DNA from: Alloascoidea hylecoeti
Taxonomy: Eukaryota
DNA length: 64,000 nt
Direction: 5' to 3'
NCBI GenBank assembly: GCA_001600815.1
Contig: BCKZ01000014.1
Span: 1 to 64,000 of the forward strand
The notes below the pieces were generated by a model. The model saw nothing but the letters and a program-made list of their open reading frames with translations, made no database searches and had not been told where the DNA came from. Made by a program: the position numbers and the translations under genes. Numbering within the stretch: position 1 is the stretch's first letter; the number at the start of each line of letters is the position of its first letter. This document shows, one piece after another, positions 1-64,000 of this stretch.

Positions 1-790
1 GAGAATTGATGCATATATTAACTATGAATATGCTTCACGGCAGCGGAATACATAGTATGTAAATACGGCATGAGGTTCAGTTTCGCATGTTAGTGAAGTC
101 AACCTGAAACGCTAAAGAAATAATTGAATATGCCAGTGAAAAGAAGAAATATGAAACGATATTAATAAATATTCTATAAAGAAGATATTCAAAAATGGGA
201 CCTTTCCTACCATTATGATATGAATTTGATGAAAGAATAAAATTGGAGGAATCTGATAACAATCGTGAAGACAGGACCAGTTAAAAACATAAGTTGTGTC
301 ACATCACCGTAAAAAGGAAGAACATCAACAGTAGTTAGACTACCAGGATTTGGTATTAGTTATGGCAGTTCCCTTAGAAGTCTTGCTCTGAATCCGTAAA
401 ATCTTCTGTAAAATTTGAGCTAAACTCCTTATTAATTGACTCAACAAATACTACAACTTAAAGAATTAACTTGAGATAAGATAGTAGCATGTGTCGTCTC
501 TAATTGTGCTTGGGCATAGATATACCGTATCGAATACTCCGAAGTAAACGAGGAATTGAATGTTTCCCTAGCGGAGAGAATAGCCTAAGTAGCGTTACGA
601 TTTATAACAATTTCACCCTATGCCTCTTCCTCAATCATAACGTGCCGAATCATTTGTAAACCATCTTCAGTATTGTTAACATTTTTAATTTGATAGTGAA
701 TATTGCTATCTCTGGTGAAATATTTTGTGGTTGCAACTAAATTAGGACCAACATTTGAATCTATACTCTTTATTCTCATACGAACGCATA
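1..790 (-). pseudogene. SNG1/DUF3533-family membrane protein (nitrosoguanidine-resistance-like), disrupted; runs off window start
   Basis: Manual minus-strand translation gives SNG1-like blocks: EEEA*GEIVINRNAT*AILSA (family WGAIVIN.NAT, W replaced by TAG), TVDVLPFYGD...FLQF and YRIFINIVSYFFFSLAYSIISLAFQVDF (ORF 77..262). The blocks lie in different frames with internal stops. Confidence 0.75.
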
Positions 791-1136
791 GTTCTAATTT
801 GCCTCAATTCTTAGGTTATTTTGAGGTAAATAACATTATACACAATTTCCTAAGCTTGAGTTATGGGTCTAGTTTTAAACACTTTTGTTGGTTTTAGTTC
901 AATCATACATNTTATAATATCATGATCGGGATAAATTTTTGTTTCCATTTTTATATTTGCTATTAGAGAAGTACACATACTCTACTGGTAGATATCTTAT
1001 AACTATACTAATATTTAANTTATTTATAAGTTTGACTACAAAGTCACTAATCACTATTCGAAAACAATATAATTATATGGCTAATCAGCTGCGATANATC
1101 AGAATTTAACTGATGTTTATGTTAACATTAAACAAT

Positions 1137-2159
1137 CTAAAAAGAAAGTTTTAATCTCCTGCAACCACCACTAGCCTTGCAAACATCTTGATGAATAGAC
1201 ATTTGTCTTTGAGCATCCAAAGGATCCTTAACTTCTTCTGGTTCAGGCCATGACAAATATTTATTTGTATAGTTAGATTTGAAATCTTGAGGAACAATTT
1301 CNAATCTCTTTCCATAATTAGTAACTTTTCTCCAATCACGGTGAACATTATAACAAGATTCAGAGAAATAAGCAAATGATCTCTCAAATATTCTTTTATT
1401 CAAAACTGATGACATGCGTGGCTTTATAGCAATATACTCATCATAGGCTTCCTTTGGTTCCTGAATGATAAAGTNGGTAGCCCTCTTAATAGCCTTCATG
1501 AATCTTNGNGCAACAGTAGGATTTGCGGCTAAAAATTTATCATTTGCAATGTACAAAATAGTACAAAAACAACAGCATCCTAATTCAGCAAGTTTATCAA
1601 TTCTCAACATTTTAGCCTCGTTAATATCACGACCTTCAGATCTCAAAAATTCTTCAAGNTCAACTTGTTGAACACATTCAATACCGATCCCACCATCGAT
1701 CTTTCCTTCTATGATATATCTAGCAACATTCATACCACATCTAACTGCAATATAATCATCCGGAGTCATTCCGTAATGTTTGGTTAATTCATCCAATTGA
1801 ATTTTACCAAACTCTCCCACGTATCCAATTCTTTTACCTTTCAATGATTGAAAATCAGTAGTGATTCCAGATCCTTCCAAGTACAGAACTCCGGTAAACG
1901 GTTCGTCCAATAGTGANCCAATAGAGGTTACTGGATAACCACGGGCTTTAGCAGCTAGAGTATGAATCATTGCTTTTAATCCCATGTCAACCTTTCCAGA
2001 TCCAATGAGTTCAGTAACATCTGAAGGATTTCCCGGTTCCAGAATTGCAATATCTAAATTATTCTCCTTAAAATAACCACGATGTTGAGCCAAGTAAATA
2101 GGAATATGATAAGGGGTAGCTTCCCAGTTAAGAGAGAAAGTGATTTTCTTAGTTGTCAT
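1137..2159 (-). CDS. THI5: 4-amino-5-hydroxymethyl-2-methylpyrimidine phosphate synthase (THI5/NMT1 family)
   Basis: 340-aa ORF with [19 protein letters not shown] and the GCCCFC motif typical of Thi5/Nmt1; several ambiguous bases. Confidence 0.97.
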
Positions 2160-2390
2160 AGCTAATGAATAGAAGTTTTGAAGGGTTATGAAAGTTTAAA
2201 TAATTATCAAATTGATGATACTAATTTANAATCATATTTTGGAAGNGAAAAAGGGTCTATATATATATCAGTTTTTCATGATGATGAAAAGTCATAACTC
2301 TGAATCTAATTAATGATAATTATAATCTGATTTTTAATTAACCTTGAAAATAGTTACTATATTATTAGAAGAAAGCTAAGAAATTTCAAA

Positions 2391-2730
2391 CAAAAGATGG
2401 ATATTTAGTTAATTCAAAGAAGATCTTGTCAATCGTCATATAATTATCGGGATTCATTCTATTTTATGGATTTATGACTACTTCAACGTAGTAATATTAC
2501 CTTAAACGGGGAACCCAGGGCAATTAGAGGTCATTTAAGTCGTTCATCTTGTAGTTTGATTTTCAAAAGATGGATATTTAGTTAAAAATCAAAGAAAATC
2601 TTGCCAATCGTTATATAATTACTGGGATTCATTGTGTATTATGANTACATCTTCGTAATAGTATGACCTTNAGCGGGAATTCCNTGTCAAATAGAAGTCA
2701 TTTAAATCNAGTATCTTCTAGTTTAATTCT
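2391..2730. repeat. Diverged ~172-bp direct tandem duplication in the THI5 upstream region
   Basis: CAAAAGATGGATATTTAGTTAA..TCAAAGAA.ATCTTG.CAATCGT.ATATAATTA..GGGATTCATT at ~2391 and ~2564, with similarity continuing to AG.GTCATTTAA..ATCTT.TAGTTT.ATT. Confidence 0.85.
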
Positions 2731-2801
2731 TGGNAGATAGCTATACGTAGTACTTAGACTTCTCCGACTCAGTAAAATTACTTAAGGTATAATTTATTAT
2801 C

Positions 2802-3380
2802 ATCTGAATTGGGAAATAAATCTCAGATTTGATTCCGAGTCATGCAATAATCCAATAGGATATTCAAAATGTAAAACAATATAAAAATTTATTCAAGAAT
2901 TGTTCAATCGATTCATGAACCAGATAGCATACCGAGATGGATAATCAAATGTATTNCCTATGATTATAGCACTGTGGGGTCTGTCAAGATTATTATTGTA
3001 GGTTACTTTTATAATTATCGGTACTAAACACTACAAAAAGATATAGATATACATGTATTACTTTAAACGGTAATGCTAGGTCAATTAAGATGTTGTTGAG
3101 TCGTGTATCTTTTAATTTGATTGTCGGAAGAAATAATGCTCCAGATCCGAACCAACTCGGTAAACGTACTAAATGTAATTTAATGCAATGCATATACAAA
3201 TTAACATTAATATCTGAATTGGGAAATAATGCTCATGATGTGATTCTGAGTCATTCATTGAATGAATAAAAAACCAGTCAATAAGTATTCACAATTAAAT
3301 CTCCGGCAACGGGTTAAAAATTCAATACTGTTCAATCGATTTATAAACCCGAAATATAATGCTGAGATAAATAGTCATAT
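2802..3380. repeat. Diverged ~150-bp direct repeat pair (~2802-2950 and ~3212-3380)
   Basis: ATCTGAATTGGGAAATAA..CTCA.GAT.TGATTC.GAGTCAT and TGTTCAATCGATT.AT.AACC shared between the copies. Confidence 0.75.
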
Positions 3381-5283
3381 AAGGTGTGTGCACCCTGCAT
3401 GGTCTTGATGTTTTCTTGGCTGAGGGAAACACATCTCCAAAATTTATATGTATGTAGCGCGTAAAACTTACTCTCTTCTTAAACCATGAAAAGCATGTGT
3501 GGTCAATTCACAGAGCTTTTAATGTCAATGGAAAAGATGATGACTCAAATGTAAGACTCAACGTATGGAGGGGCGAACGTGTAGGTTAAATGAGTTTGTG
3601 ATCTGCCTACAATTGCAAACATGAAGAGGACATTCGCAAAGAAGTTAACTGGCGATTTGTAAGTACTTGGGCTCTTACCAGTACGTACATTTGAATCTAG
3701 TTTCCTAACTCCTTATAATAACATATACTTGATCCGTGTAATATGTGCTATATTTCCACATCAATTAGGAGAGATGTCAACCTGGTAATATTTTTCAATT
3801 GATTCTATAACGCTCATATTCATTAAATTTACGTTTTTCCAACCCGAAATATAGCTCTGCATAGCGAGAGTAGCTATGAGAAATGAAATTGATTATGGCA
3901 AATTTCTTGTAACTGAGTCTTACAATTATAATTTTAATATTAATTAATTGTAATCATAATAGGAAAAAAAAAGAGTAAAATTACTTATAATTAGGTAAAT
4001 TTACGTTTGAGACAGCAACATCTTGTGCAGTTGATAGAGTAATTTGCATTGGAGTTCCTTTACTTTTTGAAAAGAATTTTCATAATCAGTATAATTTCCT
4101 CTGAAATAAAAAGAAGAAGTACCTTCTAAAATGGTTTTTAATTATTGCTTGAAATAGGACCACAAACTTCAACAGCTCTAACTTCAGCTCTTAAAGAAAC
4201 AATATCTTTTAAAGGTTCAGCACCAGGAGCCATACTAAAACAATTTGATAGACGAGACTAGTATTAAATAGAATAGAATAGTTAATTTTATAACCGTATT
4301 GGCAGCATATTTAATTATAACTCTAGCCATTAATGTTTGAGATAGTATATTTACGTACTGATTTGTTGGGGTCACAACATCGTAGTTGCGATGCTAACAA
4401 AGGGTTCAACTATGTCTTCAGAAACTTTACAAATAGTATTGTCTGATTAATGTTAATGTTTTGCAAGGTTTAAGGATTTCTTATCTTTCTCCTGAACAAA
4501 TATATTCAATATATAGAGTTACTGGAATGAAAATAAAAGAAGTTCAGTTAAATATGCAGGAACATATAATCAAAGATCATCATTCGCCTATTTATCGAAT
4601 ACCCTGAACGGGTTCTTAAATAAACTTAATTAGAAATCTGAACCCCACCTATCAGAAAGAGAAAGATACTGAAGCCTATGTTATTAAATGAATTCGAAGT
4701 TGTAGTTTTATTAAACATCATTCAAAAGTGGGAAATCATGCCTATTTCTGGTATCAACTCAAACTTCACTTTCAAGTATTGTTGACGATATTATTTAGAC
4801 AAATGTAAAGAAGGAATTTTCAAAAGAAAATTTTTACTTATTTTTCTTTCCATCGTGTTCAAATATATAGTATAATACATATAATACCGTACACTTTTCT
4901 CACTTGCGCGTAGAATACATGAATGACGGTTGTCCTCAGCTGAAATGTGGTGTTCCCATATTAACCTTTATAATTTAAACGTTAACCGATATAAATTATA
5001 ATCACTCGTAAGGTAAAATTATAATGCGTATGTATATTGTTGAGCTTGTAAAATAGTTTATATTAAACCCAAACACTATAAAACTAGAGAAAAGAAAATT
5101 AAAGAGAGAAGACTGAACACTTCGGCTACTCTAGAATACCAACGTTAACTAAATCACAGCTAGAGTCTACTTATTGAGAAATTTACTAGCGAGCAATTTC
5201 TGTACAGAGATGGGAATTTATAAGATTTGCAACGTCATAAAATTGATAATCTAAACAATATCCTAGCTTATTATATCCTATAT

Positions 5284-6891
5284 CTAACCTAGTTTATCGT
5301 TATCATCACTAACTTCCACGGCCGTAATTGTGGTACCTGCTTTTGTCTCTTGATCCTGAGATTTATGAAGTTGGCGCTTTCTTTCCTCTCTTCTTTCATC
5401 TCTTATAGTGAATGCAACAGCAATAGTTGTCACAATTATACCAAACGAAAGTAAGCATGATGTGAATGTAAACCCAACATGATATTCAGGCAAATCGGTT
5501 GCATTCCAAGTGAAAATAGGAAGCCAAGCATTGGTAACATACGCTAAGACATTGGTTGCAGCTACTGTTAAGTTTCGTTTTTGATCATCATAAAAAAGTA
5601 ATCTGTTAACCCAACAAAATATCATAGGTTGTCCCATAGTACTAGGAATCGTGATTGCATAATAAGCAAACCAATGTAATCCTGTCGGAATGTTCCAAAT
5701 AGACAAGCAAATACAACCAAATAGTGTTATAAAAAAATACAGATAAACAAAAGGATATGTTCGACCATCGAAGTAATCTGCCAAATAAGAACAAACAAGA
5801 GCAAAAGCAATAGAAGCACCACTAGCCGAAGTTGGATACATGTTATAATGTTCTTGGGACATTCCTAAAGAATACTTCAACCAACCAGAAAATGTGGGTT
5901 GTCCGGGAGCATTACCAGAATTGTTGTAACAGAGAAATAATACTGGGAAAACCCAAATATGCCATGTATTAAGGATTGATTTAATTTTAGTCCAAGTATA
6001 TGGCTGACGTGTATTAAGCTGAGCTCCAATCCTTTTTCTCCTCTCAATTGCAATCTCTTTTTCTCTGGGGGTAAGATACCAAGCTGTGCATGTGCTCGGT
6101 GTATTTGGATCAACACACATTGTATAAATCCCAACTGGGTAAGATATCACAGCATCAAATACAAACAGCCATTTCCAAGGTGGATATGTAGTATTTGTTT
6201 TACCAATCCCATTTATAATCGCAGTAACTAGAAATCCAGTTACCATTTGTCCAGCAGTACCAGCACATGCAAAGAAAGCAGAACGCTTGGTAATTTCCTC
6301 TTTAGAATACCATGACCCAACAAGATATTCCATACCAGGAAAGAATCCACTCTCTGTAAGACCCACAAAAAATCTAATTGCATATAAGTGCTCTGCTTTG
6401 GTAACAGCCGTTGTACAAATTGTCAGGGTAGCCCAAATTAATTCTAACCCACCAAGATAATATCGAGCAGAGATTCGATGAAGAATTAGATTTGAAGGCA
6501 CTTGACCAATAATATAACCAACAGTCCATAACGTTTGCATATAGTTAAATTGGCTACCATTTAATTCTAAATCTTCCTTCATACCATTGATATAGGCACT
6601 ATTAATATTAGCTTGATTCAGATATTTAATAAAATAGCCCAACATTGAACTCGATAGTAAAAAGAAATCAAGTTTAGCCAAGAACCTTCGTTCTTCAGGT
6701 GATTTATCAACCGAATCCCATAAAAATCTCTTAATTTTAAAGCCCAATTTACTTCTTCTTAGCTTCTCCTCTTCAGATAAACTTGGTTCGCTACCATAAT
6801 CGTAATTCTCAAGGTATGTCTCATCGAAGGCAAGCTTAGATTCATCTTTAGAGTCATTATGATGTCCAATACCTAAATGAAGTTGAACCAT
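5284..6891 (-). CDS. MFS transporter, allantoate/anion:cation symporter family (pantothenate transporter Fen2/Liz1- or Seo1-like)
   Basis: 535 aa; ERRFLAKLDFFLLS, QANINSAYINGMKEDL, IRFFVGLTESGFFPG, GSWYSKEEITKR and WKWLF motifs; about 12 hydrophobic segments. Confidence 0.9.
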   Translation of the reverse strand: MVQLHLGIGHHNDSKDESKLAFDETYLENYDYGSEPSLSEEEKLRRSKLGFKIKRFLWDSVDKSPEERRFLAKLDFFLLSSSMLGYFIKYLNQANINSAYINGMKEDLELNGSQFNYMQTLWTVGYIIGQVPSNLILHRISARYYLGGLELIWATLTICTTAVTKAEHLYAIRFFVGLTESGFFPGMEYLVGSWYSKEEITKRSAFFACAGTAGQMVTGFLVTAIINGIGKTNTTYPPWKWLFVFDAVISYPVGIYTMCVDPNTPSTCTAWYLTPREKEIAIERRKRIGAQLNTRQPYTWTKIKSILNTWHIWVFPVLFLCYNNSGNAPGQPTFSGWLKYSLGMSQEHYNMYPTSASGASIAFALVCSYLADYFDGRTYPFVYLYFFITLFGCICLSIWNIPTGLHWFAYYAITIPSTMGQPMIFCWVNRLLFYDDQKRNLTVAATNVLAYVTNAWLPIFTWNATDLPEYHVGFTFTSCLLSFGIIVTTIAVAFTIRDERREERKRQLHKSQDQETKAGTTITAVEVSDDNDKLG

Positions 6892-8557
6892 CTTGAAAAC
6901 AATTTAGAGTTGTTTGAGTCGCAAATTCAATAAATAATCCCTAGTTAACAATAGAATAATGATCCGGATGTCTATCTTTTATATTAATTTTTTTCTTCTT
7001 TGAATAATATCCCTTGAAGATTATGAAAAAAGAATCTTTGGGTAATTAATATTTATAGTGTTCATGTGTCTCCCATTTTTTCAATTGCAATCTATATAAT
7101 ATTGATTATGTTTAGATAATAACTGTATGCAATTAAATTAAAGGTGTTCAGTTAAAATAACATATCCGCTTTATAATTGTTAATAAATGGTCTGTTTAAT
7201 TAGTAATGATATTCTAGAGAATAATATATGTAATTGTAATTAACATTTTAAAATGTTAGTTTAAGTTTAATCATAAATATAAGCCTTAGATATATAGATC
7301 TTCAAGAATATTTTTGTTTCTATGTTATCAATATATGCATATCTGTAGCTGTTAATTGTATTGATTTACCAATCAAGAGCCAAACGGATTCAATACTTTC
7401 CACAGGTGCAAATGCAGGGCCATTTTCGTACAATAGAATAATTCGATTCAAGCACAATTTTTATAACTTATATCATCTGCGTTTAGTGCCAAGAGTATTG
7501 CAACATATTATTCAACATTGCACAATATCCATACTACCCAACTTGTCCTTGAGCCAAAGATATAACAGAATCGAAATTATCATAAAATAGAATTTGAAGA
7601 TTATGAATCAGTTTATCTGTTATTTAATTTACTGGATAATTATTGACAATTATTTCAATTGAAAAGATGAAATTTTAATATTCACTTAGCTGAGTTTCTA
7701 TGTTGAATCATTGTTGATTCGTATAAATTAGAGCTTGATCGTTTTATTCTTTTTTAATCAATATTGAAGCATCAAGATAAGATTCCAACATGAAAGCATA
7801 AATGACGAGCTAATGTAATATACTAGATATGGAAGTACGGCCCTGTTCACCTTCTTGAGAAATCAAAATTGTAATGGGTATTTTGAATGTAAATTATATG
7901 TGTTGAAAAAGTATGCCTCCCAAAAAGTTAAAAATATACACTCTTTTAAACAAATTGTGTCTCTCTGCTTTTATTGAAAAATACAGGCCTTTTTGTATCG
8001 CGTCATAAATCTAAAAGAACTATTGCTGATAGCCTGATACATAAAGGATTCTTAATTTAGTACAGATTGAAACTTTGCAATTGCTTGAATAGTTGTTTGG
8101 GTGTTTCAGTTGAATTTTGACACTTCAATAGCCTTCTAACAAATGATAATATTGATAATATTTGGCACACTATGATTGTAATTCCAACAAGTTTAATCAC
8201 AAAGCTACTTCATCATGGCGCGAGTTTCTCCTTCAATTGAAAGTCATCCAGGGTAAAATAAAATATACATCCCCATTCAGATGTTTAAGAAGCACTTTGG
8301 TCAATTGGGTTTCTCACACAACTTTGCATTTTCGAACCTCGTGCTATAAAGCTAAAAATGGTGCTAATTTATAAACAGTAAAAAAGGATATTATTTGCTC
8401 TTTAAATGGGCGAAATCTTATTAGATTTTGGCCGGTTTATTGTCATGTGACCCTCCTTTAAACAATGAATGCTAGTCAACTAAGTAGAAAAAATATTCCT
8501 TTCCTTAGCCTGACTCTGTTTCCACTTGCAATATTGATGTATTTATAATCTTATAGA

Positions 8558-9916
8558 ATGTCAGATATTAACCTTCAACAGGCTACTGCCTCTTCAGGAA
8601 TTATTAACCTGACTAAAACGCTTATTGGTATGCAAGCCCTTCGACCCTTTAAATACCAAGACATGTCACAATCATATTAATGTTTAAATTTAGGTACTGG
8701 TATACTTGCCCTTCCTATAGTTGTGAGGTCAAATGGTGTTGTCTTCGGGACATTAATAATTCTTCTAGCTGGATGGACATCATGGTTTGGTCTTTATTTA
8801 CAATCTCGTGTTGTCAAATTTGTTCCTAGTGGTGAAGCCAGTTTTTTTCTCATATGTCAATTAACCTATCCTTCCTTGTCTGTTGTTTTCGATCTTGCAA
8901 TAGCTATCAACTGTATCGGAACCGGAATCAGTTACATGATCTTAATGGGTAATTTGACATCTCAAATACTTACCTCCTTTGATGTTGGTATTATTTTCCT
9001 TCAAAATTCTGTATTCTGGATAACGTTTTATACTTGTTTTATACTTGCACCACTCTGTTATTTAAGAAATCTGGATTCTTTAAGATATTCTAGTTCAGTT
9101 GCCCTTATTGCTATTCTATACCTTGTTATAATAGTCATTTCTCATTTTCTCATTGGTGACACGAATAATGGTCCTAATCCTATCAGGTATTTTGAAGTGG
9201 AAAGTATCAAAATGACCCTCAGTACTTTCCCAATTGTTGTTTTTGCTTATACAGGGCAACAAAATATGTTTTCAATAATTAACGAATTAAGAGATAAAAC
9301 CACTAATAATATACATCGCATTACTCAGACTTCAATTGGATTATCCTCGGCATTGTATTTAACTGTGGGGATATTAGGTTATTTATCCTTTGGTGATAAT
9401 GTTGGAGATAATATCGTTTCAATGTATGAACACTCGGTTAGTACTACAATCGGTAGATGTGCTATTATTTTATTGGTTCTTTTAAGTTTTCCTATACAAC
9501 TTCACCCTTCAAGAATATCTGTGAATAATATTCTTTATTGGATTGAATTAAAAATGAAGAAGCATAATTCTGATGAGATTACACCTTTATTAGGACCACC
9601 TGAATTGATCGTTGCACCTTTAGATAATAAACGTTTCATCATTCTAACTACAATACTTCTTGCAGGTTCCTACCTTGTTGCTATTTCAGTTAATTCTTTA
9701 CAGTTAGTACTGTCTATTATTGGGGCTACTGGATCAACTGCTATATCTTTTATTTTACCTGGATTATTCGGATACAAACTTCTTGGTGGTGAAGGGAATG
9801 TTAATGGAGGAAAAGTTCCCTTAAGACAATCAATTATAAAATATTTATCATTGCTTTTAACTATATGGGGAGTTTTAGTCGGATCTTTATGTCTCTATGT
9901 TATTACTCTAAGTTGA
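8558..9916 (+). CDS. Vacuolar amino-acid transporter, AVT5/6/7-like (2 exons; intron 8628-8693)
   Basis: Exon 1 (ATG 8558) MSDINLQQATASSGIINLTKTLI joins through a GTATGC...TAG intron to GTGILALP; LCYLRNLDSLRYSS, FAYTGQQN and GATGSTAISFILPG motifs. Confidence 0.9.
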
Positions 9917-10096
9917 ATTCACTAAATACTAAATCTATAAACAATTGCATTAATCATTTTTTCTTCATGAATAGAGCATTATCTTATAATTATGTTATTT
10001 ACTATTTATAATAAATAGTTTTCAATATTTTATGGATTTTCGTTTAAATTGTGTTTATGCTACCGTAAATAAAGACTAATTCTGTTGTATGATTTA

Positions 10097-11347
10097 TTAA
10101 GCAGTTTCACTTTGCAATTTGTTTCCTTCAAAGAAATGCCATCTCTCTACATATCTTCCATAAATGTTTAATCTATTACGTTCCCCAACTTCAGATCTTC
10201 CTAAAAGATCTCCCTTTACTGAATCCCACTGACTAAATGTAATTTGTTCCCAATCTCTAAGTTTATTCTCTTTAGTGTATCCAAGAGATTTCAATTTTGA
10301 AGACTGAAGATTGTCTGGGTCAAGCAAAGAAGTGTATGAAGGATTACAGAAGTAAATTAAAACAAGTCTTTTCCTTCCTCTCTGATCTAATGGTGGGTTA
10401 ACCACTCTATGAACAACAGCTTTAAAATAACCACCAGATATAAATTCCATTGCATCTCCAATATTGACAATCAAAGAGTTTGGTCTATGATTGACATATT
10501 TCCATTTTCCATCATAAAAATCTTTGATTTGTAAAGATAGCATCGGTTGTGATGTAATGAAAGCAAAAGCACTAATATCTGAATGTCCTCTTAGCCATGT
10601 ATCTCCAGGATTGTTAGATTCTTCTGGTGGTTCATAAAGCATAAATCTTCCATGTCCACCTCCTGAATTTAAATTGTCATTCCTCCTTACTTTAAAATAA
10701 CTATTCCAAATAGTTCCTTCAGGAATATTTAAAATTAAATCGCATAAATTACTAAGTCTTTTTAAAATATCATTATGAATAAAATTATAATATTCTTGTA
10801 TTTCTTTCAAATGAGCTTCAACAAGTTTTGGGTTTTTTTGAGATTTATCAAAAAAAATATCATCATGAAGCATATTTCTAAAATTATAATGAGTAATACT
10901 ATCTCTAACACCTTCTTTTAATTTCCAATATCCTTTAGGTTTAAAACCTTGTCCTCTTTCTCCTTGAAGTGAATTATCATTTTTTACTTCAGATGATGGT
11001 GATTTTATAATTTCTAATTCTTTCCTTGATGCTCCAGCTAAGAAATCTTTTTGTTCATTATATGGTAATTCAAGAAGACTTTGTGCAATTGATCTTAATT
11101 TTTCAATTTTTTCTGTTTCATATCCAAAATTAATAATATTAAAAAATCCATAAGTTGTAATTGATGATTCAAGTTCTTTTGCAAGTTTCTTCCTACTCTC
11201 TAAACCTTCTTCTCCTTCTTTATATGTTGATAAGTCAAGGGCATTGAGTGTAATGAGATCAAGTTCTTTAGCTAATTTGGTTTCTGGCGGGTCAACAAAA
11301 GGTCTGACGTTGTATTTTTCATCGATTTCATTGATATTCAAGGACAT
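10097..11347 (-). CDS. 2-oxoglutarate/Fe(II)-dependent dioxygenase (isopenicillin N synthase-like)
   Basis: 416 aa; GFFNIINFG N-terminal block, HSD (HxD), VNIGDAMEFISGGYFKAVVHRV (distal His) and RLVLIYF. Confidence 0.9.
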   Translation of the reverse strand: MSLNINEIDEKYNVRPFVDPPETKLAKELDLITLNALDLSTYKEGEEGLESRKKLAKELESSITTYGFFNIINFGYETEKIEKLRSIAQSLLELPYNEQKDFLAGASRKELEIIKSPSSEVKNDNSLQGERGQGFKPKGYWKLKEGVRDSITHYNFRNMLHDDIFFDKSQKNPKLVEAHLKEIQEYYNFIHNDILKRLSNLCDLILNIPEGTIWNSYFKVRRNDNLNSGGGHGRFMLYEPPEESNNPGDTWLRGHSDISAFAFITSQPMLSLQIKDFYDGKWKYVNHRPNSLIVNIGDAMEFISGGYFKAVVHRVVNPPLDQRGRKRLVLIYFCNPSYTSLLDPDNLQSSKLKSLGYTKENKLRDWEQITFSQWDSVKGDLLGRSEVGERNRLNIYGRYVERWHFFEGNKLQSETA

Positions 11348-11663
11348 TTATAGAGGTAAATATTCCAGAAATCTTGTAGATGTGATTATTCTCAATAATG
11401 TAAAGGATTATTACTGATTATAAAGAGAGTAAAAATCATTTTATAAGCATATTCAAACGTTAAATATGTCTACCGTTATGGTAACATATTTACAGTATAT
11501 TGCGACACCTCTTTTTGCAGATCTGAAGTTAATTTCGGCCACCAATCAAACTAAATATTCGGCAATGATCAATATTCACTTATCAGCCATGTGAACGTCC
11601 ATATATTCGCTAATTATTGAACAGTAAATTTGTGCATATTTCGATCATCTTGTAGACTAAATA

Positions 11664-11977
11664 TTCGTGAGTGTGATACACTCAAGTTCGGCCTTGATTA
11701 TGAACAATTACGCGACGAGTGGGCTATAATAATCAAGGTCATACGATTCACTAGTTATTCGGCCACTGTTTTGAAACTATATTATCGGTCACCGCCTTCA
11801 TTAATGAATTCCTATATAATAAGGCCATAATATTAAATAGTTGAGAGGGTAGCCGATAATACAGTCTTAACTATGGCCGAATAATTAGTAAATTGTATCA
11901 TCTTGGTTATTATAGTCCAACACTCAGCGCGTAATTACTCATCAACATGGTCGAACTTAAGTGTATCACATCCACGA
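11664..11977. mobile_element. Fold-back/MITE-like element: ~315-bp imperfect palindrome
   Basis: TGTGATACACTCAAGTTCGGCC (~11672) is the reverse complement of GGTCGAACTTAAGTGTATCACA (~11949-11970). Pairing continues inward (AATTACGCG/CGCGTAATT, TATTCGGCCA/TGGCCGAATA, TATTATCGG/CCGATAATA) to a centre near 11822. Confidence 0.8.
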
Positions 11978-12291
11978 GTTTTTTTTTATTTTACGTGAAA
12001 TTAGATGTAAATTCCATAATTCCAAAAATATACCATCCCATAGGGTATAGTCGCCGTATATTTAATCTCAGTTATGAATAAATCTCTCTTTTTTATTGTT
12101 ATATATGTTATGAATTTGAGTCTTATACCAAATAATTATATGATTAGTTATTCTTTTAAATTGCATAATAATACTAAATTATATATTAATGAACAATTAG
12201 AACTACCCAAATATGAATTACATTTTAAATTTTGCACACATTTCAACAATGGCACCCCCACTTTTCAAACTTATATTTCATTTCATATGTA

Positions 12292-14085
12292 TTAAAGAGA
12301 ATATTTCAGTTTACTATATTCTTTTGTAAAAATCAATTCTGGATATTCTTGTGCAATCCATAAAATTAATTTTCCAAATTCAGAATTACACCAACTGAAC
12401 CAACTTCTTGTGTATCTCAATCCATGCATTTTATTAGAAGGTTGATCACTAACTCCTTCATGCATTAAACCTAATCCATCTGTTGATTTAATTAATTGTT
12501 TTAATAAAAATTGGATTTCTTCTATTGAATTTGAAGTTCGAGCTTGAATTATTAAAGACATTGGCCAAGGATGATGCATACCAACATGAGGTCCTCCAAT
12601 TCCTTCAATTACTTTTCCTTTCAAATAATAAGGATTTCCTTGTTTAGATAAAATCATTTTTCTAGTATTTTGATAGATTTCATTATCTCTATCAAGAAAT
12701 CCAAGAATTGGTAAAGAAAGTAATGATGGAACATTTGCATCATCCATTATATTAACAGAACCAAAACCATCAACTTCATATGCAAATACTTTACCAAATT
12801 TTGGATGATCATATACTCCATGTTCCCAAATTCCTTTTGTTATTTCCTTAGATCTAGTTCTAGCTGCTTTTGCTAGATCATGTTTCCCTAATTGTTCAAA
12901 TAATATAGCAGTTCGATTTAATTCAACTGCCATATGGGCATTTCCAGGAATGAAAAATTGATAAATTGTTGCATCATCACTAGGTCTAAAAGCAGATCGA
13001 ATCATTCCAGTTCCATCATTTACAGGATTTCCTAATCCATAATTTGAAAGTGTTTCTGTTCCTATATTTGTATTTCTTTGAAATTTATAAAAACCTAAAC
13101 GAACATTTCCAGCTGGTGTATATGAAGAATATGACTGTTGGTTTAAAACTGTAAATAGTGAATTATACGCAGTTAACCATTTCTTATCAAGAAAGCTTAT
13201 GTCTTCAGTATATTTGTAGTATTCATTAGAGAGTGTAAGAAAAGAAGCAAGTGAGTCGATCTCCCATTTACATTCAAATACCTTTGACCAGTCCGGTCGA
13301 GGAGAAACTAAATCAACTTGACCTTTTCCTTTTGAAATTCCACTACCAGGTGGAGGGTGAAAAGCATTACAATAAGGATTCTGTGAAACAAAACTAGCTT
13401 GTGTATTAATAGCACCTAAGATCAGCTTTTGTATTCTTGTAGATTTACTCGCTAATGGTATATAAGGAGATAATTGCCAAGTAGAATCCCGTAACCATTC
13501 AGCATGAATATCACCAGTAACTATGAAAGTCTGTGGATAATCTGAGTCTGTATGCCACAAAACGGTAGTGTCTAGTGTATTAGGGAATGTGTTTTCAAAT
13601 AGTCTGGCAAGATCTGGATTTTCAATTCGTTCATTAAAATCTTTGATAATTTCTTCAACTTCTGGAGATTTGAATTTAATGCAATGTTCTTGAGGCCGTT
13701 GGTAAGGGAGTTTTAAAGGGCCAACACTGTAAGGGGGATGTCGAACAGTGGAATAATCTAGATAGGAAGGACACTTCCCTTCAAAAAAATGGTTGATACC
13801 AGCCGGAAGAATATGACGATCTCTCTTAACTTGTGGTACAATTTTTGATTGGCCTTCATCGGTTTCTTTGTTTATTTCTTCCTCGCCGTTTCCTTTAAAC
13901 TTAACATCTGGAGGTTTAACCTGTTCGGCACGTGCAGCTGCTTTCAGCCTTTCTTCCAGTTCCTGCTGTGAGTAAAACTGAGGAATGTCCTCAGATTGTA
14001 TGAATGAAACTGAATAGTAGAAGGCAGCCAAAACAAAGACAGTAATTATCAATCGCTTCAATTTGCGCCCGATAACAAAGGACAT
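12292..14085 (-). CDS. Glycoside hydrolase family 125 (exo-alpha-1,6-mannosidase; Mug157/DUF1237-like) with N-terminal membrane anchor
   Basis: 597 aa; LFENTFPNTLDTT, TGDIHAEWLRDS, FECKWEIDSL, FRPSDDA, MDDANVPSLL, GIGGPH and YTRSWFSWCN motifs. Confidence 0.93.
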   Translation of the reverse strand: MSFVIGRKLKRLIITVFVLAAFYYSVSFIQSEDIPQFYSQQELEERLKAAARAEQVKPPDVKFKGNGEEEINKETDEGQSKIVPQVKRDRHILPAGINHFFEGKCPSYLDYSTVRHPPYSVGPLKLPYQRPQEHCIKFKSPEVEEIIKDFNERIENPDLARLFENTFPNTLDTTVLWHTDSDYPQTFIVTGDIHAEWLRDSTWQLSPYIPLASKSTRIQKLILGAINTQASFVSQNPYCNAFHPPPGSGISKGKGQVDLVSPRPDWSKVFECKWEIDSLASFLTLSNEYYKYTEDISFLDKKWLTAYNSLFTVLNQQSYSSYTPAGNVRLGFYKFQRNTNIGTETLSNYGLGNPVNDGTGMIRSAFRPSDDATIYQFFIPGNAHMAVELNRTAILFEQLGKHDLAKAARTRSKEITKGIWEHGVYDHPKFGKVFAYEVDGFGSVNIMDDANVPSLLSLPILGFLDRDNEIYQNTRKMILSKQGNPYYLKGKVIEGIGGPHVGMHHPWPMSLIIQARTSNSIEEIQFLLKQLIKSTDGLGLMHEGVSDQPSNKMHGLRYTRSWFSWCNSEFGKLILWIAQEYPELIFTKEYSKLKYSL

Positions 14086-14732
14086 TGTGGGATGGATACT
14101 AGCTGGTTTAAAATAGAAACGGGAAGTTTATTCATTCATCCATACATCAGTGCTAGTTTCGAATCCAGTTCAGTCCACGTGAAAATGGATCCTTCTTTGC
14201 AGATTTCTCTATTAATTCCAACAGGTTCTAACCGTTCAATGAAATCTTCTGAACATGTGCGATACCGTAAAACAATTAGATCCAATAGAATGAATGTTGA
14301 TGTGATATCGAAATAGTGAAGAATCATGGTTGCATAAACAACCCAACACCCCCTACTAACATTATAATTAGAAGATGATCTGGTGCTTAAAACATTTAAT
14401 TTTGGATTGATAATCAGTACCATTTGACTTCTATAGTATATCATGACTTATTTATATAAATACTTGTAATCGGATTGTTGACGAATGAAAGGGAGTCATA
14501 TTGCAACAACACGGCCGTGCTTGTATTTATCATAACAACTTATCTTGGATAGCACTTTGCGAATGAATTAATATTATTATATTTGAGGGTACTTTTTGGT
14601 AGATCGTCTAGAGTTTCCTGTATCGGATAAAATTATACAAGTCAGCTCATTTTAATTCGGATTCTTAACATCGCTATAAATATACAGCGCAAATAAGTTT
14701 TCAACAACATCAAAATAAACAAACCTATATAA

Positions 14733-16031
14733 ATGATTGATCCTAATGAACCAGTTCTTATCGTGGGAGCAGGTACTTTTGGCCTTTCCACTGCACTTTT
14801 CCTACTTAGATCGGGGCACAGAAACGTCACATTAATTGATCCTTATCATTTTCCTTCTGATATCTCAGCCGGTAACGATGTGAATAAAATAGTCCAAACT
14901 TACCTCACATCTAGATTTTATACAGATTTAGCACTTGAAGCTCTTGAATTATGGAGAAATGATCCAATTTATCGTGATGCATTCCATGAAGTGGGAATTG
15001 TATATGGCGCGAAAACAAAAGAACCAATATCAGAAATCAAAGAACGTTATTATAGTTTATCTAAACGTGGTTTAAATTTAACTTGGTATAATAATCCAAA
15101 AGACTTTCAAAAATTTTATCCAATTTCTTCAGGATCAGAAGTTTTCAAAGATTGGCAAGGTTTTTATCAAAATTCGAATTGTGGTTGGGCTAATGCTGCC
15201 CTTGCTTTGAAAAATGTAGCCAAAGAGTGTAAACGATTAGGTGTCAAATTCATTAAAGGAGAAGTTTCTGGATTAATTTATGGTACTAAAAATAATAAAT
15301 CAACTATTTTTGGTGTCAAAACAATAGATGGACTTAAAATATTTGCAACTAAAACCGTAATTTGTGCCGGTGCCAATTCTGTCAAACTTCTTAATTTTAA
15401 AGGTCAGTTATTGGCAAAATGTTGGACTGTTGCTCATATCAAACTCACCCATGAAGAATCTAAAGCTTTGAGAAAAACTCCTGTTTTATTAAACATTGAA
15501 GAAGGCTTCTTTTTTGAACCGACTTCCAATAATGAACTGAAAGTATGCAATGAGTTTCCTGGTTATGTAAATATGGACCCAAACTCAAAAGATTCACTAC
15601 CAGTTTATTTGAACAAGATTCCGATTGAAGCAGAAAGACAAATCCGTGGTTTCCTTCGACAAGTTCTACCAGAAATTGCAGAAAGACCTTTCTCTCTCGC
15701 AAAGATATGTTGGTGTACAGACACCCCAAACAGGCATTTCTTGTTTGGAGATCATCCTGAATTTGAAGGGTTAGTTCTTGGAACTGGCGATTCTGGTCAA
15801 GGGTTTAAATATATGCCCGTTATTGGAAACTACATTGGAAATGTTGTACTACATGGTGCTGACGTAGGTTTGGATGATGAGAAACTAAATACATGGAAAT
15901 GGAGACCTGATACGGCAATAAATAGAGATATTTTAGGTGATAATCAAAACAGATGGGGAGGAAGTAATGTGATAAAAGATTTATCAAAAATTCATGAATG
16001 GACTAATGGCAAATTAGGATCCAAGATATGA
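14733..16031 (+). CDS. FAD-dependent L-pipecolate/L-saccharopine/fructosyl-amino-acid oxidase (sarcosine oxidase family), probably peroxisomal
   Basis: 432 aa; IVGAGTFGLSTA FAD motif, SAGNDVNK, CWCTDTPNRHF, GDSGQGFKYMP; C-terminal SKI (PTS1-like). Confidence 0.9.
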   Translation: MIDPNEPVLIVGAGTFGLSTALFLLRSGHRNVTLIDPYHFPSDISAGNDVNKIVQTYLTSRFYTDLALEALELWRNDPIYRDAFHEVGIVYGAKTKEPISEIKERYYSLSKRGLNLTWYNNPKDFQKFYPISSGSEVFKDWQGFYQNSNCGWANAALALKNVAKECKRLGVKFIKGEVSGLIYGTKNNKSTIFGVKTIDGLKIFATKTVICAGANSVKLLNFKGQLLAKCWTVAHIKLTHEESKALRKTPVLLNIEEGFFFEPTSNNELKVCNEFPGYVNMDPNSKDSLPVYLNKIPIEAERQIRGFLRQVLPEIAERPFSLAKICWCTDTPNRHFLFGDHPEFEGLVLGTGDSGQGFKYMPVIGNYIGNVVLHGADVGLDDEKLNTWKWRPDTAINRDILGDNQNRWGGSNVIKDLSKIHEWTNGKLGSKI

Positions 16032-16825
16032 AGCTCATATCGTAAGCATCTCAATTTCAATTGCAGTATAGTCACTTATCAATTATGATGACTATAGCTC
16101 GTTTCAGAATATAACTATTTATTGAACATATATGGTGAAGGTTTACGGTAGATCTAGAAAAAATTTGTACCTGCATTCAATGTTGTAATTATTCATATGT
16201 GTAGTAATATTTCACCCCCAATTCGAATAGTTTGTGTTTAGGAGTACAATCAGTGATACTTATAGCTATTATATACAACTCATTGAGTGTTAAAGATCAC
16301 AAATAATATACATTTGCCTTTATTATCTGAAAGGTAGTTTTTCCAGTGGTTGGTTCATGTTTAACACAAACTCCTATTCGCATAGTATCGCAACATAATT
16401 AGTGTTACAACAATATTACACATTAGTTTAAATACTTTAATCCTTCACTTTATGCAGTTCATAAATAATTCTTTGGAAATTGCACTACCTTATTACTTGA
16501 AAACATTCGTTCAATTATAAATTACGGGTCAAACTGGTAATAATGTGGCCGAAAAACGGTTATGGTGATAGCGGATAATCAGTGTTAAAAATGGCCCAAA
16601 TCAAGTGAAATGACGACTATAAATGATTGATGTTTTACATATCTACTCTAATTATAATATATCTTGACAGTTGAAATATATTCTGACTAATAAAGTTGAT
16701 GTAAGATGAATATAATTGAGCCAATAATAAGATTTGTTGCAGTCAATTAGTAATGATATTTTGAGGATATATAATTATCCATTTTTGACTTCAATTCCAA
16801 TTAATATTGAGTTTGCAAATATATC

Positions 16826-17592
16826 ATGTCTTATAAACTGACCATTGCTCTTTTTGGCGCTCATGGACTTATGGCAGGACCAATAATTTCAGCCCTAACT
16901 TCACCTGTATTTGTTAACAGGTTTTCTTTTACTATTCGTGTTGTAACTCGTGATACATCCAAAGAAAAGAATACATCTGAGGTTACATATTATGCCGCAC
17001 AGAATTCATCTATAGAAGAGTTATAACTAAACTTTATGTTCCTTCTGAATTTGGTACTGACTATAACGTGAGTGATTGGACTAGTGTTTTCGCAGGTAAG
17101 ATATCACATAATGAAACTGCTCGTGCTGCTGGTTTAAAAACTGTATTAGTAATAAATGGACTATTTGCTGACTACCTTCTTGTGCCTTCTTCGTTTTTCT
17201 TTTCATCTGGAAAATATGAATTAATTGGCACAGAGGATTATCCTGTTTCTGTTACATTTATTGCAGATGTCGGTCGTGTCGTTGCAAGTCTTGCTTCAAA
17301 GGATCCATCTACTATTCCTAATGAGATTAAGGTAAACTCAGCTCAATTACCAATTAAGCATTTTATCAATTTATATGAAAAGCAAACTGGAAAGAAGTTA
17401 GACATCACCGTTATTCCTTTAGAAGAACAAATTAAAAAGACTAGTGAACTGTTTAAGAAAGGTGTTACTTCTCCAGATGAGTTTTGGGTTTTCATCAATA
17501 CAATCATAGCTCAAGGTGGTTCTAGATATGGAAAAGATATTCAGAATGATTTCGTGAACAATGGGGAATGGGAATGGGATGTATTTTATTAA
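16826..17592 (+). pseudogene. NmrA/isoflavone-reductase-like NAD(P)-binding protein with internal deletion and frameshift
   Basis: N-terminal IALFGAHGLMAG Rossmann motif ORF stops at 17026. KLYVPSEFGTDY resumes immediately in another frame; the usual intervening segment (DVVIS...Q..L..A) is absent and there is no room for an intron. Confidence 0.7.
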
Positions 17593-18939
17593 ATCTAGTG
17601 AAATGAGCTAATGCGATGTGTATATTGGTTAATTATGAATATTTAAGCATATGGAAAAATACAGTTTTCCCACTTGTTTTTACTATTTTCCAGAAATGAT
17701 TAGAATAATTTGAGATTAACTAGGCTAATGATATAAAACAACATTAATCCATTTCAATTCAAATTGGCCTATGAATTAAAAATTACTTAGAATAATACCA
17801 AAATTTTTTTTGATAATATTTAGGAAAATTGATGTTATCAATTTCACATACATTGAAAACCTAAGAACTATAGTTAAAAAGTCCGCGGTGCGATTTCCCC
17901 TAGGAATATGATAGCTATTATGATGTTAATGCTTTATCGTTGTTCTTCTCATAATTGTAATCCTGCTAGATGGAAAGTGCTAACGGTATTAAATTTTGGT
18001 CATTAATAAAGCTAATGTTATAAGATTATAGTCTAATTAAGTTATAGGACAACATTAAATAGTGATGAACGATGATGAAATGAACCTGAGCATAATTTTG
18101 GTAAATATTATGTTGGATATATTACACTCTTAGAACAGTTCACTAAAGTGTCGATTGGCTTTTTGGCGTAACTGGGAGAACAGGCACTTTGAACTTTAAC
18201 ATATTATATAAAAAAAAGAAAATCCAACGTAAAACCCCAATTGCAAAGTCTTGAAGATTCAATATTTTCTCCATCGAAATTAAAAGTAATATAATCTTCA
18301 TGATGACTGCATCCCCGAACTTAAATATATTACACGAGATCTCAACTTGGGTTGGTACACCTGTTGATGAAAGATATCCTGACGATTATGGATTTTATAA
18401 TATTTTCTATTATGGTGAAGATGGAACCTATAAATACAGATATGATGATGTGTTTAATCTTCCAGATATCAAATCAATGGCTCAATACATGAAAGGTTCC
18501 TGTTATACACTGTATGATGATGTCAGAATGCTGAACGTGTGATCACAGATTCAGGAAGAGAAGAAGTGGTAGCATTATTAAAATTGAATGATGCTTATGT
18601 TGAAAAAAAGAAATTCAAGGAAATTTACCCTGATACTTCAAGTGCCAAAGATAGAAAAGAAGAAAATCTAATATCAGGAAAAGCTAGTGTTCGTTGACAA
18701 ATTAGGAACTTTGAATGTACGTTCTTCTGAACAATCCGCTCGATCTATCTTATCTTCTTCTCCCAATTTATAGATTTGCGATAGAATGAACTGAAGTTAA
18801 TAGGTCACATTGATCTGGTAACATGTTTAAATAAATATTGACTCTTTTAAGAAATATATTAATTGTTAGTACTGTTGGGAGATAACCCGAGCATTGTTTT
18901 GAATGTGCTAAAAGCCAAGTAATTAATCATATAAGCTTA

Positions 18940-19060
18940 TACACTACTTTGCATAACTATCGACCACTTGTTGAGGTATTCACCCTTAGTTGAGAAACTA
19001 TTCGCCCTTAGTTGGAGTAACCATTAAACCACATGATGTAATAATAATTCGACCACTTAA
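18940..19060 (+). mobile_element. Tc1/mariner-like terminal repeat fragment with subterminal TATTCG(A/G/C)CC motifs
   Basis: TA-CACTACTTTGCATAACTATCGACCAC matches the reverse complement of 43541-43568 (TA-CAGTATTTTGCATAAATATCGACCAC) at 25 of 28 positions. Confidence 0.65.
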
Positions 19061-19504
19061 CCTTGTGTTGACCAATAACTATACTTGTTTTTATCACTAA
19101 AGATATTAGTGGAAGATAATTCGCTGTTCTATTTATTCTAGAGGGAACACCTGTTGGAAATACATATATATATATTGAAAGGAAGAACATTTTCTGAAGA
19201 AAAGGGTTAAATTTTTATTGGGTTAAGTTTTTTTTATATATACATGTACAATTTTGTACACCTTTTATAATACAATTTTACTTCTATATTAAACACACAA
19301 ATTAATATTATTATTATCGAGTCTCATTTATATTATCTAAGAGCTATACAATAAGTGTTGTATCGTTCATAAAGGAGCATAGGTTATACTGTTCTTTTAC
19401 AACGTCACAAATATGGGACCACCTTCTGAATTAAATATTCGGCCACCTCAAAGGTTCAAACACTTCTTAAATTAAATATTCGGTCACACCTTGGGGTGAG
19501 GAAA

Positions 19505-19848
19505 AGTTTACTCGGATATCCAAAATTTTCAACCACAAATTGCAAAGTCAACAAATGTAATTTATTGTAAATAGTATTACTAAAATCTACTTATAATAAT
19601 CTCTTTTCTGATAATAAAGAGTGAGCATTCGTCTACCTTATTTAGCTAAAAGCCCGCCAACTGTAAGCCCAATACCAACCGGCATTTTAATACACTCACT
19701 CCACAAAAGATTTATAGAAAAAAATATCGAACATCTACTATCAGAATAAGAGATTAAAAAGATTATAGGTGTAATACTATTTTCAATGATTTTTATTTGT
19801 TGTTGGATTTGCAATTCATGGTTGAAAGTTTTGATATCCGAGTTAACC
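19505..19848. mobile_element. MITE-like element with ~125-bp terminal inverted repeats
   Basis: ACTCGGATATCCAAAATTTTCAACCACAAATTGCAAA (~19510) pairs with TTTGCAATTCATGGTTGAAAGTTTTGATATCCGAGT (~19808-19843); AATAGTATTAC/GTAATACTATT and AATCTCTTTTCTGATA/TATCAGAATAAGAGATT also pair. Confidence 0.8.
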
Positions 19849-22800
19849 TCTTAATCCGAGTTCCATCTGTTGGTAGTGTTTCTAGATTTCAATTGATTAT
19901 AGCCTTGGGTATTCTGTGCTTCATATATTTGAGGTTAAAGTTTTGATTATTTTGAGAAGTTAGTGTATTCATTTAGCTACCTTAATATTACTGTTATTGA
20001 ATAAGTGTATCATGATCTGACAGGTAATTGTACGGTTATATTTTATTCAAACTTTATTTCTAATAGTAAACGCTTAAGATTTTGGATAAAATTAAACTTA
20101 ATAACATATCTGATACACAGTGAGGTCATTAATCCAAATTTAAATAAAAAAATGAATTTGATGCTTGCAAAATTCAATAACATGGTATTTATTATTCTCA
20201 GGTGCTGTTAAGTAATTTAGACAATTAATTCTATTGATTTGAAATAATTAATCATATAATCCGTCATTATTAATCCATCTTATCAAACAGTTATTAATTA
20301 AGTAAAATCAACAAGTGATAAATAGTAACCATCATGAGCGACAAGTTTGTTGAGACAATTTAGTTCAATCCAACTATGCAGAGCGATAACCTTCCCAAAA
20401 AACGTGTGGCATTTGATTCAAATCGAAGAACACATCTAGTCAATAGAGCCAAACTCGTTAATTCTTTTGAGACAAAGTCACCTAGATATCCAGGATAAAT
20501 CGTTATCTTCATCGGCGGTATCTTGATTATTCAGTATTGGAACACCATTATTTTTGATCCTGGTGATATTTTATAACTGTTAAAGTAATAATAGGTTAGC
20601 ATTCCACCCTAATACACGAATCACTTGGAATTGCAATTATTACATAAGATAAATTTTATCTATTTTCTATCTGACTTAGAACATTACATATATAAATTTC
20701 TTCTTTTTTTTCTATTCATAACCTACTTGAGCTCTCTCCAAATCTCATAACATGGCTGTTTATATTATTGTAGGTGGTTAAAGGTGGTATATTGATGTTG
20801 GTACTAGTTTTGTGGGATCAATGTATCATATAATATAAGCTTATTGTTGTTTAATGAAACTTAAGGACATTCACTAGAGAATTTCTTTTTCTTCGACTAA
20901 AGTAATTATAATATAAGAGAGATTTAAAGAAATTGGAGGACCAATATTAATAGACGCCCAGATTGAATCAAAAGCGGTCAGAATTAATCTCTCCAAAAAA
21001 TATCATTGGTTATAGTATTTGAGGATATGTCTGTGACTTTATGTGAGGTGAACGATGATTTCTTAACTTTCTCCTGTATTTTTCTGTAGTTTGGAGTTTA
21101 CAGATTTTCTATAACTTTAGCCATTTGCTAAATTATCCTTTCACTTATCATGAAGCTGGATCTTTTGACCCCATTTACTGGAAATCATCAACTTATTAAA
21201 ACCACATCCTATATGAGGAGATTGGGGATGTGATCCATTTTCATATTTATATTATTATTGTTTCTGTTTTACAAATTGAATCTTAAGTTTTTAATATTCA
21301 CCAATTGTGTCTTCCAAAATAGCTAATTCATTTCGAGATAATAATTTACAGTCATATCGCCTACAAAAATATCGATAAATCGCCAATGGTAAGAGAGCAA
21401 TTGATTACTGCTACTAGCTATAAATTTTGGTTAAGAACCATGTTAACATAATTAAATATATTTCAACAGCAATATTTGGCATTTCTAGAATCCAATCAAA
21501 GATAGTAGCTTTAAAGCTTCGTATTGGAAGCACATGTAGTACAATGTTCATGTAAATAAATATGAATTGCGATTGATTAACTGACGATCATTAGTCAAGA
21601 ATCAAGATGTGCTGTAGGCCTATAGCTGTTATATAGATTATATTGATTATGAAGAAAAAAACTGTAACTTATTCTTCTAATTTGATCATAATCGTGATTG
21701 ATGTTTATCTCTTATCTAAGGCTCAATAGTGAAATATTGACCATATGTTAATATATCAAACTTAAGCTTGTAATTGACGCTATATCCTTTTATAAATTAG
21801 AAATATTTGTTCTCCTATTATTCAGCTTCAGTGTAAATTTAGCAAATAGCATATGCATATGTAGTAGCATAGAAAAATAAAAGCAAGCATATTCAAACGG
21901 CTGTGAGTCTGTGAGGTATATAAGATAGGCTTATTATATTAATATTCCTCAATACACGTATGGATAATATCGCCGACTTTAACTGGTTTGATTCATATTA
22001 GGTAATTAGCGCTCTCTAATAGTCTCTAATAGTTATTCTCTATCAATCTTCTCTAGATTTTCTTAATCAATACACTATCTCTGTCAATTGCAATGTGTAC
22101 CTCACAGTTGATCTGATCCAGTAGACCAGATCATCAAAGTTGTCTATTCCCAATTGGTGCTGTGTAATAGTGTCAATGGCATCTCTATGCCCATTGCCCA
22201 CAATTCATATGTAGAGGTTCTTGCATACTGACATCTCTTAAGTTCCAGGTTTACTAAACTTAACCATATATCTGTTGATTCTGTTCTGTAGTTATAGCTA
22301 GCATAACTATCAACTACTCACATGTAACTGCAGGCGAAATGAGTAATTAATTATAATATTATAGAACTAGATCTCGTACATTTGAGTGCATGCATTAATA
22401 TTACTAATATTATAATTTCATATTCTATTTTATTCTATTGAGTGAATTTCTTTCATGTGAAAAAGTTCGTAAATGTTGCAATCCGTAATATTAATATATA
22501 TTTAAAGGTCATCAAGTATAGATATTATACACGTATAGACGAATGTTATGAATAAAATGTCTAAATAACTTGTTATCTTCAACTATAAAGATTCGATTAG
22601 CGCTAGTTCTACGATCAGAAATTCTAGCGGCACATGTTTGAACCATGAATTGGTCAGATTCTGGAAGATATTTCATTCTATAGATCTATAAGATCGAGTT
22701 ATAACTTACATACGTATACTACTATGTATTATGTAATTAAGTTCCCCTAAAATTGTTAATAATAGAATTCGATTATATAGGCCCTAAATATTCTCTACCT

Positions 22801-25461
22801 AAAACTAGATGTTAAGAATCTTATGATATAAGCTAACTATATGCGGAGCTACATAACCGTTTTGAGGTATAGCTGTTGTTATAGCCAATATACAGGGCTT
22901 ATATAGCATATATTATTAAAATTAACATATATAACTTGTTGCTAGATGGTAGATGCTATATTAACATATATAAGATCATGATGTTATACACAGCCTATCT
23001 TTTTAATTATGTATTAGCTTAACAATTTAAATTTTAACTGTATACTGAGAGCACCGAGAGCAAAAGCACATGTAAGAAAAAAAATCAATTACACCTATAG
23101 CTAGCTAGGCCCTAAATTATAACTTAACCTTACCTCATATATGCATCTATGAATATATTGTATAAAACAAGAATCGTTAGTTTCATGATCGGAGGTTTAT
23201 TTAGAACATTTATGTTAGTTATGAACTTATGATTGATGAAAAGATATTAATTGTTAGCTATAGGTTTAAGATCTAGATATTACTATCGCTATTCATATCA
23301 TTATCATGACAATTGTTTTAAGCTTCTAATTATAATTTAACGGAGTAAGTTTTTATATTATAAGGCCTAAAAAATTAATGTTATATAATTAAAATTATAA
23401 TGGAGATATTGGAAAATTATTGTTAGACTAATTACTTTATAAATATATAGAGCTATCGCTTTAATATACCGATTTCCAATTTGCAATAGTTTAAGGTTAT
23501 AATATAATATAAGCGAGTACGTTTGTAGGTTATTATAGAAACATATGGGCCTTCAACTGTTAGTTTTCGCCTTTCATCTCTTTAAGCAATAATTAGCTAT
23601 TATACTTATATCAAAAACAGTTACTGTTAGTTGTTGTTAAGAAATCTTATATACCGATTACATCGCGATCGAAAAGTCGATCCTAATATGTTAATAACAA
23701 CGTTCTGAAAATGGAAAGTGCAATGAATTTGAAGCTTTTTCCGGATCCCATTGTTAATAGGAAATTAGGAATGTTGTTGATAATAAGATTATTATCCAAG
23801 ATTTATAAACGATATATCTACATCTAGTTAACGTTATAGGTAACTCTAATCTATTATTATTATCTGTCTAACAGTTGTTATATGTCACGCCATTTAGAGA
23901 CTTCCATTAAATGTATAGAATATAAAATGGCGATACACGTCAAGATCACCCATTTATGTTGAATTAGAAGGTAATACCTGACGACCCTTTTGATTTCCCT
24001 TTGATAGAACATGACCACAAAACTATATATACTATAACTGTCACCATTCAGTTTAAAATTATCCTCAAAATCAAAACTATTCCAATGCTATCGATATCCT
24101 TATATGGAGTTTCTATTGTTGCATATTGGTGTATATACTATATTCATATGTCGCAATTTCTTCCTATTAATATTGACTCTGCAGTTACTGCATCAGTATA
24201 TTTGCATATGCATACGTACATAATATTAAATAATATTTTGTATCCTGGCCAATTGTAAATGTCTCAGCTCTTCTCATCCCATCACAAATTAGTGGTTGTT
24301 GCCGCAATTTTAAAGATTCAATACGATACGAAGAATAATTATAATTAAATAAAAATTAAAACGTTTTAATATTAATTAATTTGGATTGTGAATTTTGCAT
24401 GTTGTAAACTTCAATTTTTCCACACATGTAATTGCAATTAATTTGTATATAGGTTTTCCACACACTTAAGAATTACATTCCAAATTTAAAAGTTATTTCA
24501 AATATAACTTGCAATTGGATTACGCCCCCACCAGAACTACTACAGACATTGTAGAATTTCTTTTTGGATCTTCATCCAACAATTCGATCAGAATGGCTAC
24601 GTACAGAATCTACAGATAGTTACAACTTACCACCGATAATCGGCTCGACTGAAATTCGACTTACAATATATAAATTTAATGAAAATATTTAAATGGTTTG
24701 TAGTTGTCCCTTCTTGGTAATTAATGTTTTAGATATCCTCATATTATATAACTGGTTAATCAATTGCAATTGATCTCCTTATTAAATTTGTAATCGACCC
24801 CATTATTATTACTCTTTAACAATTGAAATGCATATGGTTAATTGGTTGTAACTCTGACCACGGAGTTATATCTTTAAAACAACTATTAGGTGATAGCCTC
24901 AATTAAGAAGAATACTTTTAATCACAATAATAATGAATTTAGCAACAGATGTACAGGTCCATTGCCTAGGGAATCAAGGGAATTATGAAGATGAAACCCC
25001 CAGGTCAAAGTAATGTAACGTACTTCTATAGTAAGCTCGTTTAACAAAATAGTGATAATTTTTAAATTTAAATATCATAATTAATATTTTGTTTATATTG
25101 ATGCAATTGCAGGCACGTTAACTATATGTCATAAAATATTAATTATAATATAATATTAAGGGCAATGCATCAATATTACATATCGGATCAAAATGGAATG
25201 GTTAAGAATTAAATTTTAAAATATCAACATTACAACCTAATATCTAATATATAATATTAATAAATACAATATTCAATCTGCAAATTCAAACTGCTTAGGC
25301 TTATTGGAGAATTAATTTTAACAGGGAACAAGGACAAGGCAATAATTGAAATTCATATATGAAACTGTAAGACTATATAAACTGTGCTTTCCCTCTAACA
25401 ATAATTAACTTATACCATCAAATTAATAACTTTCTCTTACTATTTTAACTATCTAAATAAT

Positions 25462-26850
25462 ATGAGTTTAACATCAACTACAACCGCTGTTGATAGTGGT
25501 AACAATATCAAACATATTCTAGCAGGTCAAAATTATAACAATATCGATATAAATGCCACTACGCCTAATATAAAATCTCAGACTATCAACGTCATGTCTA
25601 ATGATAATATTAAAACTTCACAATTCCAAGAGCACACAAAGGACTTCCAATCAAAAGATCATAATTCTGTGGAATTTGATCATGAATTGCTTGACGGAGG
25701 TGAATTTGAAGTTCCTGATTTTACAATAAAAGACATTTTATCTGCAATTCCAGCTGAATGTTACAATAGATCCACTTTTCGTTCACTTGGTTATGTTGCT
25801 CGTGATATTTCAGCATTAATCCTCTTTGGTTATCTAGCAATTTATCATCTACCCAAGATTCCTTATTTAGGCTTAAGAATAATCCTCTGGACTACATATG
25901 TTTTTATTCAAGGTTTATTTGCAACTGGACTTTGGGTTTTAGCCCATGAATGTGGTCATAATGCCTTTTCAGATTATCCTCTCCTAAATGATATAGTTGG
26001 ATGGTTTTTACATTCATCTCTTCTTGTTCCATATTTTTCTTGGAAATATAGTCATGCAAAGCATCATAAACACAATGGTTGTATGACAAAAGATATGGTT
26101 TTTGTCCCAAAGACAAGACAAGAATTTTTAAGAAGAAAACATGCCATTAAAATTAATGATGTGACTGAAGAAGCTCCACTTGCAACTCTCATCCATCTTT
26201 TTGCTCAACAATTCTTTGGATGGCATATTTACTTAGCTACAGATGTGACAAGTGGCGCTAAATATCCAGGTGTTTCAAAATGGAAAATAAATCATTTTCA
26301 TCCATCAGCTCCATTATTTAATAGAAGACAATATTGGGATATTGTTGTTTCTGATCTTGGAGTTTTAGTTCAAGGATTTTTAGTTTATTTAGGATTTCAA
26401 AAATTTGGTGCTCAAAATATGATGCTTCATTATATTCTTCCATGGACTACTGTTAATAATTGGCTTATATTTGTTACTTATCTACAACATACAGATGTTT
26501 CTGTTCCTCGTTATGAAACTTCAAAATGGACATTTGCTCTTGGTGCAAATTGTACAATTGATAGAGATTTTGGATTTATAGGGAAACATATTTTCCATGA
26601 TATTATTGAAACTCATGTTTTACATCATTTTGTTAGTAGAATTCCATTTTATCGTGGAAGAGTTGGAACTGAAGCAATCAAAAAAGTTATGGGAAAACAT
26701 TATAGATACAATCCTGAAAATATGTTTCAAAGTTTATACAAAACAGCAAGAAGTTGTCAATTTGTTGAAGGTACCGATGGTGTTATGTTATTTAGAAACG
26801 CAAATGGAATTGGTAGTGTTCCTCCTAAACCAGATCAAGATCAAGATTAA
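25462..26850 (+). CDS. Delta-12/omega-3 fatty acid desaturase (FAD2/FAD3 family)
   Basis: 462 aa; PDFTIKDILSAIP; three His boxes HECGH, HAKHH and HVLHH; TYLQHTD. Confidence 0.95.
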   Translation: MSLTSTTTAVDSGNNIKHILAGQNYNNIDINATTPNIKSQTINVMSNDNIKTSQFQEHTKDFQSKDHNSVEFDHELLDGGEFEVPDFTIKDILSAIPAECYNRSTFRSLGYVARDISALILFGYLAIYHLPKIPYLGLRIILWTTYVFIQGLFATGLWVLAHECGHNAFSDYPLLNDIVGWFLHSSLLVPYFSWKYSHAKHHKHNGCMTKDMVFVPKTRQEFLRRKHAIKINDVTEEAPLATLIHLFAQQFFGWHIYLATDVTSGAKYPGVSKWKINHFHPSAPLFNRRQYWDIVVSDLGVLVQGFLVYLGFQKFGAQNMMLHYILPWTTVNNWLIFVTYLQHTDVSVPRYETSKWTFALGANCTIDRDFGFIGKHIFHDIIETHVLHHFVSRIPFYRGRVGTEAIKKVMGKHYRYNPENMFQSLYKTARSCQFVEGTDGVMLFRNANGIGSVPPKPDQDQD

Positions 26851-28131
26851 TTTTATAATATTCATCGTATGATTAATTATAATACATTGGTTAACAGCTT
26901 TTGAAGACACTGGTTGTAGTTTATATATATTGTTGAAAATATATAAGGATTTTGCATTTGCTTTTATTGTTTTGAACTAAACAAGAAATGCTTTCTGAGT
27001 ACATAGATTTTGATTGGGGATCGTTTTTTTGAGATTATTTTTTTGATTTTAGTTTATAAATTTATATTTATGAATACATTCGTACATATTTCACACATAT
27101 AGGCCTATATATAATAAAAGTTTACAGTACACACAAAATTTAATACATAGAATATTGAAAAAATCATATGGAAGTACCCATATGTCAATTGTAATCTTTA
27201 AATATGGTAACAGACAGCTGAAACTGAATTATATATAAGCAATAGATAGTATTGGTAACTATAAGATCTGATACATGGCATTATTACATGCAAATATCAA
27301 TATAATGTTATATTAGGATATATTTATGTTCAAAAGCTTGATCATAATAATGAATCGTTCTTATGGTTAGCTGTATAAAGATTCACAAATTCACAATAAC
27401 AAAACCTATAGATAATAGATATACTAATTATAATCTCCATGTATGAATTGGAAACAGATAGAAGTTTGTACGGCTGGAGTTTTTTAAGATCCCTCAAATT
27501 AACCGTATCTAGATCTACCCTTAATGCGTCAACTTTATACTTAGTTTGGATATGATATGCATATAAGATCTTGGTCATGATAAAACCACGGCCATCTTTC
27601 AGGCAATAGTAAATTTGCAATTGCAACTGATACATTAATTAAATTTAGATTTAGAAAGGCATCAAGTACTATTAACCAATTACAATTACAACATTTCATG
27701 AAGGAAAAATCTGTCATCTTGGCAGTGATACTAAACCGCGCTCCGCTCGCTGCTCCTAGACATAAGGTCTCAGACCAATTGTTCAGATCGTATGATAGAA
27801 TATACAGTATATGTAGTTGATTTAGTTCTATTATCGGTGTTAAGGGAACTTATACGTATGTAAGTTACCCTGATGGTCATCGTGCTAGTATACGGAATAA
27901 GGTTATATCGTGTTAATAAAAATAAACTGCCAATATATTATAATTATAATTAACATATTCAGTCGCCTCAAGCTCGTGTTATATTTGATACCAAATATAA
28001 CTTTCATATATGTTCAAAGCCTACAGTTGATAAAGCAAAAACACATTCCAATTAAATAAATTTAAAGATAAAATTCCCAAAACAAAATACCTAAGTACAA
28101 ATCCTAACGTCATATTAGAAAAAGCGGTAAT

Positions 28132-29277
28132 TCACAATTCTCTAAATAAGAAATCTGATTCTGATTCTGTTACTTGCTCCGACCACTCAGTAGAAGAATC
28201 ATTAAATCCTGGTATATCCATAACTTTAACATTTTTAATTGTTGAAGCACGTTGCATAAATCGTCTTGCTTGTAAAGAGGCAATCTTATCACTCATTAAT
28301 GATATTGTTTCTTCGTATGATAGACCATTTTCCATGGCCACAAAAAAATCTGTGCTGAATGTGTCCACGGTACTAAACCATACAGAGGCATACAAAGTAA
28401 GCTTTAAATGATCAGGTACTGGTTTGTTAACATACTCAGCCATTTCAAATATAGTTTTGGCTCTAAATTTGAATGCTCTAAAAGTATCAACATCGATATT
28501 AGAAGCTAAAGGTTTCCCTGTTAGTTCAGCCAAGTATCCAGAAACACTAACCATGGTGGGACCAAATTCTTTCTTTATAATACTTATCATATTAGATATT
28601 GAATGACAAGAAGATACCGTTGAATTCATAAATTCTGGAATAGTTGAATAAATCTTGTATTTTAGACAGTTAAGTTTCATATGAACGGTACTATCATTGG
28701 CCTCTCCAGGGTAAACGGGTACTTTATCACCATCATAAATTACTGTAATAATTTTCTCCATTGAAAACCTTTTAATAATGTTATTGATTGACGCCTCCCA
28801 GGGAATAAAACTCAATTCGTCTTTGAGAACAGGAACAAATGATGCCTGAATAAGTTGTGAAATATAAGTCCTTTGGAGAAGAGTACTAATATCAGTATTT
28901 TTAGCTTCATCAGGATTAGCGACATGTTTTGAGGCCACATCTTCTATATCTTCCACTTCTTCCACTATATTTGATCCAGGAGTAATTCTACACATCGTGG
29001 GTACAGGCTTGCAATTTGATCCTCCCGTTATCTTCATAAGCTTTATTACCTGTGATTTTTTATTCTTAGATTTTTTTGATTCATCTGTTTTAGTAGTGGC
29101 TGTTTTTGATGTCTTTGCTGGCATACCAGTAAATGATTTTATATTAGATACATCCTTTTTGAGTTTCTTAACTTGATCTAGAAGATCACAATCATTATCG
29201 TTCATTTCTGCTCTGACATCTTCCAATTCCTCAAAGAGTTCATCCAATGCAACTTTTATAGAGGAGTTGTTGGACAT
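28132..29277 (-). CDS. Intact orphan ORF resembling Ty1/copia Gag capsid (UBN2-like), with no adjacent pol
   Basis: 381 aa uninterrupted. VPVLKDELSFIPWEASINNII, LKYKIYSTIP...SISNMISIIKKEFG, FRAFKFRAKTIFEMAEYVNKPVPD and LSYEETISLM follow the spacing of copia Gag motifs (pattern recognition only). Confidence 0.55.
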   Translation of the reverse strand: MSNNSSIKVALDELFEELEDVRAEMNDNDCDLLDQVKKLKKDVSNIKSFTGMPAKTSKTATTKTDESKKSKNKKSQVIKLMKITGGSNCKPVPTMCRITPGSNIVEEVEDIEDVASKHVANPDEAKNTDISTLLQRTYISQLIQASFVPVLKDELSFIPWEASINNIIKRFSMEKIITVIYDGDKVPVYPGEANDSTVHMKLNCLKYKIYSTIPEFMNSTVSSCHSISNMISIIKKEFGPTMVSVSGYLAELTGKPLASNIDVDTFRAFKFRAKTIFEMAEYVNKPVPDHLKLTLYASVWFSTVDTFSTDFFVAMENGLSYEETISLMSDKIASLQARRFMQRASTIKNVKVMDIPGFNDSSTEWSEQVTESESDFLFREL

Positions 29278-29631
29278 CTTAATGATATAGATGCGGTTGT
29301 GCGGATTCCGTCAAAATGATAGGAGCACTTGTAGATGGAAGAGGAATCAAAACACAAAAAGAGATATTCAAATCTAGCAGAATCTAACGAATACAGCCAT
29401 AAATTATATAGGTGATCATAAAAGCACACAAATCTATATTTACAATATTGTAAAACATAACTAACTATAAGTATAATACAGAATATAAATTAATATCTCC
29501 ATTTAACAAGTAACAATCAACCTCAACCACTTTAAAGTGGTGAAGTGAATATATCCAACTGAAACACCCATACATCTAAATGTTTTTGAAAAAAAAAGAA
29601 GTTTAAACATAAACTGATATTGTTTCAAAAA

Positions 29632-30233
29632 ATGACGATTTCACCAGTCTTGGAGGAGAGCAAATATAAGAATAAATCGAGTACTGCAGAAGAAAGAGCC
29701 CAACCGGATTATAACTCAGATGATGAATATTTTACAACAGAGTTAAATCTTAATCTTTCTTCCCTTAATTTAAATCCAGAAACCGATAATAGCGTTATAA
29801 ATGATACCAATAGTACCACTCAAAATCAAAATGGTCCTGTAAAAAAGATATCTAAAAAGCAACGAAAAGGTCAAAGTGAAGAAGATTACCTAATTCAAAA
29901 AGAGATATATAAACAAACTGGTCCAAAAATCACCTCATTAAATGTAAGTTTTATTTCTACTTTACATTTTGATTTCCCTTTTACTAATGAAAAAAACTCC
30001 TAAAGTGGTTATTTGAAAAAGAATATGATATGGAAAAATTACATATAAAAATGGAACGAGGAGATTTGAGAAATGCTGCAGAACGAGCTTTTTTCTTAAG
30101 AGATTATTCAACTTCTTTAAAATATACACAAATGGGTATTAATGCGTATTTTGGTAATAAAACCCATAAAAGAGATTTACAAGAACTTGAAAATATCAAA
30201 ATAGCCTGTGAAAAACAAATATATATTTCATGA
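29632..30233 (+). CDS. Hypothetical protein (~179 aa, 2 exons; intron 29944-30005)
   Basis: ATG 29632; GTAAGT...TACTAAT...AAG intron joins ORF 29620..30003 in frame to WLFEKEYD + ORF 30030..30233. Confidence 0.75.
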
Positions 30234-30284
30234 TGATAATAATGATAAATGAGAAGCAAATCAACTCAGTAAAAATAATGGTGT

Positions 30285-30793
30285 CTATATATCCTGTCTC
30301 CATACTCTTACTTCAATCTTAGTAACAAGTCTTTTTTGCATCACAGATTCCTCCTCTTCTTCATCTTCTTCTTGTTCAAACTCATCTAAAACAGCTACTG
30401 TGCCCGTTAATATATCCACTATTAAACCTTGTTCTTCTTCTAGGTAACAAGCAAGAGATAAAGCGTTGTTAATGGCTCTCGACATGGCGAAGACCGATAT
30501 ATATTTCACTTGAGGTGCATTTTTGGGAAGATTATTTAAAAGTTTCTGTACTTTTTTAACTGTAGAAATCAATGGAACATTTGGTTTTAAATACAATTGT
30601 GTTTTTGTTGCCTGATGAGAACGAATTCGAGGAGCAGAATGCTTTATTTGTGTCCCTATTTTCAAAACATCAGTTAATAAAATTATAAAAAATAAATGTA
30701 TCTTAGGTTTTATATACCTTTTTGTATTTTTAATTTTAATTCTTCATTATCATTTTTTGGTTTTATTGTCTCTTTGGAGATTGAATCCGTCAT
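30285..30793 (-). CDS. POP7: RNase P/MRP subunit Pop7/Rpp20 (2 exons; intron 30656-30717)
   Basis: Alba-like motifs LYLKPNVPLISTVKKVQKLL, ISVFAMSRAINNALSLA, VDILTGTVAVLDE and KRLVTKIEVRV; spliced frame is continuous from ATG 30793. Confidence 0.85.
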
Positions 30794-30900
30794 TTTTCTC
30801 ATAAGAAAAGTCATTGGAAAATTATTTGATGGTTGGTTGTTTGAAAACCATTGGTAAGGAAATTGAAACAACATCATCAATATTTCACATCTTATCAAAA

Positions 30901-31720
30901 ATGTCCGAATCTCCATCTTGGTACAAAAGTCTCACGAATCCAACAATAAAGTATGATACATCAAATAATATTTTAATCAACCTTACTAATTGATATTTGT
31001 TAGATATCTAAACATCAATCAAGTTACACCTCCACCGGGCTTCGATTCCTCCAGTTCAGTATGTTATTACATTTATCAAAATATGAAATACAATAATTAA
31101 CATTCAACAACAGACCGGATCATCCACCAAGAAAGTCATTCGTAATGCAGATCAAGATAATTTAAAAGTCAAGGTACGGAATTCACAATCATTGAATATC
31201 ATTTATCACAAAAATTAATCCATTCATATTTATTACAGAAAGCATGGGAACTTGCCACGAGTCCAGCAAAATCGTAAGTAAATATCATCAAATCTTTAAT
31301 AAGAAGTTGTCTAACATCATTATTAGAATACCAGTGAATGCCTTTATGGCCTACATGACCGGTAATTCCCTTCAAATCATTCCAATTACAATGACACTTA
31401 TGTTATTTACAAATCCTCTTAAACAAATTGCACAAATCCCTACACTTTTTAAAAAATTTGAAACTCCGCAAAATTCATCTGAAATATTCTCAGCTAAATT
31501 AATATTTTTATTATGTCAAATTGGTAGCATGCTTGTTGGTGTTTGGAGATTGCAAAATATGGGATTATTACCAACTACAAGAAGTGATTGGGTAGCTTGG
31601 GAGAATCCAGTTGAAGTATGTGATTTGCAACTGTTTTAACCGATCGATAATTTACTTTACTAACATATATTTACTTTCATTTATTATTGTTAGGTGTTGG
31701 AACATGCGTCTGGAATATAA
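30901..31720 (+). CDS. EMC4: ER membrane protein complex subunit 4 (6 exons; introns 30951-31003, 31059-31113, 31174-31238, 31274-31326, 31616-31693)
   Basis: Spliced translation gives PPPGF, LKVKKAWELATSPAKSIPVNAFMAYMTGNSLQIIPI and MGLLPTTRSDW, hallmark EMC4/TMEM85 motifs. Confidence 0.92.
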
Positions 31721-31831
31721 ATATTCACGTAACTTTAGACCTATAACTAGTATACTATATTATAATTACAATTTAGATCTTTTCATAATAGGAACAACTA
31801 ATCTTTATCTATAGCTAGGCTTTTCAGAATC

Positions 31832-33000
31832 TTAATTTTTAAATTCCTCTTTGGATTCTTCTTTTATCTCTTCTTTAGAGTTTTCAACATTTCCCTCTTC
31901 CCGAGTAGGATTCTTAGATATTTTTATACTACTATTTTGCTCGTAATCTTCCGCACCATTTAGATTTTCGAATGCTTTCTCGCGAATTTTTTCCATATTG
32001 AACCGTTCTAGTGAATCAAAATTATCAACAACACTAATACCAACATTACTCTAAATTTCCCAATTAAGTTAGCATCATATAAACTATAGATTTCCAATTA
32101 GACATACCTTAAAACATTCAACAAGAATTAATTTATCATATTGTTTAAGGTCAACCTTATGGCCATGTTCTCTTCCAACACATGCAACAACAGCTTCAAT
32201 GATATCATCTCTTGTGAATATGCTATGATGCCTCAATTGAGGTCGAATGGCAAACTAAATTGGTAAATATTAGATCAAGTATCATATAAAGTATTAGAGG
32301 TTAAATCTTACCTTTACCGGCTTCTGGTTTTCACCATGAAAATGAGGGGCTAGAATCTTCTTTGCCAGCTTTTGAACTTCTTCAAGTCTAGCCGAACATG
32401 TCCCACTAACAGGTGTCAATCTCTGCGTAAATTTGGTAGGCCAATCCAAGGAATTGAGACTATCGCGACATATTTTTTGAACAAATTCAGCAGGTTCAAT
32501 CGGCCTTCGTGTTCTAATAAACAAAACACATTCACATTCTAGACCAATGACTGAAATAAGATCTTTCTTGGGATCTTTCACATCAGCAGATTTAATTTCA
32601 GCTAATTCCTTATTTATCTGATCTTCTATATTTAAATTATCAACATCTTTTTGGTCATCTTCATCATCGTTCTCATCTGTAGGTTTACTAAGATCGTAGT
32701 ACTCTTCTGCTTTCTATTTCCATAATCAAATTGGTTAACCTTCAAAATCACCATTCAAACTAAATATCCTTTTAATTACGTACTTTTTTAAAAAGCTTTT
32801 CAAGTTCATTGGCACATTGTTTTTCTTTTCTTCTAGGACAAGTAGCATAGATTCCAAACATTCCAGGTTCAACAATTCTGCTACTACTTTTAAACTATCA
32901 GATTCAATTAATTCCAGAACGCTTCCAGACACATAAATATATAATTTATTCTTACTCTTTTACCATTTCCCCCTTGACCTCCGTGTTTTCTTTTACCCAT
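31832..33000 (-). CDS. TAN1: THUMP-domain tRNA acetylation adaptor Tan1 (5 exons)
   Basis: Spliced translation MGKRKHGG...EPGMFGIYATCPRRKEKQC...IEDQINKELAEIK...TKFTQRLTPV...FAIRPQLRHH...HKVDLKQYDKLILVECFKSNVGISVV; four GT-AG introns. Confidence 0.9.
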
Positions 33001-33048
33001 TTTTTGTATTATTTTTAGTTAATGATAATTTTCCAAGTGTATCTTATA

Positions 33049-33067
33049 AACACCCATACACCCATAC
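33049..33067. promoter_or_regulatory. Rap1-like site(s) ACACCCATACACCCATAC upstream of TAN1; another ACACCCATACAT at ~29564
   Basis: Matches the yeast Rap1/RPG consensus ACACCCATACA; both sites lie 50-70 bp upstream of ATGs. Confidence 0.5.
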
Positions 33068-33362
33068 GAAACAAGCAGCAACCAAATGAGGCAGGAGAAA
33101 AAAGTTAAAAACAGAATAATATAAAAGCCGGCTCCCCCCAATTTTTTGTTTTCTTTTATTTTTTATCTCCCAACAAATAACAGAATGAATAACAGGTTAT
33201 ATAATATTTATTTATACTAACTGAATTTTTCGATAGATTATTATGTTCAAAACTCTTCTACTTATATTATAATACATTTATACCTAGCTTTCTTAATTGA
33301 ATGTCAACTTGCGACCCTACTCTTGGTGAACACGTCACTTTGAACTGGAGTTGCGCAATAAT

Positions 33363-33812
33363 ATCCATTTTCCGTCTGAGATGGGCATGATATACCAATT
33401 TTTACTCACTCAGTAAAATTTGTTAAACTTATTTGTTCCAACAAATAAGTTACATTTGAATAGAACTTATCCTAACGATAGGTTATTCACAACCAACACT
33501 TGAAATAGTCATCAGCTATCCAAGCAGAACACAAAAGACTTACCCTTGATGGTAAGCAACCGACAACATCCATTTCTCGTTTGATATGGGTACGATAAAC
33601 CAATTTTTACTCAGTAAAATTTGATAAACTTATTTATTCCAACAAATAAGCTACATTTGAATAGAACTTATCCTAACGATAGGTTATTCACACCCAACAC
33701 TTGAAATAGTAATTTAGCACACACTTGTGACACTATCCAAGCAGAACACTAAAGACTTACCTTTGGTAAGCAACCAGTATTAGAAAGACTTGACCCACAG
33801 TGGTAAGCATCC
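33363..33812. repeat. Tandem ~205-bp duplication (33363-33561, 33568-33775, partial third copy 33784-33812) built from consecutive stem-loops
   Basis: Near-identical copies, each with TTTTACT/AGTAAAA, CTTATTT.TT/AACAAATAAG, TGAATA..AACTTATC/GATAGGTT-ATTCA and CTTACC/GGTAAG hairpins. Confidence 0.9.
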
Positions 33813-33824
33813 AATCACGGGCCA

Positions 33825-34400
33825 CCACTCTTACATTATAATAAATGGCATTCCGCGCAAGAGAAGCGAGAGATTGAAATCCTTGCAGCTTCTAAATTAC
33901 AATCCACACTAATCCAGATACATGAGTATATCCAATGGATTTAGAGCAACAATGAATGAAAACAAACACCAAACTTGTTTTTCAAACATGAGCAACACTT
34001 AACTGATAATAATATATCAGCTAATTCAAACTATGTATTATTTTTAAAAGAGAACACGAAAAGGGATAGTTCAAGTATTGATGTTTTATTAATGATCTTT
34101 CCAATTACTAATATCTGGAATAATCATCATATTTTTTCTTTCTCAACATTTTAATCACAAAAGCAGCGTCTACAATTGTATTTTACATCTACAGTAATTA
34201 AAGAAATAAGGCTGTACACTATTGAGTATCGTTCATATCCAATATTTTTTGCATATTGTCTTTAATTATCTTGTTAATGACATGTGTTATATTATAATTA
34301 ACTCTGATGATAGGTCTCATGTTTTGATAAAGTGATACCTCATTCTGAACCAGTACATTTTGGATGATAATAATTTTATACAATTTGATAAATTTTTTCA
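33825..34400 (+). mobile_element. Possible decayed non-LTR (L1-clade) retrotransposon ORF2 AP-endonuclease fragment
   Basis: Frameshifted translation SYIIINGIPRKRSERLKSLQLLNYNP / TLIQIHE resembles the APE start (S.NINGL...PDII.IQE). Later, YLVNDMCYIIINSDDR resembles GDFN.V...DR. Several stops. Confidence 0.35.
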
Positions 34401-35104
34401 TTTGTATTGGGTTCATGTATTTTATGGGAGTATTTTGTATAAAAAAGATAAAGGTACATCTTGGTAATTTTGTAATGATACATTTTACGATCCGGGGATT
34501 TCTAAAGCATAAGGTTCTTTTTTTTATGTTTGTTTTTTTCGCTTTTGGTTCAATGATTAATGGTGTTTAATAATGTTTTAACGATCATTTGGAGGTGTTC
34601 TATACTCTTAATTTTTATTTCCTTATGAACCAGTTATGATTTTTTGTATACTACTTCAGTATATGCCAGCTTTTAGGTATGTTTATTTATCTTTTTTTTT
34701 TGTTATTCATTCTGTTTTTTGTTTTATGGCCTTTCTAGGTCTCAATTTACGTGATAAGGATATCGAGTGAATTAAGAATTAGTAAACCATTAAACAATAA
34801 CATTTACTAGCTAATTGTGTATGTGATTATCTATGAATAAGATCTTGAGATTTATTGAAGTAGTAATTATGATTAATTATTCCATTAAAGGATATATGGT
34901 CGAACAATAGGAGGTATTTTTTCATAATCATGATCGATATCGATTTCCAATTATCTCTGTTATCAAGACTCTCTCAATCCGGTAGTTAATACCGTGTGAT
35001 TACTGGGATGTGCATAGATAACGGTTACATAATAAAAAATGGGCTAATATAAACTATAAAGATGTATCCATTATAATTTATCACAGCTATAAAGTTGCAT
35101 TATC

Positions 35105-36292
35105 ATGAAGGATTCTGCTTCTCACTATGAAGCAGCCGGTGCTTTAAAACAGGAACTGCCATCAACTTCACTATTGCCATTGTTGGTGTTTCCAGTTTTC
35201 ATAATTATATATATGGCTGCTGCTTCGGTTTTGAAGCCTCTACTTTCCCCGCAAGTTAATCTAAATTCAAAGACAATCAAAAAAGGAATACTTCACAATG
35301 ATGATTTAGAAGATCCAGTGATAACACCAGTCAATCCATCATTTGATTTTAAAGAAGAAGAACCTATTCCTTATCGTCCATTTAAAAATGGTCCTTATAA
35401 AATGACAATGGGTATTAAAACTTCACCACCAAACGAATGGTTATTAATCGAAAAAACATATAATGAAATTACAAATCTACGTGAAAAAATTGTTCTTGAA
35501 AATCCAAATAATACAATGTTATTTAAACCTGAAGCGTTAGAAGCATTACATGAAACATATATTAAAATGTTTGAATTTATGATAAAAAGATATCCAATGT
35601 ATTTTGAATATGATATTAATGATAATTCAATGATTAGAAATAAAATTAAAAATGAGTTAATACCAAAAGATCCTTCAAAATTAACACCAGATTCTTTAAA
35701 TTTAATTTTAGCTAAAAATTTTGAAGAAGATTATTTAATAATGATATTTGATGAAAAAAAAGATTCATACATTTTAAAAGGTGGTTCATTTGCTTTCCCA
35801 TCTGGTTTTGATCCTGCTGAGAAAGTTGATCTTACATTAAAAGATATTCATGGTCCTGTTCCTATGTACTCAGAGAAACTAGAACTTAGTATGGATAGAT
35901 TTTTTAAAAGATTAAAGGTAAACCAAATGGTTATAAGACAAAATTGGAGTATTCAACCTCATACTCAATTATTTGCGCCTGCTTTAAACCATGCCAGTGA
36001 TGAAAGTGAACTAGGGGAGGTTCTCGACCCAGAAACCATGGATTTCGATAAAGTTTTTATGAGAGTTGAAAGACAAATCTTGACAAGATTACCAAAGACA
36101 AAGGCCTTATTGTTTACAATTAGAACATACTTAACCCCTCTTTCAAAGATACGCGAGGAACCTAGAGCACCCGAACTTATTCAAGCTATAGATGGATTAC
36201 CACCGGTTTTACAGGTTTATAAAAGAAGCGCAGTCTGGGGCCCTGCTGTTAAATCATATCTGAGAGGAGAAACAAATGGACTTGCATCATAA
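35105..36292 (+). CDS. DUF3445 / HRQ-family protein (heme-dependent oxidative N-demethylase alpha-subunit-like)
   Basis: 395 aa; PYRPFKNGPYKMTMGI, FPSGFDPAEK..L..IHGPVP, RQNWSIQ and RVERQILTRLPKTKALLFTIRTY; N-terminal hydrophobic segment. Confidence 0.85.
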   Translation: MKDSASHYEAAGALKQELPSTSLLPLLVFPVFIIIYMAAASVLKPLLSPQVNLNSKTIKKGILHNDDLEDPVITPVNPSFDFKEEEPIPYRPFKNGPYKMTMGIKTSPPNEWLLIEKTYNEITNLREKIVLENPNNTMLFKPEALEALHETYIKMFEFMIKRYPMYFEYDINDNSMIRNKIKNELIPKDPSKLTPDSLNLILAKNFEEDYLIMIFDEKKDSYILKGGSFAFPSGFDPAEKVDLTLKDIHGPVPMYSEKLELSMDRFFKRLKVNQMVIRQNWSIQPHTQLFAPALNHASDESELGEVLDPETMDFDKVFMRVERQILTRLPKTKALLFTIRTYLTPLSKIREEPRAPELIQAIDGLPPVLQVYKRSAVWGPAVKSYLRGETNGLAS

Positions 36293-36428
36293 TCATGTGA
36301 ATGATTGTAAACTTTAATAGTGTGAAGTTTCACCGATAACAACTTATGGCTAAGCATTAACCATTCTATTTGTTTATAATATAAGATGTATGAATTATAG
36401 TATTATATATTTATATATCCGTTTCAGC

Positions 36429-37463
36429 TTAAGCCTTTTCAACTCGAACTGAACTTCCTTTATTTCTTCTACCTATTATATTATTCTTTATTCCAACAAA
36501 CCATAATAAAAATTTAATTAAACCACCTTCTACTTGATCTTTAAACATAAAAAGTAATCCTTGAACCAAAATTCCTTTAACTAATTGTGGAATAAGACCT
36601 TTAAATAATCCATCATAACCTTCAGATTTATAAAGATAAATTAATGATTGTGTAAATGAATTGAATTCTTTTGGAGCTATTGGTTTTTTTAAAATTCCTT
36701 CTTTTGATTCATTAATGATATCATTTGAAGAAGATGGTACAGTTTTTGCTTGTACCATAACTTTTGATACAATTAATGGCTGGGAAACAACCGTTGCAGC
36801 ACTTTTACTTAAAGCACCTAATATGAAGTTTTCAGCTGAATTTAAACTCTTCTTCCCAGTTCTTTGAATATAAATTGATTTAAATCTTTCATAAGCACCA
36901 TATGTTATCGAAGGATTAACAACTAAAACCAAAGCACATCTTAAACCCCTCCAAAATCCTTTTGCACCATCAGTTTTCAAAATTTCCTTTGCAGTTAATA
37001 AAAAAGATGGATGTGAATGTGAAGTTTGTTGCTTCGTTGTGATAACACTAACAGGTATAGTAAATAATTGAGCTAAGGCGCCTGCTACAGCCCCCAGCAA
37101 TAATTCAATAAAAGTACTGTTTTCATTATTTGAAGGTGCATGCTTTGAATGAATTGTTCGGACTACACTATACCACCAAAAATAAGCGAAGTTGGTTGAA
37201 CCAGTGCCAACCAAAGATGACCATACCCCACTATATAACCCACTAATACCTTCTTCTTTATAGATTTTAAAAAAAGCATCATTGACACTTTTATATACTT
37301 CATCCGAATCTAAAGATTCTAATTGTGCTTTTGTTGGAGTTGGTTGCAATTGAATTCTCGTTTTTATTAAATCAAGTGGATAAACTAAGAAATTGGCAAT
37401 AACAGATGCTAATGATCCAGCCGTTGCCTTTGTAAAAGGTGATAATTCTTGTGTTGAGGACAT
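36429..37463 (-). CDS. ANT1: Peroxisomal adenine nucleotide transporter (mitochondrial carrier family)
   Basis: 344 aa; YPLDLIKTRIQ, NFAYFWWYSVVR, AQLFTIPVSVITTKQQT, LVLVVNPSITYG and KGILVQGLLFMFKDQ typical of Ant1/PMP34. Confidence 0.9.
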   Translation of the reverse strand: MSSTQELSPFTKATAGSLASVIANFLVYPLDLIKTRIQLQPTPTKAQLESLDSDEVYKSVNDAFFKIYKEEGISGLYSGVWSSLVGTGSTNFAYFWWYSVVRTIHSKHAPSNNENSTFIELLLGAVAGALAQLFTIPVSVITTKQQTSHSHPSFLLTAKEILKTDGAKGFWRGLRCALVLVVNPSITYGAYERFKSIYIQRTGKKSLNSAENFILGALSKSAATVVSQPLIVSKVMVQAKTVPSSSNDIINESKEGILKKPIAPKEFNSFTQSLIYLYKSEGYDGLFKGLIPQLVKGILVQGLLFMFKDQVEGGLIKFLLWFVGIKNNIIGRRNKGSSVRVEKA

Positions 37464-37856
37464 GTTGAATTTGTAATTGCTCCTCTCTATCTTTATATTT
37501 GAGACTAAACAATCAAATATCAGAATTCAAAACAAGAATGAAAAAAAAAAAAGAGATTTAGATATTATATATATCCAAACCTGCAAGGTCATTATGTGGC
37601 CGGACGGGGTTTTGAAATTTAAAATAAACCGAGGTGCGATTATAAATGTATGCATATTTTTAGTTGCTCCCTCTTTTAAAGAATTTGAATATGATACAGG
37701 CTGCATATGTGCTTGCTTTCTGCACCAATTATTTAATATTCCGCTGCAGCCAACTACTTCATACTACTAGGATGCGAAATTTCAAACTAACATCCATACA
37801 TCCAAATAATACTTCTTGTTTACTAATTATTATTATAACATCTTCATGTTTAAACG

Positions 37857-39104
37857 ATGTCTTCAAATTCCTTGCCGGATACTTTTTTAGGAAGTAAGTG
37901 TTTCTCTATTTTATAATGGACCGATTTTTAACTAACATAACTTATATCTATAGTCACTGATCACTTACAATGTGATATAATCAGATCTTTATCTCTAATG
38001 AAATCACTAGATACTTATTGTGTAAAAGAATCAATATCATTACAAGAAGCAGCACTTTCATTACAAAATGAATTAAAAAATTCATCATTACAATCATCGT
38101 CATCAGAATATTTAAATCAACGTGATAAATTAAAAAAATCATTTAATTTATTATATAAATATAGATTAAATTCATCATTTGAATCAAAATCTTTAATTTC
38201 AAAATTAGATAATCAAATATTATCATTACAAAATGATATTAAAAATTTAATGTCTGGAATTTATTGTAAAAAAATGATTGATAATGACAAATTTGATATT
38301 AATAAAGATTTTAATCTTAATTTAAATCTTAATTTGGATAACTCAATAGAAAAAGAAAAAGAAAAAGAAAAAGAAATAATTGTCACGAATACACCTGCTA
38401 ACATCGAAAAGGAAAAGGAAACAGAAGATGAAAAGGAAAAAGAAAAGGAACAGGAGAAGGAAAATGAGAAGGAAAATGAGAAGGAAAAGGAGAAGGAAAA
38501 GGAAAAGGAGAAAGAGAAAAATATCGACAATGATGACAAACTAACAATTGGTGAAAGAAGAAGGAAACGAAGGAGATTGCAGGATAATTCTCAAGAAACA
38601 CAATCTCAAGTACAAGAAACTCCACATGAAGCAAAAATATCACAACCCATTATAGAAAAGAATATTAAGAAACCTCTAACAGAGAACCCATCAACTGAAA
38701 TAAAATCAAAACTTAAATCTACAACAAAAAGGAAAAGTCAAGACATCAAAAAATCATCAAATAAATTAACAACCAAAACAAATTCCAAAGCAGATAAAGA
38801 CGATGAACCACGTTATTGTTACTGTAATGACATTTATTACGGTAAAATGATTGGTTGTGATAATGATAATTGCAAATATGGTTGGTTTCATATAAAATGT
38901 GTTGGATTAGATAGATTACCAAGTACAAAAACTTGGTATTGTTCAGATTGTAAACCATTATTTGATACTGGGAAATCGAAAAGAAGTCATCAAAAACAAA
39001 ATAAAGATAAAATTAATTTAAATGCTAATGGTGATAAACATTCAAAAACTGAAAAACATTCAGAGGATAAATCGACAAATAAAGGGAGATCTAAACAAAG
39101 ATGA
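37857..39104 (+). CDS. ING-family PHD-finger chromatin protein (Yng1/Yng2/Pho23-like; 2 exons, intron 37894-37953)
   Basis: Spliced N-terminus DTFLGITDHLQCDIIRSLSLMKSLD (ING helix); PHD finger EPRYCYCN...MIGCDNDNCKYGWFHIKCVGL...WYCSDC; EK repeat tract. Confidence 0.88.
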
Positions 39105-39609
39105 GTTCCAAAATTGGCTGATAAATTGAATTCCAGCTTGCTATATGCTAATAAAATAGAACTCATTCTACAATATTTGGTGTAGGATGTTTCTTATATG
39201 CGCTCTGTTACTCTTGTAATTTTAATACATTTGCATCTTGATATACTTATGATTATGGTCGTGATTTCGAGCTATAGCTTTCAGCACCATTTAATACAAC
39301 ACCTTCTGGTTTGATTTCGATACATAATAATTGAATATAACCTTATACATGGATTATAAACTAATCAATCAATATTGATTAATTATTTAGTAACTCTATA
39401 GTTTCTAACACATTTTCAACTGTTCCAGTTTTTTATAGAACAATTAAGTCCCATTATTTAGGAGACAACTTTTGCACTATTAACAATATTATTATGAATC
39501 ATGGTTTTCAATGAATTATACTCGTAGTTCAATTACAATTATACTATGTAGCTATGTAAGTTATTATACAATTTATACAACGACATTAGCTATGAATAAA
39601 CTTTATAAA

Positions 39610-42600
39610 TTATATCCAAAAATCCATTTCTTCAATTTTATATTCATCTTCTTCAAATTCTGGATAATAAGGAACCATTGAATCACAATTTTGAATATAA
39701 GCAGAATTATATATTTTCCAATATGGTTCTCTAACTTTTCTAGCAGGATGAAATAATCCTGCCCAAATATAATTTAATACAATACCAGGCCCAACAGCAT
39801 TTCTAACACCATCAATACCATCCATTATTCTTTCAATTACATGAGGTGAAGTTTCATAAATATTAGGCATTAATAAATTTAAAAAATGAATAAAAACATC
39901 TTCACATCCTAATCCAACACATCCTAATGCCATGTGTTTAACAACACTAGCAGCTGTTTGTCTATGAACTTGGTCTCGATCTGTTAATGCATCTTCAAGT
40001 AATGGTGTTACTGCATAAACATAATCTTTAGCCATTTCTCCAATATATTCAAACATAAAACTCATTGATTTTAAAACACCATTTTGAATATTCATTTCAG
40101 GTGTTCTATATTCATTCATTAAAGCTGGTAAAACAGTAAAAGGAGAACAAGTTTCTGCAACAATACCAATTGCAACTGCAGTACATACACGTAATTGTCT
40201 TTCCTGAACACGGAGGTTATCAAGTAATGTAACAAGAACTTCTTGAGGTCCAATAGCTTTTGCTATATAACCAAATGTATTATTTGCTGCTCTTCTGATT
40301 CCTTTCTTTGGAGATTTAAGCATTTCTAATAAACTGAAAGATATACGTTTCCATTCCTTTGGGTGAACTCTATCAGCAGCACGATCAGCTATTCTACCAA
40401 CAAGATCGATTGTATTTTCTTGAACTTTTTCATTTCGATTTCGTAAAATCGGCGTTAATCGAGGGAGTAGTTCTCCAATATCTGGTTTCATTGAATCTAT
40501 ACCAACAACTGTTACGATAGCTCTGAGTGCTCCAATAATTGAACCTAATACGTCTGGATATTCTTCACCAAGATATTCATAAAGAACTAAACCTAAGGTG
40601 CTCATTAATTCATCTTCATTACATTTTCTCATAACAATTGCAATTCGAGCAGTTAAATCGGCGGCTTGTTGTCTTACAGCAGGTTCTTTATGATTCAATC
40701 TCGAAAGAATAACACTGGCTATTGATTTCAAGTATGGTTGGGTTCGTTCAGCCAAGGAATTTATAACCGTTCCAACACCATTTAACACAACCATATCTTC
40801 TGTAGTTTGATTCTTAATACAATACATTAAACCATCCACTAATCTTTCAACCAATCTATCTGATAACTCAGTAGTTCCTAAAGCTGCTACCACTTTTTCA
40901 ACTGCTTCAACTCCCATTCTTCTAAAAAGCTCATTATCTCGATCATTTAATGAATCAATTGTACGATCAATTATTTCAGAAGCTCCAACTTTCGTACCAA
41001 TAACAACCATAGCTTCAATAACTAAATTATAAGTCTCTCTTAAAATATAATTTCTATCTTTGAAACGATTTAAAGCAACCTTAACTTGCCAAAAATTTTC
41101 AAAAAATGGAGGAATTGCTTCTTCTCTTAAAAATTGAGGTTTAACACCATCAGTTGCCGAACAATTAATTAAAACTTTTAAAACAACATTTCTCATATCA
41201 TCATCTGGTGAATTAAATTCTCTTAATAAAATAGGCATCATTTGTTTTGTTAATGTATTTGCATCTTCAGCATCTGTTAAAGGAATAATATAACCATTAC
41301 ATTTTAAAAACTCAGCTAATGCTTTACCACGATGTCTTCTAATTCCATTCCATAAAGGCGCTATAACAGGTTCAAATGATTCAATACCAAATGGTGCTGA
41401 TGCTTCTGCTAATGATGATAATGCCTCAGCTGTAATTGTTCGAACTTTTAATTGTTCATCAGTTAAACCCGCGCCAATACAATCTACTAAGAATTTCAAA
41501 TATGGTAGAACTGCACATCCCATTAATATAGCTATTTGTTTGACGATATTTGAACCAGTATGTCTTGCTTGCCAACTTTTTCGAGATCCACATACTGCCC
41601 TTAAAAAAGGAAGTATTGGGCCAATACCTAATGTTTTTGAAACTACCGCTAAAGTTTTAGCAGTTGTTTTTCTAACTCCTTCGTCTGCATGATCAATATC
41701 TGCTCTTAAAGTTGATATCATATGAGGTAATCCAGCAGCTTTTGTTAAATTTGATATAATTTCACGACCAGATGCTCTAGCATAAGGATCTTCATCAACC
41801 AAAGATGGTTCAATAACAACTAATATTTTATGAGTGAAAGGTCTAATTAAATCATCCAATTTATATAAAACTCTATCAACAACTTTTGCAATTAAATGAC
41901 GTTCTTGAGGATCTAAATCAGGTTCCATTAATAATGTTAAAATAGGTTGAAATAATGCTTGAGCGCCAAATGATCTTGCATTATCAGTAAGTGATCTTAA
42001 AGCTCCCTTTCTGACTTGTGGTGTACCATTTTTAACCTTTAATAATAATCTTAAAATTTTTCGTTCTTTTAATTGTCCAAGTGATAAATCATCTTCATTT
42101 GCTTTTGTTAAAAGTTTTCTAAAATGAACTTCATCTGATTTCTTAAAAAATTGTAATTCACCAATTCCAGGGATATCTGTGGGGAGTTTTGGTAAAACGC
42201 CATCATATGCTGCTAGATTACTTTCCGCTGGTGGTATAAAATACTCTGTGTTATTATTTTGAAACCCAATATGTTCAGATGGAACTGTTAATGGTATATA
42301 TCCTGTTGGTGGATCAACAATTATATAACCTTCAGAAGGTAATATACTATTTAACCATTCATCTGATAAAATTTCATGTGGTGCCTGAGTTGTTACAGTT
42401 GCACCAGGTTGAATAACAGAAACTGCTCCTTGAGTTTGAGCAGCAGGTAATACTGTAGGTGTTTGGTCCCATCGTGACCTTTTTTTAACCTGTTGTTGTT
42501 GAGTAGGTAATTCAGGTGGTGCTTGAGAATCCCATCGTGACTTCTTTACAGGTTTTTTAATCTCTAAAGGTGTTTTAGAATCCCACCTTGAGCGCTTTTT

Positions 42601-43137
42601 TGTTGGTTTATCGTTAGAAGTTATAGTTGATTGGGATTCATCCTTGATTGATAATAAGGGTTTTCCTTCGTCCTCTTCTTCGACTTTTCTAGGTGGAGTT
42701 TTATCCCCTTGTTCAATCAATGCCTGATTACCGGATAATACTTCTTCTTTATGTTTTTCATTAATAATACTTAGAACTCTTTGTTCTTCACGGTCTAAAT
42801 TCCTTCTCTCCATCACCTCTTTATATGATTTTTCATCTTCACCTGGAGACAATTCTCTTCTATATTTGGCTCTTTTATTCCTTTTTTCCGTTATTGCTTG
42901 CATTTTATGTGCTAATGGATCATGGTCATTAGGACCAGCCATCTCATCTATAAATTTCTGAGGTCCTGAATAATTTTCTAAACGTTTGGCATTATTATTT
43001 GTTTTATCTTCATCATCTTCGTCAGAATTATTTTGTGTAAATGAGATAGAATTGTCATACTTAGTTAATCGAGGATCTTTTAGATTGTTGCTAGAAGGAA
43101 CAAATGCTACGCCATCCTTTTGATCTTTTCGGCTCAT
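39610..43137 (-). CDS. HSH155: U2 snRNP SF3b subunit 1
   Basis: 1175 aa; RSRWD ULM repeats, LLKVKNGTPQVRK, HEAT repeats and GLFHPARKVR C-terminus. Confidence 0.98.
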   Translation of the reverse strand: MSRKDQKDGVAFVPSSNNLKDPRLTKYDNSISFTQNNSDEDDEDKTNNNAKRLENYSGPQKFIDEMAGPNDHDPLAHKMQAITEKRNKRAKYRRELSPGEDEKSYKEVMERRNLDREEQRVLSIINEKHKEEVLSGNQALIEQGDKTPPRKVEEEDEGKPLLSIKDESQSTITSNDKPTKKRSRWDSKTPLEIKKPVKKSRWDSQAPPELPTQQQQVKKRSRWDQTPTVLPAAQTQGAVSVIQPGATVTTQAPHEILSDEWLNSILPSEGYIIVDPPTGYIPLTVPSEHIGFQNNNTEYFIPPAESNLAAYDGVLPKLPTDIPGIGELQFFKKSDEVHFRKLLTKANEDDLSLGQLKERKILRLLLKVKNGTPQVRKGALRSLTDNARSFGAQALFQPILTLLMEPDLDPQERHLIAKVVDRVLYKLDDLIRPFTHKILVVIEPSLVDEDPYARASGREIISNLTKAAGLPHMISTLRADIDHADEGVRKTTAKTLAVVSKTLGIGPILPFLRAVCGSRKSWQARHTGSNIVKQIAILMGCAVLPYLKFLVDCIGAGLTDEQLKVRTITAEALSSLAEASAPFGIESFEPVIAPLWNGIRRHRGKALAEFLKCNGYIIPLTDAEDANTLTKQMMPILLREFNSPDDDMRNVVLKVLINCSATDGVKPQFLREEAIPPFFENFWQVKVALNRFKDRNYILRETYNLVIEAMVVIGTKVGASEIIDRTIDSLNDRDNELFRRMGVEAVEKVVAALGTTELSDRLVERLVDGLMYCIKNQTTEDMVVLNGVGTVINSLAERTQPYLKSIASVILSRLNHKEPAVRQQAADLTARIAIVMRKCNEDELMSTLGLVLYEYLGEEYPDVLGSIIGALRAIVTVVGIDSMKPDIGELLPRLTPILRNRNEKVQENTIDLVGRIADRAADRVHPKEWKRISFSLLEMLKSPKKGIRRAANNTFGYIAKAIGPQEVLVTLLDNLRVQERQLRVCTAVAIGIVAETCSPFTVLPALMNEYRTPEMNIQNGVLKSMSFMFEYIGEMAKDYVYAVTPLLEDALTDRDQVHRQTAASVVKHMALGCVGLGCEDVFIHFLNLLMPNIYETSPHVIERIMDGIDGVRNAVGPGIVLNYIWAGLFHPARKVREPYWKIYNSAYIQNCDSMVPYYPEFEEDEYKIEEMDFWI

Positions 43138-43354
43138 CTTCTTTGATATATTTTTGTTTGGCGAAGCAGATTGTGTTAAAGTGAGATATCCTAGTGCTGG
43201 TTTCTACGCATGTTCTCAGCTATACGGTTACCATTAGACTCTGTTCCCTACTCACACGTGTGTTAACGTTCCTAGTCTGACTAGCCATTCAGTCCTATCA
43301 ACATTTGAATATATGTACTGTTCTTTATGATTCGTTCAATGCGATATTCATAAT

Positions 43355-43568
43355 TCAAGAAGTGGTCGAATGCATGACCTGGTAGAATATTTCATTCAAA
43401 GAGTGGTGTATTTAAAGTGTAAAGCGGTCAAATCTTTACCATGAAGCGACCCATTATTTAACTGAAAATGTGGTCGAATATCATTACAACATGTAGTCTA
43501 ATAATTAATTTAACGTGTGGGCGAATATTTAAGTTAAGAGGTGGTCGATATTTATGCAAAATACTGTA
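43355..43568 (-). mobile_element. Tc1/mariner-like element end with repeated ~20-22-bp GTGGTCGAATAT-like subterminal units
   Basis: Ends ...GCAAAATACTG-TA; GTGGTCGAAT, GTGGGCGAATATTT and GTGGTCGATATTT repeats; homologous to 11491, 18940 and 19398. Confidence 0.65.
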
Positions 43569-43689
43569 TGTTTCACAAAAAAGACTTTCAAACATTATAA
43601 TTACAAAAATAAACTCAGTTTAAATGAATTATTAAAATCTTTCATAAGCAATCTATCCAAAGACATAGAATAAACAATTAAATTTTGAA

Positions 43690-44318
43690 TTCATCATCAT
43701 GAGGATTCTGGTTAAAATTGTTTTACTCGTTATTGTTGGCAGTGATGTTGTAGTAGTTGTTGTTCTTGTCGCTGTATTTCTTGTTCTATTTGTTGTTCTA
43801 CTTGTTCTAGTTTTTGTTCTTGTTTTTGTTCTTGTTTTTGTTCTTGTTTTTGTTCTTGTTCTTTTTCTTCCTGTGTTTGTTTTATTTGTTGTTTTACTTG
43901 TTCTATTGGCTCTATTTTTTGATGTCGTTGTTCTTCTAATGGTTGTTTTAGTATTGATTTTTGCGCCCGTAGAACCTTTCTTTTTACATTGGGTTTTGGT
44001 GAATTTTTATAGCTTCTTCAAAATTCTTCATCGTTTCAAATGTGTAAATATCAGTTATTGGCTTGACACTTTTATTTCCATTAATAGAGTCAGTGAGATT
44101 TTATTCTTGTTTTCAACATTTTCTTCAAACGAAGGAGCAATTACTGCATTGCCAGAAGCTTTTAATTGAGAATCTAAAGTATTTCCAATTTCACTTGCTT
44201 GTTGTTGAATTCGCCTCCTCTTTTCTTCTTTTTCTTCACAACACACACACACTTCTTCATCATCATCATCATCTTCTTCTTCTTCTTCTTTTTCTTTTTT
44301 AACCTCCTTTTCGGCCAT
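43690..44318 (-). pseudogene. Disrupted low-complexity acidic/Q-E-K-rich ORF
   Basis: ORF 44055..44318 (poly-E/D) followed, after a stop, by a frame reading QPLEEQRHQK...(EQKQ)n encoded by a 12-bp tandem repeat at ~43811-43860. Confidence 0.3.
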
Positions 44319-45682
44319 TGATTCCTTCTCTTTCTTTAGAATATCATATTGGGAATTTCATGTTAAGTGACTCTATCACATTACTTTATTATCAATTATT
44401 TTACCTAAAGTCATTTTATATATTCCTAACCCACATTTCAGTTACCCACACTCATTTATCCCACTTAACTATATGACTCTACTTCTTACTGAACATAATT
44501 TGTATTAAGTTGTTTTCATATAAAAGAACTAATATTGTCGCTCATTTATAACTCTACATAGCCTTTAATACATCTTCAATATACCTTAGAACATGATAAT
44601 TTAGGATCCTCACTTGATGTTACTGTAGTTGAAGAATTGGTACCTATGGATGACATAAGAGAAGTATTCAATTCATCTAATGATTTATTTAAATCAGAAA
44701 CTTCTAAATCATCTTTTGATGATGATAAACGCTTTGATTTAATTTCCTCATTTTTCTCTGTAACTAAATCCTTTATTTTATCATTCAATTTATTTTTTTT
44801 AATTTATATCATATCATTATCACTATAAATTGACAATGCTTTCAACACATATTATTGACTGTTGTAATTAATATTAAAAGTATGTACTATGCATATTTAG
44901 ATTTCTTGTACTTTGGTTTCATTGAAAAACTACTATATGAGAAAACGCGTTTGGTTATGATGTAAAACTTGCAATCCACCTTTTCATCTTCATCTTTCAT
45001 CCCCGATCCGAAGAAAATAGTTCTCGCACTACAAATATGAAATCCATCGATGAATTCCATGGTCAGAATGGTGAAGCAAATTTGAGCAGGGAATTTTCTG
45101 TTCCAGATAACGTTTTTGTTGATGTTATATCCTCCACTTGGTCCCATAAGACTCTATATCCTCTAATTTCGTAATTTCAGTGGGCAATCCCAATATATTA
45201 ACATTATGGTCGGCGGAATCATTATCAACAACAGACTCAATAGGAGTCATCTCCGACCAAGCAGATGACATATCGTCATCAAAAACGTCATCTGGAACAG
45301 AAACTTTCTTGTCCAATATTTTTTCACCATTTTGGAAGCTATGCATGAAAAGTGTAAATGCAATAAATTCCATTCAGTAAGTAAATAATAGCAAAAGTAA
45401 ACGGCCTCATTGATCACTCCAATTATTATGGTTTCCGTTAAAATATAGCTCTAGTAAATTGTATATGGTTTAATGGCTTTAAGGTTTATAGATCACAATT
45501 GCAAAGAATGAAATATTAAATAAATTTACTAATGCAAAAATAGTAATATAATCATTCAAAAAATTTGAAGCAGAACCGAAAATCTATAGAAATCCATTCT
45601 ATATATTTCAAAAATACAACAAAAATCACAATATTCCAGAATATTTTTCTCTCTCATTTTCATCGTAATCATTCCAGCATTC

Positions 45683-46072
45683 TCACAACCGAGAACCCAG
45701 ACCATTAGCAAACACCTTCTCAAAAATACCAGAACCTGCTTTCTCGGCTGCTTTTACACTAATCAATTTCCCTCCTTCAACAGTAAGTAAAGACTTTCCT
45801 ACTTGCATTGCCCCACTCTTCAGAATTCCTTTTTTCACAACATTTTTGGCAACTGACTTCGCAGCTTTGATGCCTACCAATTTCCCTCCTTTAGCTATCG
45901 CGATGGAGCTTTCAACAGCACCATCAAGAAAAGCTACTCCCGGGCAGAATATATACTCTAACCCCGTACCAATCGCCATTCCGACTCCTGCAACAGCAGA
46001 AGCTTCATCTTCTGGCATTATAACGCTCGAAATAAAAGAGCCAGCACATGATAAAAGAAATCAAAGAATCAC
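45683..46072 (-). pseudogene. Glycine-zipper/amphipathic small-protein family, copy 1 (5'-damaged)
   Basis: Aligned to copies 2-4, the start is GTG (46072) and codon 4 is TGA (46063-46061) instead of Gly. The downstream ORF 45683..46018 is intact. Confidence 0.75.
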
Positions 46073-47420
46073 ATTTAAATCTATGTGACGCTTCTATAAG
46101 TTGGAATCCTTTCTTCTTATATATAAGTATATTATCCAGACTATAATCATCGGTCATTAATGGGGCTTCATTGATTAAAAAATCATATGCAAGTATTAAC
46201 AAAAGTGCACGAAATATTTCTAACAGTCAATTTAAACTTAACCGAACATGTATATTTAAACACAAAAACAAATACTTTTAATTTAAAATTCAAAAATTCA
46301 TCAATCGCTTCGTATTTAGTATACATATCCAGGTATTGATTCTCGAGTTTCCATATTAAGTAACTATAAAGTTGATTACAATTAAAGATGGAACAATTTT
46401 TTCGCATTAATATTGGTTCGGCTATAACTGATCAAGAATATTGTGGATCATAAACCGTTAATTACGGGCTTTCTTATAATGTAATTATCTGCATATGCAT
46501 GGACTGGTCAATATTTGGAATTAATTCAAAATGAAGCACAATTCTTATAATTATGAACTGTTGGGAATATTTAACTTTTCGTTAGAATAAGTTTATAGCT
46601 CGACCTTTGATGAAATAGAATTTTTTAAAAGATATTTCTCATAACGTATAAAACAGATTTCATTGTATCGCTACGGTTAACGATACAATCGTTACATTTT
46701 AATACTTCATCTTATCCTTTCCCACTACGTCTTCTAATTCTATTCCATAATGGTACGATAACGGGTTCAAATGGTTATATACTGAATTCAATTTCATTCT
46801 TTAAATTTAAGTTAATTAACTGAATTATAACTATCTCATTAATAACGTTAACATAATTGGTATGTGCTTAAATGATTATAGGTCCCCAATTTCAAGAAAT
46901 TTAATTATACAAATATAATGTTAAAAATAGAAATATATATATTCAAATACAGAAAAGCTGTAGCATAAATATGCGTATTACATTATAAGGTAAATAGAAT
47001 TGAGATAGCTTAGTTAACAGCTAGCTACACCGGATCTATATTTATAATCACAAAACGTTGAAGAGAAATATATGAATAATAATCATATAACTGTATAGTA
47101 TTTTTCTTTCCCATCTTCCTATCCTCGATTTCATTTTCATTGTGTCTGGCAAAGAATCAAAAGTATTAATTAACATATTATAATTAGAAGTAATCTTTTA
47201 CCAACTCCTTATGAATTGCTTTCACTAGTACCCTATTAGTTTTCCTCCTTCAACAATGTATAAAAAAAGTCATAGTTGCTTTCAATTCTTTTTCTAATGT
47301 TTATAGCCTTAATTATGTTCCGCTGATAACCGTGGAATTTCCATTATCAACCTTTTCTGCGTCATCATCGACATTTCCTTTCTTATTATCAATATATTCT
47401 TTCTTTTTCTTATTTCCTTT

Positions 47421-48155
47421 CTAATTATTGTGTTCTTCATCATTATTAACATGTTCTTCATCATCATCATGATTTTCTTTCTTATTCTCATAGCCATTCT
47501 GATTTCTATGTTGTTCATCATTCTCAACATGTTCTGTGTTATTTTCATGTTCTGTGCTATTCCCATGTGCTTTCTTATTCCTATGTTTTTCATCATAATC
47601 CACATTTTCTTCCTTATTGTCATGCCCTTTTTTATTCATACGTTCTGTTTTATTCCTATTTTCTTTCTTCTTGAAATGCTTTTTCCTGATCCAATCTTCT
47701 TTCTTACTCTCATGTACATCATCAATATCATCATTATCAATATCTTCTAACTGTGATAATACCATAGCACCAGTAGTACTAGTATTAGTAATTGCCTTTT
47801 TAATTAAAGCAGTACCTGCTTTCGCTGTTGCTTTTTTTGTTCCAACTAATTTCACCTCTTCGTTAGTCAGTAAAGACTTTTTAACTTTTTTTGAACCTTT
47901 TTTAATCCCCTTTTTCACAACAGTTTTAGCAACTGACTTTGCAGATTTGCCTATCAATTTCCCTCCTTGTGCTATTGCTACAGTTCCCCCAGCAGCAAGT
48001 GCACCATCAAGAAGAGCCGCTGGTGGACAGATTATAAGCTCCAGCGCCGTACCAATCACCATTCCAACCCCTGCAACAACAATAGCATTCTTCTCTGGCA
48101 AAATCTTGTTTGCAACATAAGATCCAGCACATGAAAAAACAATCCCAAGCACCAT
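47421..48155 (-). CDS. Glycine-zipper/amphipathic small-protein family, copy 2 (244 aa, long charged N/E/H/K tail)
   Basis: MVLGIVFSCAGSYV...AGVGMVIGTALELIICP...AQGGKLIG core, clearly paralogous to the neighbouring copies. Confidence 0.8.
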   Translation of the reverse strand: MVLGIVFSCAGSYVANKILPEKNAIVVAGVGMVIGTALELIICPPAALLDGALAAGGTVAIAQGGKLIGKSAKSVAKTVVKKGIKKGSKKVKKSLLTNEEVKLVGTKKATAKAGTALIKKAITNTSTTGAMVLSQLEDIDNDDIDDVHESKKEDWIRKKHFKKKENRNKTERMNKKGHDNKEENVDYDEKHRNKKAHGNSTEHENNTEHVENDEQHRNQNGYENKKENHDDDEEHVNNDEEHNN

Positions 48156-49975
48156 TTTTGTATAATGTTTTTATATTTCGGAATATAATATTTATATTTT
48201 ATTTGGTACTAAGACAAAGAGTAAATACCTTATTTAATTGGGTCAGAGGAGTGATGATTTATATCAAGAAGGTGATGAGCAAATTTAAATGTACATGTAT
48301 TATAAAATGGATCTCTTTAAAATATTTTCACTGCGTAGATACAACTCCCGCTAGGATTAAATACCATTATTGAACTTGTTGCTACCATATTGATTCTTGA
48401 ACCTGTTTCTACCATGTTTGGGCTTATTCACTCAACCCGATTAACCTCTCTTAGATTGCATGGTTTCATTTGACTATTAAGTATCTCATCTAAACTTTGT
48501 AAGTTAAACGAACAAGATAAAGTCGGATTGGAAAATAGAAAGTAATCAATCATAAAATAGAATATTTAGCCCATATACATTCTAATATTTACTATTATAG
48601 TACTATTATTACCGATATATTATGGGTAATCATAAGAATACAAGTATGTAGCACAACTCTGTGACACAACTCTAAAAAATCAAACTCTAAAAAAATTTAC
48701 AGTAACCAATGAGAACGAATTAATTTGAAGAAGAAGAAGAAAAATTAATAAACGTGGGTAACCCAACGGGTACCATCGGGTAGTATTGGTAGCTATCAAT
48801 ATCTGGATAGCTAAATGATATCTCTTCATGGGCGCTTGACAAGCGGTAAGCATCAAAATGGCTGGTATGATACAATGAGATGCAAATAAATAGAGGATAA
48901 GAACAATATTTTGGGGTATTATTTGTGAGTAAAAAACCGAGATTAAGCATCATAGGTCGTTGGGTTTGGGGACATAAGGAATATTAATGGGAAGAAGAAA
49001 AAAGGATTTCTCTACTAGAAAGGATCGTTTTAAGTGAATCGATAAGATTGAAAACGGAAACTTTAAATACTTGAAATTCTTGAATATCCCTTAATATCCT
49101 AGAGAAAAAGATTTTCCTTTATGAATTATTTCTCGCAAACTATCTTTTTAACTGGTAATTAATCTCCACTATAATTTTAAGGAACCTAGCTATATTCTGA
49201 TCCCACTTTATCCAGGGCGTGTGTGCAGGCAATGTTCTATCAATAATAACTGATTATTTTCATTTTGTATTTTATTATTTCATGTTTTTCATTTGGAGGG
49301 TTTAAATGGAACTGAATCTTCATCACTACAATTTCTTTTATCAATGCTCAATGCTCAATGCTAGCTTTATCATGACGATCTGCATATGCATGTCAATATT
49401 TAGAATTTATTTAAAATAACTTAATATATATCCCAACTAACCATAAATATAGCTACACAATTCTTATATTTATCAAAATTTCAGAATATAGTCCGATCTT
49501 TGACGAGATAAAATTCTTTACTTTTTTGAGTAAAAATTGAGGTTTAGCATTGTCACATTTTAAAACTTCAAATGCTTTACCGCGGTTCCAATTCCATTCC
49601 ATAAGGCAGGTAGCGATAACAGGTTCATATGATTCATTGCAAAATTTAATTACACTCGATAAGTAGTTTATAGCAAGCTTGAACGGCTCTCTTTGTTAAC
49701 TACTCCGATTGTTATGACTCGACAAGATTGAATATTGTTTAATGGCTACTGGATCTAAATTGCAAAAAATGTAATACCACTGTATTTATATTTATAATTA
49801 TATATATGTTAAAAATAGGAATAAAATGTTAGATATAAAATTAAAAAATGGAGTATTCAAATACAAGAAAACTATAACCATAGATTGTATATAAAGGACA
49901 TAGTTACGATAATAAAAGGCTGAAGAGATATATTGTCGACATTATTTATTAATCTTAAATATAGATTCATAAGAT

Positions 49976-50597
49976 CTAGACATTTTCTTTATCAGTATTA
50001 TGATTTTTATGATCAACATTTTCTCCATCATCATCACTTTCTTCATCACCTTTTTCATTTTCTTCTTCTTTTTGATTCTCTTTATTTTTGTCTTCAATAT
50101 TATTTACAATTTTCCCTAAGTTTGCTGCAGCCACGGAACCAGTGGTATTTGTAACCACATTTTTTAGTAAAGCAGTACCTGCTTTCTCAGCAACCTTGAT
50201 ACCAATTAATTTTCCACCTTCTACAGTAAGNNNNNNNNNNNNNNNNNNNNNNNNNNNNNNNNNNNNNNNNNNNNNNNNNNNNNNNNNNNNNNNNNNNNNN
50301 NNNNNNNNNNNNNNNNNNNNNNNNNNNNNNNNNNNNNNNNNNNNNNNNNNNNNNNNNNNNNNNNNNNNNNNNNNNNNNNNNNNNNNNNNNNNNNNNNNNN
50401 NNNNNNNNNNNNNNNNNNNNNNNNNNNNNNCCAACAGCAACTGCGCCATCAAGAATAACTGCCGCTGGACAAAAAATATATTCTAAAGCGGTACCAATTA
50501 CCATCCCAACACCCGCAACAGCAACAACATTCTGTTCCGGCATTATAGCACCCGCAATAAAGGAACCGGCGGTTGACAAAATAAATCCAAGTACCAT
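49976..50597 (-). CDS. Glycine-zipper/amphipathic small-protein family, copy 3 (spans a 200-N assembly gap; acidic tail)
   Basis: Sequence on both sides of the gap is nearly identical to copy 4. The corresponding segment in copy 4 is 124 nt, so the apparent frame change is a gap-size artefact. Confidence 0.75.
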
Positions 50598-52014
50598 TTT
50601 TATAAATATATTTCTGAATATAATATGCTGCTTTTTATAATCTTAATGTGATCCAAAACAATGAGAACAAGAAACGTTAATTTTCTATGTTACCATTCTA
50701 GTTAGTTATGCAACTCATATATATCTACTATTGGAGTAATAAATTTAGAGCAAAGAGTAAATACCTTATTAGATTCTTGGGTTGAGCTGATGAAGAAATG
50801 TAGTATAAGTTGGAAACCTCTTTATATATATAGTATACCATAATCCAATTTATAATCATCGGCAATTGATGGCTTCATTAAAACTCTGTGGCCAATGGCT
50901 ACACCGACTATCACCCTTGGACGATGATTAAAAATTATATACATGGACCTATATTCAATTAACTGATAGGAGTTTCCGGATTGAGCAACAAAGATGATAA
51001 TTGAGAATAAAGCTGAAACAATTTTTTCGCGATTCATTGGCTATAACTAACTGATTAAGAATACTCTGGTTTCCGGACTTTGAACTCTGGATTAAATACC
51101 CTAATTGCATGATTTTATATTTACGCATATATTTGTAGGTGTTTGAATTTAAATATAGATAAACCAATTTGTTTATTATTATTATACTCTTTCATCCAGA
51201 CGACTGAAGAGGCCATTAGATCTTCAGAGTTTCAACCTTTACCTTATGTTGCTCTTGTGCCTCTCTCCTGAGTTTAACATTTTGAAAGCCCTGTACCATA
51301 AAGTAATTGAAGCTCCAGTAGAAGTTCATCATTATCTAATACAGACATCTTTTGATATATAAGCCTATATGATTACTTTTTATTTTTCTGTAAGTTATTA
51401 ATAATATAATAACTCCAATTCTATTGAGTCCCGATATTTGTTTGAAATATTAACAAACATAGGAGAATATGAGTATTAATAATGAGATATTCTATCCTGC
51501 AATATGTCTGAATGATTCCTCTTAATTTGGGTGAGATAAGCCATTAATCAAGTTAAGTCGTAGAATCGAATTCGATATAACTGTGACATATATTATTTAT
51601 CTGACCTAATTGCTTTACCAAACCACGACCCTAAAATCTCCAAATTCAATAAAATTGAGTGGTTAAATTTAAAATAATCAAAATATATGATATACGGCAT
51701 CTTATTAACCAATCTTTGCTTTGCTCATGTTCTTGATCATATTCAGTTTATTGTAACATTCTGCATATGCATGATCAATATTAGGAATTAAGGGAGGAGT
51801 GTATGGGAAGTAAACCAGAAAAGATAATTTGCCCACAACCACGAAATTAAAATTAGTATTGGCCGAAATTTAGTCAACGTCTAGATAAAGTGTTTTATAT
51901 TTGGAATAAAAGTTTTAAGTTAAATTAGTAATTAATTGACATCAGTTCGTCGTAGCGTGTAACTCTAACAACAAGATCTTATAAGTAATTTATAACCACC
52001 TGGTGATAGATTCC

Positions 52015-52443
52015 TTAAGATCTATTTTTTATTCTTCCTAAATTTGCCGCGACCACAGAACCAGTGGTATTTGTAACCACATTTTTTAGTAAAGCAGTAC
52101 CTGCTTTCTCAGCAACCTTGATACCAATTAATTTTCCACCTTCTACAGTAAGTAAAGACTTCCCAACTTGAATCACTCCGTTTCTAATAACTGCTTGCTG
52201 AACAACGTTTTTTGCAACCGATTGTGCCGATTTGATGCCAACCAACTTCCCACCTTGTGCTATCGCTACTGAGCTCCCAACAGCAACTGCGCCATCAAGA
52301 ATAACTGCCGCTGGACAAAAAATATATTCTAAAGCGGTACCAATTACCATCCCAACACCCGCAACAGCAACNACATTCTGTTCCGGCATTATAGCACCCG
52401 CAATAAAGGAACCGGCGGTTGACAAAATAAATCCAAGTACCAT
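52015..52443 (-). CDS. Glycine-zipper/amphipathic small-protein family, copy 4 (142 aa, no tail)
   Basis: Intact ORF MVLGFILSTAGSFIAGAIMP...NLGRIKNRS. Confidence 0.8.
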   Translation of the reverse strand: MVLGFILSTAGSFIAGAIMPEQNXVAVAGVGMVIGTALEYIFCPAAVILDGAVAVGSSVAIAQGGKLVGIKSAQSVAKNVVQQAVIRNGVIQVGKSLLTVEGGKLIGIKVAEKAGTALLKNVVTNTTGSVVAANLGRIKNRS

Positions 52444-53222
52444 TTTTATGAATATGTTTCTGAATATAATATGCTGCTTTTTATAATTTTAAATCAATGA
52501 GAACAAGAAGCGCTAATTTCCTATGTTGCCATTCTAGTTGGTTATTTAATTCATATGGGTAATCCGAATAATGCAATGAGTAAATACCTAATTAGATTTT
52601 CGGCTTGAGCTGATGAAGAAGTGTATAGCGTAGTTGGATACCACTCTCTATAGTTGTATATCGAAGGAAATTCTTGTGTTTTTACTAGCTTAAGAAGTGA
52701 AAATATATGTAGTATTGAGAACTATGTGTGCTAGTCACGTGGTATTCTTTATCTAGCTAATTGGTTCACCAGACAACGACTATAATCCGGAGTAATACAA
52801 TTAAATAGTTGAATTTGAAATAATCAAAATACCAAATGTAGATCTAGATAAATTAATCTTTGCTTCCATTTGCTCATGTTCATATTATTGATATGCATAT
52901 ATATATTTAGTTTATCGTAATATTCAACATATGCATTATCAATACTAGGAACTATCTTATCGAATGCATTATTACATATTTGCTCATTTAAACTAAGTGC
53001 ACAATCAACCATTACAGTTTTACTTCTCTAGTAATTGATAGATATCGACATCGAAATAAAATATATCATAATTTTAGATTTTAGAATATACTTTGATGAG
53101 ATCGAAATAAACTTTTAATCTAAAGAATATACAATAATAATTTATAATTCCAATGTCATTTTCCACCATAATTATGAGCTTATATAATATAAGGCTTATA
53201 TAATTATAAGCACCTAAATGTA

Positions 53223-53780
53223 TTATAATTTTGAAATAACGGCTTCAGCACCACTAACACCAACCTCTCTTCCACTTTCCACTCCTAAATAACTAACAAC
53301 ACTATCCTTAACAATCATTGCGAATCTTTTAGTTCTAATTCCCATTCCTCTAGCAGTTCCATCTTGACTTAATCCTAATTTTTTACACCATTCAGCATTT
53401 GGATCAGATAAAAATAATAATCGATTTTTAATTTCTGATTTTAATGTTACTTCTTTTGTTAATGCTTTACCCCATGCATTTAAAACAAAAGCATCATTTG
53501 AACTAATTATAAGAATTTCATCAATACCTTTTGAAAAAATTTTATGAATGTTTTGAATTTCAAGAAATTGAGGAATATGTTGTTCTGTACATGTTGGAGT
53601 GAAAGCACCAGGAACTGCTACAATTAAAATACTTCGATTTGGGAAATGTTCATCAGTTTTATAAGTTATTGGTAAACCACAAGATAAGATATCATCATTA
53701 TGATCTGTGGGTGAAGAAGGAGGAACGTAAGTGAATTTCGTTGATGGTAAAGTATCACCGATTTTAATTGATGGAGACAT
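53223..53780 (-). CDS. PMP20: Peroxisomal peroxiredoxin (Prx5 class, Pmp20/Ahp1)
   Basis: 185 aa; VPGAFTPTCTEQH active site, NDAFVLNAWG and RTKRFAMIV; C-terminal SKL PTS1. Confidence 0.93.
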   Translation of the reverse strand: MSPSIKIGDTLPSTKFTYVPPSSPTDHNDDILSCGLPITYKTDEHFPNRSILIVAVPGAFTPTCTEQHIPQFLEIQNIHKIFSKGIDEILIISSNDAFVLNAWGKALTKEVTLKSEIKNRLLFLSDPNAEWCKKLGLSQDGTARGMGIRTKRFAMIVKDSVVSYLGVESGREVGVSGAEAVISKL

Positions 53781-56471
53781 TAAAGAAATGATTTAATTGG
53801 TAACGGGAAAGTTGGTGGATGTAATAAGATTCTTATAATGAGCTATTTCAGGACCCCGGAATATACCCCATATCAGTTCCGGGTTAAATTATTCAAACCT
53901 TAATTATTACAAGGTATTACTTTATTGACCCCCCAATTATAATCCCATATGCATTAATATACTGTAGAACGATTTCGGTCGCTTCTAGAGTTCCACGAAA
54001 CGAGATTTAACGTAGTTGTAATTCTAAAAAGAATCTCCAACCAATTAAGCAGAATGAGATAAGAAATTTGAATAAACATCGATTGCTGAAGTAGACAGAA
54101 GTGTTAATATTAATCCAACTACGCGGTTCATTGTAAAGATAGACTCTAACAATTCTTCTGGAATAACACCTCCTCGAACAAAGGAGCCTAAAATTCTTTC
54201 TGAAAGGGCAATAAATCAAATCTTGAGGGTTTAAAAGATTCCTTTGAATACATTTGAGGAGTAATATTTTGGGTGACTAGACTTCTTTGAATATTGACTT
54301 TGAGTGAGATTTAAGAGTCTGAGTTTAAAAGACTGGGCAATCGCTTGATCTGATTACAAGTTATTTTTATGCTAAAGATTACAAGATTAAAAAATCTACA
54401 TTTTCTTATATATTATCCAGTGGAGATTGTGATGATTAAACTGGGGCTGTACTTTCGTGTCACCACTTCACATAAAAATGGGAACATTATAACCATTTAC
54501 CGGGTCTTCTAAAAGGCCTTCAGAAATTTCACTACATACTCGGTATGTAGTATTAGCGCTCATATAATATAACATCATACTGTAGGAGTCATGGAGTATT
54601 ACGATCTTGAGCCACTTTTTACAATGCAGTAAAACCTCTTTTCCTTACGATCATACGTACAGATCCAGACCTTCGGGTACAGTATTCTATATATGTTTTG
54701 TTTTTAAAGGCTGGGACTGAGTTTCATAGAACACACAGTGACACACAATCATGTAAATCAAATGTTGGTAATCATTTTCTGACTACTTTAGAGATACCAA
54801 TTTTCAGCAAGACATCTTATTTTTTCTTTTAGATTTCAACAGCGAAAAATATAAATTTGTTCTTATTCTCATTTTCATTCTTTAAAGTCCTCGCACTTGT
54901 AATCTAAATTACTAGTGATAATTCAATCGCAAAACTTTTGAGTTACTACTATTTTGAAGTAATGGGATTGGTCGGACAACTTTATAAATCTCATCAAATC
55001 TCACTTTTCAATACTGCGCTTCCATTAAAAACGTATCATACCATTCGATGAACATAGATCCATCATATGATGACCATATGACGCTTTCCAGTTTGCACTT
55101 GTACTTGTGCTTACTTGAATGAAATATATGTGTTTATGCTTATCCAGAATCGGAAACTAGTCACTGGTTCCTAAAGGCTTGATAATAGCAGGTTCTAAGG
55201 TGTTTAAAATGAATTCAAGATGATATATATAATGTATTACAATTAGACTATTTACTATAAGTGAGCGTAACTTCAAGCAATCTCCTCGTGTTATACTACA
55301 TGTTCTTTAAAATTAACGGGATCATGGTAAGAGTCAGAATCAGAGGTAGAACTATCATCCACATTGGACTTATAGTGATCAATATCCTAATCATCAAAAT
55401 ATGAGTGGGAATATGCATCAATTGTACCATTCGGAACTAATTCTTCATTATAATACACTTTATCTTAACTATGATGCAAATAATCATTATCTTACAATTG
55501 ATCATCAATTCCAAAGCTTGAAAAATGTTCAGAAGTATCATTAGCGTAGGCCTTAATCGATTATAACAAACCTCTTATTTATATGAGTAGATCTACAGAT
55601 GCTGCTACTTTTTCAAGGGACGCTGCCGTTTTGGGTTATGTAAATCTGAGATTAATTTGGCTTATTTAACAAAATTTCATATATAATGATTAGGTATTCA
55701 CCTAAATATATAACAGTCACTTACCCTTTCTTTTGGCGAATCTTTCAGCTCAAAAGGAGCTTAGAATTTGGTATAGATAGCCTTATAAGTATTCAAAAGA
55801 ATGGACAAACGTTAGCGCATCAATCGGCCCGTTACGAGGGCGAAAGGGCAGCGTCCGTAGACATCCACTATTTATATAGGTATATTGTATTATCATAATA
55901 CTTGAAAGAAGTGATAATCACATCAAATTTAATTATGTATAATTCTGGGTTCGATATTTCTTTCGAATATTGAAATATATCCTAGCTATAGAGTTACGCA
56001 TAATATCACTACTTATCAGTACTGGTGAATCATTCAATTTATGAAATATTAATGGAAAATCACAGTCATAAAATTTTCTTTAATATTAATATTTTAAAAG
56101 GCAATAATTCAAGAATAGGAGCATCCAAATATAAATCATCTTCAAATTCTAAGTTTATATTTTTCGAAATTCACAATGAGTTAATTAGCTTTTTGGCGTA
56201 ACGGCTAGATAAAGGCATTTGACAGGAAGTTATTTTGTATGCAATTATGAACATGTTTATAAATCATAAACTATTTCAGCAAAAAATTTGGTAATTGACC
56301 ATGGATATCATCTTATTGAGCTTGATTTTCGATTTCAGACAAAACTGCTAATTAACAACTATAATATCCTAAGCTTATAGCTAAATTTTCTAAGCCTATT
56401 TTCCACTTTTGCAACCGCAATTGGGATTTATTTTTAAAAAAGATCTAGAGTAATGATGATATAGTATCAGG

Positions 56472-57561
56472 TACAGTATTGTCATATTTTATTGCAATTA
56501 ATGAACAAATAAATTTATTATTGGAATAATCGTTAGTTAAATAGTGGACTAATAAAACTCAAAAGATTAGTATATGTATTCCAATAAAGAAATAGTCTGC
56601 TTTACTCGCAACATAATTTTTTTATAAGCTTCTCAATTTTTTTTTTTTTGAACCCTAATATCTTTCGATTTCCCATCAAAATCAAGTTTTTCATACCAAT
56701 GCACTTCAATACCTGTTCTGAATTGAATGCTGATATATGGCTAATAGCGAATTTTAAAAAACAACCATTGAATACTCTACAAGGCCTTAAAGTATTAATA
56801 AAATAGTTCATAATGTTCCTTAAATTCTAGAGATTCTATTAGATTATATAAAAAATGAAGTCAATATTTTAAATATAGAGTTGGCACCCCTAACGCCATA
56901 GACGACTCACATCCTACAAGCCATATGAATGGAGTTAATCAGCTTATCTTTGATACCCTGATCCATATCAGCCCAAATTTTCAAAAGAGATCTTCCTTCC
57001 TTTCTGTACCATATGGTAGGCACATAATTGGAATTCCAGCCTTGTGATGAACTATTTTAAGGAGGTTCCATATGTGCTCGAGTGGATTCAGATCTGGCGA
57101 AAAAGGCGGCCACTCCAAAACCTCTTTCAAAAAACAATCCATCGTGATTCCAGCTCTTATAGATAGGTCTGTCATCCTGCTTGAATATGATAAACTTATT
57201 AATTTTATAAAAGGTCACTTCCAGAAGATTTATGTAGGAAAGTGGAGTGGCTCACTTTTTTCTGATACCACTCTACACAATGAAATACCACCCCTCCTAA
57301 ATTCCATCTTATACCATAAGACTCGAATTTCGATATGTTAGAAATAATTTTTGGTTCAAGGGCCTAGTCTGACTGTTGTCGAGGAAATACATTCCCAGAC
57401 CCTGATTCTGCAGCGCCCTAATATTCTTTATTATATACACCACCCCAAACGACATGAGACTAGCCTAAGACCATATCATTCTCTTCCTTTGGTTACAGCC
57501 TTTTACATACTGAACATTTTACGTTTTTTAGAAGGGTTATTTGGAGTGATATAATACTGTA
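56472..57561 (-). mobile_element. Degenerate Tc1/mariner (IS630-Tc1) DNA transposon with transposase relic
   Basis: LEWPPFSPDLNPLEHIWNLLK (56981..57175) is the Tc1 DDE third-acid motif; upstream IRVWECIS resembles VMVWGCIS. Region flanked by TA-CAGTATT at 56472 (+) and 57561 (-); the terminal match is only short. Confidence 0.8.
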
Positions 57562-57835
57562 GAGAGAAGCGCTGACAAGAAAATTAAATGATAATGACAA
57601 TCCAAACACCATTTATAATTTCAATTAATGTATAATATATAGTATTGTTGTTAGTACAAAGATAAAAAACTCTAGCTATAGATATAGATATAGATATAAT
57701 TTTTAAATATAATAAAAGAATGAATATAGATAATAATTATGAAATAAATAATATAATTCAAATTGCAAAACTAACCAAAGAATTAAAAAGAGCAAAAATA
57801 AACAAATAGAAAATAAATAAAAATATAAATGATAA

Positions 57836-59356
57836 TCAATTTAATGATAATTTAATTTGAACTTGATCCGGTTTTTCTTTATCTGACATAGCTACATCAT
57901 CATCATCATCATCATCATCGTCGTCGTCGTCGTCGTCATCATCATCATCAGTATCATTACCATTTCTATCATTATTATTATCATCATTATTATCATCATT
58001 ATTATCATCATTATCATCATCATCATCATTTGGATAACCACCTAATTTCATAATAATTTTATCAACAATTTCATTCCAATCCATCATACCACCCATACCA
58101 ATATCACCAAAACTACCAACAACTTTTTCACTTGGTCTTAAAACTTCAATCCATTTCATTTCATTTTTAATAATATTAATATGTTTTTTAGTAATTGGAT
58201 TCCCATAACTATAACTAATCATACTTGGAGCAATTAAAATTGGATATTGAATATTCCAAGCTCTTATAACATTAGTTAATAAATTATCACATAAACCAAT
58301 TGCAATTTTACTTAAAGTATTAGCAGTTAATGGAACAATTACTAAAATATCAGCCCATCTTCTTAATTCAATATGAATTACAGGATCTGATCGATTTTTC
58401 CATGTTAACCATTCATCAGAATCTTTCCATATTGTAATAAAATTTGGAATTTCTAATTTTGATATAAAATATTCTGCAGATGTTGTTAAAATTAATTGAA
58501 TTGATATTTTATCATGACCATAAATTTCAATTAATTTATTTATAATTAAACGAATTTTTAAAATTGATGGGGAGCCTGTTGACGCTAATAAAATATGAAT
58601 TTTACCATCATCTTGTAATCTTGGATCTGAATTTGAACCAATTTCACTTATTTTACCATTACCATTGGCGTTAATTTTGCCATTTCCATTACCATTGGCA
58701 TTACCATTGGCATTACCATTGGCATTACCATTTCCATTTCCATTTCCATTTCCGTTACCATTTCCATTACCAATACCATTTATATTTCCATTTGTGTTAC
58801 TATTAGTATAATTTGACATTGAAGGGTTTGTATTAGTTGAACTTAAAGAAGATACAGAAGTTTGACCTTCTAATAATTCAGCAATTGAACGATTTCCACG
58901 TTCATTTAAATTATTACTCCCACTACCACTACGAGAACGATTTTTTGCATGAGCAACTGTTTCATCAATGAAAAAATGAGCATGAACAGAAGGAGTTTTT
59001 TGATGTTTTTTTGGTACAAATAATTGATCAGAATTTGAATTTGACTTTGAATTTGAATTTGAATATGAATTTGAATTTGAATTTGAATTTGAATTTGAGT
59101 TTAATGTTGATGAATCTAGCAAATTTGATTGTTCTAATTGTTCAGTTATTTCTTCTTGTTGTTTGTGTAATAAGGCACCTCCAGCAGGAACCGTTTCTCG
59201 TGTAGTGTTGCTACTTGTATTTAATGAAGGGATTTGTTGATTATTACCATTAACAGGTTTTAATATTGATGAAGGGGACGCCATTGAAGAATTTGACTGA
59301 GAATTTGGTTGAGAATTATTTAAATCAGTATTAATATTAATATTAGAATGAGACAT
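57836..59356 (-). CDS. SIS2: Phosphopantothenoylcysteine decarboxylase subunit / Ppz1 inhibitor, Hal3/Sis2 type
   Basis: HILLASTGS, HIELRRWADIL and PLTANTLSKIA flavoprotein motifs. Catalytic His kept but Asn/Cys absent (PSMI, GSFGDIGMGGM), as in Hal3/Vhs3 rather than Cab3. Poly-D tail; first ATG at 59356. Confidence 0.88.
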   Translation of the reverse strand: MSHSNININTDLNNSQPNSQSNSSMASPSSILKPVNGNNQQIPSLNTSSNTTRETVPAGGALLHKQQEEITEQLEQSNLLDSSTLNSNSNSNSNSNSYSNSNSKSNSNSDQLFVPKKHQKTPSVHAHFFIDETVAHAKNRSRSGSGSNNLNERGNRSIAELLEGQTSVSSLSSTNTNPSMSNYTNSNTNGNINGIGNGNGNGNGNGNGNGNANGNANGNANGNGNGKINANGNGKISEIGSNSDPRLQDDGKIHILLASTGSPSILKIRLIINKLIEIYGHDKISIQLILTTSAEYFISKLEIPNFITIWKDSDEWLTWKNRSDPVIHIELRRWADILVIVPLTANTLSKIAIGLCDNLLTNVIRAWNIQYPILIAPSMISYSYGNPITKKHINIIKNEMKWIEVLRPSEKVVGSFGDIGMGGMMDWNEIVDKIIMKLGGYPNDDDDDNDDNNDDNNDDNNNDRNGNDTDDDDDDDDDDDDDDDDDDVAMSDKEKPDQVQIKLSLN

Positions 59357-59693
59357 CTTTTTTTCAAATAGGCCTGGGGAAAACACGTGGTTTGAGGGTT
59401 TTGAATTGCTGTCGATTGTTTAAAAAGAAGACATTTTTGCATTTTTGCAAAAAATAAATATCTCAAACCGCCAAGAAGCAGGGTAACACCGGTCACATGC
59501 GCAGTGCGAAATGTTACGTAATCGTCGATCACATGATGTATCTTCACACGCATCAGACTTCCCGATTGGGTTAAGCTATCCGTATTGAGCTTATCGCGTG
59601 TGGGATTACCAAATACATACAAAGGAATATATATATGCCCGTCTTTCTCTTCAGTTTCATTCTCATTTTCTTCATCTGCATATTTATTCAACA

Positions 59694-59956
59694 ATGGATT
59701 CTCGCTCAAAATCGTCAAGCTGCTGTTCCAAAAAGGCCCACTTACATCCATATTCATCAACCGCCAACGTTAAATCTACCGTGGTGAGTACTAGTGCTTC
59801 AAGTTCAAAAGGTCCTGTTTCTTGTTGTGCTTCCCGTTGTACTTGTGGTGTTAATTGTAAGTGTGATCATAATTGCCAAACTACAAAGTATGTATATTTT
59901 TTTTATTTTGTGTTTATATGAATATGACTAACTAATTAACAACTTCTAGATTATAA
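59694..59956 (+). CDS. Small cysteine-rich metallothionein-like protein (66 aa; intron 59888-59949)
   Basis: MDSRSKSSSCCSKK...SCCASRCTCGVNCKCDHNCQTTKL with 9 Cys in CC/CxC motifs; GTATGT...ACTAAC...TAG intron; TATA-like ATATATAT ~60 bp upstream. Confidence 0.75.
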
Positions 59957-60003
59957 AATATAAAAATGTATTTAATGAAATAAATAGTTTAATCATCAAT
60001 AAA

Positions 60004-61482
60004 TTATAATTTAACAGGACTTCTTTTTAAAGTTTCTTCTTTAATCCTTCTACCTAAATCAGGATGAACTTTAGAAAACATTTCAAAAGTTTTATCTTGA
60101 ATTGAAGCATTTGCATTACATAAATGAACAGCAACATTATAAATAAAATGATCTTGTTGATTTGTTTGTCTACCTAAAACTTCCCATAATTTAGTTGCTT
60201 GTTTATAATCTTCATTTGTTATTGATACCATCCAATTATAAGAAATTGCTTTACCAATCCAAGTTTCATGATCTTCAGATTGTTTTATATTTTTTGCAAA
60301 ATTAATTGGAGTGTTTGATGCTAAATAATTTGGTTGATTTCCATAATTTCCATTTACTTGCATGGCACCATCTCTTTGAATTGGATTATGAACATGATAT
60401 GGACAATTTACAGGAATTTGTTGATAATTTGTACCTAATCGATGTCTATGAGTATCAGGATAAGAAAATAAACGAGATTGTAAAACAGGATCAGCACTTG
60501 GTTCTTGACCAGGAACAGTATGTGATGGTGAAAAAGCAGCTTGTTCAACTTCAGCAAAATAATTATTTGGATTTTCATTTAAAGTTAATTTACCAATTTG
60601 CCTCAATGGGAATTGATCATGTGGCCAAACTTTTGTTAAATCAAATACACTAAAAGGTAAAGATTCTGCTTGTTTTGAAGTCATTGTTTGAATATAAACA
60701 TTCCATGATGGAGAATCACCATTTTCAATTGATTTAAATAAATCTTGTTGAGCATGATCAGGATTTTCACCAGATAATTTAACAGCTTCATCATTTGATA
60801 AAGTTTTAATACCTTGATTTGTAATTAAATGAACTTGGACATAAAACCATTCACCTTTAGAGTTTGACCATTTATAAGTATGACCAGAATAACCATTCAT
60901 ATGTCTATATGAAGCTGGAGTACCTCTATCGCTAAATAATTGCATTACTTGATGAATTGATTCTTGATTATTATTTAAATAATCCCAAAACATATTCGAA
61001 TCTTTCAAATTTGTTTCAGGATTTCTTTTTTGTGTATGAATAAAATGTGGGAATTTTGAAGGATCTCTTAGGAAAAAAACAGGAGTATTATTATAAACCC
61101 AATCTAGATTGCCTTCTTCAGTATAAAGTTTGATTGCAAAACCACGAGGATCTCTTGCAGCATCAGCAGAACCTTTTTCCCCACCAACCGTTGAAAATCT
61201 AACAAAGGCTTTAGTTTTTTTGCCAATTGAAGAAAACATATCAGAACAGCAGATATCGGAAATATCATGGGTTGTTTCGAAATAGCCAAAAGCACCTGAA
61301 CCCTTTGCATGGACAACACGTTCGGGAATGCGTTCTCTATCGAAATGGGCTAAAGAATCGATTAAGTGGAAGTCTTGGAGTAGAAGAGGGCCATGCTTGC
61401 CAATTCTCTGGGTTGCGAAGGGATCGCTCATGGGCTTGCCATTTGAGGTGGTGTAGGTCTTTGAATCTGGATCCTTTGTCAT
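60004..61482 (-). CDS. CTA1: Peroxisomal catalase
   Basis: 492 aa; FDRERIPERVVHAKG and RLFSYPDTH signatures; C-terminal VKL. Confidence 0.97.
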   Translation of the reverse strand: MTKDPDSKTYTTSNGKPMSDPFATQRIGKHGPLLLQDFHLIDSLAHFDRERIPERVVHAKGSGAFGYFETTHDISDICCSDMFSSIGKKTKAFVRFSTVGGEKGSADAARDPRGFAIKLYTEEGNLDWVYNNTPVFFLRDPSKFPHFIHTQKRNPETNLKDSNMFWDYLNNNQESIHQVMQLFSDRGTPASYRHMNGYSGHTYKWSNSKGEWFYVQVHLITNQGIKTLSNDEAVKLSGENPDHAQQDLFKSIENGDSPSWNVYIQTMTSKQAESLPFSVFDLTKVWPHDQFPLRQIGKLTLNENPNNYFAEVEQAAFSPSHTVPGQEPSADPVLQSRLFSYPDTHRHRLGTNYQQIPVNCPYHVHNPIQRDGAMQVNGNYGNQPNYLASNTPINFAKNIKQSEDHETWIGKAISYNWMVSITNEDYKQATKLWEVLGRQTNQQDHFIYNVAVHLCNANASIQDKTFEMFSKVHPDLGRRIKEETLKRSPVKL

Positions 61483-61630
61483 GTTACTACTGGCTATAAG
61501 TATGTATATGTAGACACTATGGGATAGAATTAAAGGAAATATAGACTACTTATATAGCAAAGCTTGCTTACTTCCAGCTGATCTGGTTGGTTGGAGGGCT
61601 GGGCGCATAACTTCTCCGCATTTGGCAGTT

Positions 61631-62707
61631 TTAGGTTTCGGAGGTTTCGGGGATTTCCGGGGCCTGTTGTTTCTGTTGGCTTTTGAGCTTCGCTTTCTGC
61701 TTTTCGGCCGCCAAGCGCTGTTCCAGAATGTCCATCGCCATGGCTCTTCTCCTGTCCGCGGTCTTGTTCTTGGTGCCGGCCGGGGCGGCGGCCGTCCGGG
61801 CGGCCGTCCTGTTCTTGGCCCGCTCGTTGCCGGTCTGCACCTCCTCCGAGTCGAACGGCGTGCACAGCTTCACCGCGACGAGCACCTGGAACGCGGCGTT
61901 GGAAACGGGAGCCACCACTCTGCTTCCGACCGGCTCTCCAAAGAAGTTGGCTAGGCTGAAGTCGTCACTCGCGTCCCCCCGCACTTTCGTACTTCCTTCT
62001 TCGCTGGCACTCGCCAAAATGGGCTCGACGTACCCAACCTGGTAAAACCGAAGATACGTCCAACTCACGAAAAACCCACTCCATCCCTGGACAAATAGTC
62101 TGACACTTCCAAACACAATAGATGCCCCACTTATTAAAACTAGAAATAATACCGCCAAGTGTTTGACCCGAATCCTGATCAGTCCTTTGAACAGAACAAT
62201 CGAGTGTTCAGGGATTAACTGTTTAAATGCAACTAAATATCCAACATTGATCGATAGACATCCATCATAGGCAACTCCTTCGTCTTCTTTTTGGAAAAAC
62301 AACAATGATATAAATAATAATGATAAATTCGACAATACAATTAATAAAATTATAAATTTAATTGATTCGGATATACCCCAAACTCTTTCTGTATACCGAA
62401 CGCCATAAAAACATATAATTATTGTTATTAAATATCCTAATATGGTTGATTCAATTAATCCACTTGTTAGTATTGTCCAAAATGTATATTTAATTAAATT
62501 TGGGACCATTTGAAAAATTGGAACAATGATTTGATTAAATTCAATATTAGCTTCTTCTACATTTGAATTTGGATCCACTTGTGATGATGATACTTTAGAG
62601 TATGATGTTATTCGAATACAAAATACAATAATTGATAGTATTGTAATTATTGATAAGAAAAATCTAGTAACTGGTGGTACTGATGCTCTTGATGAGAAAA
62701 CTCCCAT
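61631..62707 (-). CDS. TMEM115 / DUF1751 rhomboid-like Golgi membrane protein
   Basis: 358 aa; YLVAFKQLIPEH, SWTYLRFYQ, GDASDDFSLANFF and ADRRRAMAMDILEQRL. Confidence 0.88.
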   Translation of the reverse strand: MGVFSSRASVPPVTRFFLSIITILSIIVFCIRITSYSKVSSSQVDPNSNVEEANIEFNQIIVPIFQMVPNLIKYTFWTILTSGLIESTILGYLITIIICFYGVRYTERVWGISESIKFIILLIVLSNLSLLFISLLFFQKEDEGVAYDGCLSINVGYLVAFKQLIPEHSIVLFKGLIRIRVKHLAVLFLVLISGASIVFGSVRLFVQGWSGFFVSWTYLRFYQVGYVEPILASASEEGSTKVRGDASDDFSLANFFGEPVGSRVVAPVSNAAFQVLVAVKLCTPFDSEEVQTGNERAKNRTAARTAAAPAGTKNKTADRRRAMAMDILEQRLAAEKQKAKLKSQQKQQAPEIPETSET

Positions 62708-62777
62708 TTTTCCTTGTTTTTTTTGCTTCTTGGGGGCTTGACTATACTCCTAAATAAAAATTAGTGTGTATCCCGGA

Positions 62778-62804
62778 CGGGTAGGGTAATCCATACTTAC
62801 CCGG
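62778..62804. promoter_or_regulatory. Inverted Reb1-like sites in a 154-bp bidirectional promoter
   Basis: CGGGTAGGGTAA...TTACCCGG between divergent ATGs at 62707 and 62862; TTACCCG is the Reb1 consensus. Confidence 0.45.
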
Positions 62805-62861
62805 CCTCGGCTTCTAATTATAAACCATGTTAAATATGTCATACACACAAATTATATATAA

Positions 62862-63534
62862 ATGACTTCTCCTTTAATTCCTGGAAACGCAGAAAAGAGA
62901 CCTTCAATTGTTGCAGATACTCCAACTAAAAGAGCAAGACGGAAAAACAGTGATGTTTCCTCTGATTTAATTCATGATCAATCACAATCAACAACACAAT
63001 TACAATTACCATTACCATTACAATCTCAATCAACAATTATGAATAATAATAATATAAATATGATAAATGATACAAATGAGGATAATCGATTAATCAATGG
63101 TTTTAATAAACAACAGGGGGCTTTATTAACTGAAGATCAAAAAAAAGTATGTATGGTTTGTTTTTTTTAAGAATGTTATTGGAAATAGCTTACTGATTTT
63201 AGGATTAGGCAAATCATATTGCTTCTGAAAAGAAAAGAAGACAAGCAATTAGAGAAGCTTTTAAAAGACTCGTTGATATAGTTCCGGATTTACAGGAACA
63301 TGAAGGACGTAGTGAAGCTACTGTTTTGAAAAAATGTAAGTAATGAAGTTTTAAGGGTTTTGTGAAAATTGGAGAACTAATATTATGAAATTAGCTGTGG
63401 TATATTTACGAGAATTACTTGATGAAAATACAAGATTAGCTGAAGAAGCAGAAAGAAGAAATTTAACAGTTCCAGCAGAAATGATTGTTGAAAGGAATTT
63501 GGATGTTGGAATTGATGTTGAAGAAGAAGATTAA
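62862..63534 (+). CDS. INO4: bHLH transcription factor, Ino4/Yas2-like (3 exons; introns 63147-63208, 63336-63394)
   Basis: Spliced LLTEDQKK-ANHIASEKKRRQAIREAFKRLVDIVP...RSEATVLKK-SVVYLRELL bHLH domain. Confidence 0.85.
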
Positions 63535-63756
63535 TTATAAATTTTATATAAATACCGGTAATTGTATTTTATTGTATTGTGTGTGTTCTTTTTGTTCTAA
63601 TTATAATTTTTGATGTTTTGATGTTTGATGTTTGAACTTTGCAGCCACGTTCGATTACTTTCCCTCATACAACCCAAACTCGAAATTAATCCATTTCAAA
63701 AACACTCTCTCTCATTTCATCTTTTTCATATGGTATAAAAAGGATAAATAAAAGAG

Positions 63757-64000
63757 ATGTCATCATTATCTTCACCATATCGACCAAGATCTAGAAAAAC
63801 TTCTCGCCTTTCAGGTTGCTTATCTGCTCCTTTTTCTTCAACCGCCCGTTCATTAATTTCAATGTCAAAAGTTAGAAAATGGATTTTAATTCCTATAATA
63901 ATTTTTGGAATTTTATCTTGGTTTTTTATTTGGGAAACTACATTTAATGATAATCAATTTTTAAAAAAATTATCAAATCAAAATGGAAATCAAAATGGAA
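63757..64000 (+). CDS. 5' part of a type II membrane protein (possibly a Golgi glycosyltransferase); truncated by window end
   Basis: Open frame from ATG 63757 to the end: basic N-terminus, WILIPIIIFGILSWFFIW transmembrane segment, then an N/Q/G-rich stem. Confidence 0.6.
   Translation, partial: MSSLSSPYRPRSRKTSRLSGCLSAPFSSTARSLISMSKVRKWILIPIIIFGILSWFFIWETTFNDNQFLKKLSNQNGNQNG

What the first reader, a model, noticed from the sequence alone, without database searches (positions are those of the whole stretch)
28132..29277. Intact stand-alone copia-type Gag-like gene: possible domesticated capsid or retrotransposon restriction factor
Seen: a 381-aa uninterrupted ORF in a region where other TE sequence is heavily decayed, with an N-terminal acidic coiled-coil-like segment, no zinc knuckle, no downstream protease/integrase/RT and no obvious LTR pair. 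Inference: residue pattern matches the Ty1/copia Gag (UBN2) capsid. Established: truncated Ty1 Gag (p22) restricts retrotransposition in Saccharomyces, and Gag domestication is known in other eukaryotes.
Basis: inference. Interest (0 to 1): 0.7.

Follow-up and report, generated by a model that had tools for sequence, protein, structure and literature searches.

The report
Tamed copia capsid gene in yeast
An intact, single-copy gene in an AT-rich yeast descends from the capsid (shell) gene of a copia-type jumping gene, and its second half is reused in three other host-like genes, so the yeast has probably kept a transposon shell protein for its own use, though what for is untested.

Summary
The 381-codon ORF is real, single-copy and lies between host genes, with no LTR or pol found. 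Pfam shows no Gag, but two tests support a Ty1/copia capsid. Residues 144-297 align with this genome's own copia Gags above all 194 controls. An AlphaFold model of residues 241-345, built without Gag rows, retrieves only retroelement capsids in its first 19 rows, Copia (Z 9.6) and Drt2 (Z 9.0) first. New here: this capsid C-terminal domain is shared with three ~520-aa genes, fused there to an unidentified domain and under purifying selection (dN/dS ~0.22); broken kin also exist. Drt2-type restriction is unlikely: the gene keeps both capsid domains and is 13-20% identical to the five Gag families tested, against 91.5% for Drt2 and its target. Best reading: an old co-opted capsid acting as a self-assembling scaffold. 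No orthologue, expression or direct selection test was available for the gene itself, so a relic is not excluded. The scan noted other solo Gag-like genes elsewhere in this genome, but not this family.

The parts
28132..29277 (-). Intact 381-codon Gag-derived gene (coiled coil - linker - CA-NTD - CA-CTD - acidic tail)
29134..29259 (-). Acidic coiled-coil-like N-terminus, aa ~7-48 (origin unresolved)
   Evidence: Sequence pattern; weak Pfam rows E 0.015-0.03. Not significantly like the N-termini of the paralogues (107-1528 of 2000 shuffles reach the score) or of one genomic Gag family (208 of 1000).
28873..29133 (-). Lys/Thr-rich then acidic linker, aa ~49-135, probably disordered
   Evidence: Sequence composition; inference
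28558..28860 (-). [quoted passage not shown]
   Evidence: hhalign against 5 genomic Gags, colinear over aa 144-297; 0 of 194 controls reach the score; pairwise z 2.9-4.5 against 5 of 5 Gags. Fold not modelled with confidence.
28258..28557 (-). [quoted passage not shown]
   Evidence: AF2 pLDDT 76; Foldseek rows 1-8 are Ty1/Ty1'/p22/Drt2 CA-CTD; VIA rows 1-19 are retroelement capsids; paralogues
28132..28257 (-). Acidic C-terminal tail, aa 341-381, where Gags carry the nucleocapsid; no zinc knuckle
   Evidence: a short stretch resembles a downstream frame of a broken C6 relative (7 of 3000 shuffles)
25462..26850 (+). Convergent neighbour: fatty-acid desaturase (host gene)
   Evidence: PF00487 E 1e-19
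29632..30233 (+). Divergent neighbour 354 bp from the ATG: probably a two-exon host gene, not identified
   Evidence: ORFs; splice-like signals read; no convincing Pfam match

Best explanation
The ORF is an old Ty1/copia gag that lost LTRs, nucleocapsid, protease and pol and was kept as a host gene. It retains both capsid domains behind a coiled coil. It most likely works by capsid-type self-association (CA-CTD dimers, then larger capsid-like assemblies or a scaffold), with the coiled coil and acidic tail free to bind host partners, as Arc, PNMA and PEG10 do, rather than by poisoning today's retrotransposons. Shown here: ORF, single copy, no element context, CA-CTD fold, CA-NTD sequence likeness, a family sharing the CA-CTD, and purifying selection on that domain among three paralogues. 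Inferred: that this gene itself is expressed and selected, that it oligomerises, and that its job is scaffolding.
For: Fold: the model was built from the query plus 3 paralogue domains, no templates, no Gag rows (A4; pLDDT 76, pTM 0.65). Against 48,161 chains, rows 1-19 are all retroelement capsids: Copia 8vvw Z 9.6, rmsd 3.0, 96 aligned; Drt2 9rxy Z 9.0, rmsd 2.6, 88 aligned; first non-capsid Z 5.5. Foldseek rows 1-8 are Ty1-family CA-CTD, probability 0.90-0.98, falling to 0.28 at row 9. Sequence: hhalign score 29.2 against 5 genomic Gags; 0 of 90 shuffles, 0 of 60 local shuffles and 0 of 44 natural protein windows reach it (maximum 22.5). Those Gags' profile in turn ranks Ty1 p22, Ty1' CA and Drt2 first in the PDB (E 0.008-0.2). 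Retention: no DNA copy or element remnant; 4.9% of single-base changes would make a stop, so the frame survives 10% neutral change with P 0.004. Family: C3a and C3b against C11 give CA-CTD dN/dS 0.23 and 0.22 at dS ~1.4 (C3a-C11: 38 of 60 synonymous sites differ, 62 of 240 non-synonymous). Query and paralogues form a clade apart from the 5 Gags (99/99).
Against: No orthologue in any library, so synteny and dN/dS could not be measured for this gene; against its paralogues synonymous sites are near saturation (pS 0.65-0.71). Codon usage is not clearly host-like: -0.018, against host -0.025 to 0.086 and TE ORFs -0.079 to -0.016; the paralogues fall in the TE range. Broken relatives 83-87% alike to each other exist on C6 (two) and C11, so the lineage also leaves decaying copies. 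No Foldseek hit reaches E<=0.001 and Z 9-10 is middling for helical bundles. An HMM of 6 genomic Gag ORFs gave only 6.3 bits (8 of 2000 shuffles reach it). The CTD alone is not significantly like any of 5 genomic Gags in sequence (95-966 of 1000 shuffles; hhalign probability 3%). The tree carries a long-branch warning.
Confidence: 0.58

Rival explanations
1. Inert relic: a gag-only remnant of a copia family now extinct or unassembled in this genome, still open because it is young or lucky, with no host function.
For: Related broken copies on C6 (two, 86.5% alike over 1.2 kb) and a fragment beside a decayed copia element on C11; codon usage at the TE/host boundary; many RT hits sit at contig ends, so a parent element could be missing from the assembly; no orthologue found.
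Against: A young insertion should leave LTR or pol DNA or a close copy; none was found. The broken C6 copies are only distant kin of the query (29 of 3000 shuffles). The frame decays quickly without selection. The closest relatives are intact and under purifying selection.
Confidence: 0.2
2. Drt2/p22-type restriction factor: the protein enters the capsid lattice of a cognate copia element through its CA-CTD and blocks particle assembly.
For: The CA-CTD fold matches p22 and Drt2 best among yeast structures; the genome holds many copia elements (50 RVT_2 matches among 60 candidates scored). The CA-CTD-only heads of the C3/C11 paralogues resemble the p18/Drt2 layout more than the query does.
Against: Restriction needs a matched Dimer-1 surface: Drt2m is 91.5% identical to its target and barely restricts Ty1c, whose Gag is 78.9% identical to that of Ty1' (PMC13709905 section 5; PMC12530519 passages). 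The query is 13-20% identical to the 5 Gag families aligned. p18 poisons because it lacks the CA-NTD, which the query keeps. It could still have restricted a now-extinct family.
Confidence: 0.15
3. Not Gag-derived: an orphan helical host protein whose five-helix bundle converges on the capsid fold.
For: No Pfam, PHROGs or PDB sequence hit to Gag; ESM Atlas TYA and Retrotran_gag_2 rows are under 0.9 (0.85 and 0.83).
Against: Two different regions give two different kinds of evidence in the right order: NTD by sequence, CTD by fold. A true genomic Gag followed by zinc knuckle and protease (L088) also has no Gag Pfam hit, so the Pfam blank says little.
Confidence: 0.05

Closest known systems
Drt2 and Ty1 p22/p18 of Saccharomyces cerevisiae (PMC10951436; PMC12530519; PMC13709905; PDB 9rxy, 7nlh)
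   Same: Yeast host locus derived from Ty1/copia GAG; CA-CTD fold (Z 9.0 to 9rxy).
   Different: Drt2 is CA-CTD only, sits in a recognisable relic with LTR fragments and tRNAs and is 91.5% identical to its target. This gene has CA-NTD plus CTD plus a coiled coil, no relic context, and at most 20% identity to the Gags tested.
Co-opted gag genes Crtg12/Crtg13 (copia-derived, filamentous fungi) and the fused Crtg10/Crtg14 (PMC8321522)
   Same: Single-copy gag without pol kept by a fungus; fusions of co-opted gag to other domains are known.
   Different: Crtg genes are defined by synteny across families plus selection, neither testable here. 'Saccharomycotina' occurs 0 times in that paper's main text. 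No sequence link was tested.
Arc/dArc, PNMA2, PEG10, MOAP1 (domesticated Ty3/gypsy capsids of animals)
   Same: Retained capsid domains (Z 7.0-8.5); Arc also has an N-terminal coiled coil (PMC10516033 passage).
   Different: Those are gypsy-derived and animal; here the best matches are copia-type. Capsid assembly is shown for several of them and untested here.
SCAN domain (mammalian; Gag-derived module, Crtg7)
   Same: Analogue for the C3/C11 paralogues: a capsid C-terminal domain reused as a module at the front of a larger protein (SCAN as CA-CTD homologue: reference titles seen).
   Different: Different ancestry (gypsy) and partner domain (zinc fingers, recalled); the yeast partner domain is unidentified; no SCAN structure was among the 50 rows shown.

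Membership tests
Ty1/copia Gag capsid (CA) derivative | CA-CTD helical fold | tested here: met
   (rows 1-19 capsids; Copia and Ty1 family first; E-values not significant, Z 9.6)
Ty1/copia Gag capsid (CA) derivative | CA-NTD upstream of the CTD, colinear with copia Gag | tested here: met
   By sequence only: 0 of 194 controls; z 2.9-4.5 against 5 of 5 Gags; fold not modelled
Ty1/copia Gag capsid (CA) derivative | Match to Pfam Retrotran_gag_2 (UBN2) or TYA | tested here: inconclusive
   No hit, but 1 of 3 true genomic Gags scanned had none either and the other 2 were below the cut-off
Active or full-length Ty1/copia element | LTR pair and pol (PR-IN-RT-RH) downstream of gag | tested here: not met
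Active or full-length Ty1/copia element | Nucleocapsid zinc knuckle as in this genome's copia Gags | tested here: not met
   Absent; present in 5 of 6 Gag ORFs. That Ty1 itself lacks one is recalled, so absence alone does not prove domestication.
Co-opted gag gene (Crtg criteria) | Conserved synteny across species | not testable with these tools
   No relatives held for G000; no homologues
Co-opted gag gene (Crtg criteria) | Purifying selection | tested here: inconclusive
   Met among the paralogues (0.22-0.23); saturated for the query
Co-opted gag gene (Crtg criteria) | Expression | not testable with these tools
   No RNA holder listed
Drt2/p22-type restriction factor | CA-CTD without CA-NTD | tested here: not met
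   CA-NTD-like region present; an internal start giving a CTD-only form was not tested
Drt2/p22-type restriction factor | Near-identity to a resident target Gag (matched Dimer-1) | tested here: not met
   13-20% to 5 families; no close Gag in own-genome searches; the assembly may lack elements
Drt2/p22-type restriction factor | Inhibits retromobility | not testable with these tools
   Bench assay needed

The most novel reading that the evidence does not exclude
This yeast runs a home-made capsid system from one tamed copia lineage. The C14 gene supplies full capsid subunits. The three CA-CTD fusion proteins (C3 tandem pair, C11) dock into or cap that assembly through the shared CA-CTD and bring an unidentified ~240-aa domain as cargo, a copia-derived counterpart of the SCAN module. 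The CA-CTD is homogenised between the tandem pair (98% identical, 0 synonymous differences in 100 codons) while their C-terminal domains diverge (66%), as expected if the docking surface must stay matched.
Probability: 0.12. Interest if true: 0.85.

Novelty: new member of a known kind. Interest (0 to 1): 0.54.

Why it matters
In the papers I saw, gag co-option in yeasts rests on Drt2, a young CTD-only restriction factor; three older events are described in other fungi. A full two-domain copia capsid kept without a target, plus a selected family that reuses its CA-CTD as a module, would show that yeasts also took the Arc/SCAN route of capsid reuse. It gives four concrete proteins for testing self-assembly against restriction. 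The 2026 review notes that control mechanisms have not been studied in other budding yeasts.

Tried and rejected
Library searches for homologues of the query: only itself among 1,981 candidates. In 1.84 billion representatives only itself and P0002, a 2,326-aa repeat protein rejected as spurious. A profile of query plus 5 Gags returned one protein, a copy of a genomic Gag. JGI metagenome scan with the family alignment: 593 pattern matches, 0 confirmed. The single-sequence AlphaFold model of aa 121-381 had pLDDT 37; its fold search gave no capsid among 50 rows, best Z 7.2, uninformative. The BFVD search with the good model gave nothing at E<=0.001. Homodimer prediction of the CA-CTD: no answer (0.09, mark 0.32), used neither for nor against. 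Expression: no RNA holder listed; the one RNA run laid does not cover the ORF. Run X5 covers two pieces of the ORF at depth 2, too thin to use. [quoted passage not shown] Homology of the N-terminal coiled coils and tails between query and C3/C11 was not significant. The C6 ORF does not match the genomic Gag profile (E 0.14). The ARAGORN 'tRNA-Pyl' at 6867-6938 overlaps the start of a transporter ORF and has no Rfam support; rejected. Earlier scan notes gave no sequence match to the query, C3a, C11 or C6. Literature searches for this family; none listed describes it, and supplements were not read.

Full report
Observation. The host is an AT-rich, yeast-like ascomycete by gene content (inference; 24.8 Mb, 136 contigs). 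The gene sits tail-to-tail with a fatty-acid desaturase and head-to-head, 354 bp apart, with an unidentified gene, followed by Rpp20/POP7 and EMC4. A TATA-like TATATAA lies about 130 bp upstream (29410-29404, read; consensus only). The 2.8-kb region matches nothing else in the genome and has no LTR-sized repeat. Nineteen Gag/Pol ORFs of this genome find nothing between 25 and 32 kb, and 107 TE-containing loci give at best 36.5-bit hits there (top 10 rows shown). Repeat relics do exist at 18.1-19.4 kb, so the 'decayed TE region' is near but not around the gene. Contigs from two public runs carry the intact ORF, one with a single replacement; both are flagged as possible sources of this DNA.

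Is it Gag? Library searches are blank: no Gag family in Pfam, no homologue among 5.8 billion or 1.84 billion proteins, no PDB sequence hit. The Atlas lists TYA at 0.85 and Retrotran_gag_2 at 0.83, leads only. The Pfam blank is weak, because a true genomic Gag followed by knuckle and protease also lacks a Gag hit. I therefore collected the genome's own copia Gags and aligned one from each of five families as I grouped them (A3); a sixth, more divergent family was left out and gave E 5.4. The A3 profile ranks Ty1 p22, Ty1' CA and Drt2 first in the PDB (6 of 8 rows). Query residues 144-297 align colinearly to A3 (score 29.9, probability 26%, E 7.5e-4). Run locally the score was 29.2, and none of 90 shuffles, 60 local shuffles or 44 natural windows reached it. 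Pairwise, aa 130-245 match all five Gags (z 2.9-4.5), while aa 241-345 match none. A plain HMM test was weaker: 8 of 2000 shuffles and 1 of 2000 local shuffles reached the score, though the ORF ranked first of 470 window frames.

The second half was tested by fold. Residues 257-335 match three long ORFs elsewhere in the genome (E 2e-5 and 1e-4; reciprocal 6e-6 and 7e-4; 0 of 2000 shuffles each). An alignment of just these four domains (A4), without Gag rows or templates, folded at pLDDT 76 into five helices. Foldseek put Ty1, Ty1', p22 and Drt2 CA-CTDs in rows 1-8 (probability 0.90-0.98, TM 0.58-0.64, E 0.26-0.85; none at E<=0.001). The Foldseek-independent search of 48,161 chains gave retroelement capsids in rows 1-19, led by Drosophila Copia (Z 9.6) and Drt2 (Z 9.0), with the first non-capsid at Z 5.5. 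Z 9-10 alone could be a common helical arrangement; the unbroken run of capsids, and the NTD sequence signal directly upstream, make convergence unlikely. I put copia-Gag origin at about 0.93.

The family. The three relatives are a tandem pair at G000:C3:1128.7-1132.5 kb (531 and 515 aa from the ATG used) and a gene at C11:694-696 kb (521 aa). Each is one open frame: short coiled-coil-like head, CA-CTD without CA-NTD, acidic linker, then a ~240-aa domain that occurs only in these three places and that no library identified. They lie among host-like ORFs, have no Gag/Pol match beside them apart from short relics, and share no flanks. Between C3 and C11 the CA-CTD has dN/dS 0.22-0.23 and the C-terminal domain 0.28-0.32 at dS 1.3-1.8; linkers are 0.48-0.88 (NG86, near saturation). 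Within the tandem pair the CA-CTD is 98% identical with no synonymous difference while the C-terminal domain is 66% identical, which suggests recent gene conversion (inference). Query and paralogues group apart from the five Gags (99/99, long-branch warning). Two more distant relatives on C6 match the C11 domain (0 of 2000 shuffles) and, weakly, the query (29 of 3000; tail 7 of 3000). They are 86.5% alike to each other; one keeps a 252-codon frame followed by further short frames, the other is broken inside it, and a third fragment lies beside a decayed copia element on C11. The lineage has thus left both kept and decaying copies.

How it most likely works. With both capsid domains and no knuckle, protease or pol found, the protein cannot serve an element of its own. 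The frame is fragile (169 of 3429 single-base changes give a stop; P of survival 0.06 at 5% and 0.004 at 10% neutral change), and every other trace of the element is gone, so selection is the simplest reason it is open. Capsid domains self-associate through the CA-CTD (PMC12530519, passages), so I propose oligomerisation into a scaffold or capsid-like particle, with coiled coil and acidic tail as contact surfaces (0.58). This is inference; no binding result supports or opposes it. Restriction of the Drt2 kind needs a CTD without NTD and a matched dimer surface (PMC13709905, section 5 and passages). The query keeps its NTD and is 13-20% identical to the five resident families, so I give restriction 0.15, mostly as a past role against an extinct family. 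An inert relic keeps 0.2, because broken kin exist, codon usage is borderline, and neither orthologues nor RNA were available.

Comparison and novelty. Closest are Drt2/p22 (PMC10951436: abstract and section 5), the fungal Crtg12-14 genes (PMC8321522: passages and section 5), Arc/PNMA/PEG10 by fold and, for the fusions, SCAN (PMC10516033: passages and reference titles). It passes the capsid tests, fails the tests for an active element and for a Drt2-type factor, and could not be tested on the Crtg criteria. Three literature searches (listings only apart from the five papers named) showed no description of this family. Earlier scan notes report several other solo Gag-like genes in this genome (unchecked AI notes, not counted as support), which makes a lone capsid gene less singular here; none matched this family by sequence. 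Verdict: a new member of a known kind, co-opted gag, with an unusual selected CA-CTD fusion family attached; interest 0.54.

Noticed in passing
G000:C3:1128750-1132500 (L002, L003, L005) and G000:C11:694146-695700 (L049): Three intact ~520-aa genes with a capsid C-terminal domain fused to an unidentified ~240-aa domain, under purifying selection; the tandem pair is homogenised over the capsid part only. They may merit their own follow-up.
   Followed up: partly
G000:C6:503.6-504.8 kb (L134, L138), C6:640.7-641.9 kb (L133, L139), C11:246.8-247.0 kb (L043:1261-1511): Three copies, 83-87% alike, of a more distant relative; one keeps a 252-codon frame, both C6 copies stop at the same place, and no pol match was found within the 10 kb fetched.
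   Followed up: partly
window 18111-18201: A ~91-bp TG...CA repeat with about 40 listed copies at 89-98% identity (lower bound), found upstream of copia Gags and ~300 bp upstream of, and antisense to, the C3b gene; no Rfam match. Possibly a very short solo LTR or LTR fragment.
   Followed up: partly
window 45683-52625: Four tandem paralogues of a small Gly/Ala/Val-rich hydrophobic protein on the minus strand, some with charged tails; the two scanned have no Pfam match.
   Followed up: no
window 17600-25400: Gene-poor 7.8-kb stretch holding repeats; 18204-18795 has an 81% copy at C14:68.5-69.1 kb and 19506-19847 holds an inverted repeat.
   Followed up: no
L105:1261-1869 (G000:C1:293.8-294.4 kb): A 203-codon frame with a coiled-coil-like start and a copia CA-NTD 40% identical to one resident family, ending early in the CTD; another solo Gag candidate.
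   Followed up: no
window 25462-26850: The desaturase has at least two diverged paralogues in the same runs.
   Followed up: no

Follow-up and report, generated by a model that had tools for sequence, protein, structure and literature searches.

A tandemly duplicated chain of short hairpins occupies part of a 2.1-kb gene-free gap between TAN1 (ATG at 33000) and a HODM-like gene (from 35105), and raises the question of whether it belongs to an RNA, to the remains of a mobile element, to a regulatory array acting as DNA, or to spacer without function. The window (the whole stretch of DNA analysed, 64 kb) is the start of contig C14 of a genome assembly of 24.8 Mb in 136 contigs, and its DNA has a GC content of about 30%. 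The organism is a budding yeast, as the closest relatives of the HODM-like downstream gene are Saccharomycotina proteins (50-57% identity). The leading reading from the sequence, adopted tentatively, is that the module may represent the 5' hairpin part of an unannotated long RNA.

The hairpin units and their neighbours

The preliminary description had placed the module divergent to TAN1, and this was borne out by a THUMP domain match in the TAN1 exon 32087-32254 (E 1.5e-11). Beyond TAN1 as seen from the module lies EMC4, and the two genes (window 31244-33000) presumably adjoin in S. cerevisiae too. The features of the gap and its borders are as follows.

31832-33000, minus strand: TAN1, THUMP-domain tRNA acetylation adaptor, intron-containing, divergent neighbour of the module (exon frames, 5' splice sites)
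33050-33067, no strand: an overlapping pair of Rap1-type sites lying 50 nt before the ATG of TAN1
33172-33194, plus strand: left arm of a long-range inverted repeat of 23 nt, matched by 34701-34723 (repeat search)
33300-33354, plus strand: step from AT-rich promoter-like DNA (16-24% GC) to 40-46% GC (base composition)
33355-33562, plus strand: unit 1, a chain of local hairpins, H1-H6, joined by linkers rich in A and C (fold against shuffles)
33451-33651, no strand: 201 nt missing from the metagenome X4 contig (12.3 kb), joint ambiguous over 41 nt (joint table)
33560-33776, plus strand: unit 2, an 88% identical copy with the H5 loop 16 nt longer (alignment, fold)
33777-33812, plus strand: incomplete third copy consisting of H6, which differs in its loop and has a 1-nt bulge (repeat alignment)
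34701-34723, plus strand: right arm matching 33172-33194, 3' of the candidate splice site (repeat search)
35105-36292, plus strand: HODM alpha-subunit-like gene, downstream neighbour (PF11927, E 5.6e-83)

From the GC step at 33300-33354 we infer the probable start of a plus-strand transcript.

The duplication of a module of about 205 nt, claimed earlier, is directly observed: two units align at 88% mean column identity and a third copy of the last hairpin follows. The repeat blocks between the units measure 105 nt (95% identity, spacing 201), 49 nt (84% identity, spacing 205) and 33 nt (94% identity, spacing 217), and a 12-mer is present in three copies. Where a chain of five to six hairpins per unit had been described, folding gave six in each, with bulges and internal loops; the unpaired positions of unit 1 on the plus strand are 36 A, 25 C, 19 T and 6 G. 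A perfect inverted repeat reported at 33427-33450 is present as sequence, but its 2-nt loop is unable to close and the fold is an 11-bp stem with a 4-nt loop. The statement that indels fall mostly in loops agreed with the alignment, in which all three inter-unit indels lie in hairpin loops, one of them as a simple 4-nt slippage duplication. A protein-coding or spliced-exon reading of the units was rejected, with stops in all six frames and just one weak intron candidate.

Local folding was compared with shuffled controls, the check named in the preliminary description, and both units beat the shuffles on the plus strand (unit 1, -43.2 kcal/mol, z -4.59; unit 2, z -3.33; 0 of 200 shuffles as good in each case), while the minus strands of units 1 and 2 gave z -1.68 and -1.89, with 12 of 200 shuffles each. 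By sliding scan the folding signal was limited to about 33350-33770. The plus strand of unit 1 ranked first of 606 strand-windows over the 64 kb, in a scan whose tile register was deliberately started at unit 1. Elsewhere in the window, a minus-strand tile at 48747 folds strongly, and about 48300-51800 contains a long inverted repeat whose best arm measures about 200 nt.

The claim of conserved stems did not survive the comparison of the units. Among 51 consensus pairs no compensatory pair was found on either strand, the comparison covering two paralogous units only, 88% identical to each other. Mapped on the plus-strand structure of unit 1, in which 56% of positions are paired, nine substitutions are paired (six pair-breaking) and nine unpaired; on that of unit 2, five are paired (three pair-breaking) and 13 unpaired. 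In the longest stem both substitutions disrupt pairs on the plus strand and yield G.U pairs on the minus strand. G.U pairs favour the plus strand in H1, H4 and H5 and the minus strand in H3 and H6.

Template switching in replication and repair is a source of short inverted repeats. An alternative scarcely less likely than the leading reading is that the module is functionless spacer DNA, in which short-loop inverted repeats arose in this way, spread by tandem duplication and are now decaying; H6 would have been copied three times and then the whole unit, the loop indels would be slippage in hairpin loops or short repeats, and telomerase-like motifs downstream (see below) would be chance matches in AT-rich DNA. 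The lack of compensatory pairs and the six pair-breaking changes among nine stem substitutions are in line with such an origin. So are the nearly equal folding of the module core as single-stranded DNA on the two strands (z -5.85 and -5.16) and the broad empirical distribution of z among the strand-windows (sd 1.34), in which five of the 606 lie at or below -4, one of them the minus strand of unit 2. Against it, all six hairpins are kept in both copies despite 12% divergence, the stems of H6 are the same in three copies of which the loops are entirely different, and, when the structure of unit 2 serves as the reference, 13 of the 18 substitutions fall in unpaired positions. The earlier proposal of an unannotated structured RNA agrees with the leading reading, which is favoured by folding beyond shuffles, stronger on the plus strand, by the bulges, internal loops and A/C-rich linkers of the hairpins, and by the confinement of the indels to loops; no covariation was seen between the units.

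Constancy of the stem sequence itself, beyond pairing, and the position of the module between divergent promoters would also suit a regulatory array acting at the DNA level, in which inverted half-sites (the related ACTTA/TAAG words at both ends of H3, H4 and H6) are bound by a dimeric factor controlling TAN1 or the downstream gene. This is very improbable, as the spacers are variable (3, 6 and 6 nt plus a bulge) and the exact H6-type site, with three occurrences in 24.8 Mb, is too rare for a regulon.

The Rap1-like site to which the preliminary description pointed is real, but in this genome sites of the kind are mostly found a short distance before the start codons of proteins, and it is therefore no pointer to a divergent RNA. 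The 11-mer ACACCCATACA occurs 92 times in the genome against four times for its reversed control, in the window at 29564-29574 and 33050-33060, and 19 of 30 examined sites lie within 120 nt of an ATG-initiated open reading frame of at least 70 codons. Most simply, the sites at 33050-33067 are a promoter element of TAN1 and need no second gene. As a promoter word, ACACCCATACA usually precedes a start codon by 40-120 nt, may have either orientation, and is not restricted to ribosomal-protein genes. The same sites were considered as a telomerase template, their 8-nt repeat being the telomere motif given for two other yeasts; this is unlikely, since the RNA start would fall inside TAN1 and similar words are present at many promoters.

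Copy number and the mobile-element reading

The module was observed at a single locus of the genome by sequence searches, the counts from which are lower bounds. A profile and a covariance model of the module gave no second match in the genomic loci examined (595 kb in the second of these searches), and no homolog was found in this genome or elsewhere: phage and plasmid searches gave no match, viral and metagenome contigs yielded only bare pattern matches, no orthologous locus was detected, TAN1 exon searches and an L1-like ORF2 search alike giving nothing, and the literature searched described no matching element. The RNA runs X7 and X8 held just short unrelated pieces and give no evidence either way.

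In the independent isolate run X3 both units are present, the intervening contig having a depth of 3.4 against about 7.4 beside it. The metagenome X4 contig keeps one chimeric unit. This one-unit form is explained most simply by a pop-out between 41 identical bases, assembly collapse being also possible. The X4 contig otherwise differs at six sites in about 4.3 kb; set against the 12% divergence of the units, this indicates that the module duplication is far older than the strains. The dispensability of one unit in X4 agrees with the spacer-DNA account, while the retention of all hairpins over so long a divergence, in isolates that differ at so few sites, argues against it.

Apart from the locus, the only exact H6-type hairpin is at C20:86520, about 500 nt upstream of a decayed Ty3-like open reading frame. 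As a homolog of the module it was rejected, since its alignment score is 37 against shuffle maxima of 47-52, and the repeat that carries it is unrelated and has three other copies without the hairpin. That a near-identical hairpin stands inside an unrelated repeat indicates that such hairpins can arise locally, as the spacer-DNA explanation supposes. The host repeat is a dispersed non-coding element (L073 about 4036-4205 on C20, L112 on C3, L113 on C26 and L114 on C1), 69-73% identical between copies and with internal duplications; in its C3 copy a LINE-like tail has been inserted that ends in poly(A) and is flanked by a short duplication. Upstream of the decayed Ty3-like element lies an imperfect palindrome of about 150 nt (L073 about 4320-4430; z about -3.5 on both strands).

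The proximity of that hairpin to a Ty3-like relic, the richness of the genome in retroelement relics (59 RVT_1 matches, none of them on C14) and the 23-nt inverted repeat bracketing the region all agree with a mobile or virus-derived relic, namely the leader of an LTR element, the end of a DNA transposon bounded by the inverted repeat, or a captured viral untranslated region. Such a relic is nevertheless decidedly unlikely, given the lack of a second module copy in the genome or in the 595 kb of loci, the low score of the C20 alignment, and the results of the phage, plasmid, viral and metagenome searches. A length of 23 nt was reached in none of 600 block shuffles, so that the repeat exceeds local chance, but 7 of 89 tiles of the window reach this length as well, as do 8 of 91 tiles from elsewhere; no target-site duplication was seen at the repeat. 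As a helix closing the 5' and 3' ends of an RNA the 23-nt repeat is doubtful as well, since its 3' arm lies past the candidate splice site and the X4 variant at 34702 disrupts one of its pairs.

The preliminary description had seen an L1-like endonuclease relic directly downstream and had proposed a UTR, inter-ORF, IRES or ribozyme element of a LINE. A profile of the N-terminal endonuclease block was built from 39 full-length L1-clade ORF2 relatives of the genome's own L1-like reverse transcriptase, and the putative relic, translated through with X at the frame break, scored -1.6 to -0.4 bits with it (rank 1944 of 5370 scored tiles) and -0.1 bits with the full-domain profile. True endonuclease domains that were held out gave a leave-one-out median of 36.8 bits, with 31 of 35 at 19 bits or more. 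Pfam and PDB searches of the supposed relic gave no match, and neither did tblastx against 17 regions bearing reverse transcriptase. With PF03372 and PF14529 no LINE-type endonuclease was found in the genome: the 12 matches to the former, none in the window, were read as host genes from their open reading frames, and the single weak match to the latter is a host gene. With the L1-clade yeast LINEs (Zorro1-3 of C. albicans and Ylli of Y. lipolytica; PMC3956500) the locus shares no more than a frameshifted peptide of 45 residues that resembles, by eye, the N-terminus of an endonuclease; unlike those elements, the locus is single-copy and is without ORF1 upstream, reverse transcriptase downstream or a visible poly(A) end. 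The relic is not supported by its profile score, and the LINE branch fell with the single-locus status, the negative endonuclease test and the lack of an Rfam ribozyme; a LINE inter-ORF or IRES element, as one form of the mobile relic, is extremely improbable.

Two groups of sequences were noted in the course of these searches. On C19 (L067, about 290000-292000) a 5'-truncated L1-like ORF2 relic begins about 130 nt from an apparent tRNA gene. Five related genes of the endonuclease/exonuclease/phosphatase family (L010, L011, L012, L014 and L015) encode proteins of about 300-340 aa; three of them lie within 17 kb on C26, and some of the N-termini are signal-peptide-like.

That the module matches no snRNA, snoRNA or ribozyme core, as stated earlier, was upheld by Rfam, in which no family reached its gathering score, the best E being 0.25 and all matches lying 14 or more bits below threshold. 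Local hairpins are common to the module and the small RNAs of Rfam (snRNA, snoRNA, ribozymes, SRP, RNase P/MRP). Hammerhead, H/ACA, C/D and U1-like readings were rejected, since on comparison by eye none fitted the motifs and overall layout of these RNAs and Rfam was blank. Unit 1 carries a CUGAUGA loop on its minus strand that unit 2 lacks. Matches to bacterial-type terminators at H6 on the minus strand are irrelevant in yeast.

Telomerase-RNA-like features downstream

Downstream of the hairpins on the plus strand, a set of elements was observed in the order known for yeast telomerase RNAs, i.e., boundary element, template, CS2, pseudoknot, Sm site and splice site (PMC6746865; PMC3851723).

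33709-33900, plus strand: candidate template-boundary helix, 9 bp, 33709-33717 with 33892-33900 (in the local MFE)
33901-33916, plus strand: candidate template, 16 nt, C-rich, 1.6 copies of a 10-nt repeat (repeat search)
33954-33958, plus strand: CS2-like word GAATG (motif from PMC3851723; common, about 1 per kb)
34074-34127, plus strand: candidate pseudoknot, compact and of the H type, loop 1 containing a U4 run (pattern search)
34639-34682, plus strand: Sm-like ATTTTTTG followed by the 5' splice site GTATGT (pattern search)

The candidate template starts directly after the 9-bp boundary helix, has a 6-nt terminal repeat and is found nowhere else in the assembly. In telomerase RNAs of the budding-yeast type, the template is complementary to about 1.5 telomeric repeats of its own organism. 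It predicts a telomere G-strand repeat TTAGTGTGGA, which would be identical at 7 of 10 positions to the repeat given for Y. lipolytica in PMC7857110; a 10-nt TTAG..GG repeat of this kind resembles the repeats of Yarrowia-clade TERs. In the contig ends and small contigs listed, which take in C38 at one of its ends and a few of the small contigs in part, no telomeric array was found. A telomere-repeat record for this yeast was found neither in the literature searched nor in the supplement of PMC10767889, and supplements such as that of PMC12449055 may give one. An internal GC-rich tandem array of a 14-nt repeat (5.6 copies; L304 9029-9106 on C50) lies away from the contig end.

The 5' strand of the boundary helix lies in the H5 loop of unit 2, is perfect only in that unit and is retained in the one-unit form. 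The helix has a pair probability of 0.3 locally and of 0.01-0.04 in whole-length folds, and a boundary-like helix stands beside 120 of 5975 control candidates (2.0%). For the Est1 arm, the strict CS2a (CUUCA-A-GG) was not found at the locus and the putative arm folds with z -1.02; the CS2/CS2a motifs were taken from the Candida-type RNAs of PMC3851723. The pseudoknot pattern, defined after the site was seen, has its sole match in 33172-34900 here and occurs in controls at 0.049 per kb (0.014 with GAT); the spacer of its loop is 3 nt rather than the 0-2 nt of the strict CS3 consensus AKUN0-2GAU, which accompanies U-A.U triples in telomerase pseudoknots, and stem 2 has two mismatches. The cassette of ATTTTTTG and GTATGT is the only one in the 64-kb window, and eight were found in 1.0 Mb of strand-bases. 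The cassette departs from the strict Sm consensus AU5-6GR, and no TACTAAC follows closely, the nearest CTRAY being about 130 nt past the candidate splice site. The putative RNA may have its 3' end near 34676, as we infer from this cassette.

Other tests gave less. A search of the genome with RF02462 gave no match, the control search being uninformative. The three-way junction (L1=0, L2=A, L3=GU, as in PMC2094081) was the one telomerase criterion fixed beforehand; four overlapping weak AU-rich matches were obtained at about 34403-34476, and such matches occur in 23 of 98 control windows. With all stems of 5 bp or more, the junction was found 0 times here against 5 of 98 controls. The core-enclosing helix has a probability of 0.0. 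The plus strand of 33165-34760 beats 25 of 25 block shuffles, much of which is due to the 23-nt inverted repeat together with the module. In the 3' two-thirds, folding did not exceed that of shuffled sequence (33800-34760, z +1.38; 34180-34660, z +0.04).

Combinations of features were then counted over 6224 template-like candidates in 1.28 Mb of strand-bases, 210 of which have a TTAG..GG-type repeat. Only the site at 33901-33916 (listed twice, with two periods) combines all four of the TTAG..GG repeat, the boundary-like helix, the CS2 word and the Sm and splice-site cassette; all telomerase criteria but the three-way junction were set after the site was seen, so that the control rates overstate the case. 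For the spacer-DNA explanation, this ordered set of motifs would have to be coincidence.

Among the long RNAs that the leading reading allows, the telomerase RNA of this yeast is the likelier identity, though taken by itself somewhat unlikely, and another long RNA that is not telomerase RNA is unlikely. The feature order and spacing of the candidate are similar to those of the H. polymorpha telomerase RNA of PMC3851723. Like the budding-yeast telomerase RNAs, namely TLC1 of S. cerevisiae, TER1 of K. lactis and Candida, TER of H. polymorpha and the TERs of the Yarrowia clade (PMC3603654, PMC2094081, PMC4993307 and PMC4299874), the candidate would be single-copy, intergenic and 1.2-1.4 kb long; this length also agrees with the usual size of more than 1000 nt stated in PMC6115765. 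Unlike the known budding-yeast telomerase RNAs, it would begin with short local hairpins strung together in a unit that is present once or twice in tandem, and no paper on a telomerase RNA with such a 5' hairpin duplication was found in the literature searched. As the CS2/CS2a arm departs from its motif, and the boundary helix, the pseudoknot, the three-way junction and the Sm and splice-site cassette are equivocal, the locus was not filed as a telomerase RNA.

In the model for the telomerase reading, transcription, strand, ends and functional assignments are all predictions. RNA polymerase II would transcribe the plus strand from about 33300 to about 34676, giving an RNA of 1377 nt with two units or 1176 nt with one. 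The hairpins would form a flexible, non-catalytic scaffold arm upstream of a telomerase core, in which the boundary helix and a template of 16 nt, coding for a repeat of 10 nt, would be joined by an Est1-type arm and the pseudoknot. Cleavage in the first splicing step, just past the Sm-like site, would produce the 3' end. Such a scaffold role would allow an old tandem duplication to be tolerated and to pop out between 41 identical bases. The full proposal, a telomerase RNA of a Rap1-bearing yeast with the Yarrowia-like repeat TTAGTGTGGA, a compact pseudoknot without the long insertion seen in other yeasts and a 5' six-hairpin arm in one or two copies among isolates, is rather unlikely.

If true, the scaffold arm varies in copy number in nature, and its one- and two-copy forms among isolates make a natural test of the flexible-scaffold model. 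Telomerase RNAs are unannotated in most Saccharomycotina outside a few families, according to PMC6115765, and this one would add a point on the path from TTAGGG-like to Rap1-bound repeats that is proposed in PMC7857110. If the telomerase reading is wrong, the locus is of minor interest, being palindrome-rich spacer DNA that was duplicated in tandem long ago.

Two Rap1-like genes were identified in the genome, one of 788 aa (L326 754-3120, on C10) and a paralog of 312 aa (L325 1057-1995, on C7), the name resting on a partial Pfam match and on a reading of the protein architecture. The shorter paralog seems to keep little except the DNA-binding part. A divergent promoter on C10 (L002 1500-1530; C10:735794-735820) contains the 8-mer TGTATGGG in about 3.5 tandem copies; this 8-mer is the telomere motif listed for two other yeasts in PMC7857110.
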